In this document: positions 1 to 32,000 of the stretch, piece after piece
Numbering within the stretch: the first letter of the stretch is position 1
Layout: each line of letters begins with the position of its first letter
From: Candidatus Thorarchaeota archaeon
GTDB lineage: Archaea > Asgardarchaeota > Heimdallarchaeia > Hodarchaeales > Hodarchaeaceae
Direction of reading: 5' to 3'
DNA length: 32,000 bases
Assembly (NCBI GenBank): GCA_048882505.1
Contig: JBHLRO010000009.1
Coordinates: 91,894-123,893 of the forward strand
Translations under genes and position numbers: made by a program
Notes under the pieces: model-generated
Told to the model about the DNA's origin: nothing
The model's database searches: none
What the model saw: only the letters and a program-made list of their open reading frames with translations

Positions 1-84
1 ACATGCTTTCTTCAATGTGACCAGGGATCAGTCACTTGGAATAACCCTCGTGGCAGTTTCGGTGTGAAATATTATACTGGGTAG
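1..84 (+). CDS. C-terminal fragment of a FixX-like ferredoxin (or FixC-FixX fusion), truncated by the window start
   Basis: Frame 1 reads TCFLQCDQGSVTWNNPRGSFGVKYYTG*, matching the FixX C-terminal pattern TC-x3-C...W-x-x-P-R-G-x-F-G-V-x-Y-x-x-G. It lies directly upstream of etfB. Not in the ORF track. Confidence 0.75.
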   Translation, partial: TCFLQCDQGSVTWNNPRGSFGVKYYTG

Positions 85-85
85 A

Positions 86-895
86 ATGGAGTCAACAATG
101 AACATTCTTGTTTTGATTAAACAGGTACCCCTCCCGAAAGAGATGAAAACGACTCAGGAGGGATTCATGGCTCGGACGGGTGTTCGTTCGATCATGAATC
201 CTTACTGTAAGCACGCTTTAGAAGAAGCTTTACGGTTTAGAGAACAAACAGGAGGAAAATGTACAGTTTTGGCAATGGGACCACCCAGTTTTGAGCAAAG
301 CCTAAAGGAAGCCTTGTCCATGGGAGCGGACGACGCCTATCTCTTAACTGACCGTCGTCTTGCTGGTTCTGACACGATGGCGACCGCCCAAGCCCTCTCA
401 AGGGCCATTAAATCCATTGAACAAAAGTTTGATATCGTATTTGCCGGGATACAAACTATTGATGGCGATACAGGACATGTAGGACCGCAAGTCGCTGAAC
501 GTATTGGATACCCTCAAATAACATACGCCGATCAGGTTATAGATAAAGGAGGAACCATCCAAGTCAGGAGGATCACGGAGCATGGCTTTGAGATCGTAGA
601 GTCAGGCTATCCCATCCTCGTGACTGTGACCAAGTATGCGAACGTTCCTAGGGGCCCTCGTCTTAAACATGCTATTAGAGCACGAAATTACGATATCAAG
701 ACGCTAAACATAGATGATATAGGTCTTAGCGAAGAAGATGCTGGAATAACTGGTTCTCCAACCATTGTTTCGAAAGTAAGAAATGTTGACTTCGATAGGC
801 CCCCGTGTCATCTGCTAGATGGAAATACGGCAGAGGAAAAAGTAGATAGATTGATTGAATTCCTAAAGCTAAACCCTCACAGGGAGGTCGCTTGA
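86..895 (+). CDS. etfB: Electron transfer flavoprotein beta subunit (FixA/EtfB); the start may be the second ATG at 98
   Basis: N-terminal ILVLIKQVP, plus MNPY, ALSMGADDAYLLTDRRLAGSDT and GIQTIDGDTGHVGPQVAE motifs. Confidence 0.95.
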   Translation: MESTMNILVLIKQVPLPKEMKTTQEGFMARTGVRSIMNPYCKHALEEALRFREQTGGKCTVLAMGPPSFEQSLKEALSMGADDAYLLTDRRLAGSDTMATAQALSRAIKSIEQKFDIVFAGIQTIDGDTGHVGPQVAERIGYPQITYADQVIDKGGTIQVRRITEHGFEIVESGYPILVTVTKYANVPRGPRLKHAIRARNYDIKTLNIDDIGLSEEDAGITGSPTIVSKVRNVDFDRPPCHLLDGNTAEEKVDRLIEFLKLNPHREVA

Positions 896-941
896 CCTGG
901 AAACAACAGAGGATTATGAAATCGTTAATCTTGGAACCCAG

Positions 942-2015
942 GTGGATGGAGTTTTTACCTTTGTAGAAACCACACGCCAAGGAGAAATCGAACCGGTCTC
1001 ATATGAAATCCTTGCCATCGGACGTACGCTAGCGGATAAATTGGGAACCTTGGTTACTGCAGTCCATTTAGGAGCCGATTTCGAGAGACTAAAGGCTCAA
1101 GCGGCAACTTTGGCGACCTACGGTGCCGATCGGGTCATTCTTGTTGCGGATAGCCAACTTAATTCGCAAGCCTACCCTACTTTACCCTACACGAGGGCTC
1201 TAACCCAGCTTATCATTCACTATAAGCCAGAAATATTCTTATTTGGTGCCACAACCACTGGGCGGGACCTTGCCCCAAGAGTGGCGGCACGATGTAATGC
1301 AGGACTCTCTGCTGATTGCACCGCGTTCGATATTGGCGACTACTTATACAAAAAAGAGAAGAAGCTATACAAAAAGCTAGCAAATTTCATTCGTCCCTCC
1401 TTTGCTGAGGCGAAACTGGCCACCATCTTGGGTAATCCAAGAAAATTCACGTATCCCCAAATGGGAACAGCACGACCGGGAGCATTTACTCCCCTAACCC
1501 CAGATCCATCACGTTCACCAAAAATAGAACAGTTCGCTGTTTCATTCCAGTCAGGGGATTTAGATGTTACTATTCGAGAAATAATCCCAACAACGAAGGA
1601 TTTTGTAGATTTTGACCGAGCTCAGATAATAGTATCTGGAGGATCCGGAGTCACCAGAGAAGATTTCTCCGGACTGTTGCCGGAACTGGTTCAAGCCATT
1701 AATACGAATGGTCAGTCCTGCGAACTTGGCGCTAGTCGTCGTGCGGTTGAAGAAGGTAAAATTTCCAGACCCCACCAGGTTGGGCAAACAGGCCGTACTG
1801 TTAGACCTGATTACTATATTGCCATCGGGATTTCTGGAGCAATCCAACATATTGAGGGTATGAAGAACGCCAAACGCATCATCGCAATTAACAAGAATCC
1901 TGATGCTCGAATTTTTAGTTTTGCTGATGTTGGAATAATAGACGATTATCAGAACGTTATCCCCCCTTTTCTACAAAGAATCAAGGATGGATTTCGATTT
2001 CCTGAAGTTCCCTAA
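942..2015 (+). CDS. etfA: Electron transfer flavoprotein alpha subunit (FixB/EtfA)
   Basis: GRDLAPRVAAR, GLSADCT, IIVSGGSGV, GASRRAV, QVGQTGRTVRP and YIAIGISGAIQHIEGM FAD-binding motifs. GTG start. Confidence 0.95.
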   Translation: MDGVFTFVETTRQGEIEPVSYEILAIGRTLADKLGTLVTAVHLGADFERLKAQAATLATYGADRVILVADSQLNSQAYPTLPYTRALTQLIIHYKPEIFLFGATTTGRDLAPRVAARCNAGLSADCTAFDIGDYLYKKEKKLYKKLANFIRPSFAEAKLATILGNPRKFTYPQMGTARPGAFTPLTPDPSRSPKIEQFAVSFQSGDLDVTIREIIPTTKDFVDFDRAQIIVSGGSGVTREDFSGLLPELVQAINTNGQSCELGASRRAVEEGKISRPHQVGQTGRTVRPDYYIAIGISGAIQHIEGMKNAKRIIAINKNPDARIFSFADVGIIDDYQNVIPPFLQRIKDGFRFPEVP

Positions 2016-2081
2016 GAAGAAAATGCAAAAAGGAAAAAACAGAGTTTTTAAGATACTCTAAGGACAAGGATACGTATAAAG

Positions 2082-2318
2082 ATGAACGCTGACACTATTA
2101 ACTTGGATGTCCGAACTCTACATGAAGACGCCAAATGCAGGGCAACCATTTTTGAGAATTGGGAGAAAATTAAGCCAGGACAAACCTTAAGGATCACGAA
2201 TAGCCACGATCCCCAACCTCTCAAGGGGAGATTTGAAAGAATCTTTACAAATCAGTTTAGTTGGGAATACGAACTCCGTGGTCCCGAGATTTGGATTATT
2301 CGAATTACTAAACGCTAA
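2082..2318 (+). CDS. DUF2249-domain small protein
   Basis: LDVR...IF..W..IKPG..L.I.N.HDP.PL...F......F.WEY...GPE.W.I.I pattern typical of DUF2249. Confidence 0.8.
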   Translation: MNADTINLDVRTLHEDAKCRATIFENWEKIKPGQTLRITNSHDPQPLKGRFERIFTNQFSWEYELRGPEIWIIRITKR

Positions 2319-2340
2319 TCCAAATCAGATCTTTGAAGTC

Positions 2341-3513
2341 TTACGGTCGTTCCCAAGGGAAATAGGAATATTTCTGCACCGCTTCTAACATAGAAAGAGC
2401 AAATCCCAGTAGAACGAGCATTGCTGGCCATCCTGAAGTTTCAGCTAAAAATTTTACCTCTGGAATCCAGTTGAGGCCTAAATTTCCTATGATTCTCAGA
2501 ATTAGCGCCCCCCAGAGGAGAACAGGCCAAATCAGTCCGCCGCGAAGCTTTTGAATCGGGGCCTTTCCGATTAATCCCGGAAAAATGAGTGGAGCGTGCC
2601 CAATGACCATAGAGAGTATAAATCCGATAGTAATTGAATGTAGGGCCGAATCATATATCCCAACAAGCGGAAGAGATACACTATATGCCCCTAGAAGTAG
2701 GAGTCCAAAACCTAACCAAGAATAGGCTCCTCTAAGAATCCACCGCTGATAATTCCTAATCCATGTTGAACCCTGGATTGAAGTTAATCCCGTATCAAAT
2801 ACGATTAAAAAGACAAGGATGAGGGTCATCATCCCCAAAAAGACTTGAAACATTAGGGTAGATGCAAAAATCAAGTCTCCAAATGCAACAAATGGTAAAA
2901 CTATTCCTCCTCCAACAACAACTCTGAACACTATATTTGGTACACTCCCAAGATCCAAACGCTCTCCAAGAACTATTAAAACCAAGTACAAAACTAGGTA
3001 CAGATAAAGCCTATGCAGATTCCAGTTTAGAATGAGTAAAAGTGCCATACCACCCAGAAGGAAAGAAGCAAGAATGAGGAAACTGGAACTACCCCGTGAC
3101 TGAGGAATCGTTCGGAAGACCCATGACTGAGCCCAAATCATAAAAAATAATCCAATTAATGTCCAAAACCACCCTAGATACCAGAGGATTGAATTTTGAC
3201 CGTTTATCCATAGTGGCAGTAGATTAAGAAGAAAGCATGCTGCGCTCAGACCTGGAGGGACTATCAGGAACTCCGATGTCCATCGACCTGGATGTTCAAT
3301 GGAACCACGTGCCTCCCATCGCTCCAAGTAGATTACAAGATTAAAAAAACCGAGTATAATTATTTCGGGATGTGCTACGAAGACGGAAACCGTTAGATAT
3401 GGGGGAAGAGGAATCGATGGAAATCCAAGACGAAGTACTCCAATCAAAATGCCAGTTACGGCGGACAGCATTGCCAGAAATAACGCAGGATACCGAAACT
3501 GAGTGATTATCAT
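2341..3513 (-). CDS. Polytopic membrane protein of the NnrS-like / heme-copper-oxidase-related family
   Basis: About 12 hydrophobic segments. Conserved His motifs HPEIIILGFFNLVIYLER and DSALHSITIGFILSMVIGHAPLIFP. Confidence 0.65.
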   Translation of the reverse strand: MIITQFRYPALFLAMLSAVTGILIGVLRLGFPSIPLPPYLTVSVFVAHPEIIILGFFNLVIYLERWEARGSIEHPGRWTSEFLIVPPGLSAACFLLNLLPLWINGQNSILWYLGWFWTLIGLFFMIWAQSWVFRTIPQSRGSSSFLILASFLLGGMALLLILNWNLHRLYLYLVLYLVLIVLGERLDLGSVPNIVFRVVVGGGIVLPFVAFGDLIFASTLMFQVFLGMMTLILVFLIVFDTGLTSIQGSTWIRNYQRWILRGAYSWLGFGLLLLGAYSVSLPLVGIYDSALHSITIGFILSMVIGHAPLIFPGLIGKAPIQKLRGGLIWPVLLWGALILRIIGNLGLNWIPEVKFLAETSGWPAMLVLLGFALSMLEAVQKYSYFPWERP

Positions 3514-3607
3514 ACTAGACTTCCGAATGCGCCCTGTTTTATCATCTATCGTGTTTGGTATGAAGTGTGCCTACAAATATTTGACTGGTGAGTCCATCGA
3601 TCCCTAA

Positions 3608-4303
3608 TTAGGCGTCTGCGGTTTCCTGAATTAACTGTACAACCTGACCAACAACAAGATCAATGGTCCAATCTACAGAAGTATGTTTAGCCCTAACGTG
3701 ACCGGATCCATCAATGATAGATAATCCCATGTTATGTACCATAATTGTGTGATTCTCATGGCGAGTGTTATGAATTTCAGTAAGAGTAGAACCCCAATCT
3801 GCTGCAGACACTAGATTGCTTGTAACATTAGGATATCCCGCAAAAATACCGTAAGCACTTGTAACGTGTTCAATCTGACTTTCGTTTCCCCATAAAAAGG
3901 ACCATACAGAAGGATCAGCGCCATATTTCTGGGAATAATTCTTCATATCATCTAAACCATCATTCAGCCAGTCGAAAGAAATCGAAAGTAAATGGAAATC
4001 AAGGCCAGTAAACCCCTTATCTAAGAGGGCAGACTGAACACCTTTTAGCATTGAAGAACTAAGCGGGCACTTAGTCAAATCAGGACAGTTTGTATATATG
4101 AAGTCTACTACTACTACCCGTTCTCCGCTATTATAAGTTGCGAGTGTCACAGCTTCGTTGTTCTCATCCTTAAGGGTAAAATCAGGGGCAAGACCGAAGT
4201 CTGCTAATGGTTCTTTATAGGTCAAAATCATAAAAAGCGTTCCCGAAATCAATATTAGTGCTATCACTCCAATACCCAGAGTAAGCGTTCTATATGAGAC
4301 CAT
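3608..4303 (-). CDS. SCO1/SenC family copper chaperone, membrane anchored
   Basis: N-terminal TM helix, APDFTLKDEN, FIYTNCPDLTKCP (Cx5C variant of CxxxC), LLSISFD, and distal His in HNMGLSIIDGSGHVR. Confidence 0.88.
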   Translation of the reverse strand: MVSYRTLTLGIGVIALILISGTLFMILTYKEPLADFGLAPDFTLKDENNEAVTLATYNSGERVVVVDFIYTNCPDLTKCPLSSSMLKGVQSALLDKGFTGLDFHLLSISFDWLNDGLDDMKNYSQKYGADPSVWSFLWGNESQIEHVTSAYGIFAGYPNVTSNLVSAADWGSTLTEIHNTRHENHTIMVHNMGLSIIDGSGHVRAKHTSVDWTIDLVVGQVVQLIQETADA

Positions 4304-4540
4304 CCTGGTTATACCTTCTCATATAACGACTGCTATTTCTTATTTTAACCGCTTGCATACGAATGTACTAAAGATCGGTTGGAAGTGTTTGCAGATCAAT
4401 ACTTCAGCCAAAATACCCCAGATACTAATATCCGTCCGGTTTCAATATAGACCGATCAGTACCAATTAATGATTTTGTCAAACGCATTGGGCCTATGGAT
4501 CGGATTTACCGGAAACCTTGGTTGAATATTCACGATGCGA

Positions 4541-5245
4541 CTATCGCGTACGGCTGATTTTTCTTAAATATATGTGATCAGTCACATCATGTTCTAGAGC
4601 GATCACCATTTCATCTACTTTCACGACACTTCCAGGTGATTTATGTAGGATATCAATTCTCCTCCCTGGAATTAAACCGAAATCCATCAGCTTCTTTAAT
4701 CGACGGTACTTGGTGGTCGCAATGTATGCCACAACAGCGCTATGGCCAGGTTCTACCTCGGTTAGCGGAAGTATAGCAGGCTGAGCAGTTTTCTTATGGT
4801 TTTTGCAACAGACACCTTCAGGTATTGAACGCTGGTGAGGACAGACAGTAGGGTGCCCGAGGAGTGTACACACCTGTGTTTCAACGTCCGCCTTCAGTAC
4901 ATGTTCCCAAGAACATGCAGTAGATTCAATTTGATTCGAAGGAAGGCTGAGAATATCAGCGAGCATTCTTTCCGCCAATCGGTGTCTTCGGACTGCTTTT
5001 CGACCCTTAAGCCGTCCTTGGGAGGTAAGACTGATGAGACCACCAGGATGTATCCTCAGAATATCCCCTTTTTTCAGCAGATCATCAAGTATTAGCTCAA
5101 CATTTAGATTGTGATCTTTAACATTCTCTTTTAGGGTCTCAATACCGATTGATCCATTACCTGCCGTCTCTTCTTTGAAAACCAACCAAAGGTGTTCCAA
5201 GAGTTCCTCTTCATGTTGTATTGATGACTCACTCAGATTGGTCAC
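4541..5245 (-). CDS. DtxR/MntR-family metal-binding protein fused to a C-terminal FeoA (SH3-like) domain; start re-called to GTG at 5245
   Basis: RRHRLAERML, ACSWEH and LGHPTVCPH...IPEG.CC motifs. C-terminal PLTEVEPG...LMDFGLIPG FeoA domain. The ORF-track extension to 5416 overlaps a better Cys-rich ORF in another frame. Confidence 0.85.
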   Translation of the reverse strand: MTNLSESSIQHEEELLEHLWLVFKEETAGNGSIGIETLKENVKDHNLNVELILDDLLKKGDILRIHPGGLISLTSQGRLKGRKAVRRHRLAERMLADILSLPSNQIESTACSWEHVLKADVETQVCTLLGHPTVCPHQRSIPEGVCCKNHKKTAQPAILPLTEVEPGHSAVVAYIATTKYRRLKKLMDFGLIPGRRIDILHKSPGSVVKVDEMVIALEHDVTDHIYLRKISRTR

Positions 5246-5465
5246 CCATGTTTGTTTTAACGATTGCAGACTTGATTTTTCTGTAAAACTTCCCAAGTGT
5301 CGTCTGGTGGTGCGGAAAAGAGTAACCGCAATTAGGGCACCTAATAAGATCGCATGATAAGAGACAAGAAGAACAAAGCGTATTGCACTCTTCATTAGGT
5401 GAGAATGTATACCCACACAGGCTACATTGAATATTTAACTTGCCATTTTTGCCAGGAATAATTAT
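5229..5465 (-). CDS. Small Cys-rich (8 Cys) metal-binding protein, FeoB-associated/FeoC-like; start codon non-canonical or uncertain
   Basis: Hand translation: IIIPGKNGKLNIQCSLCGYTFSPNEECNTLCSSCLLSCDLIRCPNCGYSFPHHQTTLGKFYRKIKSAIVKTNMGDQSE*. It has CxxC-x9-C-x3-CxxC-x3-C-x4-CxxC, fills the gap between feoB and the DtxR gene, and has GGAGGTG 7 nt upstream of an ATA. Confidence 0.75.
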   Translation of the reverse strand: MIIPGKNGKLNIQCSLCGYTFSPNEECNTLCSSCLLSCDLIRCPNCGYSFPHHQTTLGKFYRKIKSAIVKTNMGDQSE

Positions 5466-7687
5466 AGGATGACACCTCCTGCACTCAGGAACAAGTTCAC
5501 AATAGCTCCAACAAGAATAGCAAAGGGAATTATAAATAATACCATAATTAGCGCCGTTTTCATTCCATGCTCTTTAGCTATAACGAAGAAATTTGCAATA
5601 CATGGAACGAAAAGCGTGAGTACAATTGTACCCACGACAATCTGATTGGTTCCGATGAGGCCTTGGGTTGCCATGTCATAAAAACCAGCAGCTCCATAAT
5701 CTCTTCGTAGAAAACCTAAGATGTACATTACAGTTGCTTGAGGAGGTAAACCCAGTAATGTCACAACAACGGGTTTAGAAAGTTCTAGAATGACATCCAA
5801 GAATTTGGGTTCCAATAAAAAGCCAATATTGGGAAACAAGATAATAAAGTATGTGGTGATTTGGTTCGGAATTTGAGAGAGGTAGAAGGAAAGAAACAGC
5901 AGGGGCAGAAGAAAATATGATGTGATTTTGGAAGAAAAGATTGGACTTTTATCTAACTTCCGAATTGGGACGGTTCTCCATAGCATTATGAAAATGACGA
6001 AGAGAATTGAGTATTGAAGGAGTTCCAAGACATTAAAATTGGCCAAAAAAGAGATGAACAACGTTCCAATTATGAACAAAGGGATTGCTTCTTTCAGGAA
6101 CCATTCAACCCGTCCCCAGGTTTTTAATATGATGTTCTTGGTTGGAAAACGTAAGGGAGGAAGTTCCATAATAAAATCCGATTTCTCTCCAGGAAGCAGC
6201 TTGCTGACTAAAAAGGTTACAAGCATCAATTGACTGAAGACAACGCCAAAAACAGTCATCATTCCGATGGGCGAAATATACGTCATGATGCCAAAAATAA
6301 CAGCAAGTTGGGCAGAGCAGGGTATCCCCAGAGCAATAGCTAATGTAGCAATTATGCGTTCTTTTCGAGTTTCCAGGATTCGTGTTGTCATCGTCGCCAT
6401 TGTCCCGCATCCTGTGCCAAGAACAATTGGCAGAACTGCTTTTCCATTCAGACCAACCTTGCGAAAGAGACGATCTGCCAAAAAAGCCAATCTTGGGAGA
6501 TATCCTGAGTCTTCAAGAATAGCAAATGCAATGAAAAAACTTGTGACGACTGGGAAAACTATCGCGATGGCGTAGGTTAACCCGAATGTAATTATTCCGT
6601 ACTCTCCTACCAAAAATTTCTGAAGAATTGGAATAGGAATCCCTGTCTCTACTAATTCCACTAAAAAGGGATTGATCAGTTCGCCAAATATCCTCCTCTC
6701 AATTAAATCAACCAATTCTCCCGCTCCTATAATTCCTACAAAAAAAAACATAGCCAGAATTGTAAGGAAGAAAATCGGAACACCAGTCACAGGATTCAGA
6801 GTAAGTTCATCAAGGGCTTTTCTAAAGGATCTTTCCTTGACCGGAACAATGCTTTGGCACTCAACAATGATCGTGGACACCGTTAAATCTTGCTGTTTTT
6901 TCATAGATACATAAAAAGGAATCAGCCCATCTCCCTGTAAACCCTCCATAGCCGCTCTGAGTTGTAGTGATAAAGATGAATCAGAAAAATCCTTAGTTAG
7001 ATCAAGGATTTCCCTTTCTCCTTGTAGAAATAATTCAGCGCTAGCCCGCGGATCCAAATAATTTGGAAACTCTTCTGCTCCGCTAAGAATTGATTGGATT
7101 TCGGAGATTGCCTCTGATATTTTGGGGGAATATTCAACGAAAAACATTCCTTGTTCGGTTCTAGGTTTCCTATCGCTAATTTCCTTCACTAATTCAAGAG
7201 TTCCCTGATTTTTTGTGGCAACGGTGGGGATCACAGGGACACCAAGCCATCTGCTTAACTTTCGGATATTGATCTGTATTCCCAGATTTTCCGCTTCATC
7301 TTTCATATTCAATACTAGAATAATGGGGGTTTTTGGCAGCAGTACCAATAACTGACGAGTCAGGAAAAGCGTTCTCCGCAGGTTTTTCATATCCCCTACC
7401 TGTACAATTACGTCAGCTGGACCCTCTATCAATATTTTTTTTGTGATACGTTCATCCTCGGATCCAGGGATAAGGCTATTTGTACCTGGAGTATCGATTA
7501 CAAGGTTGTTTGTGCCAATCATTTTACCCGTGGAAACCTCAACCGTGGTACCAGGATAATTTGAAACAGTAACGTACTTTCCAGTTAAATTACGAAAAAG
7601 AACCGATTTCCCAACGTTTGGATTACCAACAAGAACAACAGCATTCTTATGGCGTGAATGCTCGGGATGTACTTGGTGATCGTGCAC
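5462..7687 (-). CDS. feoB: Ferrous iron transporter FeoB
   Basis: G1 GNPNVGKS, G2 NYPGTT, G3 DTPG, G4 NMKD; membrane domain LEDSGYLPRLAF, GTGCG, IPCSAQ, FIMELPP, PCIA. Confidence 0.97.
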   Translation of the reverse strand: MHDHQVHPEHSRHKNAVVLVGNPNVGKSVLFRNLTGKYVTVSNYPGTTVEVSTGKMIGTNNLVIDTPGTNSLIPGSEDERITKKILIEGPADVIVQVGDMKNLRRTLFLTRQLLVLLPKTPIILVLNMKDEAENLGIQINIRKLSRWLGVPVIPTVATKNQGTLELVKEISDRKPRTEQGMFFVEYSPKISEAISEIQSILSGAEEFPNYLDPRASAELFLQGEREILDLTKDFSDSSLSLQLRAAMEGLQGDGLIPFYVSMKKQQDLTVSTIIVECQSIVPVKERSFRKALDELTLNPVTGVPIFFLTILAMFFFVGIIGAGELVDLIERRIFGELINPFLVELVETGIPIPILQKFLVGEYGIITFGLTYAIAIVFPVVTSFFIAFAILEDSGYLPRLAFLADRLFRKVGLNGKAVLPIVLGTGCGTMATMTTRILETRKERIIATLAIALGIPCSAQLAVIFGIMTYISPIGMMTVFGVVFSQLMLVTFLVSKLLPGEKSDFIMELPPLRFPTKNIILKTWGRVEWFLKEAIPLFIIGTLFISFLANFNVLELLQYSILFVIFIMLWRTVPIRKLDKSPIFSSKITSYFLLPLLFLSFYLSQIPNQITTYFIILFPNIGFLLEPKFLDVILELSKPVVVTLLGLPPQATVMYILGFLRRDYGAAGFYDMATQGLIGTNQIVVGTIVLTLFVPCIANFFVIAKEHGMKTALIMVLFIIPFAILVGAIVNLFLSAGGVIL

Positions 7688-7746
7688 CAGAACCTTCTCT
7701 TTTAGTGTTTACATTAGATGCTTCTGTCCTGTCCTATAGCTTTCGA

Positions 7747-7778
7747 ATATAAAAAAGTTCACACGAGGGAACTTTTTT
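7747..7778 (-). promoter_or_regulatory. Putative feoB promoter (TTTATATT on the minus strand) overlapped by a perfect inverted repeat AAAAAAGTTC-N8-GAACTTTTTT
   Basis: Arms at 7751-7760 and 7769-7778, about 65-90 nt upstream of the feoB start. Confidence 0.45.
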
Positions 7779-7828
7779 TCCTTTGGCGGTGAAACGGTGC
7801 AAATCTTGATTGAGGGCAAGGTAAAAGG

Positions 7829-7856
7829 ATGAAAATTATTGACCGCATATTTTCAT
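7829..7856. repeat. Inverted repeat ATGAAAAT-N12-ATTTTCAT between lysE and feoB
   Basis: Perfect 8-bp arms at 7829-7836 and 7849-7856. Confidence 0.5.
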
Positions 7857-7963
7857 TAAACAGTCTGATGCAGAGCGAAAACTACTGGAACAGCGGTACC
7901 GTGGAAAAAAAGAGTTCTGATACACAACCGAGTTCATTAGAAGAGTTAATGTGAAACCTATAA

Positions 7964-8689
7964 TCAAATCAATCCAAAACCCGCGAGTACTTCCAGAAGA
8001 GCATTCCAAGTCTCAACTAGCATCAGACCAGCGAAATAGAGAAGAATCAGAGCTGTTCCTTTCGTGATCCATTGAAACAACCTGGGATTAGGCAAACGAC
8101 CAACTATTGACAACAGAGTAGGGAAGAGGAGTACCCACGCCATGATACCCGATAGGAACATTATTACTACAAGGACACGAACAGCCAAATCAGCGGTCAT
8201 CGCCAAGTCACTAAACAATATAAGTGTACCAACACTTATCCACCAACCATAGGTCAAGGGGGAAGTAACAACCAATGAAAATCCAGTTAAATATTGGTGA
8301 GCAAACTTTCGTTTCCACATAGGTCTTGTTCCCTGTTGGTCCGGGATTTCTTCATAGCTCGATAATTGAGGGGGTTCACTCACCAAAGCGGAAAACCCCA
8401 AATATCCTAATATCAAGACATTCAATGTGAATAATCCTAATCGAATCAATGGGTTTGAAAAGAGATTTATGAGAATTTCTCCTCCTATGGTTAAGGCGCT
8501 GAAAGCTATTAAAAAATCGCCAGTCATAGCCCCAATTCCAGTAAGAACAGCTGCGATCCATTTAATATTTTCCGATATTGATCTATCTAGAATGGTTTTA
8601 ATCATTTCAACATTTACTGGCCCTAGGGGTACGGCGAGGGTAAATCCTAGGGCTGCCACAATGACCCAAGTTTCAAAAATGCTTACCAA
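7964..8689 (-). CDS. LysE/RhtB family amino-acid exporter
   Basis: GFTLAVPLGPVNV...GIGAMTGD N-terminal motif, GFSLVVTSP...WW motif, about 6 TM helices. TTG start. Confidence 0.85.
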   Translation of the reverse strand: MVSIFETWVIVAALGFTLAVPLGPVNVEMIKTILDRSISENIKWIAAVLTGIGAMTGDFLIAFSALTIGGEILINLFSNPLIRLGLFTLNVLILGYLGFSALVSEPPQLSSYEEIPDQQGTRPMWKRKFAHQYLTGFSLVVTSPLTYGWWISVGTLILFSDLAMTADLAVRVLVVIMFLSGIMAWVLLFPTLLSIVGRLPNPRLFQWITKGTALILLYFAGLMLVETWNALLEVLAGFGLI

Positions 8690-8810
8690 AACGGTAAACC
8701 ACCCGGAAATGGTCTAAAGAACGTCAAAAACGGGGAGAACGGAAATTCATTTTTAGTTATGCATGCTGACGTTCATTGCTCTCCTAGGAAATATATTTGG
8801 TTGATCTAAG

Positions 8811-9665
8811 ATGGATATATGCCTAATTGCGGTCCCATATCACCTGGGCCAAGAAAAACAGGGAATGGGATTGGGTCCACTGAAATATCTAGAAGCGGGT
8901 ATTGAACAAGAGCTTTCAACGAATGTGCGTAAAACCTCTGTCGAAATTGTTCACATTTCAGAGCTTGGAGGAGATGAAAAAAGCCGTATTATTCAAGTTA
9001 ACCAGGATCTACGTAGAAGAGTTGCCCGTGCAAGGAGCGAAAATCGGTTCCCATTAATTTTAGGTGGAAACTGTAATACATGTTTTGGAACCTTGGCGGG
9101 TCTCAACAATCAGGATGTGGGTATAGTGTATTTAGATGCCCATGGAGATTACAACACTCCAGAAACTACCTTGACTGGATTTTTCGATGGAATGCCATTG
9201 GCAGTCGCTACTGGTCAATGTCATAGAGATCTTTGGGATCAAATTGCAGATATGGACCCAATCGCAGAATCACAAACCGTTCATTTGGGGGGACGTGACT
9301 TCGATGCTCCAGAAAAAAAGCTCTTGGATACTTCAGCTGTCATGGTTGTAAATACCGCAGACATAAAGGATAAAGGGATTGAAAACGCGTTACTACCTGT
9401 TTTAAAAAAACTGCAAGAAAGAGTTTCAGAGATATACTTGCACATTGACATTGATGTCATTGATCCAACAGAAGTTCCAGGAGTCGATTACCGAACTCCA
9501 AATGGCCTTTCGAGCAATGATGTTCACCAAATTATCCAAATTCTGAACAATCGCTTTTCGATAAGTGCAGCAGCGCTAACTGCCTATAATCCGGAAAAAG
9601 ATATCGGAGAAGCCACAGTAACCGTTGGAAAACAGTTAATTCATAAAATTGCTAAACTAAGGTAG
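8811..9665 (+). CDS. Arginase/ureohydrolase family protein (non-canonical active site)
   Basis: LILGGNC, YLDAHGDYNTPET, GFFDGMP, YLHIDIDVIDP and PNGL motifs of the binuclear Mn ureohydrolase fold. Confidence 0.9.
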   Translation: MDICLIAVPYHLGQEKQGMGLGPLKYLEAGIEQELSTNVRKTSVEIVHISELGGDEKSRIIQVNQDLRRRVARARSENRFPLILGGNCNTCFGTLAGLNNQDVGIVYLDAHGDYNTPETTLTGFFDGMPLAVATGQCHRDLWDQIADMDPIAESQTVHLGGRDFDAPEKKLLDTSAVMVVNTADIKDKGIENALLPVLKKLQERVSEIYLHIDIDVIDPTEVPGVDYRTPNGLSSNDVHQIIQILNNRFSISAAALTAYNPEKDIGEATVTVGKQLIHKIAKLR

Positions 9666-9677
9666 CTGGTGAAATAA

Positions 9678-10610
9678 TTGGGAACAGAAGAGTTCGGTTC
9701 GAGTTGTGAATATCTTCCATTACGGAAAGTTATGATGTTTCGCCCCGGAGAAGAAGTTAAACAAATAACAGTGGATACTTACAGAGAATTTTCCTTTCGA
9801 GACGTAGTTTACTGGAAACGTTTCCAAGAAGAACACGATTCCTATTGCGATGTCCTCAGAGGGGAAAACGTTGAGGTCATTTATCTAAATGATCACTTGA
9901 CCGATTCTGAATACCAGGTGGTAGATCCCAATCTTGTCTATATGAAAGATACATGTACCATCACAGCCGCAGGATTTATCCAAATGCGGATGGCCAAGCA
10001 AGTCCGGACGCGAGAACCTGAACTGGTGGCACTAGCACTCGAAAGACTTGGGGTACCACTGTTCCACAGAGCTCAGGCTCCAGGATTACTAGAGGGAGGA
10101 GACTTTGTATTCCCTGATCAAGACACGGTCTTCATCGGGTATAATCCTCGCTCTAACGAAGAAGGAGGGATGAAAGTGGGTCGCGATCTTCTGGATAAAC
10201 AGATAATGAATACTGTGGTTCTAGTTCCCCTCCCTTCGTGGAGGGTTCATCTTGATGGCGGGCTTATGTTTGTTAATGAAAATTTAATTCTCGTTTATCC
10301 TCCAGCAGTGCAAACGTTTCCAGCTCGTGTTATGCGTAAGAACGAGCCCCCGTTCCTGATCCCTTTAACGGATTTTATTAAAGAAGAATATAATCCTGAC
10401 AAAATTATTGTCTCAGACAATGAGGTTTACGGTTTCGGGGCAAACGTAGTATGTCTTAACAGCAGGAAATGTGTTATCTATGAGTGGAATGAAAGAATAA
10501 TCTTAGAGATGGGGGAAAGAGGGGTAGAGGCTCTGACAATCCCTGGTAGTGAACTGGCCCGAGGCGGAGGAGGGCCCCATTGTATGACGCTCCCCCTTCT
10601 CCGCAAATAA
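9678..10610 (+). CDS. Arginine deiminase / dimethylargininase (amidinotransferase, pentein) family protein
   Basis: YMKD (F-x-R-D equivalent), LEGGD, HLD and C-terminal ELARGGGGPHCMTLPL with the catalytic Cys. At 310 aa it is shorter than classical ArcA. Confidence 0.88.
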   Translation: MGTEEFGSSCEYLPLRKVMMFRPGEEVKQITVDTYREFSFRDVVYWKRFQEEHDSYCDVLRGENVEVIYLNDHLTDSEYQVVDPNLVYMKDTCTITAAGFIQMRMAKQVRTREPELVALALERLGVPLFHRAQAPGLLEGGDFVFPDQDTVFIGYNPRSNEEGGMKVGRDLLDKQIMNTVVLVPLPSWRVHLDGGLMFVNENLILVYPPAVQTFPARVMRKNEPPFLIPLTDFIKEEYNPDKIIVSDNEVYGFGANVVCLNSRKCVIYEWNERIILEMGERGVEALTIPGSELARGGGGPHCMTLPLLRK

Positions 10611-10617
10611 CACATTA

Positions 10618-11403
10618 ATGGAACGAACTTTAATGACTGATAAATTAACGGTATGTCTGACATTTGACTTTGACGCTGAAAGCGTTCAAATACGACAGCT
10701 AGAAGAGCCTGCTCGTGTTTCGAAAGGAAAATTCGCCGTTAAGAGAGGTGTACCACGGATTCTTTCTCTTTTAAAGCAACAGCAAATTCATGGAACCTTT
10801 TTTACCTGTGGCTGGGTTGCAGAGAACTACCCGGATCTTACGCGGCGAATTATCGCAGATGGTCATGAGGTTGCAGCTCATGGGTACCTCCATGAATATT
10901 TGGACACGTTACCCATTGAAGAAGAGAGAAACGTCCATGAACGGACAGAAAGGGTTTTGGAATCTATCGGGCAACGGGTTAGAGGTTTCCGAGCTCCCTA
11001 TTGGAAGTTATCCCCCAACACTTTAAGCCTTTTAGCTGAACGAAACTACCTTTATGATTCCAGTCTGTTTGATGATGACCGTCCATATCCCTTTCAACCC
11101 TCGAATTCATCAAAAACTCTGATAGAATTCCCCGTAGAATGGTTTATGGATGATTGGATCTTATTTGAAGAGAAACAATCTTCTCCCGCGCAAGCGTTCG
11201 ATATCTGGAAGTCTCAGATTGACGCTTATGTAGCAATGACCGATATCAAGGACAATCACCGAGTTCTGACTCTTACCTGCCATCCCGCCTGTATCGGACA
11301 TGCGTATCGAATAAGAATTCTAGAAAAAACCATTGAGCATTTGAAGAAATACGACGTTCTTTTCGAAAGAATGGACAAAGTCGCAGAGATTCTAAAGGGG
11401 TAG
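10618..11403 (+). CDS. Carbohydrate-esterase-4 (polysaccharide deacetylase, PuuE/PgdA-like) amidohydrolase; the start may be ATG at 10633
   Basis: TFDFDAES, RGVPRIL, TFF..GW, GHEVAAHGYLHE, GFRAP, YDSS, MDDW and LTCHP motifs. Confidence 0.9.
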   Translation: MERTLMTDKLTVCLTFDFDAESVQIRQLEEPARVSKGKFAVKRGVPRILSLLKQQQIHGTFFTCGWVAENYPDLTRRIIADGHEVAAHGYLHEYLDTLPIEEERNVHERTERVLESIGQRVRGFRAPYWKLSPNTLSLLAERNYLYDSSLFDDDRPYPFQPSNSSKTLIEFPVEWFMDDWILFEEKQSSPAQAFDIWKSQIDAYVAMTDIKDNHRVLTLTCHPACIGHAYRIRILEKTIEHLKKYDVLFERMDKVAEILKG

Positions 11404-11411
11404 GCCCAAGA

Positions 11412-12038
11412 ATGGAATACCCATATGCTAGTGATATCATGGAGCCATCTCACCGCTCTTCTCATCTCATTAAAGCTCAAGAGTGTTTGGTTCTCATTAT
11501 AGATGTCCAGGAACCATTTATGAAAGGTTTAACACCAGAAAATCGTACTAGGTTTTTGAAGAAACACGCTTGGTTAATTCAGCTGTGTAGTGTTCTTGAA
11601 ATCCCGTACATCTTGACCGCGGAGGACATAGCCAAAAATGGCTCAATTCATGACCTCTTAAAAACTCAAGTTCAAAAAGAGACCAAGTCTCTCCCCATCT
11701 TCGATAAATTCATTTACAGCTGTTGGGGACAAACTGAAATCCGTGAGGCAATTAAATCCATAGGACGATCGGTCGTTGTATTAGCTGGTTTGGAAACGGA
11801 CGTTTGCATCATGCAGAGCGCCTTGGATCTACTGGACCATGGTTATAGAGTAGTAGTATTAGTCGATCTTTGCTATTCCAGGAATGAATTTGAACATTCG
11901 ATTGGAATACGGCGAATGGAATCCCATGGCGTGATTTTTGCAACTCTTAAATCATGGCAAGAAGAGATAACTGGAGGGCTGAAAACCAGAATTAATCATC
12001 TGTTGATAGAAAAGGGGCTCACTGAGATTCCCCAATGA
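11412..12038 (+). CDS. Isochorismatase-like cysteine hydrolase
   Basis: LIIDVQE, FDKFIYSC, VVLAGLETDVCIMQSALDL (cis-peptide/Cys motif). Confidence 0.9.
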   Translation: MEYPYASDIMEPSHRSSHLIKAQECLVLIIDVQEPFMKGLTPENRTRFLKKHAWLIQLCSVLEIPYILTAEDIAKNGSIHDLLKTQVQKETKSLPIFDKFIYSCWGQTEIREAIKSIGRSVVVLAGLETDVCIMQSALDLLDHGYRVVVLVDLCYSRNEFEHSIGIRRMESHGVIFATLKSWQEEITGGLKTRINHLLIEKGLTEIPQ

Positions 12039-12129
12039 TAGTTCACAAGGTAAACTTTATCAACTGATTAATATGAAAAACAGCTAGTTCGACGCAAGAT
12101 CCCTCTATGAACATTATGAGGCAATAAGT

Positions 12130-13065
12130 ATGCTCCAAAAGAAAGAAGGCGTAAAAATTGATATTCCAGAGGAATGGGGTGGAGTTATCCCGTTGGAAGT
12201 GTTTATTGACGAGGCCAAGAATCTAGTCACAAAAGCTGAAGAATTCGGAGTTTATTTTAGATTGGTCGGGGGCCTTGCTATTCGTCTCCATGTCCAGCCC
12301 CATGGCCTAGAAACCCTTTACAAGAGCCTGAAACGTTTAGGGGATGAGGCAGGGGCTGAAATAACGGACATCGATGGAGGAATTTCCTATAAACATATGA
12401 AAAAGATGGATAAGTTCATGCAGAAACTAGGTTATGCTAAACGAAAACCCACTTTATCCACAGCCGCTAGCCAACGTCGTATCTATATCCATCCCAAGAA
12501 TTGGTGGTTTGTGGATTGCTTCTATGGTAAAATGAAGTTCAACCATGACATAGATCTTGACCATAAACGTCTTGCATTAGACTCGCCAACCTTACCCCTT
12601 GCCGAGCTACTTTTGGGGAAAACCCAAATTGTCCAAATGAATTACAAAGATATCGCAGATACAATAATGTTGCTCATTCCTCATAAGATCGGCTTTGATG
12701 ACGAGCCTGAAACGATCAACATTGAACATGTGGGAGAAAAATACCTGCGAAAAGGCGCCTACGCTTGGGGTTTTTATCACACAGTTACAACAAATCTGAC
12801 AAACATCAAGAACGTCCTAGATGAATTTAAAGAGCTCTCCGAAGACCAACGAGGAGATGTAGCTGGAAAGATCGATAAGATAAGCGAATACTTTAGGCAG
12901 CTCCCAAAAAATCGCGCCTGGAAGGCACGGGCAAAAATAGGCGCCTCAAAACGGTGGTACCGCCCAGTAGAAACAACTGAAAGTGTGGGTGAATTTAGAA
13001 TCTTTTCTGGAAAACATCTAATTGATAGACCCACAACCCTCGAAAATTCTAGTCAAGATAGTTAA
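12130..13065 (+). CDS. Uncharacterised nucleotidyltransferase-fold protein (paralogue 1)
   Basis: LVGGLAIRLH...TDID, third acidic residue in VDCF, TLPLAELLLGKTQIV and KDIADT. This is the hGG/DxD plus KD-x-x-D pattern of Pol-beta-like NTases. Confidence 0.7.
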   Translation: MLQKKEGVKIDIPEEWGGVIPLEVFIDEAKNLVTKAEEFGVYFRLVGGLAIRLHVQPHGLETLYKSLKRLGDEAGAEITDIDGGISYKHMKKMDKFMQKLGYAKRKPTLSTAASQRRIYIHPKNWWFVDCFYGKMKFNHDIDLDHKRLALDSPTLPLAELLLGKTQIVQMNYKDIADTIMLLIPHKIGFDDEPETINIEHVGEKYLRKGAYAWGFYHTVTTNLTNIKNVLDEFKELSEDQRGDVAGKIDKISEYFRQLPKNRAWKARAKIGASKRWYRPVETTESVGEFRIFSGKHLIDRPTTLENSSQDS

Positions 13066-13928
13066 CGGGTTCGGGCATCAACACGAACAGGTTTCTCCTT
13101 TTTCACCTTAGATAAAAATCCAAGGGATTCATCTTTCTCTTCTAGAGGTTTCAGGAAATCAATGATCTCAAGGATTTTGGTTTTTCCATTTTGAGTTAAT
13201 CCTGCGTGAAGTAAAACCTCGGATAGATTTCTAACCAGTGTTCCTGCAAAATCAAGCTTCCTAGCAGCCACTTTCTCGAAAATATCTTTTCCTATGACAT
13301 ATTGCCCCGGTTGACCTGGATTGATGCCCTCAAATATTGTATCTGTGGATCCCACTTCACATTGATGCGAATTCACAACTCGGGCAATGTCCTGGATATC
13401 TTTCAAGTCAAAATCATCGGGATGAATAGCGTGGGCTTTGAGGGCGATCTGGAAACCTGGTGGGCAGATCAGACTTTCAAAATAATTAGAGGGTAGATCC
13501 TTGATTTTGAAAGTCCAACACAACCGAATTCCATTAACGAAGAGTTCTATTTTTTGAAATTTGGCGTTTTCAACATTGCTTTTTCGACCATGGAAGACAC
13601 TATCGACTTCGGTTTGCGAGAGCTCACGGTCAGGCCGATAAAACTCTCTCCTTTTGGGGTCATACTGATTTTGCATATTATTGAATGTCTTGTATGGTAG
13701 GAACCCCATCTCCTCTAGAAGTCCCTGAACCTCATGATCTACCTTTAAAGGGAGAAGAAATTCCATATCACTCATTTTCCGATAATCCATCCTCCCGCCC
13801 AAGAAGTGGTATATCGCGCCGCCGCCCCAAAGAAAACAGGGAATTGAATGTTCTTTACATTGGTTTAGGAATTCATAGCCAAGTTCCATTAGGGCATCGT
13901 TGTGAGCCTGCGCCGAGGATTTTTGCAT
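13062..13928 (-). CDS. Uncharacterised nucleotidyltransferase-fold protein (paralogue 2, divergent)
   Basis: LWGGGAIY...RKMSDME, IELF and LKAH...KDIQDI. Its motif order matches paralogue 1. Confidence 0.65.
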   Translation of the reverse strand: MQKSSAQAHNDALMELGYEFLNQCKEHSIPCFLWGGGAIYHFLGGRMDYRKMSDMEFLLPLKVDHEVQGLLEEMGFLPYKTFNNMQNQYDPKRREFYRPDRELSQTEVDSVFHGRKSNVENAKFQKIELFVNGIRLCWTFKIKDLPSNYFESLICPPGFQIALKAHAIHPDDFDLKDIQDIARVVNSHQCEVGSTDTIFEGINPGQPGQYVIGKDIFEKVAARKLDFAGTLVRNLSEVLLHAGLTQNGKTKILEIIDFLKPLEEKDESLGFLSKVKKEKPVRVDARTR

Positions 13929-14079
13929 AGTTTGACCTTCAGACTATTATTCGAGTTTTTAAAGAATCATTTATACGTCTTTTTTCCTGTTTCTCATGGT
14001 ATCCAGAAATTTGTTAAAATCCCATCTCTCAAAATAACTGATTCCACGGGTTATAAAACGGGTGTCAAATCCGAAAGTT

Positions 14080-15090
14080 CTAAGCTTCGACCCTCTGCAT
14101 TCGTTTTAGTTCCCCTTTCTCCAGTTCAACAAGGAAACCTTTGAGGATAGCTTCAGTATACTCACTTCCGGGGTTTAAACAATAAGTTCGACCAATCTTG
14201 ACACTGCCAGGGGATTCGTGGATGTGTCCATGGAGTCCCAGAAGTGGCTGGTACTTTTCAATTGCCTTTCTTACAGCTTTACTACCTACGGGGCCGCGAA
14301 CCGGTTCCCCTCCACTATATCCCGCATAGGTAAGATCGGGATTCAATAACGGAGCCTCATCGATTTTACTTTCAAAAGGTGGAGCATGAAAGCAAAAAAC
14401 CGCATTTTCCAGATTTCGGATAAGGGGAACGAGTTCTTCGATCTTGGCCTCAATTTCATCATCATTTGTCTCTCTGTAGGTGTGCCAAGGTGTTGGATTG
14501 GTCCAACCATAGGATATCATTTCATGGTGATCATCCAAATCTACCTTTGCCCCCTCTCCAAAGATAACACGGGGATCTTTATTAAGAATTTCATCAATCG
14601 CAAACTTATCGTCATTTCCTGGACATATGATAATCTGGGTACCATTGGGAACCCGTTTTGATCCATCTTTCATGGTATCGTCAATCATATCTATCCAGAG
14701 TTGAAGGGAACTTGCTTCAACCTTGTCAAATAATTTGTCTAGGGCCCCACCTTTTATCATCTTGCCCTCTTCTGTTACAGAATCAAGCGATGAGAGTTGA
14801 CGATCTTCCTCGGGAGTCAATCGATAAGTATAACAGCCAGCCATTCGTGCACGGAATTCGAAGTCCTTAATGTCTTTTTCAGTTCGCATTATTACTTCTT
14901 GTTCCGCCACTCCATAGATAGAACCCTTCCATGTCCCATCGGATTGTTCTATTATTGGGACTATCCTTTTTCCTGTTATATCGCCACCCATGATTAGAGT
15001 GTCTACCTTCAAATACTTAGCCGAGTTAAGAAATTTCCTCCATACGGCTTCGGATCCATGTATATCAGTGCAATAGAAGAATCTGACCAA
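14080..15090 (-). CDS. Calcineurin-like metallophosphoesterase (Icc-related, uncharacterised subfamily)
   Basis: TDIHGS, GGDITGK, PGNDD, HAPP, GSKAV, LHGHIHES and NPGSEY motifs. TTG start with GGGTGA upstream. Confidence 0.93.
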   Translation of the reverse strand: MVRFFYCTDIHGSEAVWRKFLNSAKYLKVDTLIMGGDITGKRIVPIIEQSDGTWKGSIYGVAEQEVIMRTEKDIKDFEFRARMAGCYTYRLTPEEDRQLSSLDSVTEEGKMIKGGALDKLFDKVEASSLQLWIDMIDDTMKDGSKRVPNGTQIIICPGNDDKFAIDEILNKDPRVIFGEGAKVDLDDHHEMISYGWTNPTPWHTYRETNDDEIEAKIEELVPLIRNLENAVFCFHAPPFESKIDEAPLLNPDLTYAGYSGGEPVRGPVGSKAVRKAIEKYQPLLGLHGHIHESPGSVKIGRTYCLNPGSEYTEAILKGFLVELEKGELKRMQRVEA

Positions 15091-15531
15091 GCTAATTTCA
15101 CCCTATATTGCTATTTCTTCGCTTTTTTTAAAATAACTTAGCATATATCAATCGGCGTTCTATTTACCACAAATCCATAAATTGAATTATTTATTTTTCG
15201 AAAGATTCCCAGATTTCTATAACAGATTACTGAATTGGAGGTAAAAAGCGTTAAGAATCTTGATTTAGGAGGAAGTATGGTTTTCGCTTGGTTTTAATTA
15301 ATGTATATGAAGAACAGTGTAAAGTATTACTGAGGATCTTAAGTTAGATTTCCTAGTTAAGGAGTAATGCACGATGCTCTACCCCCTGTAAATTAAAAAA
15401 ACGGCCTATCGGTTCTGAAACCTTACGTTTCGCAGCAACGGAGGAGTTTCTAATTCAAATATAAATAGAGATTTCGGTCGAAAACCTTTTAATATTTCTA
15501 TATTATACAATTTTTATACCATTACTTTAGG

Positions 15532-15549
15532 AATAGAGATGCCTCTATT
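15532..15549. promoter_or_regulatory. Palindrome AATAGAG-ATGC-CTCTATT, a possible operator upstream of the permease promoter
   Basis: Perfect 7-bp arms. The AATAGAGAT half-site also occurs at 15464-15472. Confidence 0.35.
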
Positions 15550-15585
15550 TTACACGGTGGCATTATGGGAAGGAGTGCAGTCCAA

Positions 15586-15600
15586 CGAAAAATATATAAA
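15586..15600 (+). promoter_or_regulatory. Archaeal promoter (BRE CGAAAAA plus TATA box TATATAAA) for the APC permease
   Basis: Near-consensus BRE-TATA. It predicts a TSS at about 15619-15622 and a ~165-nt leader. Confidence 0.65.
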
Positions 15601-15626
15601 ACCTCCAGTATGAAACCAATGGCTGT

Positions 15627-15779
15627 ACAGCTGTCGATTTGTATTCTACAATTTATCGTACAAGTCGGCCTGTGTTAGGTAATCTATTCGAAAATCACCA
15701 ATGATGGGCAATCTATCCCTGTAAATACTTAGACATATAGGACAACTCCCCTAGCGATCATTGGTTGATTCGAAGGTGA
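15627..15779 (+). ncRNA. Candidate structured 5' leader (riboswitch/attenuator-like) of the APC permease
   Basis: Hairpin 15627-15673 (4+11 bp with two G-U pairs). A multibranch element is closed by 15687-15705 pairing with 15757-15774 and ends at the GGTGA RBS (15775-15779). Pairings were found by eye. Confidence 0.45.
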
Positions 15780-15786
15780 AATAAAC

Positions 15787-17541
15787 GTGTCTGAATCAAA
15801 AACCTACGTCCGAGACGCAACAGGTCTCGTACGAGAAATCGGGGTAGTCACCGCAACTATTTTCATTCTTTCGAATGTTATAGGTGGCGGATGGCAGAAA
15901 CGAGTCTTTCAAACTACCGGATGGGCTCCGCTACACCCCAGTAAAATTCTCTTGGTAGATCCACTTGTGGTCGCCTTCCTCCTGACAGGGATTGCCGCGA
16001 TAGCAACCGTTTTCGTATTTGCCGTCATGGCAACCGCGATGCCACGAGCAGGTGGCGGATACGTCTACATTTCCCGTACGATCAGCCCAGGGGTCGGCTT
16101 TGTTTCCGCCTGGGCTGAATTTCTAGGGATCGCGATTAGTTATGGTTTAATCGCAGTAGCCGTGGTTGAGTTCGCAGTACTATTCCTACCTGTGGCGGGG
16201 TATGATGTCGGATTCCTTGGATCTTCGCTCATGTTAACCGTCCTGGGAATAGTCTTTGTATTCCTGTTTGCAGGTCTTGCTTTCTTCGGGGCCTCCATGA
16301 CAGGCAAGCTATTGCATCTGATGTTCTGGATTCCTGCAGTAATTACCGTAGCCATCTATGGCTCACTACTTCTAGGTGTTCTTAACCCAGCTGCAATGGA
16401 GACTGGTATCCAAAGTATCACAGGTTCGTCGGCCGACGCTTGGATTGCAGATGCCGTCGCGTCGGGAATCGATTCACAAGCAGCTCCGGACTATTTTTCA
16501 GCAGTGAACACAGCGATTTTAGGAGCCTATTGGTCATGGATTGGATATGCTGCTATCTCGTTCGCCGCAGGCGAAGTTAAAGAGGCAAATAGGTCTCTGC
16601 CTATCTCTCATCTCGCTGCCGGGTTCATTATCCTCGGCGTCTATATGTCGATTAGCACTTTGCTTTCTATGGCAGCCTCTGTCGGAACACATTCAAGTGG
16701 TTGGACGTTCTTCCAAGCTTTGGGTTTCAACAACTACGGTACAACTACCTCTGACCCCGCTAATACTGGGTATGGATGGATGCCGTTTGTAGCTGTAATG
16801 GCAGCGGATGGCCTTGGATTTGGGTTCTTGGCTATTTTCTTTGCTGTCGCTGCTGTCTTGTGGCTAGCCAACGATCTTCCTCCATTCGTAACAACTTCTT
16901 CCAGAATTCTCTTTGCCATGTCCTTCGACCGAGCTCTCCCTGAAGCCTTCGCTAAGGTAGACGAACGCTGGCACTCTCCTACCAACGCCATATTGGTGAC
17001 CGCCATTATTGCAATCCTTGGGTGCTTTGCTGAAGCCGGTACCTTCACAGTGGGCGGTGTAATACACATCCCTGTTCTCGCTGAAGCTCTAGGCAGTGGA
17101 ATTACTGCAACCGATCTTCTCGACGGTATATTCTTCACTATGGCCTGTATTGCTGCCATTCTTCTCCCAAGACGGTTAAAGGATGTCTATGAGAGAACTG
17201 CATGGCGTCCGAAGATTGCTGGTATGGAAGGCGTCGTTTTAATAGGTATTATCGCGCTAGTTGCGAATATCTATCTGGATCTCGTTATCCTTGGAGAATT
17301 TGGCATTTTAACACCCATGGCTGGTCTAGAAGCTATTCCATTGCTTGGAGCTATGCCCATTGTGCCTGATCCCAATGCTTTGATACCTAGCGGCGATATT
17401 ATAGCTTCGCTGAATTGGGGTTTCTACACCATCTTGGTACTCGTTATAATAGGGGCCATTCTGTACTTCTATTATCGCTCGTACTATTCGAGAAAAGGTG
17501 TGGACTTCACAACCATCTACGCTTCGATCCCTCCAGAGTAG
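15787..17541 (+). CDS. APC-family amino acid/polyamine permease
   Basis: YVRDATGLVRE N-terminus, AMPRAGGGYVYISR, AGEVK, SRILFAMSFDRALP...FAKVDERWHSP, about 12-14 TM helices, C-terminal YASIPPE. GTG start with AGGTGA RBS. Confidence 0.95.
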   Translation: MSESKTYVRDATGLVREIGVVTATIFILSNVIGGGWQKRVFQTTGWAPLHPSKILLVDPLVVAFLLTGIAAIATVFVFAVMATAMPRAGGGYVYISRTISPGVGFVSAWAEFLGIAISYGLIAVAVVEFAVLFLPVAGYDVGFLGSSLMLTVLGIVFVFLFAGLAFFGASMTGKLLHLMFWIPAVITVAIYGSLLLGVLNPAAMETGIQSITGSSADAWIADAVASGIDSQAAPDYFSAVNTAILGAYWSWIGYAAISFAAGEVKEANRSLPISHLAAGFIILGVYMSISTLLSMAASVGTHSSGWTFFQALGFNNYGTTTSDPANTGYGWMPFVAVMAADGLGFGFLAIFFAVAAVLWLANDLPPFVTTSSRILFAMSFDRALPEAFAKVDERWHSPTNAILVTAIIAILGCFAEAGTFTVGGVIHIPVLAEALGSGITATDLLDGIFFTMACIAAILLPRRLKDVYERTAWRPKIAGMEGVVLIGIIALVANIYLDLVILGEFGILTPMAGLEAIPLLGAMPIVPDPNALIPSGDIIASLNWGFYTILVLVIIGAILYFYYRSYYSRKGVDFTTIYASIPPE

Positions 17542-17566
17542 CCAAATCTACCGTCCCTCCCCCCCA

Positions 17567-17585
17567 TTTTTTTTTTCTTTTTTTT
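17567..17585 (+). terminator. Oligo-T tract (T10-C-T8), probable archaeal terminator after the permease
   Basis: Begins 26 nt after the stop codon; U-rich tracts are typical archaeal terminators. Confidence 0.6.
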
Positions 17586-17652
17586 CCCCAATCGATTCTA
17601 ATTTTTTCGATAGGCTAAAATAACTCCCTACGGTCATAAGTTTTGAGGCCCT

Positions 17653-18276
17653 GTGACAACTCTAACTGAACCAATCGACGAGAATTATCTTCGGATGGTT
17701 GAAGAAGAGCTAATGATCCGAGGTGGAAGATGGATAGCAAGTTTCGATACTGCATTTCGTAAATTTCTTGTTTCTAATGCCCTCAAAAACGTAGATACAG
17801 ATAAAACTCACAATAAGTCCGAATATGCGACAATGGTTTACGGGGGGGTTAGGAGCGGAGGTTTATTACTTTCCAGGGCTTTTGCTTTTATGGCCAGTCC
17901 AACCTATAAAGTTGGATTAGGGGCAATATTTTTGCCTGATCCGACGAGGGCCAAATGGTCGACAATCGTCCAGTATCTTCGTGAGTCTGGTTTCGTAAAA
18001 GATGTGATGGAATTCGAGTGGATGTGGATTCTGTTGTTTGGCCACGGAAAGCTCCCTCCCAAGGCGGCTGATAACCTTCAGCGCCATACCTCTAGGGAGC
18101 TGGGACTCCTTTATGCGGATTTAAAACATAAAACAATTATTAATTCGGACGCATTTATTTCTCGTAGAGGCGCAAAGCTATTTAATCCTGCAAATCTTGA
18201 TAAAAAGCCGTACCGATCAAAATTTACGGCAAAAAGAGCTGAAGAAGTTGACTCCAGAAAAGGATACTCCTCTTAA
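17653..18276 (+). CDS. Hypothetical soluble alpha/beta protein (207 aa)
   Basis: Long ORF with GAGG upstream of GTG and normal composition. No motif confidently recognised. Confidence 0.75.
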   Translation: MTTLTEPIDENYLRMVEEELMIRGGRWIASFDTAFRKFLVSNALKNVDTDKTHNKSEYATMVYGGVRSGGLLLSRAFAFMASPTYKVGLGAIFLPDPTRAKWSTIVQYLRESGFVKDVMEFEWMWILLFGHGKLPPKAADNLQRHTSRELGLLYADLKHKTIINSDAFISRRGAKLFNPANLDKKPYRSKFTAKRAEEVDSRKGYSS

Positions 18277-18763
18277 ACCTAGTGAAGAATTTTCACCGAA
18301 TATTCTTCAAACAAGGGCACTGTGGAATTTTCTCTGGATCTTTCTGACCATCCTTGCCGTGGAAACTTTAGGATTTGTATTAATTCGAGTAAACATCGCC
18401 GCCTGGCAAGGAATTATAGTAATCGATCTTGGAGCGGTTTTTTTCTTGATTCTTGGGGCATTAACCCTGGGATACCTATATTACACAAGATACGTAAAAC
18501 GTGTGATAATTTTCGGTGATAAGAGATTTAGCATAAGTGTAGGTAAAAATCTCTATCAATATGAGTGGAAGAATTTTAGAATGGTTGCATTAGCTATCGC
18601 TAGGGGTACAGCAGGCGTGAAAGGTTTCCTAATTCGCATTTATCAAGGCGACCTTGAGTCAGAGTATGTAGACCTTCCGATTTATAGGTTTTCAAAAAAA
18701 ATCAATGCCTTTGACCTAAGGAGCCAGATTGACGAAAAGATTAGTTCGGTTGGAGGTAAGTAA
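18197..18763 (+). CDS. Hypothetical membrane protein: two TM helices plus a beta-rich (PH-like?) domain; likely start TTG at 18248
   Basis: Two hydrophobic helices followed by VIIFGDKRFSISVG...YEWKNF...FLIRI, a layout seen in bacterial-PH-domain proteins. Confidence 0.7.
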   Translation: MIKSRTDQNLRQKELKKLTPEKDTPLKPSEEFSPNILQTRALWNFLWIFLTILAVETLGFVLIRVNIAAWQGIIVIDLGAVFFLILGALTLGYLYYTRYVKRVIIFGDKRFSISVGKNLYQYEWKNFRMVALAIARGTAGVKGFLIRIYQGDLESEYVDLPIYRFSKKINAFDLRSQIDEKISSVGGK

Positions 18764-18881
18764 TAGATACTTTAATTGAAATGGGTGGGAACATAAGACT
18801 GGGCGAGAATCTTCTCTGATTCCACCTTGACCTTTACTCTAAAGACGATTCACCTCTGTTTGAAGTTGGAATACTCATATA

Positions 18882-19709
18882 CTAGCGATTCCTAGAGCGG
18901 GGTTCCCCTGGAAACCGTGGTTTCCCATCATCTTTGATCGATGGATCCTTAACGACCCGACCAACACGTTGCTTAGCATAAAAGCCTTTATTCCCGAGCT
19001 TAGCGAGATTCGTGGTCATCTCCAATACCAAACGGAGGAGGAGAGGAGATTTCGTGTCTTCATCTAGTTTTGCCACAACACGGATCGATGGAGTCGCTAA
19101 AGGATAGAGGGACACCCGAACAAGATGCTTTCTGGCAGAAAAGACGATTTTTAGGATATTGGGGGCCCCCTCAAAAAGCGCCTGAAAGAACTCCAGATCG
19201 TTTACTCGAAGAAGAAATTGAGCATCTAGGTCTTTGTTTCGAAAATCCATCACCTCCATTCTCCCCAGCATATCCATGAGCGATTTTATCCCTTTTTCAT
19301 CGCTTCGGGCCAGGATTTCTAATTGATATCGATGGACAATCTTATCCCTGGGATCTGCTTCTATGAGAACGTAATCCTTGCGCTTACGAACCAAGGCTCC
19401 TAGCTTACTCACGATTAGATGTCGTGGAACCATCGTATAGTGAAGTCTCAGATTTTGAATAGCCAAATCCTGTTTGAATTCAGTTCGGTATGATCTACCA
19501 ATAGTACTGGTCTCATCAAGTATAAATGTGTCAATCCATGCACTTGAACTTTGTTTTATATCCTCAAATGATGAGTCCATGATTTTATTGTTCTTTCTTT
19601 TGCCAAAGACGTATATCATAATCCCCACCATTACCGCGAGGAGGGAGATAACTAGTGTTGGCAAGAAGTAGATAAAATAGGCCCAGACAATATCGATAAT
19701 GGATGCCAT
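18882..19709 (-). CDS. CCDC47/DUF1682 (PAT complex subunit)-like single-pass membrane protein
   Basis: TM helix followed by IYVFGKRKNNKI...F, and LRLHYTMVPRHLIVSKLGALVRKRKDYVLIE. These align by eye with human CCDC47 as recalled (NYIIGKNKNSRL...WF; [30 protein letters not shown]). Confidence 0.6.
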   Translation of the reverse strand: MASIIDIVWAYFIYFLPTLVISLLAVMVGIMIYVFGKRKNNKIMDSSFEDIKQSSSAWIDTFILDETSTIGRSYRTEFKQDLAIQNLRLHYTMVPRHLIVSKLGALVRKRKDYVLIEADPRDKIVHRYQLEILARSDEKGIKSLMDMLGRMEVMDFRNKDLDAQFLLRVNDLEFFQALFEGAPNILKIVFSARKHLVRVSLYPLATPSIRVVAKLDEDTKSPLLLRLVLEMTTNLAKLGNKGFYAKQRVGRVVKDPSIKDDGKPRFPGEPRSRNR

Positions 19710-19837
19710 TTATTTTTCAATCCATTAGGTGGTTCACCGCAAATAAAGTTTGAATCTAAAGAATTTTCGTTGAAGCAATACTCAGAAATCCCACGAGCAT
19801 TCAGATTTTATTTGGTTTTAAATCCAAAGATTCCAAC

Positions 19838-20515
19838 CTATGGCGCATATCCTGCCTCTCGCATGATTTGTATGGATGAGCTAACTCCCAAACGACTTGC
19901 ACCTGCATTGATCATACTGAGAGCATCTTCAAAATGGCGGATACCTCCTGCGGCCTTGACCTTAATTCGGTTACCGACCGTTTCGGCCAGGAGTTTAACA
20001 TCATGAATTGTGGCTCCAGTAGGGGCGAAGCCCGTACTTGTTTTGACATAAGCAGCCTCTGCCTCCGCTACACAGCGTGCTGCTTCTCTTTTTAGAGAAT
20101 CTGTAAGATAAGCTGTCTCGATAATAACCTTAACTGGAATATCTGGGACGCTTTCAACAACTGCAAGGATATCTTGCCTAGCTTTGATCCAATTCTCTTC
20201 CAAAATCAAGCCTAGGTTTGCCACCATGTCAATTTCCGTAGCCCCGTTCTTCACAGCTTCTCGAGCCTCATATGCCTTTTGATTTGGAGGTAAAGCCCCA
20301 AATGGAAAAGAAATACAAGCGGTTACATCAATTCCAGTGTTTTTAAGTTCCTGTGCTGTTAGTTTTACCCACACTGGATTAACCGTCATTGAGGCAAAAT
20401 TCCAGTCTCTTGTTTCCTGTGCTACACGTTTTATGTCTTTCTCACCTGTAGTTGGCCGTAGAACTGAATGATCTATGAACTTCGCAAATTCCTCTTTAGA
20501 GAAACTCATTTTCAA
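19838..20515 (-). CDS. deoC: Deoxyribose-phosphate aldolase
   Basis: IDHSVL, GATEIDMV, VKVIIET, VKTSTGF, VKAAGGIR and RLGVSS motifs. Confidence 0.97.
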   Translation of the reverse strand: MKMSFSKEEFAKFIDHSVLRPTTGEKDIKRVAQETRDWNFASMTVNPVWVKLTAQELKNTGIDVTACISFPFGALPPNQKAYEAREAVKNGATEIDMVANLGLILEENWIKARQDILAVVESVPDIPVKVIIETAYLTDSLKREAARCVAEAEAAYVKTSTGFAPTGATIHDVKLLAETVGNRIKVKAAGGIRHFEDALSMINAGASRLGVSSSIQIMREAGYAP

Positions 20516-20697
20516 TCACCTTAAGGTTTTTCACGTCTGAGAAACCCAAGTATAACCCTTTAATTATCATATCCCAGACACAGGTAGGCAAGGGGTTTAT
20601 CGCTTTATGCCCGTTTTATCATTATATATGGATTCAACAACACTCAAGTTTAATAGAATTGAGTAATTCTCATCTAAGAGATTTCTGAGAGATTTTA

Positions 20698-22002
20698 ATG
20701 AATAATCAATCCATGCTGATTATCGGCGTACTCTCAATGTTTGCCATCGTGTTTGTATTTTATGAATTTCGCCTTCCCATAGATTCCTCAACTACAGGTA
20801 GCTATTCCCTAGAGAATGCTTTTCCCAATCTAACGTTCACAAATCCAGTTGGCATCTACTCACCTGGAAATTCAAGCAACCGGTTGTTTGTGGTAGAACA
20901 AGCAGGAAACATCTTTTCATTTGAGAATACTCCGGGAGTAGATACCAAGGAGCTGTTTCTTGACATTACTGAAAAAGTCCTATACGGAGGGGAACAGGGT
21001 CTGCTGGGACTAGCATTTTATCCGAATTATTTCGAAAATGGATATTTCTATATCAACTATATGACGAGTAATCCTCGCAGAACGGTTATCTCCCGCTTCA
21101 CGGTCGATTTGAAAACCCCCCTATTTGCAGATATTGCGAGTGAAGAAATTATTATCGAGATCGGTCAACCGTATGCCAATCATAATGGAGGTCAGATAGC
21201 CTTTAATCTGGCCGATGGATTCCTATATATAGGTCTTGGTGATGGTGGAAGTGGAGGAGACCCTTTAAATCATGGACAAAACCGATCCACGTTATTAGGA
21301 AGCATGCTGAGAATTGATGTCAATCATCAGAAAAATGGCCTAGCTTATGCCATTCCTGCTGATAACCCATTTAATGGAAACACCCAGGGGTACAGAGAGG
21401 AGATTTATGCTTGGGGTTTCAGAAATCCTTGGCGATTTAGCTTTGATCAGAACGGTACCGTCTGGGTCGGAGATGTTGGCCAAAATACTAAAGAAGAAAT
21501 CAGTCTTATCACAAAAAAAGGTCAGAATTTCGGGTGGAACATCATGGAGGGATTTTCTTGTTACAGCCCAGCAGGCGGCTGTAATCAGACTGGTTTAACA
21601 TTACCAATCTGGGATTATGGCCGATCTGAAGGAACAACCATCATAGGTGGATTTGTCTATGATGGGAATTCACTCTCTGAACTCGTTGGAAAATATGTCT
21701 ATGGAGATTATGGGTCAGGAAAGATCTGGGCGCTGGAATACGATGGAATAAAAGCCGTGAATACCCTTCTCATTGACTCCAATTTGGATATTCTTTCATT
21801 TGGAGTAGATAATGCAAAGGACATCTATGTTTGTTCTTCTGATGGGCGGATCTATAAGTTAGCGGCCCCTAAGAATTCTTCGGTTACGACTCTTACTACA
21901 ACAACTAGTATGCCAAATATCACCAGTTTTTTATCTTTCATGATAGTCCCTGTTCTATTAATTTTAGCTATCAGGAAACAAAAGAGAAAAAAAATGGCTT
22001 AA
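20698..22002 (+). CDS. PQQ-dependent soluble-type glucose/aldose sugar dehydrogenase (GSDH family), exported and C-terminally anchored
   Basis: EQGLLGLAFYPNY, HNGGQIAF, LYIGLGDGGSGGDP, GFRNPWRFSFD and GDVGQ. It has an N-terminal hydrophobic leader and a C-terminal Thr-rich linker, TM helix and basic tail. Confidence 0.9.
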   Translation: MNNQSMLIIGVLSMFAIVFVFYEFRLPIDSSTTGSYSLENAFPNLTFTNPVGIYSPGNSSNRLFVVEQAGNIFSFENTPGVDTKELFLDITEKVLYGGEQGLLGLAFYPNYFENGYFYINYMTSNPRRTVISRFTVDLKTPLFADIASEEIIIEIGQPYANHNGGQIAFNLADGFLYIGLGDGGSGGDPLNHGQNRSTLLGSMLRIDVNHQKNGLAYAIPADNPFNGNTQGYREEIYAWGFRNPWRFSFDQNGTVWVGDVGQNTKEEISLITKKGQNFGWNIMEGFSCYSPAGGCNQTGLTLPIWDYGRSEGTTIIGGFVYDGNSLSELVGKYVYGDYGSGKIWALEYDGIKAVNTLLIDSNLDILSFGVDNAKDIYVCSSDGRIYKLAAPKNSSVTTLTTTTSMPNITSFLSFMIVPVLLILAIRKQKRKKMA

Positions 22003-22015
22003 GGGGATCCCTCTA

Positions 22016-24739
22016 TCAGGTTGTGGCGCGCGAGTTTCGGAGTGAGGTCTGGGCGGCTGCAAGTCGTGCGACCGGAACCCGAAAAGGCGAACAAGAGACA
22101 TAATCCATTCCAAGTCTATAACAAAAATCAATACTCTTGGGATCTCCCCCTTGTTCCCCGCATATGCCAATCTTGATCAAAGGGTTGACTTCTCTAGCTT
22201 CTTTGACACACAATTCCATTAGACGTCCCACGCCCTTAAAATCGATTTCTATGAATGGATCTGTATCGAGAAGCCTTTTTTCAATATATAGAGGAAGGAA
22301 CTTGGCAACATCGTCACGCGAGAACCCTAAGGTCATTTGGTGAAGATCGTTTGTACCAAATGAAAGAAATTCAGCTCCCCGGGTTGCAATACGAGCGGCA
22401 GTGAGAGCCGCCCTGGGAGTTTCAATCATTGTACCAAGTTTATAAGGAATGACCATTCCTTTCTGTTCAAATTCTTCTTTGATTGTTTTATCAATGATCT
22501 CTCTGACAAAAGTAAATTCACGACCTGTAATAAGCAATGGTACCATAATTTCGGGTAGAACATCCATTCCTTCTTGTTTAACATTCATCGCTCCCTCGAT
22601 AATTGCCTTGGCCTGCATCACGATGATTTCGGGGTAAACAATCGAAAGCCTAACTCCTCGAAATCCCATCATTGGATTTGCTTCTTCGAACTCTCGAAGC
22701 CGAGGGAGTAGTTTCTTGACAGCCTCTATATCGCCAGGCTGAATTTCCCCCTTCAAAAGTTCTAGTTCTAGTTTATTTGGATCGGGTAAAAACTCGTGTA
22801 ACGGGGGGTCAATAAGTCGAATTGTAACAGGTTTCCCCTCTGCTGCCCGAAAAAGATTTTCGAAATCTGATCTTTGAAATCCAATTAGGAGGTCAAGTTT
22901 ACTCTGCCGTTCTTTGAGGGTATTGGCCAGGATCATCTCACGGACTATTGGCAGCCGATTTTTTTCGAAAAACTGGTGTTCAGTTCGGGCCAATCCAATA
23001 CCTTGTGCTTTGAACTTCATAGCGATTGCTGTGTCTTCAGCCTTATCAGCATTTGTCCGTACACCAATCTTAGCCCGCGAATCGGCCCAGTCCAGAATCT
23101 TGACTAGTTCAGGTGGAAGATCACTAGGAATGATAATTGCTCCCTTGCCTGAGTAGATCTTCCCTTCAAATGCGTCCAATGTTATCCACTCTCCTTCCCT
23201 AATTGAGTGTTCCTTAGATGCGAGTACGGGCACACCTGCTTGTTCAAAAACTGTAAGTCCGGAAAGTTCAGCTCCCACTATGCAGCGTTTGCCTATTTGC
23301 CTGGATACGATCGCAGCGTGACTTGTAATCCCTCCTCGAATAGTCAGGATACCGTCGCTTGCCACCATACCATGAAAATCCTCAGGGCTAGTCTCCTCCC
23401 GCACTAGAATGACCGAATGCTTGGGATGTTCCTTTTTATATTGCTCTGCTCGGTCACTATCAAAGATCGCGTACCCAGTAGCTGCGCCGGGCCCAGCTGC
23501 AAGACCTCTTCCTAGTAGAGTAAGTGTTTCATGTCTTTCCTCTCCATTTTCTTTCACTAACTGGAGACCGTGCTTTTCCGATATCCAATTAATCCGTGGA
23601 AACATACAATTTTCGACATCACGTGGAGTAACGCGTAAAATAGCATCATCCTTAGTAATGAGGCCTTCCTCCGCCATATCATGAGCGATTTTTACCGCAG
23701 CAACTCCCGTTCGCTTACCATTGCGCGTCTGGAGCAGGAAGAGTTTCCCATCCATAATTGTAAATTCAACATCTTGCATGTCAGTATAATGCCGCTCTAA
23801 CATTTTCACGGTATCATATAATTGCGAGTATATTTCAGGGAACTGTTTTTGAAGGTGAGCGATTGGAACTGGGGTTCGAATACCCGCGACAACGTCCTCC
23901 CCTTGCGCATTCACCAAGTATTCTCCATAGATTTCATCTTCTCCGCTTGAGGGGTTCCTAGTAAACAATACACCAGTCCCCGAATCATCTCCCAGGTTGC
24001 CATATACCATCATTTGAACATTGACCGCGGTTCCAAGGTCATCTGGGATCATTTCGTGCTCTCGATAGGCAATTGCTCGGGGATTATTCCAGCTCTTAAA
24101 TACACTTGTAATAGCTAGTTTTAATTGTTCTATGGGATCTTGGGGAAAATCAGTGCCCAAATTTTCACGATATATCTTTTTGTAAAGGCCAACCAAGCGT
24201 CTTAGGTGTGTCGAATCTAATTCAAAGTCGTATTCTACATTAGCTTCTTTTTTAATGTTAAGAAGGGCAGTTTCGAAGAGTTTACTAGGGATATTCATTG
24301 CAACATTGCTAAACATTTGGATGAAGCGACGGTATGAGTCCCAGGCAAACCGCGGATTGGTTTCATGGCTCATATTCTCTACGATTATATCGTTGATACC
24401 TAAATTGAGGATAGTATCCATCATCCCTGGCATAGAGAACTTTGCACCACTTCTTACCGAAACCAGCAACGTTTTGCCGCTTCCTCGTGTTTCGGATCCA
24501 AATTTCATTTGTACATCGCTTTCTAGCGATTTTAGAGCTTCTCTGATTTGATGTTCCAAACCTTCAGGCCAGGAGACATTTTTCATATAATAAATACATG
24601 CTTTGGTTGTTATAGTAAAACCAAGGGGTACAGGTACCCCTAGATTTGTCATTTCAGCAATATTAGCCCCTTTTCCCCCAAGTAAGTCCCTAAGTTCCTT
24701 ATTCCCTTCTCGGAATAGATACGCCCATTTCTGTACCAT
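22016..24739 (-). CDS. ppdK: Pyruvate, phosphate dikinase; start re-called to ATG at 24739
   Basis: LGGKGANIAEM, VSVRSGA..SMPGMMDTILNLG, LLQTRNGKRT, GGITSHAAIVSR (phospho-His), GIGLARTEH, SFGTNDL and GICGE motifs. Confidence 0.97.
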   Translation of the reverse strand: MVQKWAYLFREGNKELRDLLGGKGANIAEMTNLGVPVPLGFTITTKACIYYMKNVSWPEGLEHQIREALKSLESDVQMKFGSETRGSGKTLLVSVRSGAKFSMPGMMDTILNLGINDIIVENMSHETNPRFAWDSYRRFIQMFSNVAMNIPSKLFETALLNIKKEANVEYDFELDSTHLRRLVGLYKKIYRENLGTDFPQDPIEQLKLAITSVFKSWNNPRAIAYREHEMIPDDLGTAVNVQMMVYGNLGDDSGTGVLFTRNPSSGEDEIYGEYLVNAQGEDVVAGIRTPVPIAHLQKQFPEIYSQLYDTVKMLERHYTDMQDVEFTIMDGKLFLLQTRNGKRTGVAAVKIAHDMAEEGLITKDDAILRVTPRDVENCMFPRINWISEKHGLQLVKENGEERHETLTLLGRGLAAGPGAATGYAIFDSDRAEQYKKEHPKHSVILVREETSPEDFHGMVASDGILTIRGGITSHAAIVSRQIGKRCIVGAELSGLTVFEQAGVPVLASKEHSIREGEWITLDAFEGKIYSGKGAIIIPSDLPPELVKILDWADSRAKIGVRTNADKAEDTAIAMKFKAQGIGLARTEHQFFEKNRLPIVREMILANTLKERQSKLDLLIGFQRSDFENLFRAAEGKPVTIRLIDPPLHEFLPDPNKLELELLKGEIQPGDIEAVKKLLPRLREFEEANPMMGFRGVRLSIVYPEIIVMQAKAIIEGAMNVKQEGMDVLPEIMVPLLITGREFTFVREIIDKTIKEEFEQKGMVIPYKLGTMIETPRAALTAARIATRGAEFLSFGTNDLHQMTLGFSRDDVAKFLPLYIEKRLLDTDPFIEIDFKGVGRLMELCVKEAREVNPLIKIGICGEQGGDPKSIDFCYRLGMDYVSCSPFRVPVARLAAAQTSLRNSRATT

Positions 24740-24972
24740 TTTAATTGTCATTCCTGATATTGAGGAGCATCCTGCCACTCATAGTTAAGCCAAAGGAGAC
24801 ATTGTTCCATTGTAAATAAGATTTCGACCATCTCAAAAAACTGGGTAAAGAATTATCGTAGTGAAAAAGCTCTTCAAGAGTGGTTTCATCCATATGTTGT
24901 GCTCTTGAATAAACATCTGAAGAATGGAAATTAATTTTTCCATCATCCCATGGAACATCTATCTCCCCTAAG

Positions 24973-25734
24973 GTGATCGTGTTGATTGGTGTTGAAATCA
25001 TGGATAAAGGGTCAGGACTACCCTTATTTTCTTATGAATTCCGTCCTCACATGCTTTTTCACCCAGAGATCCGTGGTGGAATTATTACATCAATCATGCA
25101 AGTAATGGAAGACACATTTGGCGACCAAGTGCAAGCAACACGGCACGTTAAATATGGGCAATATGTGGCAATTGTTGCAGAGGGAAAACACACCTATGGC
25201 GTGTTTTTTACATACCAAACGGGGCCAGTTTATGAAAGGTTTATTGTTGACTTGGTTAACAGCTTTGAAAGCAAATTCGGCAAGGCTTTGGCTGATAAAT
25301 CATGGGATGGAGTTGTAGACACCAAACAGTTCGAGTTTACAAAGGAGTGCAATCAAGCGTTTGAATCACTCATAAAACTGGATACAGAAAAACTGGAAAA
25401 GTTATTGGAAATCCTTCATTCCCAAAGCGATTACTTCTTTGATGATATGCTCATCTATTCTAGACCAGAAATGAGTCAGATATACACACATTTAACAAGT
25501 GATCGTCTAGCTTCTGTGGGAGATGAAGTTGCAGCAACAATAAAGCAGGTCCTAGACCTTTCTAATCGAACACAATTTCCTATTAATAATTTTCAGCTTG
25601 GATTATCTGGAGAATTTTACGCTCTGCTATGGAATGTTTTCCCGTATGCAATTGTGATTTTTGTAGAAAAGAAGGATTTAGATCTAGCTCATTTACGGAT
25701 AACGGAGATTACTGACAACTTTAAGGAAGGGTGA
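24973..25734 (+). CDS. Longin-domain protein with a second roadblock/longin-like domain; the true start is probably 24979 or 24982
   Basis: N-terminal IMDKGSGLPLFSYEF...GGIITSI.......F...F...F pattern of Asgard-type longin domains. The C-terminal half has a beta-alpha-beta-beta-beta-alpha pattern. Confidence 0.6.
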   Translation: MIVLIGVEIMDKGSGLPLFSYEFRPHMLFHPEIRGGIITSIMQVMEDTFGDQVQATRHVKYGQYVAIVAEGKHTYGVFFTYQTGPVYERFIVDLVNSFESKFGKALADKSWDGVVDTKQFEFTKECNQAFESLIKLDTEKLEKLLEILHSQSDYFFDDMLIYSRPEMSQIYTHLTSDRLASVGDEVAATIKQVLDLSNRTQFPINNFQLGLSGEFYALLWNVFPYAIVIFVEKKDLDLAHLRITEITDNFKEG

Positions 25735-26113
25735 ACGGGAATAACTGGGATGCTATTGGAGTTTAATTCATCTAATTACCCAAGAGAATACGTTTTTCAT
25801 CCTAATTCTAAATGCTTCAGAGATATGGAAAAAAACTCCCGAAGATTCCTAAATTTGAGCAATGGACAATAGATAAAGAATGTATTTCCTGAAATTTACC
25901 ACGGTTTCATTGCCGGACAGATGAAGGGCATCCATAAGCAAGAGTGAGATAAAGGGTGGAATGGGTGTTTGATTATCCATTTTTTGCTTGAATCATAGAT
26001 GTCCCGCATTATTGCGTAAGAACGATATGTTCTGGACGTTTTCCCAAAGCAAGCATTTAAAGGTCAAAACAAAGGCAGGATTGGCATAAGCAGTAGTTGA
26101 GCGTTCCAATTAG

Positions 26114-27775
26114 ATGTCAGAAACATCAAAACCAACCCCTATCCATTGGATAGATGAACTGACAAGCAAAATAATTGACAATTGGCCTGATATCAAACAC
26201 TTTAATTGCAATTGTGGGATTTCTGTATCAGGCAGACAGCACGTTGGCCGATTGCGAGGCGAAATCGTCTTAACGAACGCAGTTGTCAATGAATTGGAGC
26301 GTGCTGGCTATTCTGCAAGCCATTCCCTAATCTTATATACATCAGATCCGTGGAAGGGGAAACCTGCTCAAATTAATGCCTTTAAAGATTCCCAGGAAGG
26401 CCAGCAATATATTGATTGGCGTCTCGTAGACGTACCTGACCCGACAGGAAAATATTCATCCTGGGTGGACTTTTTTTGGCAAGATTTTGGTGATCCGCTT
26501 CCCCTCTTTGGGCGAGATGTCCAAATAGTTCGAACGCATGAGCTTTACCAAGAAAAGCGAATGCAAGACGTAATTCTTGAGTTGATTGGAAAAAAGGAAC
26601 AAGTACGCGAGATACTCAACAAATATCGCCCAGAAAATCCATTTCCTGAGGGATGGATTCCGTTCAATCCGAGATGTTCTAACTGCAACCGAATTGGCAC
26701 GACTACCGCTCTCGAAGTGAACCTTTCTTCATATGAAGTCCGTTATTCCTGTAAAGGTTGTCATACGGAGGGATGGGCGGATATGAAGCTGGGAAAACTG
26801 AACTGGCGCCTAGAATGGGCTACGATTTGGTACTTGCTCGATGTACACTTTGAACCCTATGGGAAGGATCATGCAACAGCGGGTGGTTCACGGGATAGCT
26901 GTGTTGAAGTTCTTCGATCTGTTCTCGGTCATCCTGGCCCATATGGTTATTGGAACGAATGGGTCGGATATTCCGAAGGAAGGACTGATTACGGTGACAT
27001 GACGAGCTCAGGATTCATCGGTTTCACTCCAAAGGATTGGCTCAAATACGCGAGCCCAGAAGTCCTTAAATATCTTTACCTAAAGATTCCTCCACGAAGA
27101 CGAATTGTTTTGGGATTTGATAAAATTCCTTACTACATTGCGGACTATGACCGGGCTGAAAGGGTCTATTCAGGACAAGAAACCTTGGACGACCCCTCAG
27201 AACGTCACGCTATAGTTCGAAGTTTCGAGATTGTATTCTACAATGAAGTTCCGGAATATCGGGAGTTTCAATTAGACTTTAATCATTCAGTAATCTTGGC
27301 ACAAATTGTACTTCCTGATGAACGCGGAGTGGAACAGGCGATTCAAAAACTGTCGACCACTGAAATCTTATCTGAAACACCAGATCAGGAAGGACGATCT
27401 TATATCTCATCACGACTGACACAAGCCCGACAATGGGCTCTTGATCACGCTCCTGAATCCTTACGCTTCAAGATTACCGATAAAATTCCTGATGTTTTAC
27501 CAGATGGCGTTGATCGACGATATTATGACCTGATCACTAAATTGAAAACCAGGTTATCTCAAATCAAATGGACAGAGTTAGAAATCAAGAGGTGTATGGT
27601 CGAAATACGTGACGGAGAAGAGCTCAGCAAAAAAGAAATGCAACAATTCTTCAAAACCTTATATTATCTTTTTCTTGGCTCGTCGCGCGGTCCACGATTG
27701 GCTCCTTTTCTTGCGGCCCTCGACCAGGAATGGGTAATTAATCGTCTTGAAGCCTTTGAAACACTGGTTGTATAG
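26114..27775 (+). CDS. lysS: Lysyl-tRNA synthetase, class I
   Basis: HWID, SGRQHVG (HIGH-like), KLNWRLEW, EPYGKDHA, MTSS (KMSKS-like) and GPRLAPF motifs, plus Zn-knuckle CSNC/CKGC. Confidence 0.96.
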   Translation: MSETSKPTPIHWIDELTSKIIDNWPDIKHFNCNCGISVSGRQHVGRLRGEIVLTNAVVNELERAGYSASHSLILYTSDPWKGKPAQINAFKDSQEGQQYIDWRLVDVPDPTGKYSSWVDFFWQDFGDPLPLFGRDVQIVRTHELYQEKRMQDVILELIGKKEQVREILNKYRPENPFPEGWIPFNPRCSNCNRIGTTTALEVNLSSYEVRYSCKGCHTEGWADMKLGKLNWRLEWATIWYLLDVHFEPYGKDHATAGGSRDSCVEVLRSVLGHPGPYGYWNEWVGYSEGRTDYGDMTSSGFIGFTPKDWLKYASPEVLKYLYLKIPPRRRIVLGFDKIPYYIADYDRAERVYSGQETLDDPSERHAIVRSFEIVFYNEVPEYREFQLDFNHSVILAQIVLPDERGVEQAIQKLSTTEILSETPDQEGRSYISSRLTQARQWALDHAPESLRFKITDKIPDVLPDGVDRRYYDLITKLKTRLSQIKWTELEIKRCMVEIRDGEELSKKEMQQFFKTLYYLFLGSSRGPRLAPFLAALDQEWVINRLEAFETLVV

Positions 27776-28265
27776 TGGTGATCTTGTGACAAGTGAACAG
27801 AGTATCGATACGAATAACACGAGCTCGGTTACCGCCTCAATAGGCTGGTGGGATCTCTTAATTGCCATTACAACGGCCTCCGCCACAAATATGGCTCTTG
27901 TATTCTTTTTTACTAGTATCCTCACTGTAATTTCGACATGGGAATGGTCTAATAGTCTTCTATGGCCTCAGGAATTCTATATTGCGGGCTTTTTGGGCGG
28001 TTTTATTGGAGGCGGTTATACGTATTATGAAATTAAGAAGTCTATCCAGCAGAATCATAAATTAAAACCAGGAACAGTGATGTCATCAGATCTCTTATAC
28101 ATAATAGGCGTGCTGGGAGTCGTATACTTCCTAAATTTCTTATCAGAAAGTTCCCTATTATATGGCCTATTTTTTGTCATTGTGATACTCTGGTTTACGG
28201 TTTTCGCTCAAAACGTCATAAAAATCATCTGGTGGGGGTACGATTTTCACCCAGTTGAATCCTAA
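27747..28265 (+). CDS. Hypothetical membrane protein (~4 TM); the start may be GTG at 27786
   Basis: Four hydrophobic segments. GGTGA lies just upstream of the GTG at 27786. Confidence 0.7.
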   Translation: MKPLKHWLYSGDLVTSEQSIDTNNTSSVTASIGWWDLLIAITTASATNMALVFFFTSILTVISTWEWSNSLLWPQEFYIAGFLGGFIGGGYTYYEIKKSIQQNHKLKPGTVMSSDLLYIIGVLGVVYFLNFLSESSLLYGLFFVIVILWFTVFAQNVIKIIWWGYDFHPVES

Positions 28266-28335
28266 ACGTTTGCAAGAGGAATTATTCGAACGAGACTACG
28301 GGACATCTGATGAAAAAACTCCTCATTTACCCCTT

Positions 28336-28355
28336 AAAACCTGAAAGGTTTTTTT
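28336..28355 (+). terminator. Hairpin AAAACCT-GAA-AGGTTTT running into a T tract; possible terminator
   Basis: 7-bp inverted repeat followed by T residues, downstream of the lysS unit. Confidence 0.35.
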
Positions 28356-28439
28356 AGCTTAAAGTCCCTGAGAATATGAAACAGGAAGAAAGTTCTCGGC
28401 GAAATTGCAGCTATGGATTATTGAAGTTAGTGGAAAAAA

Positions 28440-28853
28440 GTGGCACAATTTAGAACCTTTGGCTGGATCGCTCGACAAAATCCGCATGTTCGGGTTACAG
28501 AAGACGTTGTTTCAAATGATTCTGGATATAAATTCCCTCAGCTGTCCGATAAAGTCCCTCAATTGAATATCCCCTTAGAAGAGCGAAAAAAGTGGTTTAA
28601 AAGAGGTAGTCTCTGGCCTACAATGATCCTTGTCGAAAAAAGATATGGGGAAGCAAATTCTCAAAGAATTGAGCGAGCCTACGTGCGCGTTTATCGTCAA
28701 TCAGATGGTGCCATACTTGATGTTCTGGTCGGGGATAGCCTCGATCTCGCTACTCTTCTCGCAGTAGAATTTGGAGTTCCCCTATTTAGTGTAACATGTA
28801 GTAGAAAGGGGATGCGTGGGGTGGCACAACGTATTCCAATTGAGCTCGAGTGA
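28440..28853 (+). CDS. Hypothetical protein (137 aa)
   Basis: ORF fills the intergenic space and has a GTG start. No motif recognised. Confidence 0.6.
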   Translation: MAQFRTFGWIARQNPHVRVTEDVVSNDSGYKFPQLSDKVPQLNIPLEERKKWFKRGSLWPTMILVEKRYGEANSQRIERAYVRVYRQSDGAILDVLVGDSLDLATLLAVEFGVPLFSVTCSRKGMRGVAQRIPIELE

Positions 28854-28897
28854 AAATGGAAACTAACGAGAGCCACTGAGACAGATCTCGACCACTT

Positions 28898-29134
28898 TTA
28901 TTTATGGAGTACTTGACTGAACTTTAAAACAGTCGAGATAGTACGAACTACACCTTCCGTATCAATGTACAGCAGCCGTACATGCGGATGTTCCGCGTCA
29001 TCAAGACCGTGATTGTCGATAAAGAGATCCAGACCCGTTACGTCGGGCTTCAGCTCGTCCGCAGAAATACCAAGAGCTAGTGTTTCATTACAGATACTAC
29101 AAGGTTCGGTTCGAAGTCTAAGAATCTCATTCAA
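28898..29134 (-). CDS. Small putative Zn-binding protein (CxxC...H...H)
   Basis: CSIC...GL.LFIDNHG....HPHVRLLYIDTEGVVR. TTG start with GGGTTGA upstream; it starts 38 nt after the stop of the large surface protein gene on the same strand. Confidence 0.7.
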   Translation of the reverse strand: MNEILRLRTEPCSICNETLALGISADELKPDVTGLDLFIDNHGLDDAEHPHVRLLYIDTEGVVRTISTVLKFSQVLHK

Positions 29135-29171
29135 GGCTGATCAACCCTACGATACATTTATTTACCCGAAT

Positions 29172-32000
29172 CTACGAGAATCGGTCCCTCTCATCAGAGG
29201 GATCAAAAGAAGGGGCTTCTTCGTCTGATCCAAGGAAATCCGCTTCAAAATCCTCCATGATGTCGTCGGAGATATCTTCGACCTCTGTTTCGATTTCCTC
29301 AAGGACTTCAACTGTACCTGAGATAAATGAACGAAACTCTCTTGTTTTTTGGAGAAATTTCTCCTTGGTTTCACCAGCCAAGAGTAGTTCCTTCAATTCA
29401 ACAATTCCATCCGCGATCTCTTCCTGAAACGTATGGGCGACCTCTGCCCATTTTTCCCGCATGAGTAACATTAGTAATAAGACACCTTGACCGCCTCCTT
29501 CTGGAACTTGATCAAGTGTGAGAGTAGATAGCCATTGTTGAGGTAGTGTCGATACTGGATACGCATACACTAGCGCCGTACACCCAATTTCTTCTATCTG
29601 GAAATCGACAAAAGTAGTCTGATCGGTTGCTCTTAGTTGCATAATAAAATCAACCGAATTATTCGCTTTATCAGCCAATTCTTTCAAGTACTGATAGAAA
29701 TTCCCAATCATGCTAGGTTCCCAAGCTAGGATACTAACAATTCCCTCCCGTTGACCAAATGCGCCCACAAACCCGAACATTGCTTCTTCCCCTATATAAG
29801 CCAAGCGTTCACTCCGACGTAAAGCAACATCGAAGCGTTGTCGGCGCACGATACGGACACGACGACGTTGGACTGCTTTGATCAACGTAAAGAACGCAAC
29901 AAAGATCGTTACAACCACCGCTTCCGCTGCAATTAATCCCACTACTGTAGTAACAAAAATTGGCGTTACATAAATCCGACTAACGCCAAATTCATCATTA
30001 TCATTGTTATCCACTACATAGACTCTATATTCGATTCTTTCGCTTCCTACCACATCTGTCTGGAGTGTAAGATAGTACAAAAGCCCATCATCAGTCTTTG
30101 GGGTCATCCTATCCCAGCCACTTTCTGTTTTTTTATCAAGAAATACGGATTTCACTCCACTGCCTTGATCCTGAACTGTAATCCCTATCCAGAGTACACT
30201 AGGATAAGGGTACTCTTCAATGATGCTATTTATCCTTGGTGCAATTATATCTGGAACTTTGTAATACTCTGTTTTGTTAACGACGTTATTGAGTGGTTCC
30301 CCAAGGTCACTCACTTCCACTGTAAATGAATAGTTCAGGTCATCAAGATATCGCAAAACAAAGCGAGAGGAGCTCAGTAGTGTATAGGCATCCAGAGTCG
30401 CATTGTAAAATAATGGGAGTATATCAACTGGAGTCGTCTCAGTTCCATCAGAATTTACAGATTCAACGATTAATTTAACCTCATTCTGATTAATTTTCCC
30501 GTATGCATCTGTCGCGTTAACTATGACAAAAGTACGCCCTTCTGTCGATTTACTGGGGAAGATGGTGATGTTATGAATAATCGGGGCAATAACATCTGTT
30601 TTTGTTGTGATAAAATAATTTCCAAAAGTGTTCAAATTCCCCACTGTGTCATTTAACAGTATTTGGAATTCTAACTCGTCTCCAAAGTCAACATTTAATT
30701 TAATGAAATATTCGGACCCATTTTGGATCATGAGAGCGCTCTTGGTCTCTCCCCCAACCTGGTAGACAATTCTTACACTTGAGGTCGCATCTCCAAAATC
30801 TGAGGTGTTCACACGAATAAGAACAGTGCCGTTTCCCATTTCACGAATAAAATAAGGATCAGTGACATTCGTGGAACTGACGATTTCAGGACCAGCGTTA
30901 TCCTGAATGGTTTTACTTAGAATTTCCGTTACATGAGAATTGTTCGCTTCATCGAACATGACGAAATAGAAATCAATTACATCATCAAAATCAAAATTCA
31001 CTAGCTCAACCCAATGACTTTCATTGTATCCCGCATTACTGATTTTGGAAGGAAAAACAAAGGTCAGATTTAGGTTAATATTCGTATCGATTTGCGTTCC
31101 TGTCCGATTATAGACAACTGTAACATTCTTAACATCGCTGGCCCATGTACCCTCGCTGAAATTCGCCCAGAATTTGTTTTGTATGACGATATCGGTTCTA
31201 GCGAGCCCATAGCTCGTAGGTACTGGCCCTTGAGTATCATTTACATTATTCAAGCCAAGAATCAGGATGTCATCAAACCAAACGTCAAAATATTCATTAT
31301 AATACTCTCGTGTATTGAGATATGCCCCCAGTTCGAGTGTAAAGTTCGCAGCGGGAACCTGAGGAACTGAAAAACTTCTACTAAAGTTAAACCACTGTTC
31401 GTCGAGAGTGACTTCGGGGCCCACCCTATAAAAAACGGTTCCATTAGGATTTTTGCTCGAAACGGGCCCTTCCAACCAAAATGACTTATTCTCATCATCC
31501 GAATTGCGGATACGAGCTCTAATTTCCTGGAAATCGTAAGTTCCGTCCAAAACTACTCCATTGGGGAGTTTAGTGTAATTATCAAACGCACCATCCGGGG
31601 CGTCAAAGCGCCATTTAAAACTGACATTAATCACATCATATGCGGCAGGAATAGGGAAACCTATTTCCCATCCTGCAGAAAGTCCACCTGTTATTTCTGG
31701 AAAAGATGAGTCATTAACTGGTTCAGCATTCCCTATTCTGACAAATAACGAATTATTAACATTGACCTGATTAGAAACTATAAATCCATCTTGGTAAACA
31801 GAGGGGGTCGAAACGGCCCATGGATCAGAACCTAGCACGTCCTGCCAGATGTTTTCTGCAAATTGGATTGCTCCGTTATTCTTAGTTCCTGTTTCATTCA
31901 ATAAAACAGTAGTATCTAATTGCTGAATTGCGTATCGTGGATTAAGGTTCGAGTCAAGAACGTTGTCCAGAGAATTTGCAGCTTCAGGGTCATCCCTTAG
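29172..32000 (-). CDS. Large single-pass surface glycoprotein with Ig-like repeats and a cytoplasmic uDENN/longin-like domain; 5'-truncated by the window end
   Basis: The frame stays open from 31901 to 32000 (LRDDPEAANSLDNV...). It has four D-x-x-[AG]-P repeat starts and about 26 N-x-S/T sequons before the TM helix IFVTTVVGLIAAEAVVVTIFVAFFTLI, then an Arg-rich stop-transfer, a ~220-aa soluble domain and an acidic tail. Confidence 0.85.
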   Translation of the reverse strand, partial: LRDDPEAANSLDNVLDSNLNPRYAIQQLDTTVLLNETGTKNNGAIQFAENIWQDVLGSDPWAVSTPSVYQDGFIVSNQVNVNNSLFVRIGNAEPVNDSSFPEITGGLSAGWEIGFPIPAAYDVINVSFKWRFDAPDGAFDNYTKLPNGVVLDGTYDFQEIRARIRNSDDENKSFWLEGPVSSKNPNGTVFYRVGPEVTLDEQWFNFSRSFSVPQVPAANFTLELGAYLNTREYYNEYFDVWFDDILILGLNNVNDTQGPVPTSYGLARTDIVIQNKFWANFSEGTWASDVKNVTVVYNRTGTQIDTNINLNLTFVFPSKISNAGYNESHWVELVNFDFDDVIDFYFVMFDEANNSHVTEILSKTIQDNAGPEIVSSTNVTDPYFIREMGNGTVLIRVNTSDFGDATSSVRIVYQVGGETKSALMIQNGSEYFIKLNVDFGDELEFQILLNDTVGNLNTFGNYFITTKTDVIAPIIHNITIFPSKSTEGRTFVIVNATDAYGKINQNEVKLIVESVNSDGTETTPVDILPLFYNATLDAYTLLSSSRFVLRYLDDLNYSFTVEVSDLGEPLNNVVNKTEYYKVPDIIAPRINSIIEEYPYPSVLWIGITVQDQGSGVKSVFLDKKTESGWDRMTPKTDDGLLYYLTLQTDVVGSERIEYRVYVVDNNDNDEFGVSRIYVTPIFVTTVVGLIAAEAVVVTIFVAFFTLIKAVQRRRVRIVRRQRFDVALRRSERLAYIGEEAMFGFVGAFGQREGIVSILAWEPSMIGNFYQYLKELADKANNSVDFIMQLRATDQTTFVDFQIEEIGCTALVYAYPVSTLPQQWLSTLTLDQVPEGGGQGVLLLMLLMREKWAEVAHTFQEEIADGIVELKELLLAGETKEKFLQKTREFRSFISGTVEVLEEIETEVEDISDDIMEDFEADFLGSDEEAPSFDPSDERDRFS

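Follow-up and report, generated by a model that had tools for sequence, protein, structure and literature searches.

Why two nucleotidyltransferase (NTase) genes and a metallophosphoesterase gene lie beside the gene for an APC-superfamily permease, and what such enzymes might act on, are the questions raised by a locus in a 32,000-nucleotide stretch of DNA (the window) from a Hodarchaeales-type Asgard archaeon. All six open reading frames of the locus are present, and in the window they come after a C-N hydrolase operon. The features are as follows.

12130..13065, + strand: NTase-A, a 311-aa Pol-beta-fold nucleotidyltransferase and the universal NTase partner of the module
13062..13928, - strand: NTase-B, a second, diverged Pol-beta nucleotidyltransferase of 288 aa whose orthologues are confined to loci of Hodarchaeales type
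14080..15090, - strand: metallophosphoesterase of 336 aa, with motif III in the variant form GNDD and a large insert following motif II
15091..15786, no strand: divergent intergenic region between phosphoesterase and permease, 696 nt, with presumed promoters and leader
15787..17541, + strand: APC-superfamily permease of 584 aa, a distinct subfamily with signature cytoplasmic termini
17653..18276, + strand: orf207, a cytosolic alpha/beta domain protein, the soluble half of the accessory protein
18197..18763, + strand: orf188, the membrane half of the accessory protein, made up of two transmembrane helices and a bacterial PH domain

The two NTase genes are convergent, and the tetranucleotide TTAA (13062-13065) provides the stop codons of both. 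The start of orf188 is uncertain and may be an in-frame TTG at either 18197 or 18248. The permease gene is transcribed divergently from the phosphoesterase gene, as an earlier note had it, with 696 nt between them; in most other lineages this spacer is merely about 120-250 nt. Two blocks of the spacer are kept in the closest relative (L009), one at about 15476-15706 (69% over 234 nt) and one at 15173-15203 (97% over 31 nt). Comparison of the 696-nt spacer with Rfam families gave no match.

Recurrence and co-inheritance of the gene set

In 80 genome loci found through the phosphoesterase, an NTase-A homologue lies within 10 kb of that gene in 76 and the permease is present in 66. Only three clear exceptions have full flanks (L013, L068 and L082), and most other gaps are contig ends. 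The co-occurrence of these three subfamilies across archaea and bacteria, which the earlier note had put forward, is real and very strong. The orf207/orf188 family is found in 70 of 85 clustered sources (84 fetched loci and the window). Carriers of the module include Asgard archaea, Bathyarchaeia, Nitrososphaeria, Chloroflexota, Actinomycetes and one cultured haloarchaeon. Because dozens of unrelated genomes share the gene set, the six-gene arrangement is far beyond chance.

Among 251 genomes of the phylum, 89 carry the phosphoesterase, 91 carry NTase-A and 86 carry both, leaving 3 and 5 discordant. Within the genus of the window, the same nine of 16 other genomes carry both genes and the same seven carry neither; in all nine the module genes are single copy and collinear. 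Pairwise distances are correlated between phosphoesterase and permease (0.94) and in each of the two pairs that involve NTase-A (0.82), and none of 500 permutations reached correlations as high as those observed. The phosphoesterase is the more conserved partner, with 37-39% identity at distant loci where the permease has 24-27%, and a mean pairwise distance of 0.44 compared to 0.52. Where a genome has several copies, each permease comes with an enzyme set of its own (seven phosphoesterase and seven NTase matches in G025, for instance), and natural fusions of NTase-A to the phosphoesterase occur (L027 and P0086).

The genes flanking the module vary between lineages, so that it is the permease, and not a pathway, that the enzymes accompany. 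In the cultured Halobellus limi the neighbours are IclR and alcohol and aldehyde dehydrogenases, and in the cultured Thermomicrobium roseum they are an aminomethyltransferase and nitrilases. The latter organism has the permease and phosphoesterase, with no NTase-A homologue within 7 kb. Permease, NTase-A, phosphoesterase and accessory protein share their inheritance, losses and rearrangements as one module and are in some cases fused, and the six genes of the window form one self-contained functional module around a secondary transporter. A literature search found no paper describing it. We regard the module as undescribed so far, its newly recognised parts being the accessory protein, the NTase-A::phosphoesterase fusions and the permease terminal signatures.

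Components of the module

Catalytic motifs are complete in both NTases and in the phosphoesterase. NTase-A has nothing above threshold in Pfam. Its AF2 model (pLDDT 85) has a Pol-beta NTase fold, and it matches NTP_transf_5-type clusters in the Atlas with TM 0.76-0.93. The catalytic residues hGG (G47 G48), D80-x-D82 and D129 are invariant or nearly so (44-87 homologues); in 44 homologues 27 residues are invariant, comprising those of the GG/DxD/D motif and about 22 others. NTase-B scores 23.5 bits against PF14907, below the cut-off of 31.2, and its G36 G37 and D54-x-E56 are invariant in 11 orthologues. Aligned to the NTase-A profile with hhalign (probability 96%, E 3e-9), NTase-B is by profile comparison a distant paralogue of NTase-A. 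Both genes are thus NTase-fold genes, as the earlier note had read them. That note would have given up its reading on finding unlinked families or no Pol-beta fold; linkage is conserved and the fold is present. A second NTase is also present in most module loci, and in other lineages it differs from NTase-B and is either 259 or about 365 aa long. The universal partner is NTase-A, and NTase-B is a second NTase specific to Hodarchaeales.

The phosphoesterase has more than 7000 database matches, with names and Pfam tags that include PF00149, PF12850 and PF14582, and shares 43-49% identity with homologues from Bathyarchaeia, Chloroflexota and Actinomycetes. A sequence search for solved relatives returned none. 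Seventeen sequences show no variation in the metal motifs D9-x-H11, G36-D37, G158-N159-D160-D161, H235 and G288-H289-x-H291, nor in the family motifs GGDxTGK, NPTPW..RE and NPGSEY that the earlier note had picked out. Motif III has the form GNDD where GNHD/E is canonical.

The permease matches PF13520 (79 bits) and PF00324 (78 bits), and a PDB sequence search with it found no relative. The motif ATGLVRE occupies residues 11-17 and IPPE the last four. Invariant in 29 sequences are R9, T12 G13 L14, R16 E17, and the C-terminal G571 and P582 P583. In 112 full-length representatives of the family at 50% identity, the N-terminal motif is kept in 107, down to 26% identity, a C-terminus of the form [ILVM]-P-[PVA]-x in 108, and both in 104. 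At the sequence level, what defines the subfamily is [S/T]-G-L-V-R-E at the cytoplasmic N-terminus together with I-P-P-E at the very end of the C-terminus. Both enzymes still adjoin the distant motif-bearing permeases L088 and L092. Neither enzyme accompanies the motif-less relatives that were checked (L090 and L094), a negative class of two loci only. The residue preceding G-L-V-R in the 107 motif-bearing representatives is Thr (67) or Ser (40) and nothing else. The tail TTIYASIPPE had been proposed as a nucleotidylation acceptor; its terminal IPPE is kept family-wide, but T576 is kept only in close relatives. The N-terminal position of T12, which is always Ser or Thr, is the better candidate acceptor for the family as a whole.

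The two last genes had been taken for orphans. They are instead conserved module components that are fused in other lineages, although neither orf207 nor orf188 matches Pfam, NCBIfam or PADLOC. In Bathyarchaeia, fused proteins of about 300 aa have an N-terminal domain homologous to orf207 and a C-terminal half to which orf188 aligns, and combine a cytosolic domain of nuclease-like type with two membrane helices and a bacterial PH domain (pLDDT 91.7 for a modelled homologue). Fusions exist in both domain orders. The orf207 fold is restriction-endonuclease-like without conserved catalytic acids, and its conserved residues are E17, W27, G64, G70, S74, P83, Y85, W123 and G151. Its VIA matches are borderline (Z 8.2-8.7) and include the YqgP N-domain, NucS, AF1548 and Can2 nuclease domains. 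The orf188 fold matches DUF304/bPH families and PH domains.

Possible targets of the enzymes

We tentatively propose that the enzymes are a writer/eraser pair controlling uptake by reversible nucleotidylation of the permease, the reading that we prefer, and one that we hold to be possible and somewhat short of probable. An NTase would use an NTP to place NMP on a hydroxyl of a cytoplasmic element that stays constant. This element may be the permease's [S/T]-G-L-V-R-E at the N-terminus or its tail at the C-terminus, or else the accessory protein anchored in the membrane. Hydrolysis of the NMP phosphodiester by the metallophosphoesterase would reset the system, and the accessory protein, with its nuclease-like domain, two transmembrane helices and PH domain, would serve as a sensor or adaptor tethered to the membrane. 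If sensing were specific for the cargo, this would account for the separate enzyme set of each paralogous permease copy. The NTase-A::phosphoesterase fusions support an enzyme pair. For uptake control we also count the linkage, co-occurrence, co-inheritance, the fusions of orf207 with orf188, constant termini, intact catalytic motifs, the stronger conservation of the phosphoesterase than of the permease, and the lineage-dependent flanks. Against it stand the T. roseum locus without a nearby NTase-A and the small motif-less class. A protein target is disfavoured by the nearest solved relatives of NTase-A, which act on small molecules (ANT(2'')-Ia and LnuA) or RNA (MenT1) and resemble it weakly (E about 1e-3). 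If the termini were the only target, one enzyme pair could serve all copies, yet sets are kept per permease, which fits cargo-specific enzymes at least as well.

Such enzymes would act on the imported small molecule and not on a protein, an explanation that we consider rather unlikely. The NTase would O-nucleotidylate the entering cargo and the phosphoesterase then cleave the phosphodiester, resulting in trapping or two-step phosphorylation; or an imported phosphodiester would be opened by the phosphoesterase as the initial step. On this view a transport metabolon would dock at the conserved termini of the permease. In its favour, the solved folds closest to NTase-A are small-molecule O-nucleotidyltransferases; an enzyme pair for each paralogous permease and the tight phosphoesterase-permease co-divergence (r 0.94) are as expected of cargo-specific enzymes, and catabolic genes lie beside the module in H. 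limi and T. roseum, as does a C-N hydrolase operon in the window. However, the enzymes outconserve the permease, with 27 invariant residues in NTase-A, although the context, and presumably the cargo, varies; archaeal and Chloroflexota loci have no consistent flanking pathway. NTP-costly nucleotidylation followed by hydrolysis would be futile or a very expensive kinase substitute, and the accessory membrane protein and second NTase are left unexplained.

We think it distinctly improbable that the NTase makes a local nucleotide second messenger that the phosphoesterase degrades and that the accessory protein or permease reads to gate transport. Nucleotide signalling commonly pairs a synthase with a phosphodiesterase, so the layout is a standard one, and CD-NTases are among the weak fold matches of NTase-A, but these matches are poor (TM 0.2-0.25). 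At a borderline Z, the domain of orf207 is similar to nuclease domains from cyclic-oligoadenylate effectors such as Can2 and Card1; however, the Can2 likeness is not to the nucleotide-sensing CARF domain, and orf207 has no conserved catalytic or ligand motif. A diffusible signal would also cause cross-talk between paralogous modules in one genome, and PADLOC gave no defence-type matches. That the genes are neighbours by chance, or that a mobile cassette for defence or of the toxin-antitoxin type, with an AbiEii/MenT-like NTase toxin, happens to adjoin a permease, is very improbable and conflicts with the comparative data as they stand: among solved folds MenT1 matches NTase-A best, and AbiEii-type clusters are among its Atlas neighbours, but the permease linkage spans domains of life with fusions and co-divergence, an antitoxin-like partner is absent, PADLOC found nothing beyond a weak partial match on the phosphoesterase, and the module is single copy and collinear in all nine module-bearing genus relatives.

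Comparison with known systems

Characterised APC transporters (the ApcT, AdiC, ethanolamine, FrlA and BcaP families) have the same APC/LeuT fold (Pfam) as the module permease. Unlike them, it falls far below the cut-off of every NCBIfam equivalog, has unique N- and C-terminal signatures and belongs to a small, distinct subfamily (1409 representatives at E<=1e-3, only 32 at E<=1e-30). The phosphoesterase has complete metal ligands, as do YfcE/MJ0936-type (Metallophos_2) and COG2129 'Icc-related' phosphodiesterases, and like YfcE/MJ0936, where motif III is GNCD, it lacks the canonical His. It differs from the YfcE/Icc type in an insert of roughly 115 residues between motifs II and III and in the family-specific invariant blocks HE..GW.NPTPW..RE and NPGSEY.

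The best solved fold matches of NTase-A are MenT1 (8an4/8an5), ANT(2'')-Ia (5kqj, 4wqk), LnuA (4fo1) and JHP933 (4o8s), small Pol-beta NTases that share its GG...DxD...D core but match it weakly (E about 1e-3, TM 0.3-0.5). At about 300 aa, NTase-A exceeds them in size; it has a helical C-domain, which is conserved, and the motif K..W..R...G....WY...E, and the antitoxin or antibiotic-resistance context of such comparators is absent around the window NTases. Relatives in other loci reach PF14907 NTP_transf_5 (34.4 bits for the 259-aa protein of L003), whereas both window NTases are below its cut-off. The two transmembrane helices and PH domain of orf188 recall DUF304/bPH_2 and YdbS/YdbT-type membrane-anchored proteins, and the top VIA match of the orf207 domain is the non-catalytic cytosolic N-domain of the rhomboid YqgP (Z 8.7, a borderline value). 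In contrast to the bPH and YqgP proteins, orf207 and orf188 have no Pfam match, and no instance of their domain combination, whether divided between two proteins or fused in one order or the other, was found outside this module.

GlnD and GlnE carry out reversible uridylylation and adenylylation in nitrogen control. In AmtB-GlnK-GlnD and GlnE/glutamine synthetase, genetic ties join a transporter to an NTase writer of the Pol-beta superfamily and to an eraser that is a metal-dependent hydrolase, a parallel that we infer for the module. GlnD combines NTase and hydrolase in one chain, like the L027 and P0086 fusions, and the two NTase domains of GlnE parallel the two NTases. However, the module has no PII protein or HD domain, its candidate eraser is a calcineurin-type metallophosphoesterase, its transporter is an APC permease and not Amt, and homology does not extend beyond the NTase superfamily. 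The Legionella pair DrrA(SidM)/SidD are secreted effectors acting on host Rab1. The module differs from them as a chromosomal, cross-domain, housekeeping-type pair with an MPE fold in place of the PPM fold of SidD, and the likeness is one of chemistry, with no claim of homology. In that pair the AMPylase has an NTase fold, and its opponent, a metal-dependent enzyme with a phosphatase fold, breaks the phosphodiester between AMP and protein, which is a precedent for the chemistry proposed here.

Gene layout of the module

All six open reading frames that the earlier note placed between positions 12130 and 18763 are present, and its observation of the locus is confirmed as a whole. Judged by the database names of close homologues, the window comes from an Asgard archaeon of Heimdall/Hodarchaeales type.

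Features of the module
12130-13065, forward strand: NTase-A, a nucleotidyltransferase (NTase) with Pol-beta motifs and fold
13062-13928, reverse strand: NTase-B, with its own GG...DxE motif
14080-15090, reverse strand: metallophosphoesterase (MPE) with every metal ligand present
15091-15786: divergent spacer between the MPE and permease genes, 696 nt
15787-17541, forward strand: APC permease with a Pfam match
17653-18276, forward strand: orf207
18197-18763, forward strand: orf188

The NTase-A and NTase-B genes are convergent and have the nucleotides TTAA in common as stop codons. The spacer is unusually long compared with the approximately 120-250 nt found in most other lineages. Two blocks within it are also conserved in L009, the closest relative, one upstream of the permease (approximately 15476-15706; 69% over 234 nt) and one upstream of the phosphoesterase (15173-15203; 97% over 31 nt). 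No Rfam family was found on the whole window, nor in the spacer under a permissive search. Directly 3' of the permease stop codon, within 17542-17652, a C-run is followed by long T-runs (approximately 17560-17590) that look like an archaeal terminator, so orf207 and orf188 may have a transcript to themselves or rely on read-through.

Same-strand genes upstream (8811-12038, forward strand) include a NodB-type deacetylase (10618-11403) and an isochorismatase-family hydrolase (11412-12038), the latter adjoining NTase-A only in the window and in L009. The C-N hydrolase operon that precedes the module in the window was rejected as a member of the unit because this adjacency is likewise kept only in L009. 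On the other side, a gene of 275 amino acids follows orf188 (18882-19709, reverse strand), and deoC lies at 19838-20515 (reverse strand). Homologues of the 275-residue protein (42-60% identity) occupy the same position in eight Hodarchaeales-type loci and were not found outside loci of this type; the gene is a lineage-specific neighbour, outside the cross-domain module.

Linkage and distribution

The linkage of permease, MPE and NTase that the earlier note had put forward holds across a wide range of genomes. The first three look-ups, in a Heimdall chromosome, a JGI contig and an Anaerolineae contig, returned the same neighbours. Taking one genome per species, we collected 80 MPE loci from Asgard lineages, Bathyarchaeia, Nitrososphaeria, Anaerolineae, Actinomycetes and Acidiferrales. 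By tBLASTn and ORF clustering, NTase-A lies no more than 10 kb from the MPE in 76 of these loci and the permease is present in 66. About nine of the 14 permease-less loci are on contigs that break off next to the genes, and the only clear exceptions with full flanks are L013, which carries a paralogous MPE, L068 and L082. Of 251 genomes sampled across the phylum, 89 contain the MPE, 91 contain NTase-A and 86 contain the two together; the eight discordant genomes all have completeness values of 72-88%. Within the genus of the window, nine genomes carry both genes and seven lack both, so the two genes are present and absent in the same genomes. Pairwise distances are strongly correlated between MPE and permease (r 0.94) and in each pair involving NTase-A (0.82), values to which shared species history contributes.

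The module is single copy in the window's genome and is present in up to seven copies in other Asgard genomes, each copy with its own enzymes. In some Asgard genomes (G025, G041, G053 and G048) the phosphoesterase and NTase-A each occur in 4-7 copies, several of which sit close together on a single contig, for example three on G025:C57. The module is amplified like a transporter family.

Flanking genes vary between lineages and suggest no common pathway. They include ABC transporters, a Trp/Tyr-type tRNA synthetase, an MBL hydrolase, TauE, PGM, a GlmU-like protein, DUF1512, peptidase M24 and Usp. A constant metabolic neighbour was sought among them and rejected, as these flanks reflect lineage-specific synteny outside the module.

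Parts of the module are also present in two cultured species. A plasmid of Halobellus limi (NZ_CP031312, 386259-389795) carries the phosphoesterase, the permease and a 250-residue NTase-A homologue annotated as hypothetical, beside genes for IclR, an iron alcohol dehydrogenase and an aldehyde dehydrogenase. On the megaplasmid of Thermomicrobium roseum (NC_011961, 780240-784642), permease and phosphoesterase are followed by a double nitrilase of 602 amino acids, and the module genes lie beside nitrilases and an aminomethyltransferase. The C-terminus of this permease has degenerated to EVPAE and no NTase-A homologue was found within 7 kb of the pair, so that the locus is possibly a natural variant without the writer.

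Features of the component proteins

NTase-A carries the hG[GS] and [DE]x[DE] motifs of Pol-beta nucleotidyltransferases. Among 44 sequences G47, D80 and D82 are invariant and G48 is nearly so, and both aspartates are retained in 87 of 87 homologues. The third carboxylate, D129, is also invariant and sits in the modelled strand E127-132. Some 22 further residues are invariant among 44-87 homologues, including a C-terminal block (K260..W264..R267..G271..W276 Y277..E281). The top Foldseek matches of the AF2 model (pLDDT 85) are all Pol-beta enzymes, namely MenT1, ANT(2'')-Ia, LnuA, TUT7 and CCA-adding enzymes; the best solved matches are MenT1, ANT(2'')-Ia, LnuA and JHP933, each of them weak. In the Atlas of structural-neighbour clusters NTase-A groups with NTP_transf_5/DUF2204/AbiEii-type proteins (TM 0.76-0.93 to NTP_transf_5-type clusters). 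By motif, third carboxylate and fold it is a member of the Pol-beta superfamily. Structural neighbours in the same resource include NTase-A-like domains fused to Fic domains (Actinomycetota, approximately 677 amino acids) and to phosphoribosyltransferase domains (Microcaldota, approximately 576 amino acids).

NTase-B and NTase-A are distant paralogues (hhalign probability 96%), and the NTase fold proposed for both genes stands. Membership of PF14907 (NTP_transf_5) requires the curated gathering cut-off of 31.2 bits; NTase-A scores 12.9 bits (E 0.08), with no Pfam match at threshold, and NTase-B 23.5 bits. Both are therefore related outliers rather than members by the curated rule, which some homologues do pass, such as a 259-residue protein in L003 (34.4 bits). 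A second NTase is the rule across the module: NTase-B in Hodarchaeales, a 259-residue PF14907 protein in Anaerolineae, and in Bathyarchaeia a class of approximately 365 amino acids that has no Pfam or NCBIfam match. Catalytic motifs are kept in all these classes.

The phosphoesterase shows the DxH, GD, GN, H and GHxH motifs, with D9, H11, D37, N159, H235, H289 and H291 invariant in 17 sequences, and by its metal ligands belongs to the calcineurin-like metallophosphoesterase superfamily. It lacks the general-acid His of the canonical GNH[DE], motif III being an invariant G158-N159-D160-D161. The protein scores 21.4 bits against the PF00149 cut-off of 21.5, carries large family-specific invariant blocks, and found no true match in a PDB sequence search. 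Thousands of database relatives exist for the MPE alone. Natural NTase-A::MPE fusions occur in L027 and P0086. A paralogous phosphoesterase, 53-56% identical, is present in a Hermodarchaeota-labelled genome (L013:10001-11023; G136:C19:27293-28312). The L013 flanks, which were examined, hold neither permease nor NTase nor accessory protein, and this sister subfamily may work alone.

By its sequence the permease qualifies as a bona fide APC protein, scoring 79.3 bits with PF13520 (AA_permease_2; cut-off 27) and 78.1 bits with PF00324 (AA_permease; cut-off 24.6). It falls in no characterised APC subfamily (ethanolamine, FrlA, BcaP, AdiC and others) by NCBIfam equivalog cut-offs; the best model, TIGR00909, gives 75.5 bits against 556.8, and the remaining ones are far under their cut-offs. 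A PDB sequence search likewise found no true match. With 1409 representatives at E<=1e-3, the permeases make up a small, distinct family.

Both ends of the permease are highly conserved. Across 112 full-length representatives, with identities as low as 26%, the N-terminal motif is kept in 107, where the residue before G-L-V-R is solely Thr (67) or Ser (40). A C-terminal [ILVM]-P-[PVA]-x end, most commonly IPPE, is present in 108, and 104 have both motifs. Of the tail proposed earlier as a modification target, the terminal IPPE-type end is thus widely kept; T576 is conserved only among close relatives. Two distant motif-bearing permeases have beside them an NTase-A homologue and an MPE, the latter at 37-39% identity, and neither MPE nor NTase-A accompanies the two motif-less relatives examined.

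The two genes first described as orphans proved to be conserved components, with the orf207/orf188 family in 70 of 85 clustered sources (84 fetched loci and the window). They form one protein of approximately 300 amino acids in Bathyarchaeia and are fused in the opposite order in another clade. The possibility of a single frameshifted gene was rejected, since the two are separate, and adjacent or slightly overlapping, in all Hodarchaeales loci. The confident model of a fused homologue (pLDDT 91.7) has an N-terminal alpha/beta domain, two transmembrane helices (166-189 and 198-220), and then a predicted bacterial PH (bPH) domain of seven strands and a helix (282-295). The orf188 part resembles DUF304, bPH_2, bPH_4 and bPH_6 clusters and PH domains, and in the model shows the two N-terminal transmembrane helices, PH-fold beta-sandwich and C-terminal helix expected of this class. 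The orf207 domain has a fold likeness to restriction-endonuclease-like folds (YqgP N-domain, NucS, AF1548, Can2) at a borderline Z of 8.2-8.7, without the PD-(D/E)xK catalytic signature; its conserved residues are E17, W27, G64, G70, S74, P83, Y85, W123 and G151. Neither protein, nor their fused homologues, has a Pfam or NCBIfam match. A complex prediction for the permease with orf188 residues 36-188, run without controls, scored 0.00 and counts neither for nor against an interaction.

Candidate mechanisms and comparison with known systems

The genes form one co-inherited unit, in which enzymes with intact catalytic motifs accompany a permease with invariant cytoplasmic end-pieces. Our preferred reading, held tentatively, is reversible control of the permease by nucleotidylation. 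An NTase would place NMP on an unvarying cytoplasmic element, and the MPE would then take it off. The element could be the accessory protein or the termini of the permease, whose strongest candidate acceptor is position 12, occupied only by Ser or Thr. We favour this reading because sequence conservation is higher in the enzymes than in the permease while the context is variable, because within the permease it peaks at the termini, which go along with the presence of the enzymes, and because the NTase-hydrolase fusions mirror GlnD. In addition, an NTase paired with a phosphodiesterase makes poor metabolic sense and good sense as a writer and eraser. Of the interpretation in the earlier note, linkage and folds are supported and the mechanism is a proposal. 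New relative to it are the accessory protein, the second NTase as a rule, the NTase-A::MPE fusions and the terminal signatures.

Against it stands chiefly the finding that every paralogous permease has an enzyme set to itself and that MPE and permease diverge together. This fits cargo-specific enzymes acting on an imported small molecule, a less likely alternative; a regulatory role would require cargo sensing by the enzymes or the accessory protein. A more speculative and improbable variant is a group-translocation-like device, extending PTS-like logic to APC permeases, in which covalent capture would make uptake by a secondary transporter irreversible. NTases docked on the invariant permease termini would nucleotidylate emerging cargo and the phosphoesterase would cut the adduct on its nucleoside side, with the bPH/nuclease-like protein tethering these enzymes to the membrane. 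A local nucleotide messenger appears equally doubtful, and other, unforeseen roles are conceivable. A chance neighbourhood or defence cassette is effectively excluded. An AbiEii/MenT toxin-antitoxin or other defence system was rejected on the conserved partners, which are permease and phosphoesterase, and on PADLOC. Run on the five non-permease proteins and two homologues, PADLOC returned nothing relevant: neither the NTases nor the orphans had a hit, and the phosphoesterase had no more than a partial PDC-S10 match (E 1e-6).

Should the transporter be what the enzymes modify, the module would represent a new and general post-translational control of nutrient uptake by nucleotidylation; if they act on cargo, a new uptake chemistry. 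Either way, it gives context to several large 'hypothetical' families in the uncultured archaea that dominate anoxic sediments. A direct test is feasible in Halobellus limi CGMCC 1.10331, a cultured and tractable haloarchaeon with the permease/NTase-A/phosphoesterase trio.

In fold, the closest known proteins are the small NTases MenT1, ANT(2'')-Ia and LnuA and, for the other parts, YfcE/MJ0936-like phosphodiesterases, APC permeases and bPH proteins. AmtB-GlnK-GlnD/GlnE and DrrA/SidD are the closest in logic, each having only the NTase superfamily in common with the module. No PII or HD family was found in the six proteins or their conserved neighbours, and the resemblance to AmtB-GlnK-GlnD is therefore one of functional logic only. 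Full-text literature searches on MPE/NTase/permease combinations, PF14907 and deAMPylase/MPE found no description of the module, and its parts were not found together in any described system. It is an undescribed, transporter-centred module, widely distributed in Asgard archaea, Bathyarchaeia, Nitrososphaeria, Chloroflexota, Actinomycetes and haloarchaea.

Follow-up and report, generated by a model that had tools for sequence, protein, structure and literature searches.

The thiM TPP and ribB FMN riboswitches of E. coli are translational riboswitches whose expression platforms sequester the Shine-Dalgarno (SD) sequence. Transporter genes are typical riboswitch targets, and a metabolite aptamer would retain a sequence core. 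Other leaders act through simple hairpins. Ribosomal-protein operators and the hairpin in the 5′ UTR of the RNase E gene rne (cited in PMC2777011) are gene-specific, with a conserved base and a covarying upper stem. The same article cites Emory, Bouvet and Belasco (1992) for the stabilisation of E. coli ompA mRNA by 5′-terminal stem-loops. In Sulfolobus, 5′-3′ exonucleolytic decay by aCPSF2 has been documented (PMC3792030). Full-text literature searches returned no paper on riboswitches, leaders or mapped transcription starts in Asgard archaea. To our knowledge, stabilisation by 5′ hairpins has not been shown in archaea, very few archaeal cis-regulatory RNAs are known, and post-transcriptional control in Asgard archaea is almost unknown.

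The leader of an APC-superfamily permease gene in an Asgard archaeon resembles each of these systems in part. Like that of ompA, it is a long leader on a membrane-protein mRNA with a stable hairpin a few nucleotides from the (predicted) 5′ end, and as in ompA-type stabilisers it is structure, not sequence, that is conserved. It differs from ompA in its archaeal host, where β-CASP nucleases of the aCPSF2/aRNase J type would replace RNase E, in having a 5′ end that is predicted, and in the nearly invariant hairpin base of most orthologous leaders, which suggests more than passive protection. With thiM and ribB it shares a long structured leader, a transporter gene and a possible anti-SD pentamer. 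Unlike them, it has no conserved core or junction and no Rfam match, its sequestered fold is disfavoured, and it occurs in a single gene context. Gene specificity, a conserved base and a covarying upper stem are traits that it has in common with the protein-binding leader hairpins. However, its gene encodes a permease and not an RNA-binding protein, which makes autoregulation unlikely, and a binder is only hypothetical. Tentatively, we see in it one clade's version of a structured permease leader that is specific to this gene and has not been described before, and whose conserved 5′ hairpin would act on mRNA fate; we give this reading somewhat less than an even chance.

Locus, promoter and predicted transcript ends

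The window, the whole stretch of 32,000 nucleotides that was analysed, lies on contig 9 of a genome of 4.3 Mb and 94.5% completeness from the Hodarchaeales (Heimdallarchaeia, Asgard archaea). All coordinates below refer to the window, and features are on the plus strand unless stated otherwise. The leader is part of a 696-nt intergenic region between the permease gene and a divergent metallophosphoesterase-like gene (14080-15090, minus strand). The permease coding sequence (15787-17541) specifies 584 amino acids that match the Pfam families AA_permease_2 and AA_permease; NCBIfam gave generic amino-acid transporter matches only, far below cut-off. Its start codon is GTG in the window, ATG in most orthologues and TTG in the orthologue at locus L110. 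Two oligo-T tracts, T10 and T8, are read in the sequence 26 nt past the permease stop (17567-17585). Oligo-T has a known role in archaeal transcription termination. The tracts are thus the likely terminator, and the permease mRNA is probably monocistronic. Two conserved genes downstream of the permease gave no family matches.

The comparison rests on 22 distinct orthologous leaders drawn from genome and metagenome contigs of the Hodarchaeales. The closest relative of the window leader is L003, from genome G016; most of the other leaders form what we call the main type. A strong BRE/TATA with a long leader had been claimed in the initial annotation, in which every quoted string proved to be correctly placed. 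The permease GTG at 15787 follows this element (P1, CGAAAAATATATAA, 15586-15599) at a distance of 188-201 nt, which leaves a leader of about 160 nt. In 21 of the 22 orthologous loci the motif CGAAAnnTTTATAA precedes the start codon by 159-237 nt, so the long leader is a conserved trait of the permease gene. A TTTGTGC-like box, TTGTAC in the window, follows about 22-25 nt past the end of the TATA element in all leaders. By the general TATA-to-start distance of archaeal promoters, the box falls where a start is expected, and the predicted start region at 15621-15627, placed by that distance, is aligned with it.

A second BRE/TATA-like element, P2, lies further upstream (15475-15497) and is identical to L003 at 21 of 23 nt, while the DNA flanking it is only about 55-60% identical between the two. 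P2, which lies outside the feature first described, is a possible tandem promoter. Across the host genome, TATA-like words before SD-supported starts show a broad enrichment from -130 to -40, a signal too crude to rank this leader as exceptional. Upstream reading frames were also considered as a cause of leader conservation and were ruled out, since none of the short ORFs is conserved across the leaders and none is preceded by an SD.

The hairpin at the predicted 5′ end

Hairpin H1 occupies 15627-15673, with a 5′ arm at 15627-15644, a loop at 15645-15657 and a 3′ arm at 15658-15673. Its core of 11 base pairs includes two G-U pairs and is extended by four to five outer pairs. Its first nucleotide is no more than about 6 nt away from the predicted transcript start to which the TATA distance and the conserved box point. 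The hairpin was among the features first noted at this locus and is robust: it folds at -16.7 kcal/mol with a z-score of -3.91, and none of 200 dinucleotide shuffles was as stable. When the two strands of the window are compared, H1 folds at -18.8 kcal/mol on the plus strand and at -7.6 kcal/mol on the minus strand, and the G-U pairs form on the plus strand only. For the family as a whole, the preference for the plus strand is a trend only (12 of 22 leaders; Wilcoxon p 0.07). Contigs from DNA runs supplied a single near-identical variant, from a sediment metagenome. Of 185 positions, 9 differ between it and the window, and the variant positions listed for it, four of the nine, all fall in the 13-nt H1 loop. 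A K-turn in H1 was considered and rejected: the internal loop, read by eye, has no tandem G-A pairs.

A hairpin directly follows the conserved box, at the same offset, in all 22 orthologous leaders. The mean z-score is -2.9, and it lies below -2 in 18 of the 22. The stems that occupy this position have at least five different sequences; the stem of the window and L003 is distinct from the others, and at least three further lineages carry stems of their own. The distance between the two half-sites of the hairpin also varies, from about 13 to 25 nt. In the main type the stem base, AATGCTTAC/GTAAGCATT, is nearly invariant, and the upper stem is variable and covarying. Main-type leaders carry a second hairpin, H2, an A-tract:T-tract helix with an outer stem that covaries in some of them, and a small hairpin before the SD.

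The proposed pairs of H1 and H2 were tested for covariation with 14 main-type leaders in a plain MAFFT alignment. These pairs are filled in 78.5% of the alignment cells, against at most 57% when the partners are slid. Changes on both sides occur at 12 pairs, compared with 7.3 +/- 1.7 in shuffles (reached in 2 of 500), and the covariation score is 0.221 compared with 0.162 in shuffles (reached in 0 of 500). Covariation supports nothing beyond two simple main-type hairpins, H1 and H2. The small pre-SD hairpin, H3, is visible in several main-type leaders and shows one G-C/A-U exchange; in the alignment it is 70% paired, a level equalled by 27 of 500 shuffles, which is not significant, and it was rejected as a conserved helix.

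On this comparative evidence, H1 is a selected RNA structure at the extreme 5′ end of the predicted mRNA and the sole element that is kept as structure throughout the genus. The features kept genus-wide are the long leader, the 5′-end hairpin and the invariant SD context. The earlier view of a long, structured leader that looks transcribed holds, with the promoter position and the 5′-proximal hairpin kept in about 20 orthologous loci and with covariation.

The long stem and the Shine-Dalgarno region

Downstream of H1, a long stem joins a 5′ arm at 15687-15705 to a 3′ arm at 15757-15774. It consists of 17 Watson-Crick pairs with two bulges and is present, as first described, in both the minimum free energy (MFE) and the centroid structure. 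Since all of its pairs are Watson-Crick, it carries no strand information. When the 113-nt segment is dinucleotide-shuffled, 2.1% of the shuffles yield a perfect core of 9 base pairs like that of the stem (P ~0.02). The window and L003 leaders are 64% identical. The stretches best kept between them are the H1 stem, the linker TGTGTTAGG (15671-15679, identical at 9 of 9 nt), both arms of the long stem and the pre-SD/SD box. The GATTnnAAGGTGA segment of the 3′ arm aligns with a nearly invariant pre-SD box found in all orthologues.

The long stem is common to the window and L003 only, with one compensatory change between them, from G-C to A-U. Similarity at the level of BLAST reaches no further than L003; in other relatives it is confined to the part from about 15770 onward, which begins shortly ahead of the SD. 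Almost no leader sequence, and no core, is common to the window type and the main type; leader sequence turns over fast within the genus. A long-range helix enclosing H2 was considered as a homologue of the long stem in the main type and rejected, as its duplex energies are no better than those of shuffles. Because the long stem is confined to the window and L003 and has no main-type equivalent, we read it, with modest confidence, as a young, clade-specific helix.

The interior of the long stem (15706-15756) had been described as a four-way junction. It is poorly defined and has little identity to L003. The proposed GGG/CCC, TGT/ACA and TAGG/CCTA hairpins are absent from the MFE and centroid structures, so the junction has no defined fold. 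Most of the 50-nt sequence that separates the arms differs in L003, for which other inner hairpins are predicted. Speculatively, the linker TGTGTTAGG might pair with CCTAGC (15750-15755) in the window and with TCCTAAC in L003, at differing positions of the interior. The description of the leader as almost fully pairable was overstated, given a mean unpaired probability of 0.39. Comparison with shuffles, which the initial annotation had proposed as a check along with covariation in homologues, bears out H1 but not the leader as a whole (z -1.29) or its distal domain. The distal domain has a z-score of -1.30, or about -2.0 with our own shuffler on a slightly different segment, which is borderline; it folds better on the minus strand (z -2.4 to -2.9). 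Covariation likewise extends to H1 and to one pair change in the long stem but not to the junction interior.

The SD, GGTGA (15775-15779), is invariant in all leaders. On average it is unpaired with a probability of 0.55 in the window; across the family the values run from 0.03 to 0.69 without a consistent pattern. The 5′ arm of the long stem contains TCACC (15695-15699), the complement of the SD, which had suggested an anti-SD switch. In the favoured fold, however, TCACC pairs with an SD look-alike, GGTTGA (15763-15768), in the 3′ arm. Forcing TCACC onto GGTGA gives -37.5 kcal/mol, compared with -42.2 kcal/mol for the best fold, a cost of 4.7 kcal/mol, and the TCACC:GGTGA pairs make up less than 2% of the ensemble. 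Among the 22 leaders the full pentamer occurs in the window and L003 only, and anti-SD-like 4-mers are neither above chance nor fixed in position. The complement is thus present as described, but the sequestering fold is disfavoured and lacks wider conservation. An anti-SD switch is geometrically possible and is unsupported by thermodynamics or comparison. An SD paired by a conserved anti-SD, the mark of an SD-sequestering switch or RNA thermometer, was not found among these leaders.

Family searches and possible roles of the leader

A search of the window and eight orthologous loci with Rfam 15 (4227 families) gave no match at gathering score, in line with the earlier impression that no known riboswitch class is recognisable. 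With E up to 10, only chance-level matches appeared, to SNORD125 (E 9.5) and Ms_AS-5 (E 9.4), each scoring well short of its gathering threshold. A C/D box sRNA was rejected on the grounds that the SNORD125 match is at chance level (15.1 bits, where 56 is the gathering score) and that the leader has no CUGA at the required position. By BLAST, the window leader matches itself only. A covariance model of the main type, R1, was run on 22 genomes and matches permease leaders only, with one copy per genome, always before this permease. It finds nothing in 100 loci that include distant permease homologues, and it fails to detect the window and L003 leaders. The leader is also missing from distant permease homologues of Bathyarchaeia and Chloroflexota. 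G000 and G016 each have one copy of the window-type H1 pattern, and a loose palindrome pattern search for extra copies gave matches at control frequency. As a single copy in its own genome and in relatives, the leader is neither a mobile repeat, which rules out a MITE or REP-like element, nor a regulon-wide motif. Two generic marks of riboswitches, a conserved aptamer core and recurrence before linked genes, were both absent.

Since H1 keeps its structure while its sequence turns over, we take the leader for a structural element of the mRNA and not for a metabolite aptamer. We propose that transcription starts about 23 nt past the BRE/TATA, near 15621-15627, and that the first 50 nt of the RNA would fold into H1. 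H1 would then influence, in cis, what becomes of the mRNA, shielding it from decay that depends on the 5′ end, offering a handle to a trans-acting factor, or both. The host genome encodes three β-CASP proteins, among them one of 472 aa, that are candidate 5′-3′ exonucleases or endonucleases; together with the precedent of 5′-3′ decay in Sulfolobus, they make protection of the 5′ end a reasonable mechanism for H1. Sequence-specific recognition is hinted at by the nearly invariant base of main-type H1, which a passive stabiliser would not need, and a partner that recognises the sequence, probably a protein, may play a part too. In the window, the distal 17-bp helix would tie the pre-SD box to an upstream segment and hold TCACC on the GGTTGA decoy, leaving the true SD about half open. 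The long stem may in this way tune translation; a switching role is without support.

Protein recognition could also be the main function. H1, perhaps with the long stem, would then bind a specific protein, and translation or decay of the permease mRNA would follow substrate supply. An invariant base with a covarying upper stem is typical of protein-recognised hairpins, and this is the pattern of main-type H1, in an element specific to one gene. The H1 sequence of the window differs, however, and would require a co-evolving protein. No candidate binder was found either, as the two downstream genes have no family matches and lie beyond the likely oligo-T terminator. We consider such an RNA-protein switch rather unlikely. 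It is unlikely, too, that H1 alone is functional and that the long stem and the remainder up to the SD form a neutral spacer, paired by chance and kept by the ancestry shared with L003. The weak z-score of the distal domain, its unconserved interior and the fast turnover of leaders are as expected of a spacer, and one compensatory change says little for a helix when the two leaders compared are closely related. On the other hand, both arms of the long stem are among the best-kept stretches between the window and L003, and the perfect 9-bp core is seldom matched in shuffles.

The initial annotation had proposed a new translational riboswitch, in which the junction binds a metabolite and the opening of the stem frees TCACC to block the SD. 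Its attractions are that two partners are open to TCACC, GGTTGA in the stem and the true SD GGTGA 12 nt beyond it, that both stem arms and TCACC are kept in L003 with one compensatory change, and that the leader precedes a transporter gene. Nevertheless, the junction interior and inner helices differ in L003, there is no aptamer core in common with the other 20 orthologous leaders, and the pentamer is confined to two leaders, with shorter anti-SD 4-mers at chance. The energy cost of the SD-sequestered fold, the weak distal domain, the restriction to one gene family and the empty Rfam search even at E 10 all point the same way, and we regard a ligand-sensing riboswitch as improbable. A broader version, in which the leaders found a new cis-regulatory RNA family that responds to a ligand or a protein in the nearest archaeal kin of eukaryotes, and the platform in the window is a three-way competition between TCACC, the decoy GGTTGA and the true SD, also seems quite doubtful. 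Finally, the inverted repeats could be operators that act as DNA, bound by a transcription factor immediately downstream of the start site, with the RNA hairpins as a by-product. The arms of H1 do make up a conserved palindrome near the promoter, and the wholly Watson-Crick long stem is strand-symmetric. Yet half-site spacing that varies from about 13 to 25 nt, with compensatory changes between the half-sites, fits a hairpin and not a dimeric operator. The G-U pairs of window H1 become A-C mismatches on the opposite strand, and between the window and main types the hairpin persists but its sequence does not. A role at the level of DNA is therefore highly improbable.

As a gene-specific structured leader and not a new sensor, the element is of moderate importance, and its interest derives mainly from its Asgard host. 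With a defined promoter, a covarying 5′ hairpin and a strong SD, the leader offers a compact test object for the stability of mRNA and the initiation of translation in Asgard archaea. Genome and metagenome scans for further window-type leaders gained only main-type or other types. The next-closest orthologue on record is P0003, with 82% identity.

Reverse-strand folding and oligo-T runs in the leaders

The distal domain of the leader, which surrounds the 17-bp long stem (15687-15705 with 15757-15774) upstream of the SD sequence, is predicted to fold more stably as the reverse strand than as the mRNA strand, and the same is found in L003, the orthologous locus of the closest relative. On the minus strand of window positions 15680-15790, the predicted hairpin is longer and nearly continuous (-29.1 kcal/mol, z of -2.4 to -2.9). 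Neither an antisense promoter nor an ORF was identified for the minus strand of this interval.

In the main-type leaders, which are those of most orthologues, hairpin H2 (columns 86-109 of their alignment) is formed between an A-tract and a run of T6-T9, as in L010, L011, L007, L009, L106 and others. An oligo-T run of this kind, lying within a 5' leader, could function as an attenuator, terminating archaeal transcription prematurely. The window-type leader, present in the window and L003, is devoid of an H2-like T-run.

Upstream and pre-start sequences

A second BRE/TATA-like element, GGTCGAAAACCTTTTAATATTTC (15475-15497), precedes the permease promoter by 108 nt. Of its 23 positions, 21 are identical in L003, as opposed to only ~55-60% identity in its surroundings; the element may serve as a tandem promoter or drive a small transcript. 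Between the two promoters is an ORF of 24 codons (15539-15613), whose same-frame similarity in L003 is only weak. In one relative, a tandem direct repeat of ~75 nt (L206:560-720, contig JBHLQX010000114.1) lies ~350 nt 5' of the permease gene.

The permease starts with GTG in the window (15787), in contrast to ATG in most other orthologues examined and TTG in the orthologous locus L110. Within the conserved context of the ATG start, ATAAATGAGTGAA, each of the three frames has a stop codon at the start codon or adjoining it. In the source metagenome, reads at window position 15792 represent one more relative, which has yet another pre-start sequence. In the 30 nt visible, ACCAA pairs with TTGGT, overlapping the SD sequence GGTGA; this pairing would be a short SD-occluding hairpin.

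The 3' end of the permease gene

Directly 3' of the permease stop codon, two long oligo-T tracts (T10 and T8) preceded by a C-run occupy 17567-17585 and probably constitute a strong archaeal terminator. Two conserved genes of unknown family follow (17653-18276 and ~18290-18763) and are found alongside the permease in every orthologous contig; the putative terminator would part the permease from both.

What the first reader, a model, noticed from the sequence alone, without database searches (positions are those of the whole stretch)
18882..19709. Archaeal CCDC47 (PAT complex)-like protein: a eukaryotic ER multipass-translocon component
Seen: a single N-terminal TM helix, then Y-x-x-GKRKN, then a globular domain whose L...R..l+..L..++R..D.V.I segment matches human CCDC47 as recalled. 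The long charged C-terminal coiled coil of the eukaryotic protein is reduced to a short basic tail, and there is no lumenal N-terminal extension. Known: CCDC47 and Asterix chaperone multipass membrane proteins at Sec61. Inference: a eukaryotic-signature protein pointing to an archaeal origin of PAT. Asgard homologues may already be reported, so novelty must be checked. No Asterix-like gene was recognised in the window.
Basis: partly seen in the sequence, partly recalled or inferred. Interest (0 to 1): 0.72.

Follow-up and report, generated by a model that had tools for sequence, protein, structure and literature searches.

The report
Short-tailed archaeal relative of CCDC47
This Asgard (Hodarchaeales) gene encodes a small membrane-anchored protein that is a distant relative of the core of CCDC47, a helper of membrane-protein assembly at the eukaryotic ER; this suggests that part of that machinery predates eukaryotes, but its job in the archaeon is only inferred.

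Summary
The ORF at 18882-19709 (-) is real: 275 aa with one N-terminal TM helix, the motif Y-x-x-G-K-R-K-N, an alpha/beta globular domain and a 34-residue basic tail.

**Identity.** The protein itself misses the Pfam CCDC47 cut-off (13 bits against 27.7). Homology rests on three independent lines:
- The AlphaFold model matches only CCDC47 chains strongly in the whole PDB (Z 16.9, 15.6 and 11.2; the next hit, TtfA, scores 9.8).
- A family profile has CCDC47 as its top PDB hit. That alignment matches G36, N40, R96 and D112 with exact spacing.
- Relatives bridge the gap. ~300-aa Heimdallarchaeaceae proteins pass the Pfam cut-off over the full length (35 bits) and link to this family by hhalign (95.5%).

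**Place in the family.** This gene is a Hodarchaeales-restricted branch with a shortened tail. It has two paralogues in the same genome, which this scan already noted on other DNA.

**Limits.**
- No Asterix or TMEM147 was found.
- The neighbouring genes give no translocon clue.
- Some relatives also match bacterial DUF3137, so the fold is not exclusive to Asgard archaea and eukaryotes.

**Novelty and function.** NCBI already labels some Heimdall proteins "DUF1682 domain-containing". I found no paper that describes Asgard CCDC47 homologues. A role at the ribosome-SecY insertion site is inference only.

The parts
18882..19709 (-). CDS of the 275-aa CCDC47-core-like protein (P0001), stop codon included
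   Evidence: ORF list and translation. 11 orthologues at 41-62% identity. Orthologue-level matches (over 340 bits) in 13 of 21 genomes of the same genus.
19605..19688 (-). Single N-terminal transmembrane helix (about residues 8-35); N-terminus outside, rest cytoplasmic by the positive-inside rule
   Evidence: Hydropathy scan. Continuous helix 4-54 in the model. It aligns to the CCDC47 TM, chain residues from 135 in 7tm3_4.
19590..19613 (-). Juxtamembrane motif Y33-x-x-G36-K-R-K-N40
   Evidence: G36 and N40 are at least 90% conserved in 38 family members. The motif aligns to Y-I-I-G-K-N-K-N of CCDC47. This is the stretch that gives the sub-threshold Pfam CCDC47 hit.
18987..19589 (-). Cytoplasmic alpha/beta globular domain (residues 41-241), the CCDC47 core fold
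   Evidence: AF2 model with pLDDT 82 and pTM 0.74. VIA Z 16.9, rmsd 3.1 A over 218 residues to CCDC47 (7tm3_4), Z 15.6 to C. thermophilum CCDC47 (9i78_4). Foldseek E 6e-10.
19362..19424 (-). Conserved segment R96-H-L...R108..D112.V.I116 inside the domain
   Evidence: R96 is invariant and D112 at least 90% conserved in 38 sequences. It pairs with R...R...D.V.I of CCDC47 at identical spacing.
18885..18986 (-). Short basic C-terminal tail (residues 242-275, net charge +7), predicted disordered
   Evidence: pLDDT below 50. The tail is net +5 to +8 in all 11 orthologues, and K246, R251 and D255 are invariant. It is absent from the two paralogues. It sits where CCDC47 and the Heimdallarchaeaceae long form carry a long charged helix.

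Best explanation
Shown: the gene encodes a single-pass membrane protein (short N-terminus outside, the bulk in the cytoplasm). Its TM helix, juxtamembrane Y-x-x-G-K-x-K-N motif and alpha/beta globular domain are homologous to the TM-plus-globular core of eukaryotic CCDC47 (Pfam PF07946, formerly DUF1682). It belongs to an Asgard-wide family with at least three branches. Branch I, in Heimdallarchaeaceae and others, keeps the full CCDC47 layout including a ~50-residue K/E-rich C-terminal helix and passes the Pfam cut-off. Branch II leans towards bacterial DUF3137. Branch III is a Hodarchaeales expansion that holds this protein and its tail-less paralogue P0014. This protein is the copy in its genome that is closest to branch I, and the only copy that keeps a tail, a short and strongly basic one. 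Inferred (about 35-40% likely): like CCDC47, it sits at the cytoplasmic face of the membrane next to translating ribosomes and the SecYE-beta / YidC-like (Ylp1) insertion site. There the globular domain and basic tail would contact ribosomal RNA or the channel's cytosolic loops and help guide or shield nascent membrane proteins. It would do so without an Asterix-type partner and without the long latch helices that plug the Sec61 entrance in eukaryotes.
For: Structure: the AF2 model has pLDDT 82. The Foldseek top three hits are 7tm3_4, 9i78_4 and 6w6l_7, with E from 6e-10 to 3e-5. VIA gives Z 16.9, 15.6 and 11.2. An exhaustive search of 48,161 chains gives the same order, with the next hit TtfA at 9.8 and the rest at 7.6 or below. 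Chain identity: the PDB search names 7tm3_4 and 6w6l_7 as 'Coiled-coil domain containing 47'; PMC12572126 gives ctCCDC47 residues 76-447 for the 9I78 model. Sequence: profile A2 has CCDC47 as its best PDB hit (E 0.027) with G36, N40, R96 and D112 matched. 13 of 32 members hit PF07946, the best at 27.5 bits and E 2e-6. The Heimdall long form scores 35 bits, above the 27.7 cut-off, over profile positions 8-314 of 326. That long form links to this family by hhalign at 95.5%, E 1.4e-8, and its best match in this genome is this ORF. The long-form model has Z 18.6 to CCDC47 including the tail helix. Real gene: orthologues in 13 of 21 genus genomes and conserved motifs. Possible partner context: a true TMCO1/EMC3-family YidC-like gene is present (64.5 bits).
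Against: The protein itself scores only 13 bits on PF07946, and only over the TM and motif. Single-sequence and A1-profile PDB searches find nothing. No Asterix and no TMEM147 were found. The latch helices that give CCDC47 its known contacts with ribosome and Sec61 are missing here. The neighbours are metabolic or unknown genes and none is a translocon gene. The fold is shared with mycobacterial TtfA, and some relatives match bacterial DUF3137, so homology does not by itself fix the function. No eukaryotic sequences could be brought in, so there is no rooted tree.
Confidence: 0.8

Rival explanations
1. Same ancestry, different job. The protein is one of many members of an old prokaryotic superfamily of TM-anchored domains (DUF3137 / TtfA / CCDC47-like). 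It acts as a membrane-tethered adaptor or scaffold for something other than the translocon, as TtfA does for the lipid exporter MmpL3. In this view the translocon role arose only in the eukaryotic line.
For: TtfA is the next best structural match (Z 9.8 over 158 residues). Family members P0035 and P0031 match DUF3137, with P0035 above that family's cut-off. The ESM Atlas lists ~240-aa bacterial clusters (Chloroflexota, Acidobacteriota) with TM 0.65-0.78 to this protein. Three diverged paralogues in one genome suggest several different jobs. There is no Asterix, there are no latch helices, and there is no translocon neighbour.
Against: CCDC47 outranks TtfA by about 7 Z units and also covers the TM helix. 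The juxtamembrane G-K-x-K-N motif and the R...R...D.V.I spacing are shared specifically with CCDC47. This ORF gives no DUF3137 hit. A sister branch keeps the charged C-terminal helix typical of CCDC47.
Confidence: 0.3
2. The resemblance to CCDC47 is convergent. A common two-layer alpha/beta fold (type III secretion chaperone / YbjN-like halves) sits behind a generic TM anchor, with no shared ancestry.
For: Sequence identity to CCDC47 is only 10-14%. Direct sequence E-values are marginal (0.027-0.058). Chaperone-like folds appear at Z 5-7.6.
Against: There is a gap of more than 7 Z units to all non-CCDC47, non-TtfA folds. The match covers TM, linker helix and the whole domain. The four invariant family residues align to identical CCDC47 residues. 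There is a transitive chain of significant hits: A1 to A3 at E 1.4e-8, then A3 members to Pfam at 35 bits over the full length.
Confidence: 0.05
3. The ORF is not a functional gene.
For: No RNA data were available.
Against: Intact orthologues at 41-62% identity in 13 genomes with conserved motifs and conserved flanking genes. A confident fold.
Confidence: 0.01

Closest known systems
Eukaryotic CCDC47 (calumin; PAT-complex and multipass-translocon subunit; Pfam PF07946, formerly DUF1682; structures 6W6L, 7TM3/7TUT, 9I78)
   Same: Single TM followed by Y-x-x-G-K-x-K-N. The same cytosolic alpha/beta globular fold (Z 15.6-16.9, about 215 residues aligned). The conserved R...R...D.V.I segment at the same spacing. 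The same predicted topology, with the bulk on the cytoplasmic side.
   Different: No signal peptide and no acidic lumenal N-domain. About 34 basic, disordered residues replace the ~80-residue latch helices. No Asterix partner was detected. It would sit in the plasma membrane of a prokaryote. Below the Pfam cut-off (13 bits).
Heimdallarchaeaceae ~300-aa 'DUF1682 domain-containing proteins' (e.g. P0082, P0094, P0101)
   Same: Same Asgard family (hhalign 95.5%, E 1.4e-8). Same TM, motif and domain. The start of the tail looks related (consensus L-R-V-I-K-D..L-E-E-E-K against P-V-I-L-K-K..L-S-E-K-E-K).
   Different: They carry a 47-residue K/E-rich C-terminal helix and pass PF07946 over the full length. 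They sit directly behind a Ras-like GTPase gene. They fall on a different tree branch (branch I against branch III).
Paralogues in the same genome: P0014 (G000:C18, 263 aa) and P0013 (G000:C25, 235 aa)
   Same: TM plus G-[RN]-RKN motif plus the same domain. P0014 matches at hhalign 99%, E 6e-18.
   Different: Both lack the basic tail. P0013 is very distant (51% probability) and groups with the DUF3137-leaning branch. P0014 lies beside Arf-GTPase and ubiquitin-system genes.
Mycobacterial TtfA (6T84) and bacterial DUF3137 (PF11335)
   Same: N-terminal TM anchor plus a related alpha/beta domain (TtfA Z 9.8). Some Asgard and Bathyarchaeia family members match DUF3137.
   Different: Much weaker structural match, and none over the TM and linker. 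No sequence-level match for this ORF. No G-K-x-K-N evidence. TtfA works with MmpL3 in mycolate export, which is irrelevant to archaea.

Membership tests
CCDC47 (Pfam PF07946 / DUF1682) | Scores at or above the Pfam gathering threshold (27.7 bits) | tested here: not met
   13.0 bits, E 0.058, residues 21-55 only. Relatives reach 24.8-27.5 bits, and the Heimdall long form reaches 35 bits.
CCDC47 (Pfam PF07946 / DUF1682) | Single TM helix followed by the juxtamembrane Y-x-x-G-K-x-K-N motif | tested here: met
   Residues 8-35 and Y33-N40. Aligned to YIIGKNKN of CCDC47.
CCDC47 (Pfam PF07946 / DUF1682) | Cytosolic alpha/beta globular domain with the CCDC47 fold | tested here: met
   Z 16.9 / rmsd 3.1 A / 218 aligned (7tm3_4). 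Z 15.6 / 2.9 A / 213 aligned (9i78_4). Top of an exhaustive search.
CCDC47 (Pfam PF07946 / DUF1682) | C-terminal latch helices / charged coiled coil that bind ribosome and Sec61 | tested here: not met
   Only 34 residues follow the last domain helix, with pLDDT below 50 and no helix predicted. The feature is present in the Heimdallarchaeaceae branch (H252-298).
CCDC47 (Pfam PF07946 / DUF1682) | Signal peptide plus acidic lumenal N-terminal domain | tested here: not met
   The TM starts at about residue 8 and nothing precedes it.
PAT complex (CCDC47 + Asterix) | An Asterix/WDR83OS (PF03669) partner is encoded | tested here: not met
   No match over the cut-off in the six-frame search of this genome (94.5% complete; best E 0.89 in a non-membrane ORF). 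None in 83 Heimdallarchaeia genomes. A partner too diverged for Pfam cannot be excluded.
Multipass translocon | Physical association with ribosome, SecY/Sec61 and the TMCO1-like insertase | not testable with these tools
   SecY and a YidC-like Ylp1 are present. Binding needs biochemistry or cryo-EM.
DUF3137 (PF11335) | Match to the Pfam model | tested here: not met
   No match anywhere in this genome at E <= 1. Only branch II relatives (P0035 at 31.7 bits, P0031 at 21.5 bits) match.
TtfA (trehalose monomycolate transport factor A) | Fold and sequence similarity to TtfA | tested here: inconclusive
   The fold is related (Z 9.8, 158 aligned, 8% identity). There is no sequence-level hit. The ESM feature score of 0.77 is only a lead.

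The most novel reading that the evidence does not exclude
Asgard archaea already had a forerunner of the eukaryotic multipass translocon. In it, CCDC47-like proteins (long-tailed in Heimdallarchaeaceae, short-tailed or tail-less paralogues in Hodarchaeales) dock on ribosome-SecYE-beta together with the YidC-like/EMC6-like insertase. Eukaryotic CCDC47 would then descend vertically from this Asgard family, and Asterix, BOS and the lumenal domain were added later.
Probability: 0.25. Interest if true: 0.85.

Novelty: new variant of a known kind. Interest (0 to 1): 0.55.

Why it matters
CCDC47 is described as a eukaryote-wide ER factor (PMC7505659), and no prokaryotic origin is discussed in any paper I could search. 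A family of true homologues in Heimdallarchaeia, the Asgard class containing the Hodarchaeales that have been proposed as the closest relatives of eukaryotes (abstract listed), would add CCDC47 to SecY/Sec61, YidC-like/TMCO1-EMC3-GET1 and EMC6-like proteins as membrane-protein-biogenesis parts inherited from archaea. It also offers a minimal system for asking what the conserved globular core does: no lumenal domain, no Asterix, and a tail that varies between paralogues. That core function is still unclear in eukaryotes. This particular gene is the less eukaryote-like, short-tailed version. The Heimdallarchaeaceae long form is the better model, so the value of this ORF lies mostly in showing the diversification of the family.

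Tried and rejected
- **Sequence searches that found nothing.** The single-sequence PDB search gave only chance proteasome hits at E about 0.6. The A1 and A5 profile PDB searches gave nothing. NCBIfam gave nothing.
- **Word-indexed homologue search with alignment A2.** It added only one new sequence.
- **Eukaryotic CCDC47 sequences.** The last homologue search returned only Asgard proteins, and max_evalue is capped at 10. So there was no direct hhalign against a eukaryotic alignment and no rooted tree with eukaryotes or bacteria.
- **Complex prediction of this protein with the genome's YidC-like Ylp1.** No answer (score 0.01). This is neither support nor evidence against.
- **Sequencing runs.** No RNA holder is listed. 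The DNA is seen in sediment metagenomes of two studies.
- **Other translocon parts.** Asterix and TMEM147 searches were negative. NOMO and Nicalin were not searched, because their Pfam domains are too generic to be informative.
- **Gene neighbourhood as a clue to function.** The conserved flank holds an amino-acid permease, an orphan 207-aa ORF and a 2-TM bPH-like protein. They converge on this gene, the conservation is within one genus only, and no translocon link appears.
- **Link to small GTPases.** The Heimdall long form follows a Ras-like GTPase and P0014 abuts an Arf-like one. The two GTPases belong to different families (28% identity), the genome has 60 such genes, and this ORF has none beside it. 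This is not used as evidence.

Full report
**1. What is there**

The minus-strand ORF 18882-19709 starts with ATG and encodes 275 aa. It has a single hydrophobic segment: all 19-residue windows with Kyte-Doolittle above 1.6 start at residues 1-20, which puts the TM at about residues 8-35. The segment is followed at once by Y33-V-F-G-K-R-K-N40. By the positive-inside rule the rest of the protein should face the cytoplasm.

An AlphaFold2 model built on 12 homologues has pLDDT 82 and pTM 0.74. It shows one long helix (residues 4-54, TM plus linker), an alpha/beta domain that ends with helix 221-241, and a low-confidence tail at 246-275. The last 35 residues carry net charge +7. The orthologues carry +5 to +8. 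There is no N-terminal extension.

**2. It is a real, conserved gene of an Asgard archaeon**

Eleven homologues at 42-62% identity come from Heimdallarchaeota/Hodarchaeales MAGs, plus one labelled Thorarchaeota. None carries a Pfam label.

In 301 Asgard genomes the orthologue-level match (over 340 bits) occurs only in the window's own genus, in 13 of 21 genomes. A second, weaker match of about 100-120 bits marks a paralogue found in essentially every genome of that genus.

The flank is the same in all 11 orthologous loci: amino-acid permease, then an orphan 207-aa ORF, then a 188-aa membrane protein, all converging on this gene. The window's genome is 94.5% complete.

**3. Is it CCDC47-like?**

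*Direct sequence tests are weak.*
- Pfam PF07946 gives 13 bits (cut-off 27.7), E 0.058, over residues 21-55 only.
- NCBIfam gives nothing.
- phmmer and the narrow-profile PDB search give nothing.

*Structure is clear.*
- The Foldseek top three hits are 7tm3_4 (E 6e-10), 9i78_4 (5e-8) and 6w6l_7 (3e-5). Everything else has E above 4e-3.
- VIA-align gives Z 16.9 (rmsd 3.1 A, 218 aligned, model 15-243 against chain 135-403), then 15.6 and 11.2.
- An exhaustive alignment to 48,161 PDB representatives gives the same order. TtfA follows at 9.8 and type III secretion chaperone / YbjN-like folds at 7.6 or below.
- The chains are CCDC47. The PDB search names 7tm3_4 and 6w6l_7 'Coiled-coil domain containing 47', 483 aa. 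PMC12572126 states that the 9I78 model holds ctCCDC47 residues 76-447.

*Sequence evidence comes through intermediates.*
- A profile search of 1.8 billion representatives found 30 relatives, all 200-280 aa.
- Every named one is Asgard (Hodarchaeales, Heimdall, Hermod, Jordarchaeaceae), apart from one Bathyarchaeia protein.
- The 32-sequence profile has CCDC47 as its best PDB hit: E 0.027, profile positions 15-160 against CCDC47 residues 140-293.
- That alignment pairs G-k-r-k-N with GKNKN. It pairs the family's R96...R108...D112.V.I with R...R...D.V.I of CCDC47 at identical spacing.
- These four positions (G36, N40, R96, D112) are the only nearly invariant columns of the family.
- 13 of the 32 members hit PF07946. 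Four of them score 24.8-27.5 bits over about 180-200 residues.

**4. A closer Asgard relative of CCDC47 exists elsewhere**

Weak matches of the A1 profile in another family of the same class turned out to be ~300-aa proteins. They have the same TM and motif plus a ~60-residue K/E/R-rich C-terminus.
- One of them, P0082, scores 35 bits on PF07946 (E 1.2e-8) over residues 16-297, against profile positions 8-314 of 326.
- Its model has pLDDT 86 and adds a 47-residue helix at 252-298. It matches CCDC47 at Z 18.6 with 275 aligned residues reaching chain residue 475, so the match includes the latch region.
- These proteins are from Heimdallarchaeaceae. Several are already named 'DUF1682 domain-containing protein' by NCBI.
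- They link to this ORF's family by hhalign at 95.5% probability, E 1.4e-8.
- Their best match in the window's genome is this ORF, at 30.8 bits.
- PF07946 passes its cut-off in 13 of 301 Asgard genomes, spread over four families, and in none of 14 control genomes.

**5. Structure of the family**

The genome holds two paralogues. I found them with a six-frame PF07946 search.
- P0014 is 263 aa; hhalign gives 99%, E 6e-18.
- P0013 is 235 aa; hhalign gives only 51%.
- Both lack the tail.

An unrooted ML tree of 41 sequences gives three groups:
- I: the Heimdall long forms plus P0041, P0042, P0043 and P0062.
- II: P0013 with P0031, P0033, P0035 and P0038, the DUF3137-leaning set.
- III: the P0001 clade (support 100/99), the P0014 clade and other Hodarchaeales proteins.

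This ORF is therefore a lineage-restricted, short-tailed paralogue and not the direct counterpart of the eukaryotic protein. The start of its tail (orthologue consensus L-R-V-I-K-D..L-E-E-E-K) resembles the start of the long-form tail (P-V-I-L-K-K..L-S-E-K-E-K). This suggests truncation of an ancestral charged helix. The region is low-complexity, so I hold that only as a suggestion.

**6. How exclusive is it?**
- P0035 (Bathyarchaeia) passes the bacterial DUF3137 model at 31.7 bits and also scores 26.8 bits on CCDC47 over overlapping residues. The two Pfam families are therefore probably related.
- TtfA shares the fold.
- The ESM Atlas lists bacterial ~240-aa clusters with TM 0.65-0.78, beside a CCDC47 cluster at TM 0.73 (leads only).
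- The domain is thus likely ancient in prokaryotes. The specific CCDC47 features (motif, spacing, charged tail) are seen in Asgard archaea.

**7. Function**

Nothing here was measured.

In eukaryotes CCDC47 pairs with Asterix and contacts the ribosome, Sec61 and TMCO1 (PMC9630114, PMC7505659). Its C-terminal latch helices lie between the ribosomal tunnel exit and Sec61 (PMC12572126).

In this genome:
- A TMCO1/EMC3-family YidC-like gene is present, at 64.5 bits.
- Asterix is not found, neither here nor in 83 Heimdallarchaeia genomes.
- TMEM147 is not found.
- The neighbours of this ORF are a permease, DeoC, a glucose/sorbosone dehydrogenase, PPDK and LysRS.

My best mechanistic guess is a cytoplasm-facing, membrane-tethered accessory at the ribosome-SecY/YidC insertion site that uses its basic tail on rRNA or on the channel's loops. 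I give this about 35-40%. The main rival, at about 30%, is a different adaptor role within the wider TtfA/DUF3137-like superfamily.

**8. Novelty**
- No paper in the library holds both 'CCDC47' and 'Asgard', or both 'Asgard' and 'multipass translocon'.
- No listed paper paired DUF1682 or PF07946 with archaeal terms.
- The held supplements of two Asgard ESP papers do not list it. A third paper has no supplements held as text.
- A recent structure-clustering preprint mentions EMC6 but has no occurrence of 'translocon' or 'Sec61'.
- Automatic annotation already tags the Heimdall long forms as DUF1682.
- This scan had already noted the two paralogues in the same genome. I reached them independently.

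I rate this ORF a new variant of a known kind: prokaryotic, core only, short-tailed and without Asterix.

Noticed in passing
L022:668-1564 (+), L021:595-1506 (+), L023:387-1283 (-), L031:610-1509 (+); proteins P0082-P0113: Heimdallarchaeaceae encode ~300-aa CCDC47 homologues with the full layout: TM, motif, core and a 47-residue K/E-rich C-terminal helix. They pass the Pfam cut-off, and the model matches CCDC47 at Z 18.6. They are a better model for the ancestry of CCDC47 than the window's gene.
   Followed up: yes
L037:4340-4903 and L034:4381-4944, just upstream of the long-form gene; L003:355-930 next to P0014: The Heimdall long form always follows a Ras-like small GTPase gene on the same strand, with a gap of 56-97 nt. 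The Hodarchaeales paralogue P0014 abuts an Arf-like GTPase that also scores on the SRP-receptor-beta model (40 bits). The two GTPases belong to different families, and the genome has 60 such genes, so the link may be chance.
   Followed up: partly
L003:961-2913 (G000:C18): Paralogue P0014 lies beside a JAB/MPN-like gene and an E2-like ubiquitin-conjugating gene, identified by reading the sequences only. An earlier scan note describes a ubiquitin operon there.
   Followed up: no
window 17653-18276 (+) and 18197-18763 (+): An orphan 207-aa ORF with no family and a poor predicted fold, and a 2-TM protein whose cytoplasmic part resembles bacterial PH (bPH_2/DUF304) domains. The pair is conserved next to the CCDC47-like gene in all 11 orthologous loci, converging on it. 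The listed start of the 188-aa ORF is probably too early, because the alignments begin at residue ~30.
   Followed up: partly
G217:C1:469530-470732, G214:C81:58041-59243, G208:C18:33343-34545: In three genomes of the genus the YidC-like Ylp1 gene is one 436-aa open frame. About 240 extra residues are inserted between positions 118 and 131 of the 192-aa protein. This could be an intein or an inserted domain.
   Followed up: no
P0035 (Bathyarchaeia, 221 aa): One protein passes Pfam DUF3137 (31.7 bits) and nearly passes CCDC47 (26.8 bits) over overlapping residues. This implies that the two Pfam families are homologous and could belong to one clan.
   Followed up: partly

Follow-up and report, generated by a model that had tools for sequence, protein, structure and literature searches.

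A conserved, motif-less longin tail on a predicted surface glycoprotein encoded in a three-receptor array of Hodarchaeales

The stretch of DNA analyzed here (the window) comprises 32,000 nucleotides of an Asgard genome of the Hodarchaeales, deposited as Candidatus Thorarchaeota archaeon (contig JBHLRO010000009.1). On the minus strand, an open frame extends from position 32000 to the stop codon at 29172-29174 and encodes 942 amino acids inside the window. The start codon and the signal peptide were found in the contig approximately 135 coding bases past the window end; a first-pass annotation, made from the letters of the window alone, had rightly placed the N-terminus outside it. The recovered N-terminus (MKKLNFSHLIVLGVMIVVTLSSLEG...) is, as judged by eye, a signal peptide. 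In the assembly, the gene is interrupted by 100 N between two copies of a 77-bp stretch, which is a scaffolding artefact and not biology; the end of the window coincides with it. With this artefact removed, the receptor is 987 aa long, in agreement with orthologues of 986 aa and 987 aa. Residue numbering ends at 942 and refers to the part of the chain encoded in the window. The features of the locus are collected in Table 1. The small gene downstream of the receptor has counterparts in four other genomes that share its position (58-64% identity), falls in Asgard-only clusters in the Atlas and is a candidate for the final member of the array described below.

Table 1. Features of the receptor locus; positions are those of the window.
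Feature	Position	Strand	Basis
Receptor gene, part in window	29172..32000	-	942/987 codons; stop 29172-29174
77-bp stretch, second copy beyond the 100 N of the contig	31924..32000	.	contig sequence
N-terminal beta-sandwich (jelly-roll), residues 29-251	31248..31916	-	AF2 model pLDDT 85; Foldseek; conservation
Four Ig/FN3-like domains, residues 255-680, sequon-dense	29961..31238	-	AF2 model, Foldseek, sequence
TM helix, residues 681-710, AAEAV at 29916-29930	29871..29960	-	hydropathy
Basic stop-transfer stretch QRRRVRIVRRQR and juxtamembrane linker, residues 711-740	29781..29870	-	sequence, conservation
Cytoplasmic longin domain, residues 741-915	29256..29780	-	AF2, VIA, Atlas
E-G-I-V replacing the family GP motif, loop before strand 2; Pro lost	29736..29747	-	alignment, model
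13-aa subfamily insert (within VSTLPQQWLSTLTLDQVP), then EGGGQG replacing ARGG; Arg lost	29484..29555	-	alignment
End of helix 3 and acidic C-terminal tail	29175..29300	-	19 D/E in 42 residues
Conserved 78-aa gene, 37 nt downstream of the receptor gene	28898..29134	-	identity, shared position

Judged from its sequence, the product of this gene is a 987-aa type I membrane glycoprotein with predicted glycosylation. In silico, it combines a signal peptide (by eye), a single TM helix, a positive-inside flank and sequons on the outer side, and the outside-in topology proposed in the first-pass annotation therefore stands. N-x-S/T sequons number 26 ahead of the TM helix and one behind it, the same imbalance that had been reported. 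In shuffles of the same residues the ectodomain count is 9.0 +/- 2.6, with 26 reached in 0 of 2000, and 38 orthologues carry 22-35 sequons outside versus 0-2 inside. The TM helix (hydropathy 2.58) contains a Glu and is followed by the basic run QRRRVRIVRRQR, as had also been read from the sequence. This Glu is kept in 33 of 38 TM-bearing orthologues, with Gln in four and Asp in one.

The ectodomain was modeled with a pLDDT of 85, and its jelly-roll is the best-conserved part (55% identity to orthologues). With Foldseek, the best match is the MAM-Ig-FN3 ectodomain of RPTPmu (E 7e-15), and the ectodomains of cytokine receptors and Eph receptors match as well; adhesins and S-layer proteins resemble the ectodomain as much as receptors do. 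The D-x-x-[AG]-P repeats that had been noticed earlier were located at residues 255, 367, 469 and 584. According to the AF2 model, the units at 255, 469 and 584 directly precede strand 1 of a predicted Ig-like domain, while for the unit at 367 the next long strand is further off than for the other three. Pfam searches with the receptor, the full-length orthologue P0153 and the neighboring genes gave no above-threshold match in the receptor. Matches to RnlB_antitoxin and CoV_NSP2_C (E 0.004-0.03), both on the C-terminal helices, were rejected as chance.

The cytoplasmic domain spans 175 aa and is predicted to adopt a beta-beta-alpha-beta-beta-beta-alpha-alpha topology (AF2 pLDDT 83, pTM 0.82). 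DSSP assigns E11-20, E25-31, H33-59, E64-72, E75-86, E109-118, H119-144 and H149-187 in the tail model, that is, the five-stranded antiparallel sheet and the helix order of a longin domain. The best match in an exhaustive structural search with VIA is an Asgard longin (8yqg, Z 13.9), and the nearest eukaryotic structures are DENN-associated longins of the FNIP/Lst4, FLCN, C9orf72-SMCR8 and DENND1A type (Z: Lst4 11.4, FLCN 11.3, C9orf72 11.2, DENND1A 11.1, FNIP2 10.9, GATOR1 9.7). The top 23 rows are all entries that contain longin-fold proteins, and the first roadblock appears at rank 24. In the Atlas, C9orf72 aligns to the tail with a TM-score of 0.62 and PAS domains with at most 0.46. Profile searches of the PDB with three family alignments returned helical-bundle noise only and did not retrieve FLCN, NPRL2 or SMCR8.

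The uDENN module has the longin fold, while the catalytic surface of DENN proteins is formed by the core and downstream DENN domains. The cytoplasmic strings and the acidic tail quoted in the first-pass annotation are present, and its assignment of a uDENN/longin-like tail holds for the fold; it does not extend to the remainder of a DENN protein. Behind strand 5 of the longin sheet there are two helices and a 27-aa acidic tail only, and the chain ends at residue 942. The length of this acidic tail differs between orthologues. No DENN domain is matched by Pfam in the protein at E values up to 1, and the core and downstream DENN are absent. Two helices and an acidic tail after the longin sheet argue against a DENN-type exchange factor.

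The tail belongs to a Heimdall-group family of receptor-tail longins, of which 177 cluster representatives were found among 1.84 billion proteins. In full-length members, the domain is C-terminal and follows a strong TM helix after 22-36 residues (29 residues in the receptor under study). There are also short matches to the family that have no strong TM helix, some of which are probably fragments. The source genome itself carries 10 copies of the tail on open frames of 823 to 10,069 aa. Against a profile of four paralogues, the tail scores E 4e-71, itself being one row of that profile, and a BLASTP comparison with paralogue P0002 that is independent of the family profile gives E 1e-19.

Among 116 canonical tails of this family, the Gly and the second Pro of a GPxP motif are invariant, the first Pro is present in at least 90%, and the Arg of an ARGG motif is likewise kept in at least 90%. 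In the canonical paralogues, FFDQxxGPxP and ARGG occupy the positions published for FLCN/SMCR8-type longins. A GP motif together with an arginine finger is the mark of FLCN, NPRL2 and SMCR8 and of the Asgard FLCN/SMCR8-type longins, and a 2025 paper describes such GP-plus-arginine longins in Heimdallarchaeia; FNIP2 and NPRL3 have no GP motif (PMC12290439). From its place in a loop of the predicted secondary structure and the published description, ARGG probably corresponds to the position of FLCN Arg164. The Pfam Folliculin family (PF11704) is matched weakly by 33 of 124 family tails (best E 1.8e-4; the next family by 5), and in one nearby Atlas cluster 19% of the members carry PF06218 (score 0.87). 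The tail studied here matches neither Folliculin (PF11704) nor NPR2 (PF06218) in Pfam. At the sequence level, a possible kinship with eukaryotic folliculin is thus suggested by these sub-threshold matches of paralogues only. A search for near-length homologues with the canonical profile returned only Asgard fragments, none of them annotated as folliculin.

Both signature motifs have been lost in the focal copy [Table 1]. At the GP position its orthologues have G-[VIST] (n = 38), and the finger-equivalent position is occupied by G, A, R, P, E, S or D in the 38 orthologues. These losses make it unlikely that the tail acts on a GTPase by itself. An Arg is present at the finger-equivalent position in five of the 38, and the Gly of the GP motif is mostly retained; complete loss of activity is therefore less than certain. 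The motif-less type is confined to one genus, where it is well preserved. Of 21 genomes of the genus, 16 have the gene as a single, intact copy with no stop codons in the matches, and so does the source genome. Identity to orthologues is 70% in the tail and 75% in the linker, the most conserved segment, versus 36-44% in the Ig domains and about 40% over the ectodomain, and the 13-aa insert of the subfamily is conserved as well (76%). In a quick tree of the tails, the clade has 100% support, a stem of 2.77 substitutions per site and short inner branches, a shape that fits a change of function and not decay. The grouping of this clade with that of the receptors of approximately 1,540 aa is weak in the same tree (support 31).

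These receptors of approximately 1,540 aa are also neighbors in the genome. The first-pass annotation had described a stand-alone single-chain sensor; the gene turned out to be always the third in a conserved three-receptor array, in which a giant receptor (up to about 10,000 aa) is followed by the ~1,540-aa receptor and then by the focal gene. The two upstream receptors bear both the GP motif and the Arg. In all five loci examined, 3-13 nt separate the end of the canonical ~1,540-aa receptor gene from the focal gene downstream of it. Judged by the spacing of the tails, all three lie in series on one contig in eight further genomes, and in three more the focal tail has a second tail at a distance of about 2.9 kb, in keeping with the receptor pair. 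In the source genome, the array had to be joined over the ends of two contigs (9 and 10). The search for related loci used nine close tails as query and by design found close relatives only.

Longin domains work in GTPase activation, and also as exchange factors and plain docking modules. The source genome has 56 matches to the Ras superfamily, including Rag-like GTPases. Five of its seven strong Rag-like genes lie within about 5 kb of three of the 10 tail genes, and four of the seven within about 3 kb of a tail gene; one, encoding 300 aa, lies 56 nt downstream of a receptor gene on contig 1. By a rough estimate, chance would give about 0.1 of 10 tails a Rag-like neighbor within 3 kb. With three paralogues flanked by Rag-like genes, a link to small GTPases is plausible at the level of the family. 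Near the focal array there are no small-GTPase genes, the nearest Ras-type gene being about 45 kb and a weak Rag-like match about 33 kb away. The earlier proposal that the tail is tied to GTPase signaling is hence plausible for the family, and is weakened for this copy, which has neither the motifs nor an adjacent GTPase gene.

How can these observations be reconciled? A single receptor might act autonomously, its uDENN-like tail working directly on a small GTPase in the manner of DENN-type exchange factors. The receptor-like topology and the longin/uDENN fold speak for this model, DENND1A being one of the eukaryotic structures that tie for the best match (Z 11.1). It is nevertheless improbable, given that the core and downstream DENN are missing after the longin fold with no DENN match in Pfam, that the GP and Arg motifs of the family are lost, that no GTPase gene adjoins and that the gene is always part of a three-receptor array. 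Another way to read the loss of both motifs, together with the long stem branch, is a functional decay of the tail in a redundant paralogue of the receptors. A decaying duplicate would hardly keep its tail and linker as its best conserved parts, with the 13-aa insert conserved in its own right, and it would hardly remain single-copy and intact across most genomes of the genus with short branches within the clade; we regard decay as very improbable. The domain could also be a PAS/LOV-like sensor and not a longin, as LOV/PAS chains come first by Foldseek E-value and the Atlas matches include PAS clusters. This ranking was rejected on TM-score, rmsd and topology: the PAS chains superpose with TM-scores of 0.33-0.46, under 0.5, and an rmsd of 7-35 A, against TM-scores of 0.58-0.68 and Z up to 13.9 for longins. 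Moreover, the model has a single helix between strands 2 and 3 and a pair of helices at the C-terminus, which is the longin order, not PAS topology, and no PAS chain is found in the 50 best VIA matches. A PAS/LOV identity is accordingly exceedingly improbable.

Longins of SNAREs, adaptor-complex sigma subunits and TRAPP are docking or dimer-type platforms, and the tail could be such a platform without a catalytic partner. It would form a homodimer or provide a dock for a GTPase, an adaptor, or cytoskeletal or ESCRT machinery, and the protein would mainly be an adhesin or a component of the envelope that cytoplasmic factors anchor or sort. SNARE, TRAPP and adaptor longins reach Z 8-9.6, little under the top group; the solved Asgard longin forms a dimer according to the title of 8yqg; and the ectodomain is as adhesin- or S-layer-like as it is receptor-like. 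The conserved TM Glu and the acidic tail also suggest non-catalytic protein-protein contacts. Set against this are the strong selection for GAP-type motifs in the parent family, the strict adjacency to motif-bearing paralogues and the linkage of paralogues to Rag-like GTPase genes. We take the platform seriously as an alternative, and consider it unlikely.

The reading that we prefer, at a probability of roughly 0.5, is that of a motif-less but conserved, array-encoded receptor whose longin tail is an FNIP/NPRL3-like non-catalytic partner subunit. A longin fold that lacks both the GP motif and the arginine finger and is co-encoded with a catalytic-type paralogue has the makeup of such a subunit, and the loss of both motifs together with the place behind two motif-keeping receptors makes the tail look like the non-catalytic partner of a GTPase switch. 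By analogy with FNIP-FLCN and NPRL3-NPRL2, the tail would use its longin sheet to pair with a co-encoded receptor that has a catalytic-type tail, and the two tails would constitute a membrane-tethered longin dimer. Binding to the ectodomains would then set the activity of this dimer on Rag- or Arf-like small GTPases. A complex prediction for the focal tail and the tail of the upstream receptor scored 0.01, under the tool's mark, and has no bearing on whether the two bind. More tentatively, Hodarchaeales may possess a receptor-tethered, folliculin:FNIP-like machine in which two to three co-encoded receptors join catalytic-type and degenerate tails under the membrane and extracellular binding directly sets the nucleotide state of Rag- or Arf-like GTPases; this wider model is doubtful.

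The folliculin-FNIP, GATOR1 and C9orf72-SMCR8 complexes are longin GAP complexes that act on Rag and Arf GTPases to control nutrient signaling in eukaryotes, and the origin of such complexes is an open question. Hodarchaeales are placed among the closest archaeal relatives of eukaryotes. To our knowledge, the division of labor between catalytic and pseudo-catalytic longins has so far been seen only in eukaryotic FLCN-FNIP, GATOR1 and C9orf72-SMCR8. If the wider model is true, it would also exist in archaea, having arisen in parallel. The GP and Arg signature is found here on the cytoplasmic end of giant, predictedly glycosylated surface proteins, and at this locus they are joined by a sister that is conserved, lacks the motifs and is encoded in the same array, which gives three defined polypeptides and a shortlist of Rag-like GTPases. 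This raises the questions of whether catalytic and non-catalytic longins pair in archaea and whether the GTPase switches of Asgard archaea are connected to the cell surface. Should the tail be a docking module only, the locus would still be a clean case of ectodomain diversification around a conserved inner module.

Comparison with known systems places the receptor as follows. On contig 9, which also holds the window, a 1,616-aa protein encoded about 10 kb ahead of the latter likewise has an ectodomain rich in sequons and repeats, a TM-like stretch and a cytoplasmic tail; its tail (about 330 aa) is longer than the focal one and missed by the family profile, and, unlike the focal receptor, it directly adjoins a Rab-like GTPase gene. 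With RPTPmu, Eph and gp130/LepR, the receptor shares an N-terminal beta-sandwich, a string of Ig/FN3 domains, one TM helix and a cytoplasmic signaling domain, a likeness of architecture only (TM 0.15-0.28, 8-11% identity). In contrast to metazoan receptors of the RPTPmu/Eph type, its cytoplasmic module is a longin and not a kinase or phosphatase. It resembles DENND1A in that uDENN is a longin fold (Z 11.1) and differs in having no core and downstream DENN. In the literature searched, longin tails on transmembrane surface proteins are not described, which does not prove their absence. The published Asgard FLCN/SMCR8-type longins are, unlike the focal receptor, not described as transmembrane or extracellular: neither word occurs in the text of that paper, which gives its Asgard longins no membrane context (PMC12290439). 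The likeness to FLCN, SMCR8 and NPRL2 lies in the fold class (FLCN Z 11.3) and, for the canonical paralogues, in the GP and Arg motifs; the focal copy differs from these proteins and from the Asgard FLCN/SMCR8-type longins in lacking both. As in FNIP1/2 (Lst4) and NPRL3, the focal longin has neither GP motif nor arginine finger while a co-encoded relative keeps both, and the loop that leads to its strand 5 holds a large insert, the longin of FNIP2 likewise extending over a long part of the chain (residues 42-409). Unlike FNIP and NPRL3, it has no C-terminal DENN domain and is membrane-tethered on a 987-aa glycoprotein; sequence similarity to them is undetectable, and the heterodimer, established there, would here be a putative one. 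The split into catalytic-type and degenerate tails arose within one archaeal genus, and it is therefore at most parallel to the eukaryotic split, not ancestral to it.

The focal gene, a minus-strand frame that reaches the end of the window, is predicted from its sequence and from structural models to encode a type I glycoprotein with a cytoplasmic longin tail. The gene start was recovered from the contig beyond the window and reads MKKLNFSHLIVLGVMIVVTLSSLEG..., which by eye looks like a signal peptide. The window covers bases 91894-123893 of contig 9 in a 4.3-Mb assembly of 83 contigs (94.5% complete), and a scaffolding artefact, 100 N between exact 77-bp duplicates, lies inside the gene at the window end. 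This artefact inflates the called frame to 1,046 aa instead of 987. After its removal, the protein has 987 residues, the length of its closest orthologues (986 aa with 85% identity, and a 987-aa frame in a sister genome).

The first-pass annotation had noted that N-x-S/T sequons are distributed asymmetrically about the TM helix, and the count holds, with 26 before the helix and one after it. Shuffled ectodomains carry 9.0 +/- 2.6 sequons, and 26 was reached in 0 of 2000 shuffles; in 38 orthologues, the numbers are 22-35 outside and 0-2 inside. The TM helix spans residues 681-710 and, as had been described, is followed by QRRRVRIVRRQR. An outside-in type I topology is supported by this stretch together with the putative signal peptide and the sequon asymmetry. 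The helix also harbors a Glu that is kept in 33 of the 38 TM-bearing orthologues (Gln in four, Asp in one); speculatively, it may promote helix-helix association of subunits within the membrane.

The ectodomain model (AlphaFold2, 40 orthologous rows) is confident and all-beta (pLDDT 85). The D-x-x-[AG]-P units reported earlier are present near domain starts: those at residues 255, 469, and 584 immediately precede the first strands of predicted Ig-like domains, while the one at residue 367 is less close to a domain start. The best Foldseek matches are the MAM-Ig-FN3 region of RPTPmu (E 7e-15), gp130/LepR/LIFR, and Eph receptors, and lower ranks hold bacterial adhesins and one archaeal S-layer protein. 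The multi-domain build common to the focal ectodomain and RPTPmu, gp130/LepR/LIFR, and Eph is an architectural likeness and does not count as evidence of homology.

Features of the focal gene, its protein, and the other loci discussed
Feature	Position	Strand	Remarks
Focal open frame	window 32000 to stop at 29172-29174	(-)	942 residues inside the window
Scaffolding artefact	window 31924-32000 and L003 ~3895-4171
Jelly-roll sandwich	residues 29-251		AlphaFold2 ectodomain model
Four Ig/FN3-like domains	C-terminal to the jelly-roll sandwich		AlphaFold2 ectodomain model
Intramembrane Glu	window 29916-29930, residues 691-695	(-)
78-aa gene	window 28898-29134	(-)	37 nt downstream of the focal receptor; same position in four other genomes
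137-aa gene	window 28440-28853	(+)	convergent with the array; identity of 56-59% across four genomes
253-aa frame	window 24973-25734	(+)
Contig 9 end, within the next receptor	L003 4210-7032
1,616-aa surface protein	L022 2469-7319	(-)	contig 9, ~10 kb before the window
300-aa Rag-like gene	L013 2061-2963	(+)

The focal protein has no match in Pfam. Modeling of its tail from 124 aligned tails (pLDDT 83, pTM 0.82) gives the longin topology, beta-beta-alpha-beta-beta-beta-alpha-alpha. A uDENN/longin-like cytoplasmic domain had been proposed at first pass, and an exhaustive structural comparison with 48,161 PDB chains bears this out by ranking longins first. The top match is the Asgard longin domain 8yqg (Z 13.9, rmsd 2.8 A over 137 residues), ahead of a tied second group in which subunit names were assigned from chain length and residue range: Lst4 (yeast FNIP; Z 11.4), FLCN (11.3), C9orf72 (11.2), DENND1A (11.1), SMCR8 (11.0), and FNIP2 (10.9). 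A GATOR1 subunit (Z 9.7) comes next, followed by SNARE, TRAPP, and adaptor longins (Z 7-9.6). In the ESM Atlas, the tail matches Asgard longin-GTPase fusions (TM 0.66) and eukaryotic C9orf72 (TM 0.62).

A PAS domain was also considered. LOV/PAS structures come top in Foldseek by E-value, but with TM 0.33-0.39 and rmsd 9-35 A, and PAS matches in the ESM Atlas reach at most 0.46; the reading was rejected, and its chance of being correct is minute.

The focal tail belongs to a Heimdall-group family of receptor tails with folliculin-type motifs. Searching the genome with a profile of four paralogous tails gives ten copies, each at the C-terminus of a frame of 823 to 10,069 aa; among 1.84 billion proteins, the same profile matches 177 cluster representatives. 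In full-length matches, the protein is rich in sequons, and the tail is C-terminal, 22-36 residues past a helix of strong hydrophobicity. Short matches of ~280-590 aa lacking an upstream hydrophobic helix (P0068, P0087, P0090, P0091, P0093, P0112, and P0142) may be soluble versions or fragments, and some probably are fragments. All source names are Heimdallarchaeota, Hodarchaeota, or Hodarchaeales. Matches to the canonical tail are strong in three families of the class and weak across the rest of the phylum.

Across 116 canonical tails, FFDQxxGPxP never varies at its Gly or its second Pro, and the Arg of ARGG, in the loop preceding strand 5, is conserved in at least 90%. According to a 2025 survey (PMC12290439), a GP motif in the loop leading into strand 2, with an arginine finger next to it, marks the GAP-type longins FLCN, NPRL2, and SMCR8; the pair is also present in heimdallarchaeial "FLCN/SMCR8-type" longins, and the GP motif is missing in FNIP2, NPRL3, DENND, TRAPP, and adaptor longins. 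Canonical tails have the GP motif and arginine pair in common with FLCN, NPRL2, and SMCR8. Consistent with this signature, Pfam Folliculin is matched weakly by 33 of the 124 tails (best E 1.8e-4; the next family by five). Pfam NPR2 occurs in 19% of the members of one nearby Atlas cluster. The literature searched describes Asgard FLCN/SMCR8-type and NPRL2-like longins, none of them on transmembrane surface proteins.

The focal tail has E-G-I-V where the canonical GP stands, EGGGQG in place of ARGG, and a 13-residue insert; its 38 tail-bearing orthologues depart from the canonical tails in the same ways. The arginine-finger position varies among these orthologues (G, A, R, P, E, S, or D), with Arg in only five. 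As judged from the alignments, both motifs were lost in a conserved offshoot confined to one genus: 16 of 21 other genomes of that genus have a single copy of the focal subfamily, and none of the 62 other genomes of the class searched has one. A decaying duplicate would be one account of such motif loss, but it is highly improbable. Identity to orthologues is 75% in the juxtamembrane linker and 70% in the longin domain, as against 55% in the jelly roll and 36-44% in the Ig domains. A quick maximum-likelihood tree fully supports the focal clade, whose stem is 2.77 substitutions per site long and whose inner branches are short. These sequence data indicate that the loss is not decay. The same tree joins the focal clade, with weak support (31), to tails from the ~1,540-aa receptors. 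A second long-stem clade (2.15 substitutions per site; P0137, P0140, P0145-P0147, P0151, and P0152) retains FDQ[RK]KG[PA]IP with a divergent continuation (..DHSL) and is a candidate for another specialized subfamily.

The focal gene stands in a fixed order behind two motif-bearing receptors. The gene 3 nt upstream has a canonical tail that carries both motifs and shares 28% identity with the focal one (BLASTP E 1e-19), and an adjacency of 3-13 nt is repeated in four other assemblies, one labelled Candidatus Hodarchaeum mangrovi. Further upstream is a still larger receptor, here a 10,069-aa frame at the contig 10 end (L017). Its stop overlaps the start of the next receptor gene, of which the first 207 codons are on contig 10, and the contig 9 end lies within the body of that receptor. 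Because the partial gene on contig 10 is colinear, at 40% identity (E 2e-16), with the N-terminus of a same-subfamily receptor of ~1,533 aa, the two contig ends appear to join across a gap of roughly 390 codons. Tail coordinates place all three tails one after another on a single contig in eight sister genomes; another three genomes have a second tail ~2.9 kb away from the focal one.

Downstream, the 78-aa gene is 58-64% identical in four other genomes, with 36 invariant residues including one C-x-x-C; it has no Pfam family, and its Atlas neighbors are Asgard-only. Past it come convergent conserved genes of ~137 and ~172 aa and then a class I lysyl-tRNA synthetase. The 137-aa product, unmatched in Pfam, has an invariant C-terminal CSRKGxRG..QRI motif. 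The 253-aa frame, an earlier candidate for a longin plus roadblock, has no Pfam match at E up to 0.01.

The three-receptor array has no GTPase gene nearby; the GTPase link exists at the level of the receptor-tail family. Five of the genome's seven strong Gtr1/RagA-type genes are located no more than ~5 kb from a tail gene, with three of the ten tail genes involved, and four of the five are within ~3 kb. By our own rough count, ~0.1 of ten tails would be expected by chance to have a Rag-like neighbor within 3 kb. Rag/Gtr1-type genes are directly beside three paralogues (L013, contig 4 at ~50.0-51.4 kb, and contig 50 at ~4.0-4.5 kb), and the Rag-like gene in L013 (PF04670, E 7e-39) starts 56 nt behind a 3,684-aa contig-1 receptor. 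Separately, the sequon-rich 1,616-aa surface protein adjoins a 192-aa Rab-like GTPase gene. Its longer, different cytoplasmic tail is unmatched by the family profile; if this tail is a longin, the genome would contain another receptor-longin design, independent of the first.

By analogy with known longin pairs, we infer that the focal tail has a non-catalytic role and would pair with a catalytic-type receptor tail, so that the two, tethered to the membrane, would regulate Rag- or Arf-like GTPases. The strongest competitor, though itself unlikely, is that an adhesin-like protein carries the tail as a longin platform that simply docks other factors or homodimerizes. The autonomous DENN-like exchange factor envisaged in the first-pass annotation, a single-chain sensor, is considerably less probable still. 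The proposed pairing of focal and canonical tails resembles that of FNIP with FLCN and of NPRL3 with NPRL2. The degenerate copy originated inside a single genus, so any resemblance of the array to these eukaryotic catalytic/non-catalytic pairs would reflect parallel evolution, not ancestry.
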